IMG/VR virus record: IMGVR_UViG_3300010356_000998
Location: 32,001 to 96,000 of that record
DNA: 64,000 bases
Reading direction: 5' to 3' (one strand)
From: a virus
Taxonomy: Duplodnaviria; Caudoviricetes
Below are positions 1-64,000 of the stretch, piece after piece; positions within the stretch are counted from its first letter, which is position 1; every line of letters starts with the position of its first letter. The notes under the pieces were generated by a model. That model saw only the letters and a program-made list of their open reading frames with translations. It did not search any database and was not told where the DNA came from. The translations under genes were made by a program, and so were the position numbers.

Positions 1-430
1 CAATTATATCATAATCAAAGTTAACTAAATATTTTTTTTCAACAGGTTTAACTTTCTTTTTAATTACTTTATAATTTTTACCAAAATTAAATTTAACATA
101 AGGTTTGTACAGCTTTATAATATCGTTTTCAATATAATATCTTTCCCAAAATCTCGCTGTACTTCTTACAGTATCTAATAGTATTTGAGGTTCTCCAAAA
201 CGATTTACAAATTGACCATTTCTATTTTTATACCAAACGGCATTATAAATTTTATAATGATATTCTTGAGGAATTTTATTACATAATTTTTTACAAACGT
301 CATTCCAGCTTTTACCAACATTATATTTTAACATTTTATGAATAGTTTTATAAAATAAATCTTTTCCATAATTTTTATCAATAATATAACGTTTAAATTT
401 TTTATATTGATTAGATTCTTTTTTTAATAT
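1..430 (-). CDS. Hypothetical protein, runs off the window edge (MKKKLNISNPLVESE...)
   Basis: Manual translation: ATG at 430, frame stays open to position 1. Confidence 0.7.
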   Translation of the reverse strand, partial: MLKKESNQYKKFKRYIIDKNYGKDLFYKTIHKMLKYNVGKSWNDVCKKLCNKIPQEYHYKIYNAVWYKNRNGQFVNRFGEPQILLDTVRSTARFWERYYIENDIIKLYKPYVKFNFGKNYKVIKKKVKPVEKKYLVNFDYDII

Positions 431-569
431 ATTTTCTTGTAATAATTCGGATTCCACCAAAGGATTTGATATGTTTAATTTCTTTTTCATGTCTTTTATT
501 TTTACAATCATTAGAACATATTATTTCTTGTCCGTTTGGTCCACCTACATAGAAGCATTTATTACACAT
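411..569 (-). CDS. Small Cys-rich protein, 52 aa (MCNKC...ICSNDC)
   Basis: Manual translation; CxxC and CxxxC motifs; overlaps the start of the next gene. Confidence 0.45.
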   Translation of the reverse strand: MCNKCFYVGGPNGQEIICSNDCKNKRHEKEIKHIKSFGGIRIITRKYIKKRI

Positions 570-582
570 AATTATTTAAATT

Positions 583-616
583 AAAAAAAGACAGGAGCTT
601 TTACACTCCTGTCTTT
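583..616 (-). terminator. Rho-independent terminator after mazG
   Basis: AAAGACAGGAG/CTCCTGTCTTT inverted repeat followed by a U-run on the minus strand. Confidence 0.8.
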
Positions 617-623
617 GTTAGTT

Positions 624-1163
624 TTATTGATCTTCTTTGCGATTATTAGCCGCTGCGTCAGAATAAGTTTCTGGAAATCTTTTTGCTAGTTTATCAATAT
701 TTTCTGTAAATATTTTTTCAATTTTAAACGGGAATTCAATTTCAACCCACATAATAATATTGTAAATAGCTTCTTGAAGTTGTTGCCAAGGAGTGTATCC
801 TGTTTTATCAGGTTGATCAACTGGACGATTATACACCCAAGTAGATTTAGCGATAGACAATACTCTTTCGACTGCATATTTAATACTAGTTTTTCTAAAA
901 TTATCACCTCTTGAAAAGTCAAGACCTGTAAAGTGAGCTAAACCAGCAGTATACCAAAGAATATCTCCAAGTTCATGCATTAATTCTTCAGTTTTAGCAA
1001 TTTGTTCTTCTACCGAACTTGCTAATTTTGATTTTTCCAAAGCTTGAAGAATTTCAAAATATTCACTAGAAATACCTAGTGCCATGTGTACAATATTTTC
1101 ATTTTCATTGTTAAGAGATTTACACGTCCTCAACGCAAGTAGTTGATAATCATTAAATGTCAT
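624..1163 (-). CDS. mazG: MazG-like NTP pyrophosphohydrolase
   Basis: FNDYQ..ALRT, HMALGISSE..E, ELGDILWY, NIDKLAKRFP motifs. Confidence 0.85.
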   Translation of the reverse strand: MTFNDYQLLALRTCKSLNNENENIVHMALGISSEYFEILQALEKSKLASSVEEQIAKTEELMHELGDILWYTAGLAHFTGLDFSRGDNFRKTSIKYAVERVLSIAKSTWVYNRPVDQPDKTGYTPWQQLQEAIYNIIMWVEIEFPFKIEKIFTENIDKLAKRFPETYSDAAANNRKEDQ

Positions 1164-1785
1164 ATCGTAAGATTTCGTTTTTTAAATTTGGAGGAAAATC
1201 CAATTCTGCATCAATTAAATCATCGTTTGTAATTTTCAATTTCCCAAATTCATTTTCTAACTTTTTTATAAAGATTGGAATATGTTCTTTATCTTTTGTT
1301 AAAACCATCCATTGTTCTGTTTTATTTTTTCTTATTGTTTTAGGAAACCATTTCTTTAATTCTTCTTCTGAATACATTTTAGAATATTGGCCTTCTAAAA
1401 AGTATTTTAATTTTTCTGGAAACGGTAGTTTAAAAACTATAACATGAAGGTGTCCAGTTTTGTTACTATCATAACAATAATCTGTAACATAAGAATAATG
1501 ATTTTGAAAAAAAGAAAGAGATTTCTGAAATTGTTTTCTTGATTCTAATTGATCTACATAAATATTATATCGTTTTTCACCGTTAACATCAATCAGAGCA
1601 TAAATGTGCGGCTCAATCTTTTTTGAACCTGTTTTATAATCTTGAACAGCATATACTAAAACTTGGTTATTTTTTATATGGTGCATAAATTCTTCACCGT
1701 AATGTTGAACTTGCTGCACTAAATACTTTCTTGTTTGATTTATATGAACTGTATCAAGACTAATAGATTGATTAGAATAGTACAT
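1153..1785 (-). CDS. Phage hypothetical protein
   Basis: 210-aa ORF coupled to its neighbours; FLEGQYSKMY motif recalled from crAss-like proteins. Confidence 0.6.
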   Translation of the reverse strand: MYYSNQSISLDTVHINQTRKYLVQQVQHYGEEFMHHIKNNQVLVYAVQDYKTGSKKIEPHIYALIDVNGEKRYNIYVDQLESRKQFQKSLSFFQNHYSYVTDYCYDSNKTGHLHVIVFKLPFPEKLKYFLEGQYSKMYSEEELKKWFPKTIRKNKTEQWMVLTKDKEHIPIFIKKLENEFGKLKITNDDLIDAELDFPPNLKNEILRYDI

Positions 1786-1790
1786 TGTAC

Positions 1791-2189
1791 TTAGAGTATT
1801 TCTATAACAGGGGGTAACTCGCCCCTTCTAAATCGAAAATAATCTTCTAGTGTTAAAGTAACTGTAGTATGTTGATTTCCTCTTTTAGAACCTCTACCAA
1901 CATCAATATTATGAATTAATAATATTGGATAATCATGAAGACGACTAGATTCTCCGTAATATTTGTTAATATTTGATTTAATATTTTCATATATTTCTTC
2001 AAATCTAGGTCGTCTTGTTTCATATCCAGCTTTACATTGAACTAACGCATCTGTACCTACAATGTCAATACCACAATCGTCTAATTTTTTTGAAGAAGCT
2101 CTTGTAGTTTTAACATCGTGATTTAATCGTTCTTTAAATTGTTTTACAACAATTCTTTCAAAATTATGACCTTTTCTTCTTTGATTCAT
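1791..2189 (-). CDS. PD-(D/E)xK nuclease, Holliday-junction-resolvase-like
   Basis: RRKGHNFER...DDCGIDI...VQCK motif arrangement. Confidence 0.7.
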   Translation of the reverse strand: MNQRRKGHNFERIVVKQFKERLNHDVKTTRASSKKLDDCGIDIVGTDALVQCKAGYETRRPRFEEIYENIKSNINKYYGESSRLHDYPILLIHNIDVGRGSKRGNQHTTVTLTLEDYFRFRRGELPPVIEIL

Positions 2190-3696
2190 ACTCTTCGTAA
2201 TTCAATATAGATATATTATTGATCGCGAAATTAAAAGTATGATCATTTTTAAACATTTTAAATAAATCTGTTCCTGGATGAATTACATCACTAATGTTTT
2301 GTGATTTCATGTGATTGATATAATCAATTATGTATTCATATAAAAACATACCTTCTTTAGTATTATCTGCATAACATTCTTTAAGAATATCGTCTAATGT
2401 AATTTTATCGTAACCAGTTAATATTTTAATAATATTTTTTTCAGTATATTTAATAATAGCTGTACAAATAAAAATCCAAATCAAAGCTTTAATTGGATTA
2501 ACTGTTCCTTGATGTAATCTGAACTCGATTCGTGAAGATTCTTTTGGTCCAAAATATAAAGGAATAAAATTAAGACTAAAATATCGATTTTTCCATTCCC
2601 ATTTAGGAGAACCTTCCTTTATATGTTTTCTTGTTTCTAAATTACAATTATTATCATAAACCCCTTCATTTAACATTGTAAAAATTAATTTATCTGATTC
2701 TTTAATAGCTTGTGTTACAATATCTGGACTTATTCCAGTATATCGTTTAACAATTCCCAATGCTTCTAATGGTTTACAATGATCTTTAGCCCCACCAAGT
2801 TTACTTAAAAAGTAATTTAGATCTCTTTTATACAGAGGTATAAACTGTAACAATTCTTGTTGAATACGATAATAAATATTATACAACGCTACTCTAAAAT
2901 TAGCATTATTATCAAAACCTGAAATATTTAAATGCAGAGAATTATTAGCCGTACATCTTGTATATTTAGAAAGTGTTGTATAAAGATTTTTCCAAAAATT
3001 AAAAGATGGTTTTTGAACAAGTGTTGTAATTTCAATACCTCTAATACTCCCATCTTTTAAAGGCAGACATCCATACTTATAATAATATTTTTCAGGCAAC
3101 CATCCACCATCAGTTTCTATTTCTTGACCAATATTATAATTAAAGAAATATTTGTCAAAGACAGATTTTGGAGTATTTTCCAATGTTTTTAACATTTCTT
3201 CTTTTATAATATTTTTTATTTCTTCAGGATAATCGCAAGAATTATATATATCTGTTTTAAGAGTATTGTATGTTGGTTTAATTCTACCTTCTAAAGAAGG
3301 TTCTAAATAGTTTACATATTTCCTTTCTGTGTAAATACCTTTAGCAAAATCATAATATAACCCATGTATTTTAATAGCTTTTTCATTTTGAACAACAAAT
3401 TCATCTTTTCCTAAAAAATTATCATAAGCGTCAGGTTTAAAATAACCTATTTTTCCGTTATCCATGTATCCATAAACAAGATTCTTTTTTAAATCATAAC
3501 AGTTATCGTAATCATTCCATTCAATTCTTCCAGTGGTACTTCTGTAATAAGTACCATCAATATCATAACAATGTCCACTATTTTTAACATTACGATCACC
3601 TATTAAATAATAATTGTTATCGATTTTTTTTGTTTTATTACGAGGATGTTCTTCCCCATTGTAACATATAACTGTGGTAGTGGTATTTTTTGTCAT
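2164..3696 (-). CDS. Putative amidoligase (COOH-NH2 ligase fold)
   Basis: GQEIET, DGSIRGIEITT, LHLNISG, RYFSLNF, IEFRLHQGT motifs. Confidence 0.8.
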   Translation of the reverse strand: MTKNTTTTVICYNGEEHPRNKTKKIDNNYYLIGDRNVKNSGHCYDIDGTYYRSTTGRIEWNDYDNCYDLKKNLVYGYMDNGKIGYFKPDAYDNFLGKDEFVVQNEKAIKIHGLYYDFAKGIYTERKYVNYLEPSLEGRIKPTYNTLKTDIYNSCDYPEEIKNIIKEEMLKTLENTPKSVFDKYFFNYNIGQEIETDGGWLPEKYYYKYGCLPLKDGSIRGIEITTLVQKPSFNFWKNLYTTLSKYTRCTANNSLHLNISGFDNNANFRVALYNIYYRIQQELLQFIPLYKRDLNYFLSKLGGAKDHCKPLEALGIVKRYTGISPDIVTQAIKESDKLIFTMLNEGVYDNNCNLETRKHIKEGSPKWEWKNRYFSLNFIPLYFGPKESSRIEFRLHQGTVNPIKALIWIFICTAIIKYTEKNIIKILTGYDKITLDDILKECYADNTKEGMFLYEYIIDYINHMKSQNISDVIHPGTDLFKMFKNDHTFNFAINNISILNYEEYESKKKRS

Positions 3697-3911
3697 ATAC
3701 TTAAAATAAATCTTAAATGTGCTAATTCAGATTTTTCTTCTAACTTTAATACTTTTTCTATTATTTGAAATTTTAAATAATTTACATTTAGAGTATTGTA
3801 AAAACCTGAAAACTCTGCTAAAATATTATTAACTTCTTTTTCTATCAGCCCTTTTTCAATCTCTAAATCCCGATTCATTAAGTCGTGTTCCAAAGTTAAT
3901 TCAGAGGTCAT
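3693..3911 (-). CDS. Small hypothetical protein within the ligase cluster
   Basis: 72-aa ORF abutting both neighbours. Confidence 0.6.
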   Translation of the reverse strand: MTSELTLEHDLMNRDLEIEKGLIEKEVNNILAEFSGFYNTLNVNYLKFQIIEKVLKLEEKSELAHLRFILSI

Positions 3912-3913
3912 AT

Positions 3914-5266
3914 TTACTGAAAAAGGGCTGTTTGAAAAGAATCTAACCGAATGTCATCTTCGTTAGAATATGCGTTAATCAATTTAATGTTATCAGCAGC
4001 TGTTATATCAGCTATTTCTTCATATTCAATACCTTTATAAGACAGTTTATACTTAAAGCAAGACCATTTAGGTTGAACCCATGTAGTATAAGGTACTGAT
4101 ACACCATCTTTATAAAGTGCTGCTGAAGTCCCAGAAGAATATAATCGCATATATATTGATTCTCGATGTATCATTTGAGCAAAATCATAAATTGTATAAT
4201 CATAATGACTTTTATTTGCCTTTAAAAGGTCTTGATAAATAGAATAATTTTTTATCAAAAATCCTTTGTAAAAGAAATATATATCATCTCTGTTTAAATT
4301 AGTTACAACATAATTATTGTAAGTTTTTTCAGAAATCCAGTTTGAATCTCCTTTTTCATCCACAGAATATATACCGTTTATCAAGTGCCCATTTTTATAA
4401 TAAGAACCTCTCCAATAGTAAATTAAATTACCATATTTATTTTGAGGAGATGGTTCCATTGATAAAACTACCTTATTATAATTGTTGTTATTATAATTTG
4501 GATAACTTGACCAATCATTATTAGTATAAGATGAGTATGAGTATGTGATATGAGATCTGTCAATATCTATCCTACTAACTTCTTCAGCATTATTATTAAA
4601 TCCAATTAATACATTAGCAGGAAATTCTTCAACACCGTCTTGAGTATTTAAAGCAGTTACTAAACCTTCAGCTGTAGAATTAAAATATAATAAACCAGGT
4701 TTCTTGTAAATATGCAAAGGACGTTCATCCTTTGTAACTTTATCAGCTTCGCATTGCGAAGAACCTTTAAATAAATAAAGGATACCTTTTTTAACATCGT
4801 AGGCAGCGACTGCTGCAAAACCCTCATACTCACTTAAAATCTTAGAACCTTGTTCGTATAATAATTTACCAAAAAAGTAACTATCTGTTTTTGAAGAAGA
4901 ATGTTCAATATTATATTTTTTACATAATTCGGCAATATTTTTAATAGTACCATTATGCATAAAAATAAGATGACGATCTTTAATATAATCATATTCATAA
5001 GGATGTGCATTATCTACATTTACAACACCTATGGTTTTAGACCGATTATGTGTTATAAATACGTTTTCATTATTTTTTTTAGAATGATGAATACACACTC
5101 CGTTTAATATTTCTAAGCTATCACCTGGAGATGCGAATTTGTAAACTTTATTGTTAAAGTAAAAACCAGTAGAGTCAGTACCTCGCAATCTACCAATAAT
5201 TGCTAACATTTTCAAAATAGTAATGTTTCCTTTTTTTTTACCTATATATCCAGATATATTACACAT
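3914..5266 (-). CDS. Class II (Ntn) glutamine amidotransferase with C-terminal extension
   Basis: N-terminal M-C (MCNISG), RGTDSTG, HNR, NAHPY, HNGTI, TDS motifs; start moved to the Met preceding the catalytic Cys. Confidence 0.85.
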   Translation of the reverse strand: MCNISGYIGKKKGNITILKMLAIIGRLRGTDSTGFYFNNKVYKFASPGDSLEILNGVCIHHSKKNNENVFITHNRSKTIGVVNVDNAHPYEYDYIKDRHLIFMHNGTIKNIAELCKKYNIEHSSSKTDSYFFGKLLYEQGSKILSEYEGFAAVAAYDVKKGILYLFKGSSQCEADKVTKDERPLHIYKKPGLLYFNSTAEGLVTALNTQDGVEEFPANVLIGFNNNAEEVSRIDIDRSHITYSYSSYTNNDWSSYPNYNNNNYNKVVLSMEPSPQNKYGNLIYYWRGSYYKNGHLINGIYSVDEKGDSNWISEKTYNNYVVTNLNRDDIYFFYKGFLIKNYSIYQDLLKANKSHYDYTIYDFAQMIHRESIYMRLYSSGTSAALYKDGVSVPYTTWVQPKWSCFKYKLSYKGIEYEEIADITAADNIKLINAYSNEDDIRLDSFQTALFQ

Positions 5267-6029
5267 TTGCAATTAATTTAGTTAAAACTTCTTTATATTT
5301 TACTGCGGTGGTTTCTCCAAATGAAGGAGCTGAATTTATTTCACAAATAATAAAATCTGGATCACTACCATCTTCTTTTGAACTTTGAACTCTTACATCA
5401 CAAGCTCCTAAATCTAAACCTACTGAGTTCAGAGCTTTTACACATTCTGTTTCAATAGTTTTCCAATTAACAGGTTTATCAAATAATGGATTTTCTTCTT
5501 TTATCCATACACAATTACTATCATTTCTATACCATCTATGTTCAGCATTTTGTTTTAACATTTTTCTACAAGTATAAAAACAACCATCTTTACTTACATG
5601 TAGTCTATATTCACGATTGTAATTATAATATTTTTCTACAATGTAAGCACCATAACCTTTTTCTCTAAAGAATTGCTTTACTTCTTCAAGATTATTTTTT
5701 AAATATAAACCACGACCACGAGATCCACGATATGATTTAATAATCATTTTTTTATCTTGAAGTCTATTTTCTACAGCCCATATATTCAATTCTTCTTCAT
5801 TTAAAGGATTACAGTATATAGCTGTTTTAACATTATTTTCAATAAATAATTCTTTCATTACTTTTTTATTAGCTGAGTTCATACAAGCATCTACTGTATT
5901 TATTTCTTTAAATTCAGGAGGCATTATTGTAAAAGAACCTAGTCTAAATACTACTTTTTTTGTAGTAGGGATTGCTTTTCTTAAAACATCATGCGATGGA
6001 TGTCTAGATCTTATTTTCAAAAATCTCAT
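5259..6029 (-). CDS. ATP-grasp ligase (RimK-like, phiEco32 type)
   Basis: GSRGRG loop, REYRLHV, LDLGACDV, EINSAPS motifs. Confidence 0.85.
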   Translation of the reverse strand: MRFLKIRSRHPSHDVLRKAIPTTKKVVFRLGSFTIMPPEFKEINTVDACMNSANKKVMKELFIENNVKTAIYCNPLNEEELNIWAVENRLQDKKMIIKSYRGSRGRGLYLKNNLEEVKQFFREKGYGAYIVEKYYNYNREYRLHVSKDGCFYTCRKMLKQNAEHRWYRNDSNCVWIKEENPLFDKPVNWKTIETECVKALNSVGLDLGACDVRVQSSKEDGSDPDFIICEINSAPSFGETTAVKYKEVLTKLIANV

Positions 6030-6858
6030 AATTTACAATGTTAGGTAAAGAAATATTTAATTGTTTAGTAAATTCAACAGCGGCATTATAATCTCCAGAA
6101 TTTATAATATTTTGAGCTTTTTCAGCTAATTCTTCAAATACATCTGTCCAATTATTCGCTGCATTAATAGCATCCATAACTCTGTCATAGCACCAGCCTA
6201 CAGTTTCTTCGTTTTTTGACATCGCTCCTCCCAATGTTCTATATTCTACAATGGTAATTTGATTGTTCAGGCGTCTAAATCTAAAATCACCGGCGTTTCC
6301 ATAAATATTTCTACGATCACTATCAGTATCTATAATAATACTACCTACACCACAATAAATATCCATAGCTTTAATAATTTTTTCAAAAGCGTGTACATGA
6401 TTGGTATCGCATTCAAATCCAATATGAATATGAAAACCAAACGATCTAAGATTACCTACTTCAGCAGGGGTAGGTCTTGGAGAAACTCCGCCAGTATATA
6501 CACAGAATGAAGGATCACAACCAAATTGTTTAGCTGTACGTGATGCTAATTCAGATCTATCAAATCTTGCACTACTTACAGAACGAATATGCCAATTAGG
6601 CTGAGTCTCTTGTAATTTAGCATTAACTAGTTTTTTAATATTCATTATACTGTTAACAAAATCTTCTTTAGTTTTAGTGGGTGGTACACAACCTTCTACA
6701 CCAACATTATCTATCTGAATAGAATACTCTCCATTTTCTGTAAGTGGGTAAGGATCGTTCTTTGTACCTGGAATAAAACCAACAGCACTACGAGGAATAC
6801 CGTTTTCATCAAATGCTCCAAATTCAGGATCGCTACCTAATGTGATATTTTTAATCAT
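6004..6858 (-). CDS. phiEco32-like COOH-NH2 ligase type 2
   Basis: LGSDPEF, DNVGVE, FGCDPSF, RSFGFHIHIG, RRNIYGNAG, VEYRTL motifs. Confidence 0.85.
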   Translation of the reverse strand: MIKNITLGSDPEFGAFDENGIPRSAVGFIPGTKNDPYPLTENGEYSIQIDNVGVEGCVPPTKTKEDFVNSIMNIKKLVNAKLQETQPNWHIRSVSSARFDRSELASRTAKQFGCDPSFCVYTGGVSPRPTPAEVGNLRSFGFHIHIGFECDTNHVHAFEKIIKAMDIYCGVGSIIIDTDSDRRNIYGNAGDFRFRRLNNQITIVEYRTLGGAMSKNEETVGWCYDRVMDAINAANNWTDVFEELAEKAQNIINSGDYNAAVEFTKQLNISLPNIVNYEIFENKI

Positions 6859-6863
6859 TGTTT

Positions 6864-7568
6864 TTATTTTGAATTAATTAAATGGTTGATAAGTGCTTTG
6901 CTAAACAAACAATCTGATAGTTCTTCAGGATGCCATTGAACACCTGCTACAAGATCAGTAGTTGAGATAAACGCTTCAATATTTTCATATCGAGTATTTA
7001 TCAGTAAAGGAGTTATATTTTTACCTTTTTGTTCATAATAAAATCCCTGATGATGTAAAGAGTTAACTTTGTATTGTTTATTAACATCTTTAAATCCCAT
7101 TTTAATAATTAAATCTTTTATTTGATTACTGTTATTAAAAACAGAAAGAAAATCTACTTCTTCATCTCTACTTTTTGAACTATACGCTTGACTAATATGT
7201 TGAGATAAAGACCCTCCATAATGAACATTAAGAGTTTGAAAACCTCTACAAATACCAAATATAGGAATTCTATTTTCAATATATGTTGGTAATACAAATC
7301 TATCCCAGTATTCATAGTGAATATTAGGATTCTGAGTATAATAGTATGGTTTTTGGTTATATCTTAAAGGATCTACATCAGCACCACCAGGAAGTATTAA
7401 AAGATCTAAATCCGTGTATATATTATCGTCATATACAAAAATAGGACGAATGTTTGCATTTAATCCATTAATAAATTCAGCGTAAGCTTTAGGAATACTA
7501 ATACTCCCATCTATGCTTCTCGATACTAGTATACCTATTTGTTTCTGTTTCTGTTTCTGATTTGTCAT
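6864..7568 (-). CDS. Class I glutamine amidotransferase / peptidase C26 (copy 1)
   Basis: LPGGADVDP, GICRGFQ, VNSLHHQG, GVQWHPE; probable start MTNQKQ at 7568. Confidence 0.85.
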   Translation of the reverse strand: MTNQKQKQKQIGILVSRSIDGSISIPKAYAEFINGLNANIRPIFVYDDNIYTDLDLLILPGGADVDPLRYNQKPYYYTQNPNIHYEYWDRFVLPTYIENRIPIFGICRGFQTLNVHYGGSLSQHISQAYSSKSRDEEVDFLSVFNNSNQIKDLIIKMGFKDVNKQYKVNSLHHQGFYYEQKGKNITPLLINTRYENIEAFISTTDLVAGVQWHPEELSDCLFSKALINHLINSK

Positions 7569-8424
7569 TGTTAGATGTGTTGGTAAATATATTAAAATCA
7601 AAGTTTTTCATATTTTTAATATCAGCTACTCTTTTTAAAATAACTTCATCAACCCTATTACGTATTGGATCTTTTAATAATTCACTCGCTATGGAAGATA
7701 ATCTTTCAGCAGTATGAGGACTTTGTTTATAAGCAGCCCTGTCTTTAAAACTTTTAGCTTTAAATTCATTATAACCAATAATTAATTCACATATAATATA
7801 GTTAATAGTTTCTGTAGGCATGCTTGCAAATTCAGGATGTCCTTGAACAGCAAGTCCATGAACATCTGTAAATTTTACAATTTCAGGTTCTGCATTTAAA
7901 GCATCTCTATACTGCACACCTTCTTCATTACATATTTCTTCATCATTTCCGTTTAAATAAGTAAATGATCTCGGTTTTGAATATGCAAGTAGTTTCCAAT
8001 TCTGTTTAGGTATTGAATTTAAATCTAACATTTGATGGTGTAAACTGTTAGTTTTTAATTTTCTACCATTTATAGTAATAATTTCATGTAGTTCGCTTAT
8101 AGCATGATTAGTTACATGTTGAATTAAAGAACCCCCGTTCATAATACACAATCCTTGAGCACCTCTACAAATACCTAAAATATATTTTCCTGAAAGAAGG
8201 GCTTTCATAAAAAATATCATTTCAGTATAATCTGTATGATCATGAAAATATGTTTTTCTACCTGTTTTTTGATTATAAAATTTAGGATTCCAGTCAGAAC
8301 CTCCGGGCATTATAATAACATCTGCGTTTGCAAAATTAGAAACTTTTTGAAACATGTCAGGACTGTTTTCAACTAAAAAGTTACAATCACTTGAAGATAC
8401 ACCAAATACTTTTATTTTTTCCAT
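7498..8424 (-). CDS. Class I glutamine amidotransferase / peptidase C26 (copy 2)
   Basis: MPGGSD, GICRGAQ, NSLHHQM, VQGHPE motifs. Confidence 0.85.
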   Translation of the reverse strand: MEKIKVFGVSSSDCNFLVENSPDMFQKVSNFANADVIIMPGGSDWNPKFYNQKTGRKTYFHDHTDYTEMIFFMKALLSGKYILGICRGAQGLCIMNGGSLIQHVTNHAISELHEIITINGRKLKTNSLHHQMLDLNSIPKQNWKLLAYSKPRSFTYLNGNDEEICNEEGVQYRDALNAEPEIVKFTDVHGLAVQGHPEFASMPTETINYIICELIIGYNEFKAKSFKDRAAYKQSPHTAERLSSIASELLKDPIRNRVDEVILKRVADIKNMKNFDFNIFTNTSNNDKSETETETNRYTSIEKHRWEY

Positions 8425-9140
8425 TATTTTTCGTTTACTAAAAACTTTATTGGATTTTTATCCAGTTTTTTTAATTGTTCATTTATTTCTTTAAATATAC
8501 CACTTCCTTGAAATTTATTAACACCTGTTCTGTAATCAGCAACTGGATGAATTACGTTTATTACAGGACAATTTGTAATAAATTTACTATAATATTGAGC
8601 TTTTTTACCCATAAATACAAATACGGTTTTTTCTCTTAATGCCTCATTTAAATTAATAAATAAGTTTTCCATTAATACTTTTTTCCAATAATAACTGTGA
8701 GAACCTACTGTATTTAACATATTTTCACCTTCTGGACAATATTCTTTACAAGTTAAAGCTGCATTCATTAGTAAAACTCCTTGTTTTTTCCAATGTTGTA
8801 AAGTTTTATCAAAATACATTTTAGTATCAGAAGGATCAGTACCTAAAGTAATATCTTCGCTATAATTAAAAATTAGCTCATTATAAATAATTTCCAAAGA
8901 AGGTTGTAACCTTTCATTTGGTTCTACTCCAAAAGCTAATCCAGTTGCGATTCCTGGTATTGGATATGGATCTTGGCCTACTATTACAACATTAACATCG
9001 TCTATTAACAAATCTCTAAAACATTCATATACTTGTTTAGGATTTGAAGGACAACTTTTCCAGTTATTCAAATCCATTTCTTCAGGGGGATTTACTTCAT
9101 CAGATGAAATAGTAAGTTTTACTAAATCTATTAATTTCAT
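8424..9140 (-). CDS. ung: Uracil-DNA glycosylase, family 1
   Basis: GQDPYP, ATGLAF, PSL, WKKQGVLLMNAALT, HP motifs. Confidence 0.9.
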   Translation of the reverse strand: MKLIDLVKLTISSDEVNPPEEMDLNNWKSCPSNPKQVYECFRDLLIDDVNVVIVGQDPYPIPGIATGLAFGVEPNERLQPSLEIIYNELIFNYSEDITLGTDPSDTKMYFDKTLQHWKKQGVLLMNAALTCKEYCPEGENMLNTVGSHSYYWKKVLMENLFINLNEALREKTVFVFMGKKAQYYSKFITNCPVINVIHPVADYRTGVNKFQGSGIFKEINEQLKKLDKNPIKFLVNEK

Positions 9141-9188
9141 TAATTAATATTTTTAAAAGTTAATAACTTCTTCAATATTTATAGACAA

Positions 9189-9803
9189 TTAAATAGGTGT
9201 GTCTGTTTTTATTGAAGCCATGGTAGAAAAATCTACAATGTGCACTGAATTAGATGATAATGCAGTCATACTGTATTGTTTATCTAAAACTTTTTTAAAT
9301 TCACTATTAATATCAGATTCTTTTGTTTCTGTTTCTATTTCAGAAGAATCAGAAGAGTTTGGGTCTTGCATAAACTCTAAAATAGACTTTAAATGTTGAA
9401 TAAGTAATTGACTTCTGATATAAGTTTTTCTTATTTTATTAATTAATTCAACTGTAACTTCTCCATCAAATTCATTCAAATCAACATTTTCGTTTTCAAC
9501 GTTACTTATCATATTTAACAATTCTTCTTTACTTGGGATACCTTTTTCTTTAATCATATCGTCTATTGATAATACAGAATTCAATTCTTTAATTTCATAA
9601 ACATTTTCCCAAAAAAAAGAATCTTCTGGATTAATAGTAAATCCTCCAAAATCCGCAACAGATAATGTCCAGTAATTATTCTGAACATTTGGTTTTCTTT
9701 TTTGAAGTAATCCCCATGCTTCTTTAAGAGGAGCCCATTTTAAATTACTTAGGTTTAATTTTATTGCGTAAACATTTTTGTTGTTTAATTCAAACTTTTG
9801 CAT
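9189..9803 (-). CDS. Hypothetical protein
   Basis: 204-aa ORF in the replication operon. Confidence 0.6.
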   Translation of the reverse strand: MQKFELNNKNVYAIKLNLSNLKWAPLKEAWGLLQKRKPNVQNNYWTLSVADFGGFTINPEDSFFWENVYEIKELNSVLSIDDMIKEKGIPSKEELLNMISNVENENVDLNEFDGEVTVELINKIRKTYIRSQLLIQHLKSILEFMQDPNSSDSSEIETETKESDINSEFKKVLDKQYSMTALSSNSVHIVDFSTMASIKTDTPI

Positions 9804-10738
9804 AAATTATTATATTTTATATGAGCTTCATAAGAGTCTTTTGCAACTTCTATATTGACCCATGGAATATCATACTGGTTTGAAAATATACCAGCTTGAG
9901 TTTGACCTGTTAAATCATTGTCAAAAAGAATAATTTGTTTTTTAAATTGTTTAATTTTATCTATAACCTTATCAAAATTAATTTTTTCATTTTGCATAGA
10001 TATAGCATTATATCCGTAAACATAATCTAAAATCAATCTATCTTTTTGACTTTTTGTAATAATAATAAGTCTGTCATCTTTTTCTAAATAATAATCTAAT
10101 TTAGATTCTCCAAAAACATCATTTTGATCACAGTTAGTGTACCATTTTATTGAATGTTCATTCGGAAAATACAATTTAACATGATTTGTATCTGGAAAAT
10201 AATAAGCTATTGTTAATGTTTTTTTAGGATTATGTAAATGATTCCATTCATAATCAGAATCTTGTTTAATCCAATAATCATCTACTAAATACACATTTTC
10301 ATTATAAAGATGATAAGGATCTATTCTAAAATAATTATCTTTAGGCCATTCTTTATATTTGAAACGTATATCTAATTTTGATTTTTTATCAGTTTTCGTA
10401 TAATCAGTAATAAAATTTAAATCTATATTTTCATTTTTAATAATTAAATTTATAGATTCTTTTATACTAATACCTTTTAAATAACTGATAACATCTGCAA
10501 TGTTAAAGCTAATTTTTCCATTTATCCCAACATTATCAATAAAATACAATATACCATCATGATATTTAAATCTGCAACCCGGAGTTTTGTCCGGCCTGAG
10601 TAAAGATTTATAACGTTTCTTTAAATCAGGCCAGACTCCGGTATATTTAGCAAATAGATCTTCTTGATTAAGTGATGGTAGTGTTTTTCTTATATCAATA
10701 TACTCTAAAGTATTTATTCTATTTGCCGAATTAAACAT
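9785..10738 (-). CDS. DNA primase (TOPRIM), crAss-like
   Basis: S.LRPDKTPGC at the N-terminus, ITKSQKD, FDNDLTG and KD TOPRIM motifs. Confidence 0.8.
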   Translation of the reverse strand: MFNSANRINTLEYIDIRKTLPSLNQEDLFAKYTGVWPDLKKRYKSLLRPDKTPGCRFKYHDGILYFIDNVGINGKISFNIADVISYLKGISIKESINLIIKNENIDLNFITDYTKTDKKSKLDIRFKYKEWPKDNYFRIDPYHLYNENVYLVDDYWIKQDSDYEWNHLHNPKKTLTIAYYFPDTNHVKLYFPNEHSIKWYTNCDQNDVFGESKLDYYLEKDDRLIIITKSQKDRLILDYVYGYNAISMQNEKINFDKVIDKIKQFKKQIILFDNDLTGQTQAGIFSNQYDIPWVNIEVAKDSYEAHIKYNNLCKSLN

Positions 10739-10741
10739 TAA

Positions 10742-11596
10742 TTAAAACAAATCTTTGTGATCAAAATTAGCAGTAGTTGTAGTTGTAGGTACTGCATTAA
10801 TACATTCTTCTTTAACAAATGGCTGAAACAACGTGGTAAATAAATATTTAGATATTTTATCACCTTTTGCTAAAGCGTCTGTTAATACTTGAACACTTTT
10901 AGAACTAACTTCTGAGTTAGACGTCATGAAGAAAGCATTAGGATTTGTTACAATTGTTTGATTGTAATATACCTTTTCCTCTCCATCTACAATTTTAGAA
11001 GTAGTTCTTACAGCAGCTATCAAAACAATACTGTTATTGTTTTCGTTACACCACGTAAAGAAATTTCTTAAACCTGTTAAATTATTATTATAAATAGCAT
11101 CTATAGTAATACCGTTTTTATCAGCTTCTTCCATAAATTTAGCGTCATCTGGATAACTATTATAACGCATTAATTTTTGCATGAAAGTAAATAATTCATT
11201 TTCTCCAATTTTAGCCAATCTGTATGGATGTTTTGTAAACCAAGTCATTTTTTCATTAGAATCTAAAGACTCTTTGCTTTTAGATACTGTAAATACACCT
11301 TTACTGTTAACAAAACGCATTGTTCCACTTGGAGAAACATCATCTTCATTTGAAATTAAAAATCTCATGGGAACAGGGTCTATGTTTTTACCTACATCTT
11401 GCAACCATATTTCAATTGGTCTAAAACTTCTACCGTTAAGTTGTACTATAGAATAATCTACATTTAATTTGTACTCTTTATTTAACATTTTTTCAATTTC
11501 TGTTTTGTCTGGATTTACTGCTAACACTTTGAAAGCAGATAAACCTGTGAAAAGTTTAGAAGCGTTGCCGCCAGTGGTGTTGGAATTATTAAACAT
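10742..11596 (-). CDS. Conserved crAss-like replication protein (possible SSB)
   Basis: FTGL..FKVLAVNP N-terminus, short DLF C-terminal tail, position between AAA ATPase and primase. Confidence 0.5.
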   Translation of the reverse strand: MFNNSNTTGGNASKLFTGLSAFKVLAVNPDKTEIEKMLNKEYKLNVDYSIVQLNGRSFRPIEIWLQDVGKNIDPVPMRFLISNEDDVSPSGTMRFVNSKGVFTVSKSKESLDSNEKMTWFTKHPYRLAKIGENELFTFMQKLMRYNSYPDDAKFMEEADKNGITIDAIYNNNLTGLRNFFTWCNENNNSIVLIAAVRTTSKIVDGEEKVYYNQTIVTNPNAFFMTSNSEVSSKSVQVLTDALAKGDKISKYLFTTLFQPFVKEECINAVPTTTTTANFDHKDLF

Positions 11597-11622
11597 AAGG
11601 ATTAAAATTTTTAAAAGGATTA

Positions 11623-12429
11623 TTATTTATTAGATAAGAATATCTTATCCCAGTTAAAAATAAATTTACGTGAACCTTTTGGTTCTTCCTGAACCAAGAT
11701 AAATTCTTGATTATTCAAATGCTCTGGTCTAGCACCTGTTGCTAAATCTCTTTCATCATTTTTAAAAGATACTATAGTATTCACTCCATCTTTACGGAAT
11801 AAATAACCAACCGCATCTGCATTTTGACAAAGAATATGTTTTAATTTACCAGGTAGTTGAAGATCTCTTGCTGAAACATCTCCTCCAATTTTCATAATAG
11901 AAGCATCTTTAACGTGACCTATTTCAATAGCGCATTCTTTAGCATGTGGTTCTATTGAGCTTAAAATACGTTCATACGCTTGGCGTAACCATTCGTAACC
12001 CGCTCCGTTAGCTAAATCTTTAACTACATCATGTCCTGTATAATTTTTACCCATAGGGCTAGCTTTATACATTAGTGATGCTAGATAAGTAGCAATTTTA
12101 ACTAATGCAGTTACGGTATCTATAACAATGTAATCAAAAGAAGACTTTTTTAATTCTTCTACTAATTCTTTTAAAACATTTAAACATTCTTGCAAACCTT
12201 CCGGATGATTTAACACCTCTTTAGGTTCTAATTTAGTACGTTCTCCAGCTATTGCTAAAATATTTACAATAGCATCTGCTTTAATAAAAGAACTCCCATC
12301 TTCTAAATCAATAATCAATGCATTTTTCAATCCTGATATAGCTGTAGTTTTACCAGCTTTAGGATGTGAAAATAATAACATTTTTTTAGGATTAATTCTT
12401 GTGGTTTCTTGTTTTTTAATTAAGGACAT
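11623..12429 (-). CDS. AAA_24/Sak4-like ATPase
   Basis: Walker A SHPKAGKTT, IIDLEDGS, Walker B IVIDTVT, GAGY, ADAVGY. Confidence 0.8.
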   Translation of the reverse strand: MSLIKKQETTRINPKKMLLFSHPKAGKTTAISGLKNALIIDLEDGSSFIKADAIVNILAIAGERTKLEPKEVLNHPEGLQECLNVLKELVEELKKSSFDYIVIDTVTALVKIATYLASLMYKASPMGKNYTGHDVVKDLANGAGYEWLRQAYERILSSIEPHAKECAIEIGHVKDASIMKIGGDVSARDLQLPGKLKHILCQNADAVGYLFRKDGVNTIVSFKNDERDLATGARPEHLNNQEFILVQEEPKGSRKFIFNWDKIFLSNK

Positions 12430-12435
12430 GTTTGT

Positions 12436-13143
12436 TTATTCATATAAAAGCGTATCGAAAATTGTTTTTATATAATTTTGTAAATTCTTAAAACATTTTT
12501 TTGATGATTCTGAAAAATAAACTGTATTGATATTTTCAATAATATTACGAGCGTTATTTCTTTCTTTAATATGTTCAGATACATATAACCAGTCAAGAAC
12601 ATCTAAAGAACATATATCATACACATTCAACGCAATATCTTGAATAGTTCGACCAGTGTTAAAATTTTTATAATTCATTTCATCATATGAAAATACTTTT
12701 TTCAAATCATTACTAATCTTATTAGCTCCATCAAAATCTTCTTTTGGAATAGTGTAATTAACAACACCTGTAGAATTCTCTGTAACATATAAGATAATAC
12801 CTGTTAGTATACCAATCGTTGTTAAGTTTTTACTTTTTTTAAATTTTTTATTGCTTTTATTTAAAAATACACTTAAATTTCCTAAGTGTTTTTTACCGCA
12901 ACAAGTATAATCAGGATACATATCATAAGATATTGCTAGTTCTTCATCTTTTCTGAATACAAATCGTTTTAAATCAGCTGGTAAACGAATATTGTTACTA
13001 TACCATATTTCAAATTCTTCAAAAGGTTGAGTTAATTCATTATTAATCAAATAATCTTGTATAAGATTAAATACTACACTATTTTTAGTTAAATAGTTAA
13101 TATCTTTATTTAAAATAAATAATGAATCTTTTATTAAAGCCAT
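12436..13143 (-). CDS. Hypothetical protein (CCG ... KNFNTG motif)
   Basis: 235-aa ORF in the operon. Confidence 0.6.
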   Translation of the reverse strand: MALIKDSLFILNKDINYLTKNSVVFNLIQDYLINNELTQPFEEFEIWYSNNIRLPADLKRFVFRKDEELAISYDMYPDYTCCGKKHLGNLSVFLNKSNKKFKKSKNLTTIGILTGIILYVTENSTGVVNYTIPKEDFDGANKISNDLKKVFSYDEMNYKNFNTGRTIQDIALNVYDICSLDVLDWLYVSEHIKERNNARNIIENINTVYFSESSKKCFKNLQNYIKTIFDTLLYE

Positions 13144-13145
13144 TT

Positions 13146-14102
13146 TTACAATTCTTTAAAAAATGAGACAGCTCCGTCAAAATATACAGCTAATTCTTTT
13201 TGTCCAGTAGATTCTCTACCACCCATTATATTAAGAATTCGTAAATTATTTTTATAATTATTTACATTAATCCCTTCATAAGTAGATAGTTTTGCCATTT
13301 CTGGACTAAATATACCAAAGCCAATATCAATATCTCTTTGAGTATCTTTTGAATCTGCTAAACCATTAAAAGATGGTAATAAATCATTCATTTTTCTAGC
13401 TTCAAAAGATTCTTTTTCATTAGCTTGTTGCTGTACTATGACGGGATTGATTTTATATAAATTTCTTGCTTTAACAAATGTAGAAGCAGATGTTTCATCA
13501 ATAGCTTGTTTTAATGTTTGTCCTCTTCTTGGAATAATTAATGATGCGTGATCTAAAATCAACATCGTTATTTTTTCAGAATTAGGATTTACTTTTTTAC
13601 TTAATTCTACCGTAAAATTAGCTATTTCATCTACACTTCTAAATCTGTCATAATAGTTTACTCTTTCTAAATATTTTTCAAAAAATGGTTCATATTTTAC
13701 AATAGCTTCGTATACTTCGGGTTCTAAAGATTTTTTAGTTGATCTAATATCTTCAGGAGATACTCTAATCATACCTTTAGAATCAATAAATAGGAAGTGA
13801 CACATTGCTTGAATCATTTTTTGCTGACTGGTCATTTCTAAAGATAAATAATGAACTTCAACATCTAAATCTGATTCTGTATCCATACAAAACTTAACAG
13901 GATTGTATACATACATGAAATCAGTAAATTGAGATTTACCTCTTTTTGGAGATGCTGATACCATTTCATATTTACCTTTTTCAATACCTGTGTAATATTG
14001 TTCTAATTTTGGAAAAGGACACGGAATAGCATTAAATTTACCAGACTCTCTTCTAAGTTTTCTTCTTTCAATATTTTTTAATGTTTCTTTAAATAAACTC
14101 AC
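13146..14102 (-). CDS. DnaB-like replicative helicase
   Basis: ASPKRGKSQF Walker A, YLSLEM, ILDH, VQQQ, LADSKDTQRD motifs. Confidence 0.85.
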   Translation of the reverse strand: MSLFKETLKNIERRKLRRESGKFNAIPCPFPKLEQYYTGIEKGKYEMVSASPKRGKSQFTDFMYVYNPVKFCMDTESDLDVEVHYLSLEMTSQQKMIQAMCHFLFIDSKGMIRVSPEDIRSTKKSLEPEVYEAIVKYEPFFEKYLERVNYYDRFRSVDEIANFTVELSKKVNPNSEKITMLILDHASLIIPRRGQTLKQAIDETSASTFVKARNLYKINPVIVQQQANEKESFEARKMNDLLPSFNGLADSKDTQRDIDIGFGIFSPEMAKLSTYEGINVNNYKNNLRILNIMGGRESTGQKELAVYFDGAVSFFKEL

Positions 14103-14662
14103 AACAAATTAGATTCTTGACTTATCAATCGCAATTCTTCTAATATTGTGTAAAGTTTAGATTCTTCTCCGTTATTAGTAGTTCTAAAAATAAAATTTTC
14201 AGCACTGGTAATATATTTCATTTCAGTATGGTTAATATAATAATGAGCAGCTTGTAATATTTCATCAAAAGTATACCCATATTCAAGAATAAATCTTATA
14301 ATATACGCTATACAAGTTTTTCTATTACCCATATTACCTATTCTAAAACCTTTAAATAAAGTTCTATATTCATCTATTCTATTCTTAACAATTTCTTCTA
14401 TAGAATTTAATTCTTCAAAAGTTTTAAATTTACCTGAAACTACTTCACCATTTTCTAAAATAGGAACTTTTAATATAAACTTGTTCTTTATGTAATCTCT
14501 TTCTATAATACAATCTCTTGTTAACTTGGATATTATTGAATCTTCTATAGGAAATTCCCAATCAATATTATTAGCTAATTTTATTAGAAACAATAAAGCA
14601 TGGTTTTTTTCTATATTTGATTCAAAGCAATTATTCAAGTACAACAGCAAACTTTGATTCAT
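14099..14662 (-). CDS. Hypothetical protein upstream of the helicase (possible loader)
   Basis: 187-aa ORF overlapping the helicase start; function inferred from position only. Confidence 0.5.
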   Translation of the reverse strand: MNQSLLLYLNNCFESNIEKNHALLFLIKLANNIDWEFPIEDSIISKLTRDCIIERDYIKNKFILKVPILENGEVVSGKFKTFEELNSIEEIVKNRIDEYRTLFKGFRIGNMGNRKTCIAYIIRFILEYGYTFDEILQAAHYYINHTEMKYITSAENFIFRTTNNGEESKLYTILEELRLISQESNLL

Positions 14663-15323
14663 TTGTTTTTTCTTTTTCTAAAATCGCATTACATATTGTA
14701 ACTTTTACATGAGAATTTCTTTTTTCAGTTTTAAAATAATACCCTAATTCATCAACAGTTGAAGAACAGTAAACATTATAACTAAAATAAACATTTTCAG
14801 TAAACCCATCTTTTTCAACAGGGGTTAATGTATTTCCTACATATTTTAACATCGCTTTAAGCACGTCTAAAATCTTATGATTAGCCAATTCTCTATTAAT
14901 TTTTAGTCTCAATGATGAATCTATGTTATAAACTCTCCTAACTACAGTTGAACACATTAAAGATTTAATTTGAAATCTTGTGAATAATTCTGACATTGCG
15001 TTTATTAGTATATCATAATTAGCAAATTGTTTATTGTAACTATTTGCAAATAAACCAATATCTAATAAACTCCTATTAGTATTAAGTGTAATTCCTGCTC
15101 TACCTGCATTAACAAACCTTTTATATCTAAAAGAATATCTTTTAGTTGTATAGATAGTATTCAATATTAATATTGACATTATAAACATACCTGGATGTTT
15201 TAATTCGTTTAAAAACTTTTCAACATCTTCTGGAAGGTTATCAAAAACAAGTTTAGTTAACGAAAATAGTCTATCATGCTCATCAGGATGAATAGGGTTA
15301 GTATATTTAATTTTTCCGTACAT
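14631..15323 (-). CDS. Hypothetical protein (RSLLD...CSTVVRRVY)
   Basis: 230-aa ORF coupled to its neighbours. Confidence 0.6.
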   Translation of the reverse strand: MYGKIKYTNPIHPDEHDRLFSLTKLVFDNLPEDVEKFLNELKHPGMFIMSILILNTIYTTKRYSFRYKRFVNAGRAGITLNTNRSLLDIGLFANSYNKQFANYDILINAMSELFTRFQIKSLMCSTVVRRVYNIDSSLRLKINRELANHKILDVLKAMLKYVGNTLTPVEKDGFTENVYFSYNVYCSSTVDELGYYFKTEKRNSHVKVTICNAILEKEKTNESKFAVVLE

Positions 15324-16515
15324 AATTTTTTATAAAATCTTGCATTGTATTATAAGTTTTAAATTTTAAACCAGTGGCTTCTATAATTTTGTTTAACCAA
15401 GTTTCTTCTTGAGTACCTCTTGTACAAAATATAATTACATTACCTTTTTCTGGTCTATTTCTTAATCTACCTACTCTTTGAATAAAATCTTTTTCTACTC
15501 CATAGTAAGAATGAAGTATTACAGTATCTAAATTATCAAGATTAATTCCTTGCTTTAACATTTTAAAAGAACCTATTACGTTAATTTTACCTTCATTAAA
15601 ATCTTTAATGATTTGTAAATTAACATCTTTAATTCTTTTACTAGATACTGTTGGGCATATTTTAACTAATTCTGTAATACTATTAGCAAATACAATAGTT
15701 CTTTTTAAATCTATTGCTTTTAATAGAGATATTACAGATTCTGTTTTAGAAGGTAAATTATATAATATTTCATTACGTTTTCTCATCCAGTATTGTTTTA
15801 AAAAATCTGAATCAGAAAACATACATTTTATAAATCTTTGATGACAATAAGAATAATAATCTTTTTCAGTTTGATAAAAAGTTTTTTTAACACCTGTTGT
15901 TTTATCTTTATAATCAACGGGTATTATTTTCTTTTTATCATCTAGTTCTGTAATTATTACACTTATTTCAAGTTCTCTGGCAGTTTTATCTTCCTGTCCT
16001 TGTTTAATATTGTAAGAAAAACATATAGGCGCTATTTTATTTAATAATGTTATTTTAGTTATTTCTTCACCATCTATTTCAAAAGTACTTTTTTTATCTA
16101 TTGTAGCAGATAAGCCGATCAAATGATTAAATTTGTTATTTTCGTAATATTTGAAATATTGAGGTGTTAATGAATCATGTATTTCATCAGCAACTACCAT
16201 ATCATAAAAAGTACTTATCCATTTATAAGCACTTTGATAACATGCAAACGTTACTGAATGATTTGCTAAAATATCATAATTAAATACTTCTTTAAACTTA
16301 GCTATATCTTTTCTAATATCTAATTCTCTTAAATTAGTTTCAGCTAAAAATAAAATAGATTTTGGCTTTAGTTCTTTTATCATCATTAATGAAATAAAAG
16401 TTTTACCAATACCTGTAATAGCTTCTATAGTACCTCTTACATTACCATTAATTTTACTATTTAACAGTGATTGAACTGCCTTATTTTGTATATCATTTCT
16501 GTCAATACTAATCAA
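15307..16515 (-). CDS. Superfamily 2 helicase
   Basis: TGIGKT, DEIH, GLSAT, GINL, QRVGRL motifs. Confidence 0.9.
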   Translation of the reverse strand: MISIDRNDIQNKAVQSLLNSKINGNVRGTIEAITGIGKTFISLMMIKELKPKSILFLAETNLRELDIRKDIAKFKEVFNYDILANHSVTFACYQSAYKWISTFYDMVVADEIHDSLTPQYFKYYENNKFNHLIGLSATIDKKSTFEIDGEEITKITLLNKIAPICFSYNIKQGQEDKTARELEISVIITELDDKKKIIPVDYKDKTTGVKKTFYQTEKDYYSYCHQRFIKCMFSDSDFLKQYWMRKRNEILYNLPSKTESVISLLKAIDLKRTIVFANSITELVKICPTVSSKRIKDVNLQIIKDFNEGKINVIGSFKMLKQGINLDNLDTVILHSYYGVEKDFIQRVGRLRNRPEKGNVIIFCTRGTQEETWLNKIIEATGLKFKTYNTMQDFIKNYVRKN

Positions 16516-16753
16516 TGTTTTTTATTACTCCAATAACGATCGCACGTTTGTGAAGTGGCAACTTAATATGTTGCGTTTCATTATTATCATTAAATCTTTT
16601 TACATTGACTAACGTAACATGATGTTTCATTGCAGGAATTCCTACATTTTCTTCCCAAAATACAAGAGGTAGATCTTTTAAATCTACCCCTTGATTTTTA
16701 ATATCTGTCAGTAATTTAAGTAATTCTTCAGCTGTAACCATAGTTATCCACAT
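16508..16753 (-). CDS. Small hypothetical protein
   Basis: ORF bridging the end of nrdJ and the start of the helicase. Confidence 0.55.
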   Translation of the reverse strand: MWITMVTAEELLKLLTDIKNQGVDLKDLPLVFWEENVGIPAMKHHVTLVNVKRFNDNNETQHIKLPLHKRAIVIGVIKNID

Positions 16754-19700
16754 TTAGATGATCCACATTCTTTACATACAGCACACCCTTCTTCAAATAC
16801 AACCGATTTAGATCCACAGTCTAAGCATGATACTGTACTGTTTGTTCCATCAGGAATATATGCTTTAAGTGTTCTTGCTATAGCTTTTGTAAATGAATGT
16901 AACTCACCATCGGTTTTTTGTAATTGCTCAACAATAAAGCGTATTTCTGCGCCATGTCGTAAAGCAGTTGAAATAAGTCTGGTAATAGCTTCTTGTTCAT
17001 CAGTCATCATATAAGCTAATTGATGATATTTACTATTATCAATTATTACGTTATATTTTCCTTTACTTTTTTTAGAAATAATACCTTTACTATAACCTTC
17101 TAATATAAGTTCTGGTACAGCAAATACTTCGTAAGGCTTGTTATCTAATAAACCAACAATAACTGTAAAACCATTACCCTTTACTTTTAAGTGTTTAATA
17201 TCACATTCTAAATCAATAGGTCTTTTAGGTGCGTTTCTTTGTTCAAAAGTATTATTTTTAGTAGTATCTGTTACTAAAACACCTGTCCTACTACCATCTC
17301 TATATACAGTAACTCCTTTAAGATTTGCATCAAAAGCAGTCATATATATAATATCTACTTCTTCAGTAGAAATTTCATTTGGTAGATTAATTGTACTACT
17401 TCATATTTGTCTCATATTTCTATGAGTATGGACTATATCATATTCCTTAATAAAGGAACTCGGACGCTGATACGGTATTACTCATCACGCTTGATGAACC
17501 CGTTAGTCTCTGCACCTTCACTACAAGATCGTGTAGTGCTTGGCTCAATGTTAGCATGATTATTTGCTATTTCTCTGCATAGTTGTAAAAAGTCACTATT
17601 AGTCATATTGTTTTTCATTGTATTAACTCTTTTTGTGACCCACTGGACATTATCTTTAACATACCCTTTATCGGAATTTATTCTATCTAAAGAACACGTG
17701 TGCTTTACTCTATCTTCTTTATTATTAAATTTTGTATTCATTAATAATTCTCTTTGTGTATAAGCACATTTACCATTTTGATTATTCCACAATTCTTCCA
17801 AATATTCTGGTGTAAGATCAAATTCAAAACCTCTTAATTTAGCGTTTCTCTCAATAACTTTAAAATAAGTTAATGAAAGATTATTAGTTAACATTGTATT
17901 TCTTTTAGGTTTTTTTAAATTAGTATTAAAACAGTTATTACAATAAGAAAGTCCTTCCCCTTTACATTTTCTAGTTAATGTGGTATGACCTGTTCTGTAA
18001 ATATGGCCACAATCACATTGTACTTTATAAATAGTATTTCCTTTTTGAAGACCTTCACATTTCAATACTGTTAAATTTTGTACTTTGAATCCGTCAAAAT
18101 AAGTTTTTTTGTCTTTCCATCGCAATTTTCCAGAACACGAACGACATGATTTTGAAAACCCGTTTCGATTAATATAATGTTTTCCAAAAATATATTCTTT
18201 ATCACAAGTACATTTTAATACAAAATGATCTCTACCATTTTCTTTAAATGGTTCTGATACAACTGTCCAGTTGTTTACTTTACTTCCAATTTCTAAATTT
18301 CTTTGCATATTTTATGTATTTTTATTACACAAAGATAATTAAAAATTGATTACTTCAACAGATAACTTACATTTAATTTTAGCCTTCTTTGAATTCATCC
18401 GATTTTCGATACACATTACTGTGTAAAGGCACAAGTTTTTATGCTGTGAGTAGTATATTTTTGAATAATAGATTGAATAAATACTCTATTTTGCCAGTTA
18501 ATATCATTAGCTATTGAACCATACCAAGGAGACATTTTAAAACGTGCTTCTAATTCAGACTTTGGCATCATTTCTATAGAATACGATAATGGATCTGGAG
18601 CAGTTTTATTAATTTGAATTTGAAGCCAATCTTTAAATTTAGGATGAAGTACAGGATATTCCATCCAGTTATCTCCATTTTGATCTGTAAAATCTACTCT
18701 AACACCTGTTTCACCCGGATTAACTTTTTTACGACGCATGTAATATGGTGCAAATAAAGGTTCTAATCCAGAAGTTGTTTGTGTTAAAATACTTACAGAA
18801 CCAGTTGGAGCTACTGTAGACCATGATACATTACGACGTCCCCATTTTATCATTTTTAAAACTTTAAAATAAAAGTTTTCTACTAAAAATTGATAAAATT
18901 CATTACGTCCACTAATAATATCACCATCTATTTTAAATTCACTTTCAGCATCCCAATCTTTAAATGAACCCCTTAATATAGATAAATCAATACTACAATC
19001 TAGTTCTCCTGACATTTTAGTTTGCATCACTCTTTCAATAGTTTCCATAGCTTCTTTAGAATCATATTTTAATCCTAAAGCTGCTAACATATCACCTAAA
19101 GCAGTGAAACCACTACCCGTTCTTCTAGAACTTTCAGCAATATATCTTATATTTTGCCAAAGTTCTAATTCAGTACGTTTAACTGAATCATTTTCAGGAT
19201 CTTGATTGATTTTATCGATAATTCTATCAATGTGTTCTAATTCAAGATCAATTAAATTATCAGCTAATCGTTGTTGTTCATACGCCATTTTATAAAGACT
19301 TTCGTAATCTATTTGAGCATCTTTAGTAAATGGGTTCTTTACAAAGGAATAAAAATTAAGTGCTAATAAACGACAAGCATCATAAGCACTCATGAAAATT
19401 TCTCCACCTTTTTATCTACACTTTATTAATCATGTTTTTAAATTCATTATAATAATCTTTTTCTGTCCACAATTCATTCTTTTTAATTTTTTTAATGTTA
19501 GTACCATTATAATAAAAAATACCTTCTTGTGCAGGATACGAACAAATACACCTTATTGAAGAATTGTTAATACGACTTTTAAATTCTTCAACTGTAATTA
19601 ATTTAGGAAAGGTATCAATTGCAGTTTTTCCATAGTAATTATTCAAAAAACAATGATTAACATTTACTTTTTCAATATCTAACATTAAATTATGACAAAA

Positions 19701-21486
19701 TAAAAATACTTGTAAAGAATCTTCGTTTTTAAATAAATCTTTTTCTATTAATTCTAAAAATAAATTGTATACATCAAAATATGAATCATCAGAGTTATCA
19801 TTAGTATGTTTAGGACTTACAAAATAACCTTCATAAGCAAATCTAATAAACATACCTAATAAAGTTAATTCAATAATTTTTGAATCGTTTTTTACATGTA
19901 CTTCTATTCTTTCACAATCTTTATTATCAATAATTTCAGTTATACAATCTATGAAATTAGATTTAATAATATTTAAATATTTCATAAATTTATCATAATT
20001 TTCTATTTTAACATATTCTATTATAATTGCTACAGGATCTGCAGAAGGAACAGTATAATCATGAGCAAACGAATGAAAACAAGCTTCGTTGGTATGTGTG
20101 TTAATTTCGCCTTTTACTTTTTTAATAAAACTTGAATTGTATGACATAATAACATGATTTGAGTTATTTGTAGTTTGGACTGTATCATAAACTTGCATTA
20201 AGTTTTTCCTTGTCAGTCTCTCGCGGCTTATTGATTAAATTGTCTATGATTTCTTTTAAGATAGCTTTTTCGTCAATGTTAAAGCTATTAGTTAATGTAA
20301 GTATTCTATTTAGTTTATTTAACAATTTATATTCAATCTGTCCGACGGGATTGACCTCTCCAGGTGTTTCCCCGTTAGCCTTATTCAGACCCTCAATTTT
20401 TTGAGATTCGGAATTTTTGTTAAATGGATTATCTTGATATACAATATTTTCAAGTTTCGTAAGTCTATCATAAAGTTCTTGTATTTGTTTTTGAAAGAGT
20501 TTTTCATTTCTGTCAATTCTTTCAAATTGTTTAATATTAAATTGTTGACTCATAATCTATTTAACTTTCCATAAGTATCACTACTTACAGCCGCATGGTA
20601 TGTTTTACGGATTTGTGGTTACCCCTTTGTATTTTGGATAAACTGTATCAGGAGAATAATCCCAGTGTCTATCTACAAATAATATTCCGGGTTCTGCTGT
20701 ACTATGTGCAGCTTCTATCATCTTATCCCAAAGTTCTCGTGCTTTTATTTCTTTAGTAATAGATGGATTATCTGAATCGCAAGGCCATCTCAATGTATAA
20801 TTTGTATTTTGTTTAACAGCTTGCATAAAGTCATCTCTTACCATTACTGAAATATTAGCTCCAGTTACTTTAGTTAGATCTTTTTTAATAGTTATAAAAT
20901 GTTCAACATCAGGATGTCGAACGTCTATGCTTAACATTAAAGCACCTCTACGGCCATTTTGTGCTACTTCTCTTGTACTATTAGAAAATCTCTCCATAAA
21001 ACTAACTGCTCCTGTAGAAGTACCAGCAGCATTAGTTACAGGTGTATTATTTGGTCTCAATGTAGAAATATCAAGACCTACACCACCTCTTCTTTTCATT
21101 AACTGAACTAATTGCTCGTCTTTTTGAAGAATACCTCCATAAGAATCTTCAGGTTGCCCTACCACAAAACAGTTACTTAAAGATCCTATTTTTTTAGAAC
21201 CTAGCATTGACATTATAGATCCTTGTGGTACAACATACTTAAAGTGTTTAAACAAATCATAAATACGTTCTTCTGAAAGATATTCTCTTTCTTGTCCATA
21301 TTTACTTAATTCTGTTCTGTTTTCGGAGTTTTCTTCTTTTTCTTTGTAATTAGATTCAATTCTAGCAAATTCTTTTGCCATTCTTTTGTGCATGTCATCG
21401 GGAGTCGTTTCTCCTTCTTGAGCATACTTTCCTTGCCATACTGACATGGCTAATTCATCTTGATTAAAGTAATTGGATAATGACAT
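16744..21486 (-). CDS. nrdJ: Class II (B12-dependent) ribonucleotide reductase in three exons: 21486-20607, 19407-18441, 17401-16744 (2505 nt, 834 aa spliced)
   Basis: LSNCFV, RRGALM, APTGS, KGVTVYRDGSR and a C-terminal Zn-ribbon. Joining the exons restores TTNP-CGEIFMSAYDACRL and THSI-SSTINLP in frame. Confidence 0.92.
17478..18308 (-). CDS. Intron-encoded HNH-type homing endonuclease
   Basis: Repeated C-x-C / CxxC modules, then QNGKCAY, SLDRINSDKGYVKDNVQW..N.MK. Confidence 0.85.
   Translation of the reverse strand: MQRNLEIGSKVNNWTVVSEPFKENGRDHFVLKCTCDKEYIFGKHYINRNGFSKSCRSCSGKLRWKDKKTYFDGFKVQNLTVLKCEGLQKGNTIYKVQCDCGHIYRTGHTTLTRKCKGEGLSYCNNCFNTNLKKPKRNTMLTNNLSLTYFKVIERNAKLRGFEFDLTPEYLEELWNNQNGKCAYTQRELLMNTKFNNKEDRVKHTCSLDRINSDKGYVKDNVQWVTKRVNTMKNNMTNSDFLQLCREIANNHANIEPSTTRSCSEGAETNGFIKRDE
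18330..18358 (-). promoter_or_regulatory. Bacteroidetes sigma-70-type promoter inside intron 2, upstream of the HNH gene
   Basis: TATCTTTG (-7 consensus TAnnTTTG) at 18337-18330, with TTG 18 nt upstream and the ATG 21 nt downstream. Confidence 0.55.
19416..20198 (-). CDS. Intron-nested hypothetical protein in the P9 loop; no homing-endonuclease motif
   Basis: 260-aa ORF (alternative start MSYNSSF); EACFH, FIRFAYEG and NVNHCF motifs; no HNH, GIY-YIG or LAGLIDADG signature seen. Confidence 0.75.
   Translation of the reverse strand: MQVYDTVQTTNNSNHVIMSYNSSFIKKVKGEINTHTNEACFHSFAHDYTVPSADPVAIIIEYVKIENYDKFMKYLNIIKSNFIDCITEIIDNKDCERIEVHVKNDSKIIELTLLGMFIRFAYEGYFVSPKHTNDNSDDSYFDVYNLFLELIEKDLFKNEDSLQVFLFCHNLMLDIEKVNVNHCFLNNYYGKTAIDTFPKLITVEEFKSRINNSSIRCICSYPAQEGIFYYNGTNIKKIKKNELWTEKDYYNEFKNMINKV
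20185..20553 (-). CDS. Intron-nested 122-aa ORF reading through the ribozyme core (coiled-coil N-terminus)
   Basis: ATG after P2 behind an A-rich leader; open through P4-P8; stop overlaps the S element. Confidence 0.55.
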   Translation of the reverse strand: MSQQFNIKQFERIDRNEKLFQKQIQELYDRLTKLENIVYQDNPFNKNSESQKIEGLNKANGETPGEVNPVGQIEYKLLNKLNRILTLTNSFNIDEKAILKEIIDNLINKPRETDKEKLNASL

Positions 21487-21489
21487 ATA

Positions 21490-23337
21490 TTAAAATAAAG
21501 TAGGTTTTTTATCAAATAATGATAATTCTTCTTTTACATTTTTTATATAAAAATTGTAATTAATATCATAATTTAAAGCATTAGTATCTGTGATAGTATT
21601 CAATAGTGTTTGATACCATGCTTTACCTTTGATAGATGGGGCATTTAGATATTCACTTCTACCATCGTTATATAACTTTTTAAATACACTACCTTTATTA
21701 GAGATAATATATCTAATTGTTTTATGTAATGGTTTTTTATTTGCGTTCTTATCATATTCGTATAATTCAGCTCCTTGTCTTACTCTAATACCAAAACAAA
21801 AATCGAATATATTACTATGTTCTTTAATTGTTTTTTCTATTGGAGTGTTATATAAAAACCAGTTATAAACAGCTATTCTTTCAATTAATGATGATTTATT
21901 TTTATGTAAAGGAATATTTTCTATTTCATAAGCACCTTTACATTTAGTTTTACCATTTGTATAAACTGCGATATAGTTATTTACATCTCTAATCATCATT
22001 TTTGAATAGTATGCATATTCTAATTGAAGTTTTGTAATAGATTCCCATTCTTTACAAATATCATAATACATAGATTCATACTCTTTTTTTAATTTAAGAG
22101 TTAAACCATCTGTATTTATTTGAATAAGTGTACTATCTGGAATATTCATTAACTTTTCAGCTAACATTGTAAGCATAAGTTGACCATTTATAGTAGTTGT
22201 ATAAGTATATTTAGGATCATACAACCAACTAGTAGATTCATTACTTTTACCGTACACACTATTAGCAGCTTCTTTTAGTCCAGCAATAATAGCTTTATCC
22301 CCATCTGGTTTAGCTTTTTCAGCTAATCTTACAGCAACAATATCATTATTATAAATAGTAGCAAAATCTTCTCCTAAATGTTCAGGATATAGTTTATTTA
22401 CTACCGCAATACTTGGATATAGACTTGCTACATCAGCATCTATTATAATATAATCATCTTCTGCAGATATAATGATATTTTTTAAACTACCGTGAATACC
22501 ACCCAATCCATAATCAAATTGAAAATGTTTATAAATAGCGGATTTTGAAATAGAACTTTCAGAATTAATATTTAAATTTTTAAAATATTCTAATAATTCA
22601 TTAAATTCTTTTGATTCAAATTTAATGTAATCAAATATAATGTCTGATAATTTAATATTACTTCTATAAGTTCTTAAATCTCTTACATTCCATTTATTTA
22701 ATCCACATTTGTTAGAATATAATTCTAACATTAAATCACTTCCTATTTTTGAATTACTAGCATTTAAAAAATTTAATTTATATTTTTCTGTCAAGTTAAT
22801 TCTTAACTCTATTTCTTTTTTATTTTTATTAAATAAACTTTCAGTAGAATTAACGTCATTAATACAATATTGTATTATTTTATCAGCTTCTTCTCTATTA
22901 CTAATTGGTTTGAAAAAAGGCATGTCTTCTATGTTAGGCCAATCTATCATATACTGACACCATTTTAAACCAACTCTTCTGTTTTTATTATCTAAATGTA
23001 ATATTTTATAAATGTCAAGATTAAAAATATGAAAATCTTTTACTTTATAAGGTTTCCTATCTTGTTCTATTAAATATGTTTGAACAAAATTAAATATTTC
23101 TTCAGCTGATTTTTCAATACTCCAAATGTATTCTATAACTTGAGCATCAAAATCTAAATTATTAAATCCTCGCAATGCTTTTACTTCATTACGTAAAAAT
23201 GCCCATAGAGGCTCATAATCGTCTCTGTAAGGCGATATCTCAAACACTCTGTAATCTTCTTCGTCTTTTGCTTTAAATACAGCACAAAAGAAATTAGGTA
23301 GTGTTTCGAGGTCATACGTCCAAACTTTTTTAATCAT
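21490..23337 (-). CDS. polB: Family B DNA polymerase with 3'-5' exonuclease (crAss-like)
   Basis: YDLET, FNNLDFD, YCINDV exonuclease motifs; DVASLYPS, K...NSVYGK, NTDG polymerase motifs. Confidence 0.92.
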   Translation of the reverse strand: MIKKVWTYDLETLPNFFCAVFKAKDEEDYRVFEISPYRDDYEPLWAFLRNEVKALRGFNNLDFDAQVIEYIWSIEKSAEEIFNFVQTYLIEQDRKPYKVKDFHIFNLDIYKILHLDNKNRRVGLKWCQYMIDWPNIEDMPFFKPISNREEADKIIQYCINDVNSTESLFNKNKKEIELRINLTEKYKLNFLNASNSKIGSDLMLELYSNKCGLNKWNVRDLRTYRSNIKLSDIIFDYIKFESKEFNELLEYFKNLNINSESSISKSAIYKHFQFDYGLGGIHGSLKNIIISAEDDYIIIDADVASLYPSIAVVNKLYPEHLGEDFATIYNNDIVAVRLAEKAKPDGDKAIIAGLKEAANSVYGKSNESTSWLYDPKYTYTTTINGQLMLTMLAEKLMNIPDSTLIQINTDGLTLKLKKEYESMYYDICKEWESITKLQLEYAYYSKMMIRDVNNYIAVYTNGKTKCKGAYEIENIPLHKNKSSLIERIAVYNWFLYNTPIEKTIKEHSNIFDFCFGIRVRQGAELYEYDKNANKKPLHKTIRYIISNKGSVFKKLYNDGRSEYLNAPSIKGKAWYQTLLNTITDTNALNYDINYNFYIKNVKEELSLFDKKPTLF

Positions 23338-23860
23338 TTAATAATTCAATGACTTTATGTTTGATCGCACAATTTTTCCAAGCTTTATAAGTTAACCAAT
23401 CAGGAGTTTCTAATCTTCTTAAATAAAGTTGAACAGCCAGTCTTAATTCAGCATGTTCAAAGTTATTTAATAAATCAAATTTTTCTTTTAACTTATTAAT
23501 TTTGGTTTGAAGTTTTCGTTCTTCAGATTTTAAATGCCAATTAATAGCATCACGATAATTACTAGTAGTGTATGCTTTTATACCATCAGTATGATAATTA
23601 GGTGGGTCTTCAATAGGTTTTTCTACATAATCTACAGGATCGGTAGATCCAACGACTTGTTCATAAGGAACTCTAAATACACCTCTAATTCTCATACCGT
23701 CTTCTGTCAAACACTCATAAATTTCTCCAGCATATTCTTCTCCATTAACAACTTTTTTTTCTATATGTCCTTTCCAACCTCTTAATCCGAGGTATTTCAT
23801 TTTCTTAACATATTTAGGCTGTCCTTTTTGACTAGCCCATCTAGAATACAGTAAATCCAT
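23330..23860 (-). CDS. Hypothetical protein
   Basis: 176-aa ORF coupled to polB. Confidence 0.6.
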   Translation of the reverse strand: MDLLYSRWASQKGQPKYVKKMKYLGLRGWKGHIEKKVVNGEEYAGEIYECLTEDGMRIRGVFRVPYEQVVGSTDPVDYVEKPIEDPPNYHTDGIKAYTTSNYRDAINWHLKSEERKLQTKINKLKEKFDLLNNFEHAELRLAVQLYLRRLETPDWLTYKAWKNCAIKHKVIELLND

Positions 23861-24459
23861 TAAGTTTTAATCATTTCATATTGATCGATAAAAGTTTGAA
23901 TTTGATTGTTATTTTTAGCTCGTTTAATTTGAAATTTTAATAAATCTTCTTTTGTAATAACATTATCTTTATTCAAATCTAAAGCAGCTAAATATTTATT
24001 AGTTACTCTACTTAAAATAGTTTTATTGTATCTACTTGGTGCAAAATGTAATATATGTAAATCTATACTATTTTTAACAGCTGCTAGATATCTTTTATTA
24101 CAATTTCTTAAATATTTTTCGTAATATAATAGTTGTTCAGATAATGTTAAACTATCTAGTTTAGGAATGTTAAGTGCTTGTCTAGTAGCTTCAGTAAGTT
24201 GAAACACACCTATTTGACTAGATGCTGTATTTATTCCTTTACCATACGCATTCGGTTTTAAATTACTTTCTGCGTAATGTACTATCATACTAGCAATTGC
24301 AAACTCGTAAGGATCTATTGTTAATACATCCTGCATTCTTTTTCCTACTTCTACATAACAATTGAATATACTATTTTCTTCAATTGTAATTTCAGATACT
24401 GTTCCAGTTTCTTTTCTTGGAAGAAAAATCATGATTAGAATTAAAAGTATATGTTTCAT
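23860..24459 (-). CDS. Lysozyme/lytic-transglycosylase-like protein with N-terminal hydrophobic anchor and EF-hand-like loop
   Basis: AESNLKPNA, IGVFQL, LDLNKDNVITKED motifs. Confidence 0.6.
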   Translation of the reverse strand: MKHILLILIMIFLPRKETGTVSEITIEENSIFNCYVEVGKRMQDVLTIDPYEFAIASMIVHYAESNLKPNAYGKGINTASSQIGVFQLTEATRQALNIPKLDSLTLSEQLLYYEKYLRNCNKRYLAAVKNSIDLHILHFAPSRYNKTILSRVTNKYLAALDLNKDNVITKEDLLKFQIKRAKNNNQIQTFIDQYEMIKT

Positions 24460-24491
24460 AATAATTATAAATCAATCCATAAAAGGTAAAG

Positions 24492-24530
24492 AAAAAAGGT
24501 TTAGACGGGGAATAACCCTATCTAAACCTT
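24492..24530 (-). terminator. Rho-independent terminator
   Basis: AAGGTTTAGA..GGG/CCC..TCTAAACCTT hairpin with a U-run on the minus strand. Confidence 0.75.
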
Positions 24531-24535
24531 AATAT

Positions 24536-24997
24536 TTATTTCTTTTTAGACTGTGTTTTATTCATGATCCAATTTGCAATTTCTTGCAAGTTTGGAATCA
24601 ATGATTCATTTTTACCTTGAGTAATTTGCTGATCTCCAATATGCTCACGAAGAGCATTGGCACCAGCAAAGAAACAGGCGAAAGCTGCGTTGATGTTAGC
24701 TCTTGCGAGTCTATTGAGATCAGGTGTGTCTGAAGTAGCTGCCAGTGCTACTTTTCGACCGAAATTAGTCAATCGAAGTGGTTCTCCATTTTTTAGTTCA
24801 AGATAACCGGCTTCTGTCAGATCATTCAAAGCGTTTTCCAACAATTCTGAGTGATCTTTTGCACCTTCTCCAAAAATAATGTCATCGCAAAACTTACTTT
24901 CTGCTACTTCTTTTTCTTTCGGTTCTTGTGAAAGAAAGAAAGAAATGAGTAATGCGGTTGAAAACAGGTTTCTTTTTTTTTTAAATGTTTCTGTCAT
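24536..24997 (-). CDS. Hypothetical protein with a winged-helix-like segment
   Basis: ALNDLTEAGYLE...LRLTNFG pattern. Confidence 0.5.
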   Translation of the reverse strand: MTETFKKKRNLFSTALLISFFLSQEPKEKEVAESKFCDDIIFGEGAKDHSELLENALNDLTEAGYLELKNGEPLRLTNFGRKVALAATSDTPDLNRLARANINAAFACFFAGANALREHIGDQQITQGKNESLIPNLQEIANWIMNKTQSKKK

Positions 24998-25081
24998 GTT
25001 AAGAAATTTAAGTAATAAATAAGAAGCTGGGTTTTGTTTTTGTTAGTAGCGATACAAAACCAGCAATGAAAAAACGCTAGG

Positions 25082-25167
25082 TACTCCGAGCGAGACTCGA
25101 ACTCGCAAGAAGCTTACGCCTCCAAGGGATTTTAAGTCCCTCGTGTATACCATTCCACCACCGGAGC
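25082..25167 (-). tRNA. tRNA-Leu(TAA)
   Basis: Cloverleaf with long variable arm; anticodon arm AGGGA-CTTAAAA-TCCCT; TTCGAGT T-loop. Confidence 0.9.
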
Positions 25168-25232
25168 GAAAAATGTCAGATTAAAACCTATAATTAGGAA
25201 ACTTCTTCTGACAAAAGTTTTATTTTTTGTAA

Positions 25233-25757
25233 TTAGTTTACATTAAAAGCATCCGCTTCTTCTTCCACTTTTGCTGGAGTAAACGCATCTGCAGCTACAG
25301 ATCCGTTATGAGTGATAAAAGTGTGCCGTGCTTCAGAAGCAGGCGTCAAAGAAACTTCACGGTAAATTGGAGACCCGTCTTTCAAAAGAACCTCATTAGT
25401 TTGAGGATTGATTTTTGGAGTTGGGTTTTTGCGAGCTGGATTTGGCGTCAAAGATTCGGTAACCTGCAATTGAAACTCAATCCCAGCTTCAGCTTCAATA
25501 TTTTCAATTGTGGGCCATTCAGCTTGCGGTTTGTTGCTATAATCAGCGTCCGTTGTTCCGAAATATTTCATTGCCTGTTCTTCGCTAAAAGAAACTACAG
25601 CGACTGCTTTTGTTTCACCCGTGATGCCTTGCGTAATTGAAAGAAGCGGATTGCTTGAACCTTTGAAAGTTTGTTGCAGCATCACATTTACTTGGTTTTT
25701 GTCAGAATTAGCGTTTGGCCAAATGCGACGTACCTGAACTTTAGAGAATGGTTTCAT
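25233..25757 (-). CDS. Conserved crAss-like protein with acidic C-terminal tail (possible ssDNA-binding protein)
   Basis: INPQTNEVLLKDGSPIYR motif; EEEADAF tail. Confidence 0.55.
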   Translation of the reverse strand: MKPFSKVQVRRIWPNANSDKNQVNVMLQQTFKGSSNPLLSITQGITGETKAVAVVSFSEEQAMKYFGTTDADYSNKPQAEWPTIENIEAEAGIEFQLQVTESLTPNPARKNPTPKINPQTNEVLLKDGSPIYREVSLTPASEARHTFITHNGSVAADAFTPAKVEEEADAFNVN

Positions 25758-25800
25758 GTGTGAAAAAGTTGAAATTGTTAAGAGTTATATGGACTGTATT

Positions 25801-26178
25801 CTATTCAGAATCTACAAATCCATATTTTTTGAGTTTTTTTGAATTTTCATAGGCGAATTCGACAATAGTTTTATTGTCTTCATAGCCTATTACCCGGAAC
25901 TTTTCTTGTTTCGGTTTAACAGTTATTCGTTTCTCTTTTTTAGAAAGAGATTTAATAAACTCTTTTTGATACTCAGCTTTAACATCTTCAGAAATATTTT
26001 CTTCTGATATTTTACTGATCAGCATTTGCTGTTTCATCAATTGAGCTGAATTTTCTTGATACTGTTGTTTAGCGATAGCATCATCATGGTTGTTTAAAAA
26101 TTTACCATTAAATACTTTCCCAACAGGTTTCAGAAAATTATTTACTATAAATTTATTATCTTTTCTATATATAATCAT
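25801..26178 (-). CDS. Hypothetical protein (MIIYRKDNK...)
   Basis: Start trimmed to ATG 26178 because the longer call overlaps tRNA-Tyr. Confidence 0.6.
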   Translation of the reverse strand: MIIYRKDNKFIVNNFLKPVGKVFNGKFLNNHDDAIAKQQYQENSAQLMKQQMLISKISEENISEDVKAEYQKEFIKSLSKKEKRITVKPKQEKFRVIGYEDNKTIVEFAYENSKKLKKYGFVDSE

Positions 26179-26192
26179 AAAATATAATTTAG

Positions 26193-26276
26193 TGCCGGTT
26201 GATGGATTCGAACCACCCGAACGATTAAGTACCTGAGTTACAGTCAGACCCGCGACCATTTACGGAATAAACCGGC
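26193..26276 (-). tRNA. tRNA-Tyr(GTA)
   Basis: GCCGGTT/AACCGGC acceptor; TCTGA-CTGTAAC-TCAGG anticodon arm; long variable region; TTCGAAT T-loop. Confidence 0.8.
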
Positions 26277-26327
26277 ATTAAAATCTTACAGTTTTTACAA
26301 CTATAAGAATTATTAATTTTGATTAAA

Positions 26328-26897
26328 CTATTTATAAATTCCTTGTGATAGTACAGTAGGGATGTATGTTACGTACATTTTACAAAATTGAGGATATAAT
26401 TCTAATAATCCTTTTAATGCTTTTTCAGCATCATATTTTGTTTCATATACGCCATAATGAGTGATCCAGTTACCATCTTGTAATTGACTTACTAAAAAAT
26501 CTTTTGGTCTATTTTTAGCTGGAGTTTTTAAATATTCAAATCTAACAGTCCAACAATTACCATAAGACATTTTTCTAACTTTAGTACCAGTTTCAATAGT
26601 ATCTACAGATAAAATTTGAATAATGTTGTAACAACCGTCAAGAATTGCATTAATACGCACTTCTTTAGTTTTTTCTACAATATCATCTTGATTTTCATAA
26701 TAATGTAATACACCTGTATATTTAGGGTGTTTTGTACTACAAATATCTGGTTTGTAGTTTTTAGGAGTTGTGATAGATACGGAATACATTGCTGGACTAG
26801 GATTTGAACTAGTTTCAACAATAGGTGGACAATATACTTGACTGTAAATATGTACAGTCTGAAGTATTGAAATAAGAATAAAAATAATCTTTTTCAT
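26328..26897 (-). CDS. Secreted protein with possible C-terminal SPOR-like domain
   Basis: Signal peptide MKKIIFILISIL; YGVYETKYDAEKALKGL motif. Confidence 0.55.
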   Translation of the reverse strand: MKKIIFILISILQTVHIYSQVYCPPIVETSSNPSPAMYSVSITTPKNYKPDICSTKHPKYTGVLHYYENQDDIVEKTKEVRINAILDGCYNIIQILSVDTIETGTKVRKMSYGNCWTVRFEYLKTPAKNRPKDFLVSQLQDGNWITHYGVYETKYDAEKALKGLLELYPQFCKMYVTYIPTVLSQGIYK

Positions 26898-26911
26898 TGT
26901 TTAATTTTTAG

Positions 26912-26984
26912 TGATCCCGACAGGGGTCGAACCTGTAGCCTACAGATTAGAAATCTGTTGCACTATCCTTTGTGCTACGGGACC
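26912..26984 (-). tRNA. tRNA-Arg(TCT)
   Basis: GGTCCCG/CGGGATC acceptor; ACAGA-TTTCTAA-TCTGT anticodon arm. Confidence 0.9.
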
Positions 26985-26991
26985 AGGTTAT

Positions 26992-27141
26992 TTAATGTTT
27001 ACAACTACCGTCACAATCTGCAACAACTTTACATCGTTTTACACAATGCCAAGTTATTTTTAACAATGGTTTACAAATACATGGAAATTGATGTCCATTA
27101 ATTGTAACCCAACCAGTATCGTCACAAAGTTTACATTTCAT
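26992..27141 (-). CDS. 49-aa Cys-rich microprotein (MKCKLCDDTGW...)
   Basis: Manual translation; 8 Cys; fills the gap between two tRNAs. Confidence 0.55.
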   Translation of the reverse strand: MKCKLCDDTGWVTINGHQFPCICKPLLKITWHCVKRCKVVADCDGSCKH

Positions 27142-27156
27142 ATAAATTTATTTTAG

Positions 27157-27229
27157 TGGGCCCAGCAGGACTTGAACCTACAACCCTCAAATTATGAGTT
27201 TGGCGCTCTACCGATTGAGCTATGGGCCC
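27157..27229 (-). tRNA. tRNA with CAT anticodon (Ile2-like acceptor)
   Basis: GGGCCCA/TGGGCCC acceptor; CTCATAA anticodon loop. Confidence 0.85.
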
Positions 27230-27272
27230 GGTGTTTTAATACACACTTTTAATTGTAATATAATATTTTTGA

Positions 27273-27370
27273 TGACACTAGCAGGAATTTAACCTACCAC
27301 AACCGCAGAAGAACTAGTATTACGTTGGTTCGCCCACATACAAATGTAGTGTTCAGGAACATGTAGTGTC
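27273..27370 (-). ncRNA. tRNA-like RNA: acceptor stem and T-arm with a non-canonical centre
   Basis: GACACTA/TAGTGTC-A acceptor; GTAGG-TTAAATT-CCTGC T-arm; no standard D or anticodon arm. Confidence 0.55.
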
Positions 27371-27376
27371 GAGTTT

Positions 27377-27646
27377 TTAATTATAGATAGATTGTAATAA
27401 TCTACCTAAAATGTGTTTGTTTTTTGGATTCCATCCGTTGATTACTCTCATGGTGGAATCAACATATAAATTCGATAATCCACGATGTATTACATGTGGC
27501 TTACTTGAATTCATAATGTTATCTATTTGTTGAGTATTTAATTCAGGTATTTCAAATTGTACATCAGCAAATGATTTATAAGCCTGTGTACAATCTTCAT
27601 AATCTGAAATAAATAATTGCGGATGCTGTTCTGGTGATATTATCAT
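27377..27646 (-). CDS. Hypothetical protein
   Basis: 89-aa ORF coupled to the upstream ORF. Confidence 0.55.
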   Translation of the reverse strand: MIISPEQHPQLFISDYEDCTQAYKSFADVQFEIPELNTQQIDNIMNSSKPHVIHRGLSNLYVDSTMRVINGWNPKNKHILGRLLQSIYN

Positions 27647-36171: not shown

Positions 36172-37076
36172 TTAAAAAAGTTTCATTTTTTTAAATCCAA
36201 AATTAAATGTTAATAATATGTGGGAAACTCTTCCTCATATTTCATACCTTTGAAAAGTATGAAGTGAGTATCCACATTATAGGAATTATGACAATTTCAT
36301 TAATGTAGTATAAGATTTTTATAATATTTTAGTTACCTCACTCATTCGCTTGTATGAAGAGCTTATGAGATAAAGTTAAAATACCATCAATCTTATAGTT
36401 TACATTATGACATGCATAATTAAATCTATAGACCCTGTTTATATTCAGTAGGAGTCTTCACTGTACAAGTTTCTTTGCCTTGTATTACTCAAACAGTAAG
36501 ATGTTAGCTAATCATTTACATTTAAGTGTCAATATGATCATAAGACACCGAGTAGATTCGTGATCTACACAGACACTACGGTCTGTATCTGACAACTCAC
36601 CAATAGTTATGAACGTTTATTAGATAAATCTAATACTCCGCTTGTATGGATAATCCACAACTATTCTTTAAAGGAGTGTAATGCTCCTTTGGCTTCTTTG
36701 TTTATAATGATCATTACTATGATCATTACTATCTTACGTCCCAGATTCGACAGTAAGACCACAATTACTAATGTGGCTTGCTTTAGGATGAGTCAGTTAC
36801 GCTCAAACATGTGTTTTAACCTATTAACACACAAAGGTCGAAATCGATAACTCAAATTTTAATTTAGTTAAAATAAAAACATATTCAGAGATGAGTTAGT
36901 CTCTTAGGTGTGTTTATCACCATTTACCTTTATTAATAACAGTTATCAGTTGTTATTAATACCACAGAACGCTTGAATGACTAAATCCTACTGTGGAAAT
37001 ATTAGTCAGCGCTAAACTAAGGATTTTAGTTTAGATTTACTTTTTTTACCAGAAGTATAACTGGTGAAGACTATCT

Positions 37077-37448
37077 TTACAGATAATCTTCAAGTGGGCG
37101 TCGACCCAATCGGGTCAACACCGCGTTAATCTGCTCGGTAGTGGCTTCTTGAGTCAGGTCAGTCGGCCAATATTGGGCGACTGTTTCGTAGTTGAAGCCC
37201 AGCAGGGATTGGATCTCCCAGATTGGCCATAGTTTACTAGAAGGAGCGTCAGAAGGAGCTTCGACCGTCTCCATTTTTTCTTCTGCAGCTGGAACGTTCG
37301 ATGGATAGAGCTTGTTCAGCTCTTCCATTTCGGCCTCGATGGCCTTTTTGAGCTCTTCAGCAGCACTGGTAGCGTTTTTAGCCGCTTCCTCTGCGGCCTG
37401 AACTGCCTCTTTCCATTTCTGGTTGAGGCTTTTGATTCTCTTGTTCAT
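37077..37448 (-). CDS. Ala/Glu-rich coiled-coil early protein, higher GC
   Basis: Probable start MNKRIK at 37448. Confidence 0.65.
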   Translation of the reverse strand: MNKRIKSLNQKWKEAVQAAEEAAKNATSAAEELKKAIEAEMEELNKLYPSNVPAAEEKMETVEAPSDAPSSKLWPIWEIQSLLGFNYETVAQYWPTDLTQEATTEQINAVLTRLGRRPLEDYL

Positions 37449-37489
37449 AAAATAGATTTCAAATTCTCCCTGCACGGAGATTTTAAAAA

Positions 37490-37807
37490 TTAGACCAGAT
37501 ACCAATATAATAACAGTGCAGTGTTATCAATGATATCTGGCCAGTTTTTTTCTACGAATGTGCCGCTTATCCAACTACCATTGTAGGTGTCACCATCCAT
37601 TATTACTTTGGATGGGAACAGAATAATGGTGTACTCATTTTCAATCACGCTACTGTCTGCAGCAACGTAATTGAATTTGAGTGGCTTGTGAGACTCTATC
37701 GCTGATTCCACATTGATAGTGGTTTCAGCGTTTTGATAATACGAAGCACCTATAAAGATGCTCGCAATTATCAAAACTGATACGAAAATTGTGATAAAAA
37801 GTTTCAT
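37490..37807 (-). CDS. Membrane-anchored or secreted protein
   Basis: N-terminal hydrophobic helix. Confidence 0.6.
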   Translation of the reverse strand: MKLFITIFVSVLIIASIFIGASYYQNAETTINVESAIESHKPLKFNYVAADSSVIENEYTIILFPSKVIMDGDTYNGSWISGTFVEKNWPDIIDNTALLLYWYLV

Positions 37808-38440
37808 GTTGTTAACAGTTGTAATGAAAAATTTTTGTTATACATAATATAACAAAAAAGTCATGCCAAAAACCTTTCGGTAAAAACAGCATGTAAAGAT
37901 GATTAAAGGTCTATTCCCCAACCAAATCCATCATAACTCACTGATTTACAACGATTTACAACGCTCAAGGCGAATACGTATCAGTGGATGGAGCCCGTAA
38001 CTGGGCAGTGTGGAAACACCTAATCATCTTTGTTTGAAAAACCATATTTTAAGGGAAGAAGTCATCGCATTTCTGCTCGTTCTTATCGAGTGTATTAACC
38101 TTCTGCTACTTATTGAGCATTGGTTTATACGAATCTATCCCTTATATATCTTAAAACCAGATAGTGACATCATCGCAGCCCAGTGATAAATCGAATGGGT
38201 TATTCTGCTCCGTCATGAAGATGAATTCAATTACCTATATTATATAGGTGTATTCATCAAACATCTTTACTATCTGGTTATCTAAACAAACCAGGTTGGA
38301 TTTTAAATGTGGTTTACTCCACTTTACCCCAATAGATGAAACTATTGAGTTTACTACTTTCAACCCGGTTTGTGACTGATTTAATTGAGCTTGGACAAAG
38401 GCTGTGGCCCCACACCCCGCAGAGTGTGAGACCACCACCA

Positions 38441-38731
38441 TCACCAGGCCATGTTCTTCAGGCTTTCGAAGGTCTCTTGGACCTTGCTAACAGCCTGGGC
38501 ACTCTCGGCCATACCCTCCATTCGATAGAAGGTCGCGCCGTTATACTCGTCCTCGACGAGCTTAACGACACCATTCAGGGTCAGGGCGCCGCACTTCCAA
38601 GAGTACTGAACGCCGTTTACAGTTTGGGTGTGCCGGTACGAGCCAGCAATCACCTCTTTCGTGTTAAAGTCCCGCACGACCCCGCCAACGGAGCCGATGC
38701 ATGGGACAAGGATAACATCTCCCTTTGCCAT
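38441..38731 (-). CDS. First leftward gene after the strand switch; high GC, unknown function
   Basis: 96-aa ORF flanked by strong hairpins at 38741-38773 and 38403-38436. Confidence 0.65.
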   Translation of the reverse strand: MAKGDVILVPCIGSVGGVVRDFNTKEVIAGSYRHTQTVNGVQYSWKCGALTLNGVVKLVEDEYNGATFYRMEGMAESAQAVSKVQETFESLKNMAW

Positions 38732-38749
38732 GATAACAGATTTTCACGA

Positions 38750-38890
38750 CAGGGGGAATTCCCTGCCGTAAAAGTTAGTGGGGGGTGGGGGCTGGGATAC
38801 CCTATCAAATAAGCTGTCTCCTCAAAAAACTTTATAAATAAAAGGGGGGAGGGGTACTTTTATTTCAAAAAAAGACCGGGTGGGGTACTT
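38750..38890. other. G-tract-rich divergence point (candidate origin or genome-terminus region)
   Basis: Several G4-G6 runs and GGGGTACTT twice; coding strand switches here. Confidence 0.5.
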
Positions 38891-38912
38891 ACAAAAAATA
38901 TTTTAAAAATCA

Positions 38913-38997
38913 TTTTGCGAAAAATAATATAAAATGACACAATTTGCAAAAAACACTAAAATAAAAAAATAAAATAATTATTTTTTCCTTATCTTTG
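38913..38997 (+). promoter_or_regulatory. Rightward promoter: conserved upstream box plus TAnnTTTG
   Basis: TTTTGCGAAAAATAATATAAAATGACACAATTTGCA, then TATCTTTG at 38990; paralogous to 49749-49834. Confidence 0.65.
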
Positions 38998-39004
38998 TAC
39001 CGTA

Positions 39005-39441
39005 ACATGAATAACATAGGTATTCATATCACCCGATTGCAACTCATCACCATGAGAGAACTAGGATCTGGGTCAGACGTTGGATAGGTAGGACGCTGAT
39101 GAAAAAAGCAGCAACATAGTCCGAGGGTTTCTCCGACAGTTACGAAAATGGCTTAAATGTATAAGCTTGTAGTTGAGATAGAACGAGAGGGTGCCGATAA
39201 CAGTAGGCGCGGTTCTGATGACCAATTTACCGAAAAGGAAAAACATCAGGTTCTATCGGGGTTTTAAAATGCACTGGCTACATGGAAGATTTAAGCTAAA
39301 CGACCGGCACGATAAGATCGACAGTTGGTCAAACGGTAAACGTCAAGTTAATCCGATAGGGAGAGGTATATCTAAAAATAAAGATTCTTCTTTTACATCA
39401 GGGATAATATTTAAAGATAATGTTTAAAGTAATCGGGGGTG
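39005..39441 (+). ncRNA. Large structured ncRNA candidate (~410-440 nt)
   Basis: Many complementary segments (see findings); GC higher than flanks; lies between two TATCTTTG boxes. Confidence 0.6.
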
Positions 39442-39489
39442 TTGTATCTTTGTGTTAAATTAACCTAACGAGTATAAAAACAATAATTA

Positions 39490-39849
39490 ATGGGTATAAA
39501 ATTTAAAATAATCGTTAAAAGAAGTTCGATTAATAAATTGAACGATCTTATTTATAAAAGAAAAGTATTAGTATTTTTAATTAATGGAGAAGAATATTGT
39601 ATAATGCAAACAGATAATTATAATGATGAAGATGGGTTTAATACATCAATTCATATATGGCCTAGATGCTGGGGTTATGATGGTTATAAAGATGGTCACA
39701 GCATGTATATAGTTAATGTAACTAATGATATACTATTAAGCTATTCTGAATATTTAATTGATGTTCTAAATAAACTTAAAGAAAGATCTTTAATTGATTT
39801 ATCAGTTATTGAAATAAATGAAAATGACACAACATCAGAAGATACTTAA
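39490..39849 (+). CDS. Hypothetical protein
   Basis: 119-aa ORF after TATCTTTG (39445-39452). Confidence 0.6.
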   Translation: MGIKFKIIVKRSSINKLNDLIYKRKVLVFLINGEEYCIMQTDNYNDEDGFNTSIHIWPRCWGYDGYKDGHSMYIVNVTNDILLSYSEYLIDVLNKLKERSLIDLSVIEINENDTTSEDT

Positions 39850-40135
39850 TTATATAGGTTTGATCAGAGAATCACATTCTAGTATGGTTAATATTTTTAC
39901 AAAAGGAAGTTGTTTCAATTTCTATTTGATTTTAAAACAAATGTATCCGCAAGCAATACCTTATTATAATATGGATCATGTGATTACTAATATCGATGGT
40001 AAATATTATGATATTACTGGAGAGGTGAAGAATATATCAGGTTATTATAAAGGATTAACAAATCATTTTATAAAACGTAAACAATCACAAATTATAAAAC
40101 AATTATTAAAGTATGAGTATAAGAATGAAAGCTAG
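39818..40135 (+). CDS. Phage protein with GSCxxF...HV...YYDITG motif (possible Cys-His-Asp triad)
   Basis: Motif spacing in the translated ORF. Confidence 0.55.
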   Translation: MKMTQHQKILNYIGLIRESHSSMVNIFTKGSCFNFYLILKQMYPQAIPYYNMDHVITNIDGKYYDITGEVKNISGYYKGLTNHFIKRKQSQIIKQLLKYEYKNES

Positions 40136-40307
40136 AGGTAAAGGTGGTAAACCAAGTATAACTTGGGGTAGAAAAGCATCTAAAAAATTACACACATCAG
40201 AATTTAAACCTACTAATAATAGTAACAAAAATTACACTAAACATGTTCTTATAAGTTTACTACTATTTGTTAGTATTATACTTGGGTTTATATTATTTAA
40301 AAAATAA
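40113..40307 (+). CDS. Small basic protein with C-terminal TM helix
   Basis: Hydrophobic C-terminus. Confidence 0.5.
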   Translation: MSIRMKARGKGGKPSITWGRKASKKLHTSEFKPTNNSNKNYTKHVLISLLLFVSIILGFILFKK

Positions 40308-40312
40308 ACAAT

Positions 40313-40699
40313 ATGGAATTAAATATCTTAAACAAGAGGTTAAATGTAGATTCAGATACGTTTCATGAAAAATCTGAATTTGAATTTTGGAATATTTATT
40401 TTCAACTTCTTAATTTAAGAAACCCTGTTTTAACTGATAAAGATTGTAGTATAATGGCTTCTATATTAACAGAACCATTAGAAGAGAATGTTATTAATAT
40501 GAAAAGAATTGAAGAAGTAACAAAAACAAGTGCTACAAATTTATATGCTAAATTTAAGCAATTGTGTGAAAAGGGCTTTTTAATTAAGAATGAAGAAGGG
40601 TATTTATTAAATCCTGCATTAATAGGTTTTCAAAAATATATTAAGAAAACGACAAACAAAAGAATTAAATTTACAATACCTTTAGAGATATGTCAATAA
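40313..40699 (+). CDS. Winged-helix DNA-binding protein
   Basis: LTDKD..I, helix-turn-helix, L.EKGFL.K...Y.LNP pattern. Confidence 0.65.
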   Translation: MELNILNKRLNVDSDTFHEKSEFEFWNIYFQLLNLRNPVLTDKDCSIMASILTEPLEENVINMKRIEEVTKTSATNLYAKFKQLCEKGFLIKNEEGYLLNPALIGFQKYIKKTTNKRIKFTIPLEICQ

Positions 40700-40881
40700 T
40701 TGAAACTATACTAGAATGTCAATCTGACTATTATAAAAGACATAATCGAGCGGTATCTTTGTTAATGTTAAATAAGGATACTTATAGAAAGTTGTTAATG
40801 GAATTAGAAAAAAGTCATATAAGTAATTTACACGGTATGCAGATTATTTTAAATTCTAAGAAAAATTTAGAATTAATATGA
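40690..40881 (+). CDS. Small hypothetical protein
   Basis: 63-aa ORF coupled on both sides. Confidence 0.55.
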   Translation: MSIIETILECQSDYYKRHNRAVSLLMLNKDTYRKLLMELEKSHISNLHGMQIILNSKKNLELI

Positions 40882-41228
40882 CGTCTAAAATAATAGAAAA
40901 GATCTCAAAAGAAAGAAAATTACCACCTGAACAAGTTAAAATGGTAATTGATAGTTTATATGATGGGTTAAGATATTACTTAACCAACCCTTTAGAAACC
41001 AAAGATGGTATTATATTACATAACTTTTTATCTTTTTATATTGATGAAAAAAAAGTAAATAAGTATGTAGAAAGATTAAAATTAAAACAATTTAAAAACC
41101 CACCTAGATCTGAAGAAAGTCAATTAGAATTTTATGACGATCTTTTAAAAGTAAAGAAAAAATATGAAAGACAAAAGAAACAGCCAGTATTCAATCAACA
41201 ATTTGGTACAAGAACACCGCAAGAATGA
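40878..41228 (+). CDS. HU/IHF-like DNA-binding protein
   Basis: IIEKISKERKLPPEQVKMVIDS helices followed by I.LHNF.SF strands. Confidence 0.6.
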   Translation: MTSKIIEKISKERKLPPEQVKMVIDSLYDGLRYYLTNPLETKDGIILHNFLSFYIDEKKVNKYVERLKLKQFKNPPRSEESQLEFYDDLLKVKKKYERQKKQPVFNQQFGTRTPQE

Positions 41229-41760
41229 TTTAGTAAAAAGAAGAAGTACATCTGCTAATTTTACAGATGATGATATTCCTGAAATAAGTCAGGAAGAATT
41301 AGCGGCTATTTATGAATATAATAGTTCATTAGCTAATATTGATTCAGAATATGCTTCCGTACAACCAATGTCTAAGGTTTTAGTAAGAGTGTTTTTATTA
41401 GAACCTCATAAAACAGAAAATGGACTTTTAGAACCTCATACTCAGTTATTACCTGTTCCTACTAATAGTGGTTATGGTTCGGTTATGCAAATAGAATCAC
41501 CATTTCCTTATTCAAATAAAGCAATTGTAATAGCAACTCCTCCTACATTTTCTATGATTAAAGTTGGAGATATTGTACAATTAGAAAGTAATCCAGTTAA
41601 ACCAATTGTTACTGGTTCTGGTGCTAACGCTAGTGTACATGTACCTTATGCTTATATGCATCCTTCCGCAAATACAATTGAAATTCCCACATCCTGTACT
41701 AATAAACATTATGGTTATTTGTTAATTCCTTTTCATGAAATAGCAACTAAAATAGCATAA
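41164..41760 (+). CDS. GroES/Cpn10-like protein with N-terminal extension
   Basis: QPMSKVLVR...KTENGLL...AIVIA.P....IKVGDIV...YLLIP..EI pattern. Confidence 0.5.
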   Translation: MKDKRNSQYSINNLVQEHRKNDLVKRRSTSANFTDDDIPEISQEELAAIYEYNSSLANIDSEYASVQPMSKVLVRVFLLEPHKTENGLLEPHTQLLPVPTNSGYGSVMQIESPFPYSNKAIVIATPPTFSMIKVGDIVQLESNPVKPIVTGSGANASVHVPYAYMHPSANTIEIPTSCTNKHYGYLLIPFHEIATKIA

Positions 41761-42128
41761 TGATGAAATACTATACACCTACTGAAGATGAATTTTTTAA
41801 CGGGTTTGAGTATATTGAAAATGAAATAACAAAGGTATACCATAATCGAATACTTGGTATTGAAAATTTAAAAATTAAATATTTAGATGTAGAAGATATT
41901 TTAAAATTAGGTTTTACATTAGAAGAAAATAAAGATGGTGTTTATAAATTTAATAAAATGTTCTTTGGAGAATCTCCATCATTTTATGAATTGATTTTTA
42001 AATTAGAAGATCGTACATTAACATTAAATGAAGTAAATCAGTTTAAAACTACAAATTTATTTTTAAATTTTCATTTAAAAAACATTAGCGAATTAAAATG
42101 GATTCTCAATAGATATGGGATTCTCTGA
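41760..42128 (+). CDS. Hypothetical protein
   Basis: 122-aa ORF. Confidence 0.6.
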   Translation: MMKYYTPTEDEFFNGFEYIENEITKVYHNRILGIENLKIKYLDVEDILKLGFTLEENKDGVYKFNKMFFGESPSFYELIFKLEDRTLTLNEVNQFKTTNLFLNFHLKNISELKWILNRYGIL

Positions 42129-42360
42129 AACAAAAATAAAAAAACCAGCATTAATGGGTTCTACTCTTAAACATACTTTTATATACAATGGTGATAAAAA
42201 AATTGTTAGAGTAAACCCATTATGCGATTGTGTAAAATCTAATATAAACCATCCTAATTATACTTTTTGGTTTAAAGTTAAAAGTAATTCTAATAAAATT
42301 ATTGTAATTACTTATAATGATGAATCTAAAGAGTTTTTAGAATTACAAGCAATAACATGA
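42115..42360 (+). CDS. Small protein with P.CDC motif
   Basis: 81-aa coupled ORF. Confidence 0.5.
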   Translation: MGFSETKIKKPALMGSTLKHTFIYNGDKKIVRVNPLCDCVKSNINHPNYTFWFKVKSNSNKIIVITYNDESKEFLELQAIT

Positions 42361-42788
42361 GATTAAATAACTATTTCGATTTAAGAGAATTTATACCTCC
42401 TCAAATATATAATCAATTTGGAGAAAGATCTTTACAATTTTTAGATCCTAAAATAATAACTTTAGCTACAGCGTATAGAGAATTTTTTCAATTACCTGTA
42501 GTTATTAACAACTGGCATTTAGGTAAAGGATTTTCATATAGAGGTTATCGTCCACCTAGAGTTAACGTTGGTGGTGAATATTCTCAACATAAGTTTGGAA
42601 GAGCTTTTGATTGTAACATTGGAAAAATGAATGAGTTGCAGATGTTTAATGCAGTAAAAGAAAACTTTGAATATTTTAAACAGTTTGGATTAACCACTTT
42701 AGAAGATTATAGATTTACAGATGGTTGGTTACATTCAGATGTTAGATTTACAAATAAAGATGAACTTTTAATTGTAAAACCATTATGA
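42357..42788 (+). CDS. Peptidase M15-family endolysin
   Basis: GYR, SQHKFGRAFD, WLHSDVR Zn-ligand motifs. Confidence 0.8.
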   Translation: MRLNNYFDLREFIPPQIYNQFGERSLQFLDPKIITLATAYREFFQLPVVINNWHLGKGFSYRGYRPPRVNVGGEYSQHKFGRAFDCNIGKMNELQMFNAVKENFEYFKQFGLTTLEDYRFTDGWLHSDVRFTNKDELLIVKPL

Positions 42789-42803
42789 TTGAATTATAAT
42801 AAA

Positions 42804-43403
42804 ATGAATAGTTTTATAAATATAAAAAAAGAATTAAAACCAGATGAAAACTTTTGGGAGCTTAATCCACATTTAAGATTTGTAAATCCTTTTTCAAAAT
42901 TATATTCAGAAGACGAATCTAAAAATAAAATTGATTCTTCAAAAACAATGTGGTGTATATTTTATTTATCAGAACCTGATGAAGATATAAATCTTTATTA
43001 CAGATTATCTGAAGATGAAATATATGAAGTTTGCAAAAGTTTTCATCCTAAGTTTTCAATAGAAGATGAAGTTGTTTTAGAATGTATATCAGTTTATCCT
43101 GAAATTTGTTTAACTGTAATAGAAAGACTTTTAAAAACAACTAAAGATCTTTTTAAGAAAAGAAATAAATTTTTAAAAGAAGCAGATTATAATTTTGAAA
43201 CAATGACTGCTATTGATAATGCTATAGCAAAGACTCCTAAAATGGAAGAAGATTTTGATAAAATAGTTCAGAAATATACTGAAAGTAAGAAAACTGAAAT
43301 ACAGTTATATGGAGGTAGAAAATTAACAGCTAGAGAAAAGAAAACGATTAGAACTATAAATAATGATACAGACTTTAGAGCCCTTGAAGGCGACATTGAT
43401 TAG
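42804..43403 (+). CDS. Conserved pre-terminase protein (possible small terminase subunit)
   Basis: Overlaps the terL start; function inferred from position. Confidence 0.45.
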   Translation: MNSFINIKKELKPDENFWELNPHLRFVNPFSKLYSEDESKNKIDSSKTMWCIFYLSEPDEDINLYYRLSEDEIYEVCKSFHPKFSIEDEVVLECISVYPEICLTVIERLLKTTKDLFKKRNKFLKEADYNFETMTAIDNAIAKTPKMEEDFDKIVQKYTESKKTEIQLYGGRKLTAREKKTIRTINNDTDFRALEGDID

Positions 43404-45726
43404 AATTGAAAATATAAAAACATGGTTGGTTAATGTACCTAAATTACATCCTGATTCTGAAAGATTTAGTAAGTTATGGTCTTTATACACTAAGTATAGT
43501 ATTGAAGGACTTTGGGGATATGATAATGGTGGATGGAGATATATGCCAGGTACTTTATTTTTCTATGGTAATTTCTTTTCAATTCTAGACATAGATCGTA
43601 AACAAAAAGTAAGACGATACGTCAGACCAACTATTAGAGATATTGATTGGATGTTACATTATGCTTATTTAGAAGCTCAGGGTTTTTCTGGTTGGTCAAA
43701 CGATGATGAATATACGTCTAATTATGATGTATTAAACTGCAAATCTGTATCTGATACTACAGATCCTGATTTAATTAGTTCAAAAGGTACTCTTAAAAAG
43801 TTTATACATCCCAGAGATAATATTAAAAAGTTGCATGATGAAAATAAAGGAGTTCCTTTATATGCAAACGCTACTAAAAATCTTATGGTTTTTGGTTCAA
43901 GAGGTGGTGGTAAATCATTCTCTTTTGCTGGTATAGCAGCGCATCATGTAACTTTTGATGGATTAAAATATTTTACTCAAGAAGATTTTGATAATCCTCC
44001 TACTATTGAAGTATGTATTGGTTCTGGTGGTACAGAAAAATCATCTGAATTGTGTACAAAAATAGAAGATGGTTTAAAACAGTTTGGTACTAATAATGAA
44101 TTAGGTGTTTGGGGAAGAGCTGATAAAGGAGATGATGATTATACACCTAATCCTTTTTATAGGGATTGGGAAGGTTCTATAGCAGTTGGTAATAAAAAGA
44201 ATCCTTTTAGATATGAATATTCTGCTAAAATAAACGATCGTTGGATTAAAGGTTTAGGTACTAAAACTAAATTAGTTCACGTAAACTATTCTGATAAAAA
44301 ACAAGGAGGTGAAGCTGCAGCGGCTGGTGGTCGTTATGTTTTACATCTTTATGAAGAAGTAGGTTTAATGGCTAATATAGTAGACGCTTGGTTTTCAAAT
44401 GTTGGTACTGTAACAGATCCTGATGGTAAACAATTTGGTGTACAAGTTGCAATAGGCACTTCTGGTAATATTGATTTGGTGCAACAATCTAAAAAAATAT
44501 TTACAAATCCAAATGATTATAATTGTTTAGAGTATGACGATCTTTGGGAAAATAGTGGTAAGATAGGTTTCTTTTTACCAGCGTATTTAACCAACTCTAA
44601 ATTTAAAGATGAGAATGGAAATACAGATATAGATGCTGCTTTACAGTTTTATATGAATCGTAGATTAGAAGCAGCTAAATCAACAGATCCTGAATCATTG
44701 CGAAATGAGAAAATGAATTATCCTATTATTCCATCAGATATGTGGATATCTTCTAAAGGATATTACTTTCCTATAATGGAATTAATGGATAGAGAAAAAA
44801 ACTTAGTAAAAAAATCAACTTATCGTAATATAGGACAAGCTACTAAATTTACTTGGGATTCTAATTATCCTAGAGGTGTTAGGTCAGATTTAGATTTAGA
44901 AGCTGAACCTTTTTACGAATTTCCTTATAATAGAAGTGTTTCTAAATTAGATGGTGCTATAATGATTTATCAAAATCCAGAAGAAATTGATGGAGAGATT
45001 CCAGACGATATGTATTTCTTTGTATTAGATCCTTATGTAGCAGATAATATAGATGAAGGAGAATCTTTAGGTGCTTTTTATGGATTTGTAAATCCTAAAT
45101 ATGGTTCTAAATATAATGGTGGTACAATGGTGTGTTCTTATATAGGAAAACATCCCAATGGGAAAGATTCTTTTTATGAGAATATAGAAAAAATTATAGC
45201 TTATTATGGTAATTGTTCAAGAAGTTTATGGTATGAATCTAACCGAGGTGATTCTGTTAGAGGTTATTTTTTAATGAAAAATAAATTAAATTTATTAGCT
45301 TTAGAACCTTTAAGAGAACGTGGTAATAATATATATGAAAGAAAAGTTATAAAATTTGGTATTCCTGTAAATAGTCAGGAAGATAAATTACAAATGATAA
45401 CAGATGCTTCTGAATATTTATTACAAGAAATTACATACAATAATGAAACATTAAGAGTTATTGAAACAATACCTGATATATTTTTAATTCGTCAAATGAT
45501 GAATTTTGAAATTAAAAAACATAAAAACTTTGACGCGGTGTCAGCATTCATATTAGCTCCTTTTGTTATGAAAGAATTGAGACACAAAGAAAAAACAGAA
45601 TTGGAAAAAAAGACAAGACATAACCCACTATCCTTTTTATCAGTAAATCCAAATGTATTTGATTTAGATGATACTAGGAATAGATTACTAAAATTTAAAT
45701 ATGCAACACAAGACTCAGATAATTGA
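43363..45726 (+). CDS. terL: Terminase large subunit (crAss-like)
   Basis: SRGGGKS Walker A, YEEVG Walker B, GTSG, LDPY, YESN, NFDAVSA nuclease motifs. Confidence 0.9.
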   Translation: MIQTLEPLKATLIRIENIKTWLVNVPKLHPDSERFSKLWSLYTKYSIEGLWGYDNGGWRYMPGTLFFYGNFFSILDIDRKQKVRRYVRPTIRDIDWMLHYAYLEAQGFSGWSNDDEYTSNYDVLNCKSVSDTTDPDLISSKGTLKKFIHPRDNIKKLHDENKGVPLYANATKNLMVFGSRGGGKSFSFAGIAAHHVTFDGLKYFTQEDFDNPPTIEVCIGSGGTEKSSELCTKIEDGLKQFGTNNELGVWGRADKGDDDYTPNPFYRDWEGSIAVGNKKNPFRYEYSAKINDRWIKGLGTKTKLVHVNYSDKKQGGEAAAAGGRYVLHLYEEVGLMANIVDAWFSNVGTVTDPDGKQFGVQVAIGTSGNIDLVQQSKKIFTNPNDYNCLEYDDLWENSGKIGFFLPAYLTNSKFKDENGNTDIDAALQFYMNRRLEAAKSTDPESLRNEKMNYPIIPSDMWISSKGYYFPIMELMDREKNLVKKSTYRNIGQATKFTWDSNYPRGVRSDLDLEAEPFYEFPYNRSVSKLDGAIMIYQNPEEIDGEIPDDMYFFVLDPYVADNIDEGESLGAFYGFVNPKYGSKYNGGTMVCSYIGKHPNGKDSFYENIEKIIAYYGNCSRSLWYESNRGDSVRGYFLMKNKLNLLALEPLRERGNNIYERKVIKFGIPVNSQEDKLQMITDASEYLLQEITYNNETLRVIETIPDIFLIRQMMNFEIKKHKNFDAVSAFILAPFVMKELRHKEKTELEKKTRHNPLSFLSVNPNVFDLDDTRNRLLKFKYATQDSDN

Positions 45727-47158
45727 TGACAGTTTACAAAATGTTATCGAAGGATTAAATACAGCAGCTGATATAATCATATCTACGATGGGAGGTTCTG
45801 GACAAAATGTTATAATAAGTAAACCAGATATGGAATCTCCAGAAAATTCAATAAACTTTACTAAAGATGGTGTATCCGTAGCAAAAAGTATAAAATTAAA
45901 AGATCCTGTAAAAAATATAGGGGCTTCTTTATTAATTAATGCAGCTGATAAAACAGTTAAAGAATGTGGTGATGGTACTACATCTACTGCATTGTTTATT
46001 AAAACATTATTAAATTCTAATCATGTTTCTTTAATTCAGGATAAGAATGAATTTATTGATGATTTAGAATTATTTTTAGAACAATTGGAAAGTATTTTAA
46101 AAGAACAATCTAAGAAAGTAGAGTCTATTGATGATATTTATAAGATTGCTATAACTTCATGCAAGTCTCCTAAAATAGCAAATTTAATAAAAGAGATTTA
46201 TATTAAAACAGGATTTAATGCAGATATTGCTTTAGAATTATCTAGAACTTCAGATACTACTTATTATGAATTAATTGAAGGATTGAGTTTTGAATCTGGT
46301 ATGGTTAGTACACTGTTTGCAAATCAAGATAATAATACTTGTATTTTAGAAAATGCAATTGTATTAATTGAAAAAGAATTAATTAACTCAGCACAACCAT
46401 TTCATGAAATTTTAGATGAATGTTTAGCTCAAGATAAAGCTATATTAATTATGGCTCCTCAGTTTGGGGATGCTTTTGTAAGATTTGCTGTACATAATAA
46501 AATTCAAAAAGGTTTAAAAATATGTTTAGTTAATATTCCTGGATATGGTGTTTTTCAAAAAGAAAATATTAAAGATATATTAACGTTTACTACAGATAAT
46601 GAAGTAAATAAAGTTGTAATTACTCAACAAAATTTTACATTATATAATAAACCGTATTCTGATAAAATTAACAAACGAGTTGCTCAATTACAAAAACTTG
46701 CGGACAATGCTGTTGAAGATTATGAAGAACAAGATTTTAAAAATAGAATAACTAGACTTCAACAGACGGGTGCTGTAATTTATGTAGGCGGTGTTACAGA
46801 AAAAAATGCAAAAGAAGAATTTGATAGAATTGAAGATGCGTTAGGTGCTGTAAAATCTGCGTTACGTTTAGGTTATGTTAGAGGAGCTGGTGTGGAACTA
46901 ATTCAAATAATTCCTTTATTTAAAAATAGTAGAATATTTCCTTTAATAAAAGAATTATTATCAAAACCACATAAGCAAATTTTACAAAATGCTAATATAA
47001 CACGAGAAGTAAAAACGGACATTCCGTTTAATGTAAGAACTAAGACTTATGATGAAACTATTATTGATCCTACAGATGTGATATTAAATTCACTAAAGAA
47101 TTCAGTATCATTATTTAAACTTTTAATTAACACATCTTTTATTATTCATAATGAATAA
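45701..47158 (+). CDS. groEL: Phage GroEL-like chaperonin
   Basis: TKDGVSVA, GDGTTS, IYVGG..E, DRIEDA..A..SA, G.V.GAG, IIDP motifs. Confidence 0.88.
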   Translation: MQHKTQIIDDSLQNVIEGLNTAADIIISTMGGSGQNVIISKPDMESPENSINFTKDGVSVAKSIKLKDPVKNIGASLLINAADKTVKECGDGTTSTALFIKTLLNSNHVSLIQDKNEFIDDLELFLEQLESILKEQSKKVESIDDIYKIAITSCKSPKIANLIKEIYIKTGFNADIALELSRTSDTTYYELIEGLSFESGMVSTLFANQDNNTCILENAIVLIEKELINSAQPFHEILDECLAQDKAILIMAPQFGDAFVRFAVHNKIQKGLKICLVNIPGYGVFQKENIKDILTFTTDNEVNKVVITQQNFTLYNKPYSDKINKRVAQLQKLADNAVEDYEEQDFKNRITRLQQTGAVIYVGGVTEKNAKEEFDRIEDALGAVKSALRLGYVRGAGVELIQIIPLFKNSRIFPLIKELLSKPHKQILQNANITREVKTDIPFNVRTKTYDETIIDPTDVILNSLKNSVSLFKLLINTSFIIHNE

Positions 47159-49748
47159 ACAAGAAATAAAAAGTCCAGTTTTTTCGTTAAAAGTGTCGGA
47201 AAAACATAAACACGAAAATGACAATCAATGGTATAAGGATTACATGAATTATGTAATACCTTCAGAAGCATCTTCTGTTGAAGATTATGATATGATGTTA
47301 AATTGTTATAAAATTGCAAATAATGATTTATCTGGTTTTAAAGATAAGATCAAAGAATTTTGTAATCCTCTTGGTGAAGACGTTGGTCAAATAAATGAAG
47401 AACTAGTTCCTTATCCAGAATTATATAATAAGATATCTGCATTAAAAGGAGAAATGTTAAAAAGAGGTGATGATTTTAGAATTGTATTATTAACTGCAAA
47501 AGCTATACAAGATAAAAATGAAGCATTGTTTCAAAAAATAAAAATGTCAGTAGACGAAAAATTAGCAATTTTTCTGGAAAAACAAAAAGCTCAAATGCAG
47601 CAAATGAAACCAGAAGAAGCTGAAGAATATATAAAGTCTATAAGAACTCAATTAGAACCTGAAGATTTGTTAGCAAAAACATGGCAATCTGAACAAGAGA
47701 TATTTGCAGACAAAGCTATAAAGTATTGTTATTACGATCAAGATATTAAAACTAAAAAATTAGAGACATTTGAAGATGTTATTAATGTTGATAGATGTTT
47801 TATATTTTCTGGATGGAGATTTGGTAAACCAATTTTACAAATAAGAAACCCTTTGTTTTCTATTTATCACAAAGCTCCTAATGAAAGATATATTCACAAA
47901 GGTGATTATTTTGCTTACAAGCAAGCAATTACTCCTGCAGATGTATTTAATAATTATGATTTAACTGATGATGAAATTCAAAAACTAGGTTTGAATACAT
48001 ATAGTGCTACAGTTGCTGATAAAAGACATGCATTAGGTAAAAATTCAAAACCAATTTTTGATAAGACTAATCAAGAATTAATGATGGCGGCTGATAAGAC
48101 TTTAGTTCATGATAAAATGAAAGGGTTACATCAAACTTCTGCCAGAACATTACATAGACAATCTGATTTAATTTGGGAAACTCATTTTGAATTTAAGGCA
48201 TATAAGGAATTAATATTTCTATCTTATATTGATGAATATAACAAAGAAGTTGTAACAATAATGCCTTCTTCATTTTCTGATCAAATTCCAGATACAGCTG
48301 TTAAAGAATCTTTTATTAATAGGTATGGTCAAAAATCTACAAGATATGTTTGGGTTGATGAACTTACCGGTACTGAATATAAAACAGAAAATATATGGAT
48401 ACCTAGAAAATATGAAATTGTTAGATTAGGTAATAATGTATATCCTATTTGTAGAGAAGTACCTAATCAACATACAAATATAGATGATCCTTTTGGTTCA
48501 TTTGAACTTTCTACAAAAAGGATATTATTTTCAGCTCGTAATGCAAAATCAGTATCTTTACTTCAAAGAGCTTTACCTTATTACTTTCAATATATTTTTA
48601 TAAAACATATTCAAAATAAAGAACTATCTAAATACATAGGTTCTAATTTAGATATGGATGTTGATCAGATACCTGATGATTTAGGTAAAGATTTTATGGG
48701 TAATGATATTAGAGATAAATTCTTAACTTGGTTTTTATATTTAAAGAAAACTGGTATTAATTTTTATTCAGGTAGTCAAACTTCTTTAGGTGGATTACCC
48801 CCTGCAACAAGATCTCCTGGATCTAAAGGTATCACATTTGATAATGCTATGAATATTTATAATCTACAACAACTTGTAGAACTTATAAAAAGAGAAATAG
48901 GCATGTCAATGGGGATTTCTCCACAGAGAGAATCTATGTTTGCACAAAATTCAAATGTAACAGATAATCAACAAGCAATTACTCAATCTTATAATATTAC
49001 AGAACCTTATTATTATTTACATAATGAACTTTGGAAAGCTGCTATAAATGATTGGTTGACTAACTTTATAACATATTGTAGAAATATATTTTTAGCAAAT
49101 CCTCAACTTAAAGAACATACGTTACATTATGTAATGCCTAATGGTATGGAGGATTTACTTAGAGTTACTCCTGAAACATTAAACCACATGTCAATTGGAT
49201 TATATGTTTCAAACTCTGGACAAAATCAAAAATATATTGATACAATGTTTAATTATGGTTTGTCATTTGCTCAGAATGGTGGACAAGGTATGGAATCAAT
49301 GTCTACATTAATTATGGCATTGGTTTCAGGAGCGTCTCCTCAAGAAATACACAAGTTAATTTTAATTGAACAAGATAAACAAGCTAAAAGACAAGAGCAA
49401 CTTGAAAAAATGAGATTAGAATCTCAAGAAAAACAAGTCAAATTGCAAGTTGAATCCAGAGAAGATGTACAAGCTCACGAAATAGAAAAGATTGTTGTAA
49501 AAGCTGTAGAAGATAGAAAGACAGCTCTTCTAGTTAATCAATCACAGGTTGAAGAAGATGTTGATAACGATGGTGATGTAGATATGGTAGATATTGCAAA
49601 ATTGAATATTGAACGAGAAAAGTTAAATCTTTCCAAAAGAGAGCAGGTTAGAAAAGAAAAGTTAGATGAAACTAATAAAGAACTTGCCGAAGAAAAATTA
49701 AAAATAGATCGTAAAAAAGCAAGTCAACCAAAAACAGCAAAAAAATAA
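47151..49748 (+). CDS. Portal protein (crAss-like)
   Basis: 865 aa; YP....KI..LKGE..KR, GISPQR, coiled-coil C-terminus; position after terminase. Confidence 0.8.
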   Translation: MNKQEIKSPVFSLKVSEKHKHENDNQWYKDYMNYVIPSEASSVEDYDMMLNCYKIANNDLSGFKDKIKEFCNPLGEDVGQINEELVPYPELYNKISALKGEMLKRGDDFRIVLLTAKAIQDKNEALFQKIKMSVDEKLAIFLEKQKAQMQQMKPEEAEEYIKSIRTQLEPEDLLAKTWQSEQEIFADKAIKYCYYDQDIKTKKLETFEDVINVDRCFIFSGWRFGKPILQIRNPLFSIYHKAPNERYIHKGDYFAYKQAITPADVFNNYDLTDDEIQKLGLNTYSATVADKRHALGKNSKPIFDKTNQELMMAADKTLVHDKMKGLHQTSARTLHRQSDLIWETHFEFKAYKELIFLSYIDEYNKEVVTIMPSSFSDQIPDTAVKESFINRYGQKSTRYVWVDELTGTEYKTENIWIPRKYEIVRLGNNVYPICREVPNQHTNIDDPFGSFELSTKRILFSARNAKSVSLLQRALPYYFQYIFIKHIQNKELSKYIGSNLDMDVDQIPDDLGKDFMGNDIRDKFLTWFLYLKKTGINFYSGSQTSLGGLPPATRSPGSKGITFDNAMNIYNLQQLVELIKREIGMSMGISPQRESMFAQNSNVTDNQQAITQSYNITEPYYYLHNELWKAAINDWLTNFITYCRNIFLANPQLKEHTLHYVMPNGMEDLLRVTPETLNHMSIGLYVSNSGQNQKYIDTMFNYGLSFAQNGGQGMESMSTLIMALVSGASPQEIHKLILIEQDKQAKRQEQLEKMRLESQEKQVKLQVESREDVQAHEIEKIVVKAVEDRKTALLVNQSQVEEDVDNDGDVDMVDIAKLNIEREKLNLSKREQVRKEKLDETNKELAEEKLKIDRKKASQPKTAKK

Positions 49749-49834
49749 TTTTGCATAAAATATTATAAAATGATGCAATTTACATTAAATTGTATAATTA
49801 AAAATAAAATAAATAAAAAACCTACGTAATTTTG
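49749..49834 (+). promoter_or_regulatory. Second copy of the promoter cassette, before scaffold and capsid genes
   Basis: TTTTGCATAAAATATTATAAAATGATGCAATTTACA, then TAATTTTG at 49827. Confidence 0.6.
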
Positions 49835-49835
49835 T

Positions 49836-50819
49836 ATGGAAAATAACACAATTCCAGAATTTGATTTAGAGCTTGATGATAAGATAGTAATTGATCTTCC
49901 TTTAGAAGACGATGATAATATAGCTAATGATTCTAAAGATACATCTGAAATAGATACTGGTTCTGAAGAAACTTCTCAAACAGTAGAGCAAAGTGAAACA
50001 GCTAAAATAATTTTTGAACAATTAGTAGAAGAAAATATATTATCTGAAGATTCAGAGTTTGATGGTAGCTGGGAAGGTTTGCGAAAAAATGTATCAGAAC
50101 TTCCTCAAAGAATTTTAAACTCCTTAGTAGAAACTAGAAACGATGTTAGTAAAGATGTACTTCGTTATATATTTACATCAGATAATATTACTAAAGATGA
50201 GATGTTAAATTTTATAAAAACTAATTTAGAAGAATCCGTTGAAACAGAATTGCAATTAGAAACAATGGATGATGCTAGAGAGTTTTTGGAAAATGTTTAT
50301 AAAAATAAAGGTTTGAAACCAAAAGCTATTGAAGCCACTTTAGCAGCTTTAGAAGAAGATGAGAGTTTACTTGAAGAAGCTAGAGAAGAATTAGAAAAGC
50401 AAAAATTAAACGCTAAACCAAAAACTGAAAAATTAATAGCTGAAAAAGAACAACAAGAGTATGAAGAAAAACAACGCAGAATTGAATATACAAACTCTGT
50501 TATATCAGCTTTAGAAGATACTGGTTGGAAAAAAACAAAAATTGATACTATTAAACAAAAAATAGCTAATAATGAAATTAATCCTACATTAGTAGAAATT
50601 TTTAGAAACCCTAAAGCATTAGTTAAAATGGTTGATTTTATAAGTTATTACAAAAATGGAGACATTGATTACGATAAGTTTATAAATACAATTGAAACAC
50701 CTAAAGCTAAAGATTTTAAAACAAGATTAGAAACATCTATTAGTTCACCAACTACTTCTAGTAGATCAAATTTAAAAAATCCTGAAGAGGAGCTTAATAA
50801 TTTAAAAGCAATAATTTAA
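49836..50819 (+). CDS. Acidic coiled-coil protein, probable scaffold
   Basis: D/E-rich; lies between portal and MCP. Confidence 0.6.
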   Translation: MENNTIPEFDLELDDKIVIDLPLEDDDNIANDSKDTSEIDTGSEETSQTVEQSETAKIIFEQLVEENILSEDSEFDGSWEGLRKNVSELPQRILNSLVETRNDVSKDVLRYIFTSDNITKDEMLNFIKTNLEESVETELQLETMDDAREFLENVYKNKGLKPKAIEATLAALEEDESLLEEAREELEKQKLNAKPKTEKLIAEKEQQEYEEKQRRIEYTNSVISALEDTGWKKTKIDTIKQKIANNEINPTLVEIFRNPKALVKMVDFISYYKNGDIDYDKFINTIETPKAKDFKTRLETSISSPTTSSRSNLKNPEEELNNLKAII

Positions 50820-50828
50820 TAAAATTTT

Positions 50829-52433
50829 ATGAGTAGAAAAACAGCATTACAAACTGTTGAACGTCATGCATGGGGTGGGTCATATTTTGATTCACTTACT
50901 CACGCTGCAATGTTCAAACGCTATCAACCATTTAACTTCGGTGTTCGTACATCTCAGTTATTTTCTTCTAAACTTGGTAGCCATTTAGTAAACAAAAAAT
51001 TTACTTACATGACATCTGCCAAAAAGAACGTTTATGTTCTTCCTGGTGGAACTGATGATTATCAGTGGTTCCTTATGGGTGACGCTGATGTAGATTTCCG
51101 TATTACGGAACTTTTAGTAGCTAGCGATGCTACTCCGGGTAAAGGTAATCTCCCATTTAAAATTGCTGCTGACCGTGATTGGCTTCATGAACCAGCTGTA
51201 ATTAAACTTGAAGGTTCTAACTTGCCTCTTTTAAGAATCATAGGTCATCCTGTACAACGTTCTGTAAACTCTTGGGAGTATGAAGTAGAACTGCAAACTG
51301 GTGATCCTAATGCATGGATTCCTGTTGAATATCTGATGCCTGGTCGTAGATTCATGCGTGTATCTACATTAGTATCTGATGAACTTAATACAAAATACGC
51401 TCCTGATCAGTATGGTGAGATGTTTAAACTTCAGTCTTGGGTAGCTAACTATGCTAATAAAGCTGAATTTACTGATAAATTCATTCGTACTGAAATAGCT
51501 TGTCGTAAAGAAGGAAGAGCTCTTCCAAGTAATGCAGGCTATTCTGTAGGTGGTGCAATGTATTCTGAAGGCGCTGTAAGTACGGGATATGTATATCAAC
51601 AAGAGTTCCAATCTAACGATAAAACCACTATTGAAAAAGGTGTGTTTATTTCTAAGATTGAAGCGCGCTTGCTTGATCGTACAGAAATGGACCGTGAGAT
51701 GGCTATGGAATTTGGTCAATTGCAAAAAACAGTAGATCGTGAATCCGGTAGAGTTATTAAAGCTGCTCCAGGATGGAGACAAATCGTTAGAGATGGTCAC
51801 TATAAAGAGCATAATGGTACATTGACTCTTAGTGAGATTTATGAATACTTGCAACAAATTTTCATTACTCGTAAATCATTTACTGATCGTCATATTATGA
51901 TTGCTTCTGGTGAAGCAGGTATCGAATTTTTGAGCAGACTTATTGCTTCTGAAGCTAGTCAGTTCCAATACATTGATACGTTGTTTACTACTAAGCGTAC
52001 TGATCCACAAGGTTACCACCCCAATGAGCTTGAATATGGTGCTCAGTTTACCAAAATCAAGATGACAAACGGTGTAATTGTAGAGATCGTATATGATCCA
52101 ATTAAAGATGATCGTAAACTTTTCCCTGAGTTAGCTCCTGGTACTAATCGTACTATTGAGTCTTATGCAATGGATATCTTTGACTTCGGTGTAACTGAAC
52201 AAAAAGCTAACGATGCTGCTCGTGATGAAAATATTACAATGGTTATGCAAGATGGTGTAGAGTCTTACTTTACTGTAAGTAACGTTTATGACTTTAATAC
52301 TGGAGCTATCAAGGATGGTAGCAACGCATACGCTAATAATAAAGAACTCGGTATTTACCGTGAATTGTCTGGTTCTCTTTGTGTTTGGGACGTAACTCGT
52401 GTCGGACGTATTGAATATGTACCTGTACAATAA
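50829..52433 (+). CDS. Major capsid protein (crAss-like)
   Basis: 534 aa; strongly biased codons (CGT, GCT, GGT); position; followed by a terminator. Confidence 0.8.
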   Translation: MSRKTALQTVERHAWGGSYFDSLTHAAMFKRYQPFNFGVRTSQLFSSKLGSHLVNKKFTYMTSAKKNVYVLPGGTDDYQWFLMGDADVDFRITELLVASDATPGKGNLPFKIAADRDWLHEPAVIKLEGSNLPLLRIIGHPVQRSVNSWEYEVELQTGDPNAWIPVEYLMPGRRFMRVSTLVSDELNTKYAPDQYGEMFKLQSWVANYANKAEFTDKFIRTEIACRKEGRALPSNAGYSVGGAMYSEGAVSTGYVYQQEFQSNDKTTIEKGVFISKIEARLLDRTEMDREMAMEFGQLQKTVDRESGRVIKAAPGWRQIVRDGHYKEHNGTLTLSEIYEYLQQIFITRKSFTDRHIMIASGEAGIEFLSRLIASEASQFQYIDTLFTTKRTDPQGYHPNELEYGAQFTKIKMTNGVIVEIVYDPIKDDRKLFPELAPGTNRTIESYAMDIFDFGVTEQKANDAARDENITMVMQDGVESYFTVSNVYDFNTGAIKDGSNAYANNKELGIYRELSGSLCVWDVTRVGRIEYVPVQ

Positions 52434-52447
52434 TAACTAATTTTAAT

Positions 52448-52487
52448 CCCGGTAGTCCCTGAAGAAATTCAAACTACCGGGTTTTTT
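52448..52487 (+). terminator. Terminator after MCP
   Basis: CCCGGTAGT/ACTACCGGG hairpin plus T6. Confidence 0.85.
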
Positions 52488-52489
52488 AA

Positions 52490-53647
52490 ATGCAAGAAAA
52501 GCAAACTGATATGAAAAATCAAAAAACAACCATCTACGTAAATCCGATTAATCGGATGTCTGCACAAGGTAGACACAAACAAAGTTTCACTATTCAACAA
52601 AAAACAGGTGAATTTGTACCCACAGTGGGTATGCAAAAAAATAAAGAATTTGGTGTTCCTTCAGAATATAGTTTTAGAGCTAATGTTTCTACAAATAAGT
52701 TAATTACAGGTTTAGATAAAATGGTACAAAATCCATATAAAGATCTTGAACCACATTTAATTGTAGAACAAAACGGTCTTTCTCAAGATTGGGTAAAACA
52801 TCTTGAATATATTGTAAAACAAGACCAAATAAAATTGCAAACTCAGTATGAGATTATAGATAATGTTCCCTATAATCATTATACTAATGAAATAACTGGA
52901 TCAATGTTTTCTTCAAACTGGAAAGCAAATCTAGAAAAACCAAGAAACTTTTTAGAAAGTTTTAAAATTATTTTATACGATAGACCTAATGAATTTTCTG
53001 ATGATACACCTAGAGGTAGGTTGTCAATTATGTTAATAAAAAATCATCCTAAGATTGCAGCAAATAAAACTATGGCTAATGCTGCTGTGCATGATTGGTA
53101 TATTTCAGAAGAGAATGAGGCGGCTATTGAAAAACTTAAAAAGAGAGATATTATAGAAGATGCTGTATGGAAATGGGGTAATCTTAAACAAAAAACTACG
53201 CCTTATATTGTATATCAAGTAGCTAGTCTTTTGAAAAATAATGATGGTAATCCTATTGTAAAAGGTAAAATGAATGATATAACAGTTAGAAATCAAATCT
53301 CAGATTTTATTAATGATTCTACAACTTATCAATTAGATAATATAGAAAAGTTCAATAAACTTTATAATATGGTTACCAGTGATAAAGAAAGTAGACAAAG
53401 ATTCGAGTCTATGTATCTTGTTCAGCAAGCTATTAATCTTAATATTATAGGTGTAAGAGATGGTTTTTATGTATGGCATTCTAAATCTTCTCAAGATAAT
53501 ATATATAAGCATACTACTTATGATGCTTTAGTAAGTACTATTCAAAGAGAATTTCTTAATTATAATCCAACTGAAACCGATATTTCTAACTGGTATAAAG
53601 ATCTTTTAGAAGAAGTTAAAAATAAAGGTGGTTGGGTTGAAAACTAA
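52490..53647 (+). CDS. Conserved structural-module protein
   Basis: 385-aa ORF after MCP. Confidence 0.6.
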   Translation: MQEKQTDMKNQKTTIYVNPINRMSAQGRHKQSFTIQQKTGEFVPTVGMQKNKEFGVPSEYSFRANVSTNKLITGLDKMVQNPYKDLEPHLIVEQNGLSQDWVKHLEYIVKQDQIKLQTQYEIIDNVPYNHYTNEITGSMFSSNWKANLEKPRNFLESFKIILYDRPNEFSDDTPRGRLSIMLIKNHPKIAANKTMANAAVHDWYISEENEAAIEKLKKRDIIEDAVWKWGNLKQKTTPYIVYQVASLLKNNDGNPIVKGKMNDITVRNQISDFINDSTTYQLDNIEKFNKLYNMVTSDKESRQRFESMYLVQQAINLNIIGVRDGFYVWHSKSSQDNIYKHTTYDALVSTIQREFLNYNPTETDISNWYKDLLEEVKNKGGWVEN

Positions 53648-53652
53648 AAACT

Positions 53653-54396
53653 ATGAATATTCAAAGAATGCATTCCGAAGTAAAACTTCGGTATAATAAA
53701 CTCAATTCAAATAACAAACCAGATTTACCTAAACAATTTATAGATGATTATTTAAATAATGCTCAAGATGAGTTTATAAGAATTTGTTATGCTGGTAATA
53801 ACACAAAGAAATTTAAAATAGGTTTTGAAGTAACTCAGCAAAGAATTGATTTATTATCGTCTATTGTAATCCCAGAAGAAACTGTTTCATCTGTTTCGTT
53901 ATTTAAACCAAATGTGTATAAAATAGAATTAAATGATCTAACACATCCATATAGACATTTAATTAGATTATATGCAAACACTTCTTGTGGAAAGATAGAA
54001 TGTATTCCTGTTAAACATGAAGATATTGATCCTTATTTAAGAAATGAAAACACAAAACCTTCAGCGATTTGGAGACGTTGTTTATATGTTGTAGCTAGTG
54101 ATGGCTCAAACAATCCTTGTTTGTATTTATATACAGGAGGAGAATTTACAATAACTAGTGTAACACTTAGTTATATTAAAGAACCTAAAAAAGTATTTTT
54201 TGGAGGGTATAACACTTTAGAGTTTATAAATGGTGATGCTACTGCTCCTAGTACAGTAACCCCTGCTATTAATACAGAGTTGCCACAAACTTCTCATGAT
54301 TTTATAGTAGATATTGCAGTACAACTTATTAGCCGTTCTTTAGAAGATATAAATCAGCTTCAAATAACTGAAGATAAAATTACAAGAACAATTTAA
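53653..54396 (+). CDS. Head-tail ring/adaptor protein (crAss-like)
   Basis: IDDYLNNAQ, GFE.TQQRIDLL, Y.K.P, TELP...H...VD.AV motifs. Confidence 0.7.
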   Translation: MNIQRMHSEVKLRYNKLNSNNKPDLPKQFIDDYLNNAQDEFIRICYAGNNTKKFKIGFEVTQQRIDLLSSIVIPEETVSSVSLFKPNVYKIELNDLTHPYRHLIRLYANTSCGKIECIPVKHEDIDPYLRNENTKPSAIWRRCLYVVASDGSNNPCLYLYTGGEFTITSVTLSYIKEPKKVFFGGYNTLEFINGDATAPSTVTPAINTELPQTSHDFIVDIAVQLISRSLEDINQLQITEDKITRTI

Positions 54397-54403
54397 TTTA
54401 ATT

Positions 54404-56089
54404 ATGTCAAAAAGAACAAACAAACTTTCAGTACCAGTTATTGAAGTAGCTACTGGTGATCAGGTGCTTGCTTCCGGTACTCTTACTAGTTCTACTAGTG
54501 ATTTAAACATTAACAACGGTCAAATTGGAGTATTATCTTGGGACTTTAATGGAACTAAACCATTGGGTACTTTTATAGATTCTACTGACAATGCTACCGA
54601 TGTAAGTGCTATTAAAATTCTTGTAGGCACTCCTAAATCTTCTGCATCTCATTTAGCTGATTTGTGGGAGGTTGGTGATAAAGCTTACGTAGAAAGCGGT
54701 GTTATTAGAGCCGGTCAAATTAGAAGCGTAGCTGTAGAAAAAGCTCGTTTTGCAAAATGGGGTGGTGTAGCCGCGACAAATTTCCCAACTCCAGCTGATG
54801 ATGTAGAATATAAAGCATATATTAGATTGCTTTCTGTTAGAAAAGATAGAGATTATGGTAAAAATAACGATGTGCTTTCTGTAGTAGTTCCCGCTACTGA
54901 TTTTACCGGTTTAGCTATTACTAGCCCTAAAGATTATGTTATCAAACAAATGGTTGATAAAATTAATCGTTATAGTGCTATAGTTAATCAAAACGGAAAT
55001 CAAGCTAAAGGTAATAAAGAAGTTGTAGCAATGGCTGTTAGATCTACTGGATTTACTGCTGGTGCTGCTACAGCTACTGTTAATGCTGGTGCAGTTACTG
55101 CAGTTACTGTGGGTACAGCTGGTACAGGTTATGAAGTAGCTCCTACTATTAGTTTTACTGGTGGTGGCGGAAATGGTGCAACAGCTGTAGCTACAATTAA
55201 CGCTGCTGGTGCTATTACTGCAATTACTGTAACTAACGGTGGTACTGGGTATGCTACAGCACCTACGGTTGTAATATCTGGTGGTGGTGTAACTACTATT
55301 GGTACAATTGCTGTAGGTACTTCTGTTCCATTCCAAACTATTAATGGTGTTACAACAAGTATCACTGCTGATGAAGCTTTCATCACTGCTCTAGCTGAAT
55401 TAGTTAATTCTAATGCAGATTTGACAGGAACATCTGTAATAGTAGTTACTAATGCTGCAACTGCTGGTCAAGGTACAAAATCTGACGGTCTTATTGTATT
55501 AGGTCTTCCTGCTACAGAAGCTGCTTATTTTGATAATATTGAACAAGTTCAAACAACTGCTGAAGTAAGTTTTGGTGGCGGATTTGAATCTGTTTCTACC
55601 AGACCTACAGTAACAAAAATGTGGGCTGAGGAAGGTACTGGTCAAGGATCTAAATGGATTATTAATTCATTTGACAGATATTTACTGACAGTACACACTA
55701 AACAAAATCATCCACACGGTGAATGGTTTAAAACAGGTAAAGATTATATTGATGCTGATAAATTGTATACCAGCTATTCTATCGATTTTTACGATACTGA
55801 AGATGCTTTGAATACACAAATCACATCTCCTAAAAATGTTACTATATTGTTTCCTTGCGAAAAAAGTTCTGCTTTTACCGTTAATGTAAATAATGTTGTA
55901 ACTAGGTTAGCTGCTGGAAACACTCCAATTACAATGCTTACAAGTGACGGCGCAGGCACAGGAACTGCTTCTGCAAATACTGTATCTGATGTTAATGATA
56001 TCTTGGATGCTTGGTTGGAATCTGCCAGAGCGATCAAACCTTTTGATTTAATTGGTGAGGCTGTTGTAGGTGGGCCTTACTTGTCTTAA
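54404..56089 (+). CDS. Abundant virion protein (auxiliary-capsid-like) with an inserted two-repeat beta domain
   Basis: Biased codons; followed by a terminator; AGTGY..APT/GGTGY..APT repeats. Confidence 0.6.
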   Translation: MSKRTNKLSVPVIEVATGDQVLASGTLTSSTSDLNINNGQIGVLSWDFNGTKPLGTFIDSTDNATDVSAIKILVGTPKSSASHLADLWEVGDKAYVESGVIRAGQIRSVAVEKARFAKWGGVAATNFPTPADDVEYKAYIRLLSVRKDRDYGKNNDVLSVVVPATDFTGLAITSPKDYVIKQMVDKINRYSAIVNQNGNQAKGNKEVVAMAVRSTGFTAGAATATVNAGAVTAVTVGTAGTGYEVAPTISFTGGGGNGATAVATINAAGAITAITVTNGGTGYATAPTVVISGGGVTTIGTIAVGTSVPFQTINGVTTSITADEAFITALAELVNSNADLTGTSVIVVTNAATAGQGTKSDGLIVLGLPATEAAYFDNIEQVQTTAEVSFGGGFESVSTRPTVTKMWAEEGTGQGSKWIINSFDRYLLTVHTKQNHPHGEWFKTGKDYIDADKLYTSYSIDFYDTEDALNTQITSPKNVTILFPCEKSSAFTVNVNNVVTRLAAGNTPITMLTSDGAGTGTASANTVSDVNDILDAWLESARAIKPFDLIGEAVVGGPYLS

Positions 56090-56105
56090 TTCCTTATTTT
56101 TTATT

Positions 56106-56141
56106 AGGGGGCTTATGTTGCATTACGTAAGTCCCCTTTTT
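56106..56141 (+). terminator. Terminator
   Basis: AGGGGGCTTA/TAAGTCCCCT hairpin plus a T-run. Confidence 0.8.
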
Positions 56142-56152
56142 CATTTATACCG

Positions 56153-64000: not shown

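What the first reader, a model, noticed from the sequence alone, without database searches (positions are those of the whole stretch)
19408..20606. Group I intron in the RNR active-site codon carries cargo genes instead of a homing endonuclease
Seen: nrdJ exon 1 ends AAT CCG T|AA and exon 2 begins G|GT GGA GAA ATT, so removing 19408-20606 rebuilds the TGT codon of the NPCGE motif. The 1199-nt insert has a U.G P1 (CCGU/GCGG), a GNRA-capped P2, P4, P5, P6, P7 (GACUG/CAGUC), P8, P10 and a terminal G. A P9 stem (CUACA near 20170, UGUAG near 19416) encloses nearly all of a 260-aa ORF. That ORF shows no HNH, GIY-YIG or LAGLIDADG motif and reads like an ordinary phage accessory protein (EACFH, FIRFAYEG, NVNHCF). 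Known: the Cys of NPCGE is the thiyl-radical residue, and ORFs in phage group I introns are almost always homing endonucleases. Inference: this intron acts as a self-removing shelter for passenger genes inside an essential gene. Caveat: I could not assign a clean P3.
Basis: partly seen in the sequence, partly recalled or inferred. Interest (0 to 1): 0.88.

Follow-up and report, generated by a model that had tools for sequence, protein, structure and literature searches.

The report
ORF-filled group I intron in nrdJ
A self-splicing-type (group I) intron splits the catalytic cysteine codon of a phage ribonucleotide reductase gene. Unusually, almost all of it is protein-coding, including a reading frame across the ribozyme core and a gene of an unknown, intron-restricted family where a homing endonuclease would normally sit.

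Summary
Removing 19408-20606 (minus strand) rebuilds the TGT codon of NPCGE. With a second intron (17402-18440) also removed, nrdJ reads as 834 codons without a stop, colinear with an uninterrupted phage NrdJ.

Rfam never detects this insert. Eight diverged copies at the same site in related uncultured phages still show a full group I core (P1, P10, P2-P9, terminal G). Of 394 pair cells, 393 are canonical, with compensatory changes in every variable helix.

ORF2 lies inside the P9 loop, and its conserved start is probably M18 at 20147. Its family has only 9 clusters in 1.84 billion proteins. Seven of the eight traced sit in this loop, one is free-standing, and one fragment was not traced. It matches no known nuclease family or fold, and it is acidic.

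ORF1 reads through P3-P8. That frame stays open in all seven complete variants.

The "cargo" reading is partly supported, and a new homing-endonuclease family is not excluded (about 25%). No RNA evidence could be obtained.

This scan had already noted ORF-less group I introns, and an intein, at this same nrdJ codon on other DNA. The site is therefore ordinary. The coding load is what is unusual.

The parts
20607..21486 (-). nrdJ exon 1 (293 codons, ends ...GVTTNP plus the first base T of the Cys codon)
   Evidence: Pfam Ribonuc_red_lgC, E 1.6e-37. Aligns to 1xje up to P321.
19408..20606 (-). Group I intron 1 (1199 nt). It begins AAAAC and ends in G (omega G at 19408).
   Evidence: Eight homologous copies at the same site.
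20591..20598 (-). Internal guide sequence CCAUGCGG. GCGG pairs with exon 1 CCGU (P1, U.G at the splice site). CCAU pairs with exon 2 GUGG (P10).
   Evidence: All 7 intron-bearing alleles read CCG T|GT GGA; 7 intron-less relatives read CCT/CCA TGY GGN.
20569..20590 (-). P2 hairpin, 9 bp, with GNRA loop GUGA
   Evidence: RNAalifold finds 3 pairs with compensatory changes, and the loop stays GNRA.
20185..20553 (-). ORF1, 122 codons. An N-terminal coiled-coil-like module is fused to a frame that reads through P3, P4, P5, P6, P7 and P8 and stops at UGA in J8/7.
   Evidence: This frame has 2 stops, against 8 and 25 in the other two frames, and the pattern holds in 7 variants. pN/pS is 0.3-0.5 and indels are in frame. 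The N-terminal module is 49-58% identical to separate ORFs in L011 and L014.
20410..20413 (-). P3 5' strand UUCC
   Evidence: Pairs with GGAA at 20206-20209. Relatives have CUCU/GGAG, CUCC/GGAG, CUUU/AAAG and CUCU/AGAG.
20377..20405 (-). Two small extra hairpins between P3 and P4 (CUCAA/UUGAG and GGUCU/AGGCU). L015 lacks them. In L011, L014 and L017 the second one's loop holds large coding inserts.
   Evidence: The first hairpin covaries (CUCCU/AGGAG in L014), read directly.
20345..20375 (-). P4 (ACGGGG/UCCCGU), J4/5 AAAC, P5 (ACCU/AGGU, loop GGAG), J5/4 CAA
   Evidence: RNAalifold finds 4 pairs with compensatory changes.
20224..20344 (-). P6 (CGG/CCG), a conserved internal loop ACAG/AAG, and an extended P6a/P6b arm
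   Evidence: P6 is GGG/CCC or CAC/GUG in relatives. The arm helices differ in sequence but keep their position.
20214..20220 (-). P7 5' strand G[A]GACUG with a bulged A next to the candidate G-binding pair
   Evidence: Pairs with CAGUCC at 20177-20182. L014 has A[C]GACUG/CAGUCU and L019 has GACUA/UAGUC.
20206..20209 (-). P3 3' strand GGAA
20189..20205 (-). P8 hairpin AAACUU/AAGUUU. The loop holds the upstream ATG of ORF2 (20198).
   Evidence: Relatives keep the helix with other sequences and with loops of 3-131 nt.
20177..20188 (-). J8/7 AUGAUA (which contains the ORF1 stop codon UGA) and the P7 3' strand CAGUCC
20168..20173 (-). P9 5' strand CUACAA
   Evidence: Pairs with (G)UGUAG at 19416-19421. 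Relatives have CUACAU/AUGUAG, CUAUAA/UUAUAG, CUAUAA/UUGUAG and CUCACA/UGUGAG.
19416..20198 (-). ORF2, 260 codons from ATG 20198. The conserved start is probably M18 at 20147 (243 codons). It sits in the P9 loop, and its stop codon UAG lies inside the P9 3' strand.
   Evidence: Homologs start after the P9 5' strand. The family has 9 clusters. AF2 gives pLDDT 78 and pTM 0.82. No known family or fold was found.
19416..19421 (-). P9 3' strand GUGUAG, followed by an 8-nt tail and omega G
   Evidence: UGUAG is conserved in different reading frames in L002/L007.
18441..19407 (-). nrdJ exon 2 (starts GT GGA GAA = (C)GE)
17402..18440 (-). Group I intron 2 (1039 nt) with HNH endonuclease ORF 18308-17478, between HSI and SSTINLP
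   Evidence: Rfam RF00028 scores 46.2 bits, E 5.3e-11, on its 3' half. PHROG endonuclease/HNH families match down to E 3e-25..
16744..17401 (-). nrdJ exon 3

Best explanation
**What it is.** 19408-20606 is a genuine, evolutionarily mobile group I intron inside the thiyl-radical Cys codon of a phage class II ribonucleotide reductase gene.

**Splicing mechanism (inferred from anatomy; splicing itself was not observed).**
- Ribosomes on exon 1 stop at the UAA formed across the 5' splice site.
- The guide sequence CCAUGCGG aligns exon 1 (CCGU, U.G wobble, P1) and exon 2 (GUGG, P10).
- A core made of P3-P8, with a bulged-A P7, binds guanosine.
- The two transesterifications, the second using the terminal G at 19408, join T to GT and restore TGT.

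**What is unusual.** Almost the whole intron is coding. ORF1 starts just after P2, reads through P3-P8 and stops at the UGA in J8/7. ORF2 fills the P9 loop.

**My reading of the ORFs.** They form a translationally linked, polycistronic insert. ORF1 carries ribosomes across the structured core to ORF2. ORF2 is an acidic two-domain protein that is not a homing nuclease of any known kind. It rides in the intron as an intron-resident, cargo-like gene, and neither splicing nor intron retention depends on it.

**Odds.** Intron identity about 0.9. ORF2 as a non-nuclease passenger about 0.45. The stated confidence is for the whole statement.
For: **Junction and colinearity.**

**Ribozyme core.**
- Eleven helices were checked in up to 8 diverged copies (window, L007, L010, L011, L014, L015, L017, L019). 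Of 394 cells, 393 are canonical. Compensatory double changes occur in P2, P3, P4, P5, P6, P7, P8 and P9.
- RNAalifold independently recovers P4/P5, P2 and P7+P8, with 4, 3 and 4 compensatory pairs.
- A ninth copy (L085) adds P6 CAC/GUG and P8 CAACCU/AGGUUG.
- Exon codons fit the guide sequence only in intron-bearing alleles.
- All copies end in G.

**Mobility.**
- 45 of 67 related viral NrdJ genes are uninterrupted at this site.
- Window versus L014: exon 2 is 82/90 identical next to the intron but 159/240 further on. Window versus intron-less L022 gives 58/90 and 158/240.

**ORF1 is coding.** One frame is open in all 7 complete variants while the other frames carry 8-51 stops. pN/pS is 0.3-0.5 and indels are in frame. 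The N-terminal module is conserved at protein level.

**ORF2 is not a known nuclease.**
- No hit in Pfam, PHROGs, PADLOC or a PDB profile search.
- hhalign against intron LAGLIDADG ORFs gives probability 0.1%.
- Foldseek finds nothing at E<=1e-3.
- The best VIA Z is 6.7-6.8, to the GyrA/ParC tower domain, over residues 4-106 only.
- pI is 5.5-6.7 in 8 of 9 members.
- L011 has a separate LAGLIDADG gene between P7 and P3'.
- L010 lost ORF2 but keeps the P9 stem and ORF1.
- Relatives carry other unknown ORFs in other loops.
Against: - No Rfam RF00028 match for this intron at E<=10, even in the 595-nt ORF2-less copy.
- P3 has only 4 bp, and two extra hairpins sit between P3 and P4.
- Against the passenger reading: the ORF2 family is confined almost entirely to this one intron loop (7 of 8 traced clusters), which suits a gene that serves the intron.
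- It has conserved polar residues (E44, K47, R102, E106, D143, N153, N162, N164, H165, Y172) that could form an active site.
- The co-conversion-like tract implies homing in lineages with no recognisable endonuclease.
- The one free-standing homolog lies beside a DnaB-like helicase gene, as free-standing homing endonuclease genes often do.
- Translation through the core should compete with ribozyme folding.
Confidence: 0.45

Rival explanations
1. ORF2 is the founding member of a new homing-endonuclease family. It cuts intron-less nrdJ alleles at or near the NPCGE codons and drives the intron into them by double-strand-break repair. The intron is then a conventional selfish intron/endonuclease pair.
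For: - It occupies a peripheral loop (P9), the classical position of intron endonuclease genes.
- The family is restricted to this intron and site.
- Presence/absence polymorphism of the intron, plus a co-conversion-like tract next to it.
- ORF2 is deleted in L010, as expected in the endonuclease gain-decay-loss cycle.
- A free-standing distant homolog lies next to a DnaB-like helicase gene.
- Conserved E, K, R, D, N and H residues.
- Weak top Foldseek rows are LAGLIDADG meganucleases, and the N-terminal domain weakly resembles a DNA-contacting topoisomerase domain.
- New endonuclease families have been found before as unknown ORFs in split phage genes (PMC2677866, title and abstract).
Against: - Acidic pI (5.5-6.7) in 8 of 9 members, whereas characterised homing endonucleases are basic DNA binders (my own knowledge).
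- No profile or fold match to any nuclease family.
- The LAGLIDADG rows have TM 0.18 and rmsd about 14 A, so they do not show a shared fold.
- L011 carries a bona fide LAGLIDADG gene in the same intron, which would be redundant if ORF2 already supplied homing.
Confidence: 0.25
2. ORF1 and/or ORF2 are splicing helpers (maturase-like proteins). They bind the intron RNA and stabilise a core weakened by a 4-bp P3 and large inserts.
For: - Strict co-occurrence of both ORFs with this particular ribozyme.
- An atypical core that Rfam cannot recognise.
- ORF1 is kept open in every variant.
Against: - L010 lacks ORF2 yet keeps an intact intron in an essential gene.
- L085 has the same core with different ORFs, and no ORF across P5'-P8.
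- An acidic protein is a poor RNA binder.
- No RNA-binding domain was detected.
- Maturases are not known for phage group I introns (my own knowledge).
Confidence: 0.08
3. The ORFs are decaying remnants with no present function, kept open by chance or by RNA-level constraint.
For: The invariant residues of the core-spanning ORF are exactly those encoded by conserved helices (GETPEVDN.VGQ and KP.ETDKEKP). ORF2 was lost in L010.
Against: - In a 30% GC genome, one frame stays open over 386-1281 nt in 7 variants while the other frames hold 8-51 stops.
- ORF2 homologs at 23-41% identity keep full length and eleven conserved polar residues.
- The ORF1 N-terminal module is conserved where no helix is assigned.
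Confidence: 0.05
4. There is no splicing. nrdJ is a gene in pieces (like Aeh1 nrdA split by mobE), and its fragments assemble without being joined.
For: Exon 2 has an in-frame ATG (19393) preceded by GGTGGAG, which resembles a ribosome-binding site.
Against: - Neither fragment would contain the essential Cys, because its codon is split T|GT.
- GEIFM upstream of that ATG is conserved NrdJ sequence in uninterrupted relatives.
- A covarying ribozyme core would have no reason to exist.
Confidence: 0.02

Closest known systems
Group I introns in phage ribonucleotide reductase genes (T4 nrdB and nrdD/sunY, Twort nrdE, SPbeta bnrdE/F), as summarised in PMC3653736
   Same: A self-splicing-type intron placed at a highly conserved, functionally critical codon of an RNR gene. 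It has a peripheral-loop ORF, sits in a gene with several introns, and is present or absent among relatives.
   Different: - The host gene is nrdJ, at the thiyl-radical Cys codon.
- The ORF in the loop belongs to no known endonuclease family.
- A second ORF reads through P3-P8.
- Rfam RF00028 does not detect it.
ORF-less group I introns at the same nrdJ Cys codon, noted earlier in this scan on other viral DNA (e1-3261946, e1-5358645, e1-3183677, e1-5769743)
   Same: The same insertion site inside or next to the Cys codon of NPCGE in viral class II RNR.
   Different: Those are 174-273 nt and carry no ORF. This one is 1199 nt and about 95% coding. I could not compare their cores with this one, so homology is untested.
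Inteins at the NP|C site of RNR ("intron-intein coincidence"; PMC2677866 and PMC3653736 discuss RNR inteins)
   Same: The same codon is occupied by inteins in related viral contigs (L024, L033-36, L046/47, L058, L084).
   Different: An intein is translated in frame and excised as protein. Here a stop codon forms at the junction, and removal must happen at the RNA level.
IStrons (a group I intron joined to an IS605/IS607 element with TnpA/TnpB; PMC10690162)
   Same: A group I intron whose ORFs are not classical homing endonucleases, and where the RNA's other roles compete with splicing.
   Different: No transposase or TnpB domain is present here. The element stays at one homing-type site in a phage gene rather than transposing.
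Fungal mitochondrial group I introns with ORFs that extend into core helices
   Same: A reading frame overlaps catalytic-core sequence (my own knowledge, not tested here).
   Different: Those ORFs are LAGLIDADG or GIY-YIG endonucleases or maturases, often fused in frame to the upstream exon. Here the frame starts inside the intron, matches no family, and is followed by a second gene.

Membership tests
Group I intron | 5' exon ends in U, paired as a U.G wobble in P1 with an internal guide sequence; P10 pairs with the 3' exon | tested here: met
   CCGU/GCGG and CCAU/GUGG give 8 contiguous pairs with the ligated exons. This is conserved in 7 copies. Intron-less alleles use other synonymous codons.
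Group I intron | Terminal G (omega G) at the 3' splice site | tested here: met
   G at 19408. All 9 copies with a 3' end finish in G.
Group I intron | Conserved core P3-P8 in the order P3, P4, P5, P5', P4', P6, P6', P7, P3', P8, P8', P7', with a P3/P7 pseudoknot supported by covariation | tested here: met
   (393 of 394 cells paired, with compensatory changes in each helix). RNAalifold.
Group I intron | P7 with a bulged nucleotide next to the G-C pair of the guanosine-binding site, and an A-rich J4/5, J5/4 and J8/7 | tested here: met
   G[A]GACUG/CAGUCC, with A[C]GACUG/CAGUCU in L014. J4/5 is AAAC, J5/4 is CAA and J8/7 is AUGAUA. The analogy to the Tetrahymena bulged-A P7 comes from my own knowledge.
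Group I intron | Recognition by the Rfam covariance model RF00028 (a detection aid, not a defining property) | tested here: inconclusive
   No match at E<=10 for intron 1 or for the 595-nt copy in L010. Intron 2 of the same gene scores 46.2 bits once its ORF is left out. Large inserts between P2/P3, P3/P4 and in P6 may explain the miss.
Group I intron | Guanosine-dependent self-splicing, or a ligated exon junction in RNA | not testable with these tools
Known homing endonuclease families (HNH, GIY-YIG, LAGLIDADG, PD-(D/E)xK, EDxHD, His-Cys box) - ORF2 | Match to the family's sequence profile or motif | tested here: not met
   No Pfam hit at E<=1 in any of 9 members. No relevant PHROG. hhalign against three intron LAGLIDADG ORFs gives probability 0.1%. 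The PDB profile search found nothing relevant.
Known homing endonuclease families - ORF2 | The family's fold | tested here: inconclusive
   AF2 model with pLDDT 78. Foldseek's best rows are LAGLIDADG meganucleases at E 0.06-0.4 and TM 0.18. VIA's best Z is 6.7-6.8, to the GyrA/ParC tower domain, over residues 4-106 only. The C-terminal domain, which holds the conserved N-x-N-H, was barely tested.
Homing endonuclease (function) - ORF2 | Site-specific cleavage of the intron-less allele | not testable with these tools
   This needs a biochemical assay.
Intein | An in-frame insert without stops, with N-terminal Cys/Ser and C-terminal HN followed by Cys | tested here: not met
   TAA lies at the junction, and three frames are used inside the insert. 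True inteins at this site occur in other contigs.
IStron | IS605/IS607 TnpA and/or TnpB encoded 3' of the ribozyme | tested here: not met
   No transposase or TnpB domain in ORF1, ORF2 or their homologs.

The most novel reading that the evidence does not exclude
A phage group I intron lineage serves as a polycistronic gene cassette. Its peripheral loops, and even its catalytic core, are translated. The long-retained P9-loop gene (the ORF2 family) is not a nuclease but a passenger, expressed by ribosomes relayed across the ribozyme by ORF1. Splicing and translation of the same RNA would then be mutually exclusive and balanced. On this reading the intron is a vehicle for accessory genes inside an essential gene rather than just a homing element.
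Probability: 0.35. Interest if true: 0.8.

Novelty: new variant of a known kind. Interest (0 to 1): 0.6.

Why it matters
Group I introns at critical codons of phage RNR genes are textbook, and this codon is a recurrent target of both introns and inteins. That part is ordinary.

Three things would interest a specialist:

- **A translated ribozyme core.** The frame across the catalytic core stays open in every close relative. This sets up a direct conflict between translation and RNA folding that can be tested.
- **A new intron-bound protein family.** It is conserved, sits where the homing endonuclease should be, and matches no known nuclease family or fold. It is either a new endonuclease family or a rare case of a non-mobility gene maintained long-term inside a bacterial-virus group I intron.
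- **A detection gap.** Rfam misses the intron completely, so introns of this ORF-laden type are probably under-annotated in phage metagenomes, and the split genes may be called pseudogenes.

Tried and rejected
- **Rfam.** Searches at the gathering threshold and at E<=10 were run on the whole window, on 16500-21700, on 20140-20640 and on the ORF2-less copy L010:1000-1650. None gave a group I hit for intron 1. I did not take this as evidence against an intron, because intron 2 also became visible only when its ORF was left out.
- **DNA similarity to annotated phages.** Nothing significant for the intron. tblastn of ORF2 against 50,697 phage records found no match. A 20-nt core pattern in viral contigs found no match. 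The ORF2 peptide-pattern scan of viral contigs found none.
- **ESM Atlas.** Nothing usable, either by features or by shape.
- **First AF2 run, with 2 sequences.** Too poor to use (pLDDT 44).
- **LAGLIDADG hint from Foldseek.** Not upheld by TM/rmsd or by profile-profile comparison.
- **PADLOC defence models.** No hit for ORF1, ORF2 or homologs.
- **Promoter and terminator scan.** Counts match the shuffles, and there is no terminator inside the introns.
- **Rejected helix assignments.**
  - GUCUG/CGGAC enclosing P4-P5. It competes with P6 and has a G.G mismatch in L011 and L014.
  - GGCU/AGCC. It is invariant and also competes with P6.
  - An inner P6 stem, AUGAUU/AAUUAU, seen only in L010.

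Full report
**1. The gene and the junctions**

The window is part of a 108,742-bp, 30% GC single-contig genome. On the minus strand, a class II ribonucleotide reductase gene appears as three ORF pieces (Pfam).

Exon 1 ends AAT CCG T at 20607, and the next two bases complete a TAA stop. After 1199 nt the sequence reads ...AUAAAAAG | GT GGA GAA ATT TTC. Thermotoga maritima NrdJ (1xje) aligns to exon 1 up to ...STNP321 and to exon 2 from G323. The only residue encoded by neither piece is therefore Cys322, the thiyl-radical cysteine. Removing 19408-20606 rebuilds exactly one TGT codon.

A second insert, 17402-18440, lies between HSI and SSTINLP. With both removed, the gene is 2505 nt and 834 codons with no internal stop. 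The product is 53% identical to, and colinear with, the uninterrupted NrdJ of Leptolyngbya phage Lbo-JY46 across both junctions. A "gene in pieces" without RNA joining cannot work here, because no fragment would contain the cysteine.

**2. Is insert 1 a group I intron?**

Rfam gives nothing for it at any threshold tried. By contrast, the 3' half of insert 2 scores 46.2 bits (E 5e-11) against RF00028, and insert 2 carries an HNH ORF. I therefore looked for relatives.

*Copies found.* Homologs of ORF1 and ORF2 led to the same insert at the same codon in other metagenomic phage contigs:
- L007/L008/L009 and L002, about 90% identical.
- L010, where ORF2 is deleted down to 8 N-terminal and 5 C-terminal codons, leaving a 595-nt insert.
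- The more distant L011, L014, L015, L017 and L019.
- L085, found through NrdJ itself.

*Helix check.* Anchoring on conserved motifs, I extracted eleven helices from up to eight copies. Of 394 helix cells, 393 are canonical pairs. Every helix that varies does so by compensatory changes:

| Helix | Window | Relatives |
|---|---|---|
| P2 | GUAAGUA/UACUUAU | GUACAGA/UCUGUAU, GUACAUA/UAUGUAU, GUAUAGA/UCUAUAU; loop stays GNRA |
| P3 | UUCC/GGAA | CUCU/GGAG, CUCC/GGAG, CUUU/AAAG, CUCU/AGAG |
| P4 | ACGGGG/UCCCGU | ACGGUG/UACCGU, UCGGUG/UACCGA |
| P5 | ACCU/AGGU | UCCA/UGGA |
| P6 | CGG/CCG | GGG/CCC; CAC/GUG in L085 |
| P7 | G[A]GACUG/CAGUCC | A[C]GACUG/CAGUCU, GACUA/UAGUC |
| P8 | 6 bp | 6-9 bp of differing sequence around loops of 3-131 nt |
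| P9 | CUACAA/GUGUAG | CUACAU/AUGUAG, CUAUAA/UUAUAG, CUCACA/UGUGAG |

RNAalifold, run blind on three contiguous sub-regions, recovers P4/P5, P2 and P7 enclosing P8, with 4, 3 and 4 compensatory pairs.

*Splice-site features.* The guide sequence CCAUGCGG pairs with the ligated exons CCGU|GUGG over 8 contiguous pairs. All seven intron-bearing alleles use CCG T|GT GGA, whereas seven intron-less relatives use CCT or CCA, TGC or TGT, and GGT/GGA/GGG. All copies end in G.

It is UUCC (20413-20410) with GGAA (20206-20209). It is short, at 4 bp. In the window it is separated from P4 by two small hairpins that L015 lacks.

I conclude that this is a group I intron (about 0.9). The Rfam miss is most simply explained by long inserts between P2 and P3, between P3 and P4, and in P6. 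One search gives window coordinates for all elements.

**3. Mobility**

Among 67 viral-contig NrdJ relatives at 42-69% identity:
- 45 are uninterrupted at NPCxE.
- One (L085) has this intron.
- At least nine carry inteins at the same Cys.

Between the window and L014, the first 90 nt of exon 2 are 82/90 identical, but the next 240 nt only 159/240. For intron-less L022 the figures are 58/90 and 158/240. The amino acids there are conserved in all of them, so the excess identity lies at synonymous sites. That is what a co-conversion tract left by homing, or a recombination tract around the intron, would look like. The comparison assumes no gaps and involves few sequences, so I treat it as suggestive.

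**4. ORF2**

In every relative the homolog starts after the P9 5' strand. The conserved start in the window is therefore M18 (ATG 20147). The annotated ATG at 20198 lies in the P8 loop, behind an AAGGA that is part of P3'. The stop codon UAG lies inside the P9 3' strand. In L007 the same UGUAG is read in another frame, which marks it as an RNA element.

*Family size and context.* An exhaustive HMMER profile search of 1.84 billion cluster representatives found nine clusters.
- Seven of the eight traced are in this intron loop.
- The most distant, P0012, is a tightly packed free-standing gene just upstream of a DnaB-like helicase gene.
- One fragment, P0011, was not traced.

*Searches for a known family.* None of the following gives a match: Pfam, PHROGs, PADLOC, a PDB profile search, tblastn against phage records, and the ESM Atlas.

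*Structure.* With nine sequences, AF2 gives a usable model (pLDDT 78, pTM 0.82).
- Foldseek finds nothing at E<=1e-3. Its weak top rows are LAGLIDADG meganucleases, but with TM 0.18 and rmsd about 14 A. hhalign against three LAGLIDADG ORFs from these same introns gives probability 0.1%.
- VIA-align's best match is the GyrA/ParC tower domain, at Z 6.7-6.8 and rmsd 2.6-4.4 A over 74-84 residues, covering residues 4-106 only. That is within the range the tool calls common.
- The C-terminal domain holds the conserved D143, N153, N162, N164, H165 and Y172.

*Charge.* The family is acidic (pI 5.5-6.7 in 8 of 9).

*Weighing the two readings.*
- For a nuclease: loop position, restriction to the intron, the tract in section 3, loss in L010, the free-standing homolog, and conserved polar residues.
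- Against: the charge, the lack of any nuclease signature, and the separate LAGLIDADG gene that L011 carries between P7 and P3' of the same intron.
- My odds: non-nuclease intron-resident gene 0.45, new homing endonuclease 0.25, splicing helper 0.08, decaying remnant 0.05, other 0.15-0.2.

**5. ORF1**

It starts 15 nt after P2, reads through P3, the two extra hairpins, P4, P5, the P6 arm, P7, P3' and P8, and stops at the UGA inside J8/7.

*Evidence that it is coding.*
- In the window its frame has 2 stops over 386 nt, against 8 and 25 in the other frames. In all seven complete variants one frame, or a chain of ATGA-overlapping ORFs, is open from P2 to J8/7 while the other frames hold 8-51 stops.
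- Indels among close variants are multiples of three, including a 99-nt insert in the P8 loop.
- pN/pS is 0.3-0.5.
- The N-terminal module (NIxQFERIxxNE) is 49-58% identical to separate first ORFs in L011 and L014.

The window's ORF1 is therefore a fusion of that module with the core-spanning ORF. The fusion arose by loss of the insert that L011, L014 and L017 carry in the second extra hairpin.

The invariant residues of the core-spanning part are exactly those encoded by conserved helices. Part of its apparent conservation is therefore RNA-level.

L085 has no ORF across P5'-P8. Core translation is thus a trait of the ORF2-bearing clade, not of the whole intron family.

*Inference, not shown.* The ORFs form a relay: exon 1 stop, ORF1, ORF2, then the in-frame ATG of exon 2. 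This relay carries ribosomes through the structured RNA and expresses ORF2. It should compete with ribozyme folding, so the balance between translation and splicing may be regulated.

**6. Comparison with what is known, and novelty**

- Introns at critical RNR codons in phages are well known (PMC3653736).
- This scan had already recorded ORF-less group I introns of 174-273 nt, and an intein, at this same nrdJ codon in other genomes. The site itself is ordinary.
- IStrons show that group I introns can carry ORFs that are not classical endonucleases (PMC10690162), but no transposase or TnpB is present here.
- What is new is the variant: an about 95% coding phage group I intron, with a conserved frame across its catalytic core and an intron-restricted protein family of unknown fold in P9.

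I rate it a new variant of a known kind, interest 0.6. No RNA data could be obtained, so splicing remains inferred.

Noticed in passing
window 17402-18440 (minus strand): A second group I intron in the same nrdJ, between HSI and SSTINLP, with a 276-codon HNH endonuclease ORF (18308-17478). Rfam finds it only when the ORF is left out (46.2 bits, below the gathering score of 50).
   Followed up: partly
window 18403-18459: The exon 2/intron 2 boundary is 89-94% identical over 45-62 nt to Staphylococcus Twort-like phages (ON814135, OP263969, OP940114). This may be a shared intron 5' module. The Staphylococcus context is unannotated or hypothetical.
   Followed up: no
L024, L033-L036, L046, L047, L058, L084 (viral contigs): Related phage nrdJ genes carry inteins at exactly the same Cys (NP|C...HN|CGE). 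Intron and intein use the same site in sister lineages.
   Followed up: partly
L007:1465-8716, L008, L015, L017: In relatives nrdJ is broken by up to four inserts. One holds a NUMOD4 ORF, one holds three or four unknown ORFs (54, 198, 173 and 85 aa), and one holds a LAGLIDADG_2 ORF. The set of introns differs from phage to phage.
   Followed up: no
L085:6564-8462: A more distant copy of the same intron has P3 only about 5 nt after P2. It carries three different ORFs: 235 aa in the second extra hairpin, 169 aa in the P5 loop, and more than 144 aa in P9. The last matches Pfam DUF6501 (E 1e-5).
   Followed up: partly
L011:4320-4964: A LAGLIDADG_2 gene is inserted between P7 and P3', the position of P7.1/P7.2 in IA introns. 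It lies in the same intron that also keeps an ORF2 homolog.
   Followed up: partly
window 20237-20262 versus L011, L014 and L017 upstream of P4: A near-identical 25-30 nt motif (GAAAUCAUAGAYMAUUUAAAUCA) lies in the 3' arm of P6 in the window, but just before P4 in L011, L014 and L017. In both places it encodes (K/N)EIID(N/H)L. This is unexplained; it may be a duplicated module.
   Followed up: no
window 16663-16693 (minus strand): A strong intrinsic-terminator-like hairpin (14 bp followed by a T run) lies about 50 nt after the nrdJ stop. There is none inside either intron.
   Followed up: no
window 21490-23337 (minus strand): A 615-codon ORF directly upstream of nrdJ has no Pfam hit. It is conserved in the same position in relatives (L003, L008), so it is an unassigned large protein in a replication-type neighbourhood.
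   Followed up: no
window 25082-32044 (minus strand): Eight tRNA genes were found by Rfam. One (28729-28789) matches only positions 6-65 of the model. Earlier notes of this scan mention a Ro60/TROVE gene and odd tRNA-like RNAs here.
   Followed up: no

Follow-up and report, generated by a model that had tools for sequence, protein, structure and literature searches.

The overlap of an open reading frame (ORF) with the group I ribozyme that carries it, and the clash between ribosomes and RNA folding that comes with it, is a recognised, thinly sampled problem. In the td intron, ribosomes in the ORF encoding I-TevI unfold the core and premature translation impairs splicing, according to Gibb and Edgell 2010, as reviewed in PMC3073962; the idea of a competition between ribosomes and core folding is thus already known from this system and from 'core creep', for which bacterial overlaps of 9 to 81 nt are listed (Table 1 of PMC3073962), the LAGLIDADG ORF of the Synechococcus lividus LSU intron covering 81 nt over P6/P7/P3/P8/P9.0/P9. 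The genes of ribonucleotide reductase (RNR) are a hotspot for mobile elements (PMC3653736, PMC3045599), and one of them, in a 64,000-nt stretch of DNA from a virus of the Caudoviricetes (IMG/VR record IMGVR_UViG_3300010356_000998, positions 32,001 to 96,000; hereafter the window), holds an intron in which a 122-codon ORF, ORF122, appears to run through the ribozyme core. The original prediction for this locus was a translate-or-splice switch. Here we ask whether ORF122 is a gene, and how its translation could coexist with the splicing of the intron in which it lies.

To judge from its sequence, the host is a phage class II (NrdJ-type) RNR gene whose catalytic-Cys codon is split by a group I intron (Table 1). 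Exon 1 matches Pfam PF02867/PF00317, with TIGR02504 NrdJ_Z as the top NCBIfam model, and its last bases are CCG-U, at 20607. Upon removal of the intron this U joins the GU of exon 2 to form the Cys codon, which gives NPCGEIFM and restores the host frame, and in more than 40 uninterrupted relatives the gap from the end of exon 1 to the start of exon 2 is exactly one codon. The intron and its splice junction are established, and the in-frame TAA claimed for the 5' splice site is indeed there (U20607, A20606 and A20605). The predicted ligated exon junction reads ..AAUCCGU-GUGGAGAA... Several relatives (L004, L013-L016, L026/27, L038 and L064) carry inteins at the same point, between the P and the C of N-P-C-G-E; these are in-frame protein-splicing elements and not RNA introns.

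Table 1. Coordinates of the exons, the intron, its ORFs and its predicted RNA elements in the window.
Feature	Position	Strand	Description
RNR exon 1 (NrdJ-type)	20607..21486	-	ends ..TTNP + U, with which the catalytic Cys codon opens
In-frame UAA over 5' splice site	20605..20607	-	last exon U20607 + intron A20606, A20605; read from sequence
Group I intron, 1199 nt	20606..19408	-	ends ..AAAAG with G19408 (omega-G); U/..G boundaries restore N-P-C-G-E
Internal guide sequence CCAU-GCGG	20591..20598	-	GCGG with exon 1 CCGU = P1; CCAU with exon 2 GUGG = P10
P2 hairpin GUAAGUA-GUGA-UACUUAU	20571..20588	-	GNRA loop; minimum free energy (MFE) fold; covaries in family
Expanded P2.1 hairpin	20419..20565	-	closing stem GUUAAAU.GAUUAU / AUAAUC.AUUUAAC
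ORF122 (threaded ORF)	20553..20185	-	122 codons + TGA; ATG start
P3 5' strand UUCC	20410..20413	-	pairs with P3' GGAA 20209..20206
Two small lineage-specific hairpins (CUC..GAG, GUCU..AGGC)	20378..20405	-	from P3 5' strand to J3/4; MFE fold
J3/4-P4-P5-P4' (UAA CGGGG AAAC ACCU GGAG AGGU CAA UCCCGU)	about 20380..20345	-	core model alignment; P4 and P5 covary
P6 (CGG/CCG) + long P6a	20224..20344	-	~110 nt, 19% GC; 100-nt insertion in core model; predicted fold
J6/7, P7 5' strand, J7/3, P3'	20206..20223	-	P7 5' GACUG (20218..20214), J7/3 ACAA, P3' GGAA (20209..20206)
P8 hairpin AAACUU-AAUGC-AAGUUU	20189..20205	-	MFE fold; covaries by eye
J8/7 AUGAUA + P7 3' strand CAGUC	20178..20188	-	J8/7 is the former 'S' element
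P9 long-range helix, 5' strands (CUACA .. AAUCAUGUU)	20151..20173	-	just upstream of cargo start
Cargo ORF	19416..20147	-	243 aa from Met18 (260 aa from ATG 20198)
P9 3' strands (AACAUGAUU .. UGUAG)	19416..19436	-	8 nt before 3' splice site
RNR exon 2	18441..19407	-	begins GU-GGA-GAA (..C)GEIFM; ends ..THSI, then second intron

The intron is most likely a td-like (IA2-like) member of group I, and its sequence suggests that it is self-splicing. A covariance model of the core, built only from nine ORF-less relatives, matches the window at 20388..20176 with 44.8 bits (E about 1e-9). The Rfam model RF00028 gave no match in the window even at E<=10, probably because of the large insertions; the compact homologue L080 aligns with RF00028 over its full length at 26.2 bits (E 7e-5; the gathering score is 50). 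Among the nine relatives, double changes are found in 22 of the 43 predicted pairs (in P2, P4, P5, P6, P9 and P9.1), and the covariation of P3, P8, P2.1 and P6a was assessed by eye. P1 covaries as CCCU/GGGG in L069 and GCCGU/GCGGC in L105, the U of the 5' exon giving a G.U pair, and the P2 loop changes from GUGA to GUAA in the relative X6. P3 reads UCC/GGA, CCC/GGG or CCU/GGG in compact relatives and CUCU/GGAG in L105, and its placement agrees with the Rfam alignment of L080. The two small hairpins have counterparts in L065, namely a covarying CCC..GGG and, for the second, an 11-bp version, which there contains an ORF. The segment from J6/7 through P7 and J7/3 to P3' is identical or nearly so across all relatives. 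The loop of P8 contains ATG 20198, the first of the 260-aa cargo frame, and the insertions of relatives fall exactly between 20198 and 20192, i.e. in this loop.

ORF122 starts in the expanded hairpin after P2 and passes through P3, P4-P5, P6/P6a, P7, P3' and P8 to J8/7, in which its UGA stop (20187..20185) is located. The core model and the sequence bear out the layout originally described, i.e. a start after P2, a frame open through P4, P6a, P7 and P8 and a stop inside the S element, as well as the description of the intron as coding while also being a ribozyme: ORF122 overlies almost the whole catalytic core, and its overlap with P3 through J8/7, about 230 nt including every helix in between, is established. 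J3/4-P4-P5-P4' encodes the peptide KANGETPGEVNPVG over 20380..20345 (ANGETPGEVNPV when read from 20345..20377), P6/P6a encodes codons about 71-110, and J6/7-P7-J7/3-P3' encodes (P)RETDKE. ORF122 is in phase with the upstream exon, and four stops lie between the two.

The stretch of about 150 nt after P2 was considered as a single-stranded J2/3 insert, a reading rejected on comparison with L105 in favour of an expanded P2.1 hairpin; the counterpart in L105 is a short hairpin, GUUGACA/UGUCAAC, with compensatory changes. The closing stem of P2.1 covers the A and the U of the ORF122 start codon, and codons 3 to about 40 are encoded in its loop. A single one of 500 shuffles reaches the -11.0 kcal/mol of the stem duplex; folded as a whole, the P2.1 insert did not differ significantly from shuffles (z = -1.4). 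Such a predicted stem over the start codon would favour folding before translation.

Downstream of ORF122 lies the cargo ORF, all seven homologues of which begin at the position of Met18 (MSYNSSF; ATG 20147), 35 nt after the ORF122 stop. In a structure model of the cargo with a pLDDT of 74 as a whole, residues 1-19 fall below 50. The comparison with these homologues indicates that translation of the cargo probably starts at Met18 and not at ATG 20198, and the overlap of the ORF122 stop with the cargo start is then probably nominal: ORF122 does overlap the ATG of the 260-aa ORF, as had been claimed, but this ATG is probably not the real start. The cargo belongs to no Pfam family, and none of its fold matches was convincing (Foldseek, E >= 0.1; VIA, Z of 6.0 at best). 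The ORFs of L065 were considered as its relatives, and all three turned out to be unrelated to the cargo family. The P9 duplex that closes the cargo region (-13.3 kcal/mol) is matched by 2 of 500 shuffles and beats all 133 windows inside the cargo ORF, and the loop with the last ORF of L065 is closed likewise (AUCCGU/ACGGAU). Closely spaced ORFs fill the introns of this lineage almost completely.

As the core has more G+C and fewer stops than the sequence around it, as the intron is not called by Rfam, and as gene callers report any long ORF, ORF122 might be a chance open frame in a structured RNA and not coding at all. We consider this highly improbable. In 20,000 dinucleotide shuffles no ORF reached 122 codons (median longest 32, maximum 115), in agreement with the original claim that such a length is unlikely by chance, and the two AT-rich lineage-specific inserts, which hold 86 of the 122 codons, are open in just 0.7% and 1.9% (P6a) of shuffles. 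The codon usage is gene-like: ORF122 scores 0.24, the median for chunks of real genes being 0.275 and their 5th percentile 0.17, and is above all 40 spurious open frames of at least 45 codons in the window (maximum 0.02), above which the core part of ORF122 alone also scores. The start context is A/U-rich and has no Shine-Dalgarno sequence, as is the case for 46 of the 49 genes of this phage. The frame is thus far beyond chance. It is in addition kept across insertions, in L105 and in about ten further clusters, as described below.

Neither ORF122 nor ten family members matched Pfam or PHROGs, and no nuclease domain was recognisable among them; an AlphaFold model built from only three sequences was poor (pLDDT 49), a search of the ESM Atlas returned sub-threshold neighbours only, and longer fused forms of ORF122 were sought in vain. 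A promoter-like motif, TAnnTTTG, is as frequent in the window as expected by chance, with no copy just upstream of ORF122. No RNA run was among the public runs listed as containing the stretch, and the phage is present in samples of activated sludge and biofilm. Among the differences listed between the DNA contigs of close relatives, ORF122 has 1 synonymous and 4 changed codons and the exons 5 and 1; the cargo family, a proven one, has 4 and 23 in the same comparison, like ORF122. The pattern in ORF122 suggests that its amino-acid sequence is weakly constrained.

As far as the aligned sequences go, the frame is kept in close as well as in diverged relatives. P0002 and P0003, which are 90% identical, have gained one codon in frame and, in the P8 loop, a further 33 that likewise keep the frame; the ..GL* context at their ends is the same. 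Relatives at 96-98% nucleotide identity have differing P8-loop inserts: in X4 both ends of the insert are open in this frame, and in X8 and X14 the frame stops there, overlapping a new ORF by AUGA. At a different RNR site, the L105 intron carries a 172-aa ORF that keeps this frame from P4 until past P7', in phase with its upstream exon, from which at least one stop separates it; its N-terminus is unrelated to that of ORF122 and located in another loop. The core model finds only P4-P5 in L105 because of large P6a and P8 inserts, and L105 was therefore aligned by motifs. In the part encoded by P6a, ORF122 and L105 have 8 of 35 residues in common, with 23, 15 and 21 differences at codon positions 1, 2 and 3, and the family is almost unalignable outside the RNA-constrained motifs. 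A profile search further yielded about ten clusters (P0013-P0022), found as open frames and known here as protein clusters alone, that contain both core-encoded motifs, ANGETP..NPVGQ and NKPRETDKE, with a variable stretch of about 25-50 aa between them. In four of these clusters the core motifs are followed, with no Met between, by a conserved module, CxC..H(Y/H)G(F/Y)K..CTDCNGIKD; selection on this Cys-rich module would imply translation through the core. The module (CxC..HYG..CxxCN) of some members only loosely recalls a zinc-bound His-Me finger.

This conservation, which the original prediction named as a check in homologous introns, holds for the sub-lineage with expanded loops (P0002/P0003, L105 and P0013-P0022) but not for the ORF-less homologous introns, which have stops in the ORF122 frame; partly threaded homologues also exist, such as L065, whose ORF1 shares the frame, creeps through P4 and ends in the loop of P5. 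Open frames over P4 are just 11-64 codons long in 28 further td-like phage introns, so threading is no general by-product of such introns. Searches of viral contigs with ORF122, the cargo ORF and the exact P4-P5 pattern found nothing, as did two scans of metagenome contigs; blastn of the intron against a phage collection was likewise negative, the L105 contig was the only one that the family alignment retrieved from IMG/VR, and the DNA pattern of J6/7-P7-P3' gave six chance matches in genome contigs, none with intron features.

We favour, at a probability of roughly two in three, the reading that ORF122 is a genuine translated intron gene of an undescribed family, the frame of which is threaded through the catalytic core. 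The more serious of the remaining alternatives, in our view improbable, is that ORF122 is a relic of core creep, a process documented in bacterial and organellar group I introns (PMC3073962, PMC8393795): a loop ORF, or a family member without the Cys-rich C-terminus, would run on to the next stop, its frame being open only because that loss was recent, its translation incidental or absent and its product functionless. ORF122 is the shortest member of the family, with a minimal P8 loop and 5 codons after ..TDKEK, and as it lacks the Cys-rich module, which in other members is the strongest evidence for translation, it could be a truncated relic; the mostly non-synonymous changes among close relatives and the lack of a confident AlphaFold fold point the same way, and simple creep is seen in L065 ORF1. 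A start in the P2.1 loop and a varying extent likewise fit creep, but a frame running through the whole core to a downstream module in four members exceeds it, as does the length of the overlap, since the listed bacterial cases reach at most 81 nt. Furthermore, stops would accrue quickly in the AT-rich inserts that make up most of the frame; codon usage is gene-like throughout, and the three P8-loop variants of near relatives stay open or couple to a new ORF.

Less probable still, we think, is the regulated switch of the original prediction, in which the loading of ribosomes on the precursor, at AUG 20553, would commit each molecule either to cargo expression or to spliced RNR mRNA and thereby tune RNR output. 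That part of the claim which concerns the clash stands, as it follows physically from an overlap that makes translation and catalysis exclusive, and a start codon within a stem able to gate initiation, the ORF tiling of the lineage's introns and the effect of premature I-TevI translation on td splicing, as reviewed in PMC3073962, would all suit such a device. However, no switch-specific signal, sensor or alternative pairing was found, and ORF-less relatives at the same site splice without it; moreover, once excised the intron RNA can itself be translated, so that no trade-off is required.

For ORF122 as a threaded gene, the following course of events may be proposed. Peripheral loops expanded in this lineage, those of P2.1 and P6a and in relatives that of P8, would encode the predicted helices of the protein, with the core helices encoding short linkers, ANGETPGEVNPVGQ from J3/4-P4-P5-P4'-P6 and NKPRETDKE from J6/7-P7-P3', which would be conserved because the RNA is; the same layout in diverged relatives suggests that one stretch of RNA serves as enzyme and as message. 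A ribosome on ORF122 would have to melt P3, P4-P6, P7 and P8, so that a single RNA molecule could not be translated here and catalytically folded at the same time. Ribosomes on exon 1 would halt at the UAA on the 5' splice site, and the P2.1 stem would mask the ORF122 AUG while the core folds and splices; translation of ORF122 might then use the excised intron RNA, or precursors whose folding failed. On reaching the UGA in J8/7, ribosomes would have opened P7 and be 35 nt from the cargo AUG in the P9 5' strand, and ORF122 translation thus probably gives ribosomes access to the cargo (coupling). That the intron is in this way a protein gene built out of a ribozyme, with coding modules in expanded P2.1/J3-4, P6a and P8 loops joined by the core, in which ribosome passage normally opens the ribozyme for the cargo genes and splicing and translation are partitioned on each transcript by the RNA itself, is a tentative proposal that we hold less likely than the threaded gene as such.

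The likeness to T4 td/I-TevI is considerable: a td-like phage intron with a J3/4-P4-P5-P4' motif nearly that of td, in a gene of nucleotide metabolism, with an in-frame stop at the 5' splice site, an overlap of ORF and core and an initiation region masked by a predicted stem. I-TevI, however, is contained in the P6 loop except for its last 20 nt, which reach into P6a/P7, whereas ORF122 has no GIY-YIG or other recognisable endonuclease and is followed by a separate second cargo ORF. With core creep ORF122 shares the double use of its sequence as core helices and an extent of overlap that varies among related introns; it differs in an overlap about three times longer, in in-frame conservation across diverged introns and in its construction from segments in several loop expansions instead of one inserted gene with creeping ends. 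The exon phase of ORF122 and of the L105 ORF also recalls introns with translation through 5' core elements. Unlike in those introns, stops separate exon and ORF, the setting is that of a phage, in which transcription and translation are coupled, the ORF is small with no LAGLIDADG or GIY-YIG, and ORF122 also spans the 3' half of the core (P7, P3', P8 and J8/7).

For a problem so thinly sampled, it matters that core-wide coding, here over about 230 nt, is seen again in diverged introns occupying two RNR sites and in about ten further metagenomic protein clusters. Phage group I introns of this kind carry ORFs without a recognisable endonuclease domain, and as an annotation warning, ANGETP..NPVGQ and NKPRETDKE mark an intron and not an ordinary protein family. 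The family may serve as a natural system in which to measure the extent to which one sequence can meet the demands of a ribozyme and of a protein together, and to study the order of translation and self-splicing under coupled transcription-translation.

The window belongs to a 108.7-kb IMG/VR virus record, and the genes in the region around the RNR gene are all on the minus strand. The RNR large-subunit gene, identified by Pfam PF02867/PF00317 and with TIGR02504 NrdJ_Z as its top NCBIfam model, is split; joining its two exons yields N-P-C-G-E-I-F-M and restores the catalytic-site motif, and in uninterrupted relatives among 67 IMG/VR RNR loci exactly one codon lies between the ends of the two exon matches. 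The 8-nt guide sequence of the intron, CCAU-GCGG, pairs with exon 2 GUGG (P10) and exon 1 CCGU (P1). Several relatives carry inteins (Cys...HN|C) at the same codon as this phage's intron, so that inteins and introns alike target the catalytic Cys of NrdJ.

Features of the split RNR gene, its group I intron and the threaded 122-codon frame (ORF122), in window coordinates, and loci of intein-bearing relatives
Feature	Position	Strand	Remark
RNR exon 1	21486..20607	minus	ends ..TTNP + one U
Group I intron	20606..19408	minus	1199 nt; preceded by U, last base G
P1/P10 guide sequence	20598..20591	minus	
P2	20588..20571	minus	
Expanded P2.1 hairpin	20565..20419	minus	
ORF122	20553..20185	minus	AUG within P2.1 closing stem, UGA in J8/7
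P3 5' strand	20413..20410	minus	UUCC
Two small extra hairpins	20405..20378	minus	
J3/4-P4-P5-P4'	20377..20345	minus	
P6 and long P6a	20344..20224	minus	
P7 5' strand	20218..20214	minus	
P3'	20209..20206	minus	
P8	20205..20189	minus	
J8/7 and P7'	20188..20178	minus	
Long-range P9 helix	20173..20151 with 19436..19416	minus	
RNR exon 2	from 19407	minus	begins GU-GGA-GAA
Intein-bearing relatives	L004:5940-6896; L013:5967-7088 (also L014-L016); L026:5877-6308 (also L027); L038:5976-6932; L064:4576-5706		

Rfam gave no Intron_gpI match in the window, nor did a 486-nt slice yield one at E<=10; the curated model probably misses this intron because of lineage-specific insertions. That the intron is real follows from a sequence pattern, an alignment, covariation and a covariance model. 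The P7-P3'-P8-J8/7 pattern matched 12 viral loci (L072 is truncated where its contig stops, and L073 shares its contig with L065), eight of which hold compact introns without ORFs (221-265 nt) inserted at that same NP|CxE site. The intron at L080 aligned with RF00028 over its full length, with P1 to P9 in the expected places, at 26.2 bits (E 7e-5), which is below the gathering score. Compensatory changes were found in P2, P4, P5, P6, P9 and P9.1 in an alignment of nine ORF-less relatives, and a covariance model of P3-P7' made solely from ORF-less introns matched window positions 20388..20176 over its full length (44.8 bits, E ~1e-9), with a 100-nt insertion in P6a. In L069 (10803-11060, minus) and its near-identical twin L070, the intron is displaced upstream by one base (..CCU|...G|UGU..); the guide has become GGGG to match, so that P1 shows a clean compensatory change of natural origin. 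The P9 helix closes the loop that holds the downstream cargo ORF (-13.3 kcal/mol, reached in 2 of 500 shuffles), and the P2.1 stem over the ORF122 AUG (-11.0 kcal/mol, reached in 1 of 500) shows compensatory changes relative to L105, a locus described below.

The features listed in the original prediction of an ORF threaded through the ribozyme core, including the TAA at the 5' splice site, were all correct. Its argument that the frame is too long for chance also held, as in 20,000 dinucleotide shuffles of the 457-nt region no ORF reached 122 codons (longest ORF: median 32, maximum 115 codons); the two AT-rich inserts, which make up 86 of the 122 codons, stayed open in just 0.7% and 1.9% of shuffles. 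The codon-usage score of ORF122 is 0.24, within the range of in-frame chunks of the phage's genes (median 0.275, 5th percentile 0.17), and all 40 spurious open frames of at least 45 codons in the window score lower (maximum 0.02), even when compared with the core-encoded half of ORF122 alone. The phage's genes lack Shine-Dalgarno sequences: one precedes only 3 of the 49 gene starts in the window, two of the three being spurious starts inside the intron region; the phage's gene leaders are A/U-rich and G-poor, and that of ORF122 is similar. Both traits resemble those of phages of Bacteroidota-like hosts, and the runs containing the sequence are metagenomes of activated sludge, biofilm and freshwater.

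Two protein clusters from close relatives, P0002 and P0003, share 90% identity with ORF122; a single codon is inserted in one of them, and both have 33 additional in-frame codons at the position of the window's P8 loop and end in ..RGL*, which fits a stop at the same UGA in J8/7. Their replacements are concentrated in the first 53 residues, which the P2.1 loop encodes, while the core-encoded part hardly varies, as RNA constraint predicts. DNA contigs from four metagenome runs, 96-98% identical to the window, part from it exactly between 20198 and 20192, which places the divergence in the P8 loop: the frame of X8 and X14 closes nine codons past ..DKE, where it overlaps a new ORF at an AUGA, X4 is open at both insert ends, and X6 shares the same downstream end. 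The single-base differences listed between these contigs and the window are 5 synonymous and 1 non-synonymous in the exons, 1 synonymous against 4 changed codons in ORF122, and likewise 4 against 23 in the cargo ORF. Judged from these comparisons, ORF122 is kept as a frame among close relatives with weak constraint on its amino-acid sequence; the cargo gene shares this pattern, even though distant homologues of it are clear.

Further afield, a looser P4-P5-P4' pattern matched 30 loci, of which 28 have td-like introns with P4-spanning frames of just 11-64 codons or, in a few cases, are not intron-like; L108 was rejected as a chance match inside a long gene. The intron at L105 is close kin of the window intron, inserted elsewhere in the same RNR gene (..NGRR|GA..). 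Its 172-aa ORF crosses the core in the frame that ORF122 uses (..QANGETLGEGNPVGQ.., 38 P6a codons, then NKPRTTDKEQP) and runs on through a P8-loop insert to a stop just past P7', and its N-terminal 64 codons are unrelated to those of ORF122 and placed elsewhere, between the P3 5' strand and P4. Both threaded ORFs share their phase with the upstream exon (window 20553 versus 20607; L105 9068 versus 8972), their starts lying 54 and 96 nt past the splice site, with in-frame stops in between, four in the window and one or more in L105; the shared phase may have arisen by chance (about 1 in 9) or reflect how the ORFs originated. Downstream of the threaded ORF of L105 lie two small cargo ORFs that are paralogues (134 and 122 aa; L105:9606-10366), overlapping by 13 nt and having ..MISIVP..F....NPNS.N.IVIG.. 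in common.

A profile of four family proteins found ten further clusters (P0013-P0022), seven of which (P0013, P0016-P0021) contain both core-encoded motifs at a variable spacing of roughly 25-50 residues; P0022 begins within the first motif, and P0014 terminates before the second. The L105 protein (P0012), P0017, P0018 and P0022 carry downstream, with no Met between, a well-conserved CxC..H(Y/H)G(F/Y)K..CTDCNGIKD module, which the window copy lacks. Selection on this Cys-rich module implies that the core is translated in those introns. P0015 (100 aa, from a Logan contig) joins the N-terminal module of ORF122 (MQRFNIEQFERIDRNE...NPFNENSES) to a quite different C-terminal half without the core-encoded motifs, and this loop-encoded module may be independently mobile. 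The frame conservation on which the original prediction was to be judged is borne out by L105, P0002/P0003 and the seven motif-bearing clusters, where protein-database matches can only be open frames and the DNA-level view consists of two threaded introns plus partial variant calls; it does not extend to the ORF-less homologous introns, which meet stops in this frame after 14-52 codons, or to L065, whose ORF1 has P4 in the same frame and stops in the P5 loop. Threading is thus a trait of the expanded-loop sub-lineage and not of the whole intron family. The L065 intron (7566-9706), homologous and at the same NP|CGE site, has three ORFs (235, 169 and 222 aa) in a hairpin lying between P3 and P4, the P5 loop and P9, the first two overlapping by 20 nt and none related to the cargo family; its contig has an additional intron-like core match at 6236-6343.

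ORF122 and ten family members had no match in Pfam or PHROGs, and the ESM Atlas gave no lead. The AlphaFold model of ORF122 is poor (pLDDT 49), with helices predicted in loop-encoded residues 4-39, 69-87 and 93-108 and confidence below 50 in the P3-P5-encoded residues 41-70 and the P7-P8-encoded tail (109-122), which fits, weakly, a protein with modules in loops and linkers in the core. The cargo probably starts at AUG 20147, in the P9 5' strand 35 nt past the ORF122 stop, since all seven homologues of the 260-aa frame (128-244 aa) begin at its Met18 and its residues 1-19 have pLDDT below 50. The cargo family (window 19416-20147, minus; alignment A3) is small, with 8 representatives in which R119, F147, D160, N179, H182, Y189 and P198 are invariant, and has the motif (F/A)(C/S)(H/N)N...N-x-(N/D)-H-(C/S/A); no known domain or convincing fold match was found for it, and its model (pLDDT 74, pTM 0.79) has no convincing structural neighbour.

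Overlap of an ORF with the core ("core creep") and ribosome interference with splicing have already been described: I-TevI supplies 20 nt to P6a/P7, tabulated bacterial overlaps reach 81 nt, and td splicing is impaired by untimely I-TevI translation (PMC3073962). In organelles, fusion of an intron ORF to the exon before it, running across core sequence, is frequent (PMC8393795). The RNR gene of the window is split once more by a group I intron (17402-18440, minus), within ..THSI|SSTINLP.., and this one holds an ORF for an HNH-type endonuclease of 276 aa (18308..17478; PHROGs endonuclease matches) whose final codons overlie the P7-like GCAGAGACUAACGGG stretch shortly upstream of AUAUGAUAUAGUCC (J8/7-P7'), an ordinary short core creep. 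The 1199-nt intron differs from the described cases: its ORF lacks any recognisable endonuclease, every core helix from P3 to J8/7 is coding, the frame is kept across diverged introns at two sites, and the family is a mosaic of loop-encoded modules.

The same nucleotides form a ribozyme core and an open frame, and relatives keep that frame. On one molecule at one time, translation and catalysis would exclude each other. The original prediction proposed a translate-or-splice switch here; a regulated one trading RNR against cargo is possible, with nothing pointing to it specifically. An ordered use of one transcript can be proposed, in which the exon-1 ribosome would halt on the splice site, an arrangement common among group I introns of bacteria (PMC3984707), the P2.1 stem masking the AUG would delay initiation so that the core folds first, and the excised intron may then serve translation. 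In such an order, ribosomes ending in J8/7 would already have opened P7, with the P9-masked cargo start close by; this, together with the AUGA overlap in X8 and X14 and the closely spaced ORF chains in L105 and L065, suggests that translation of the cargo is coupled to that of ORF122.
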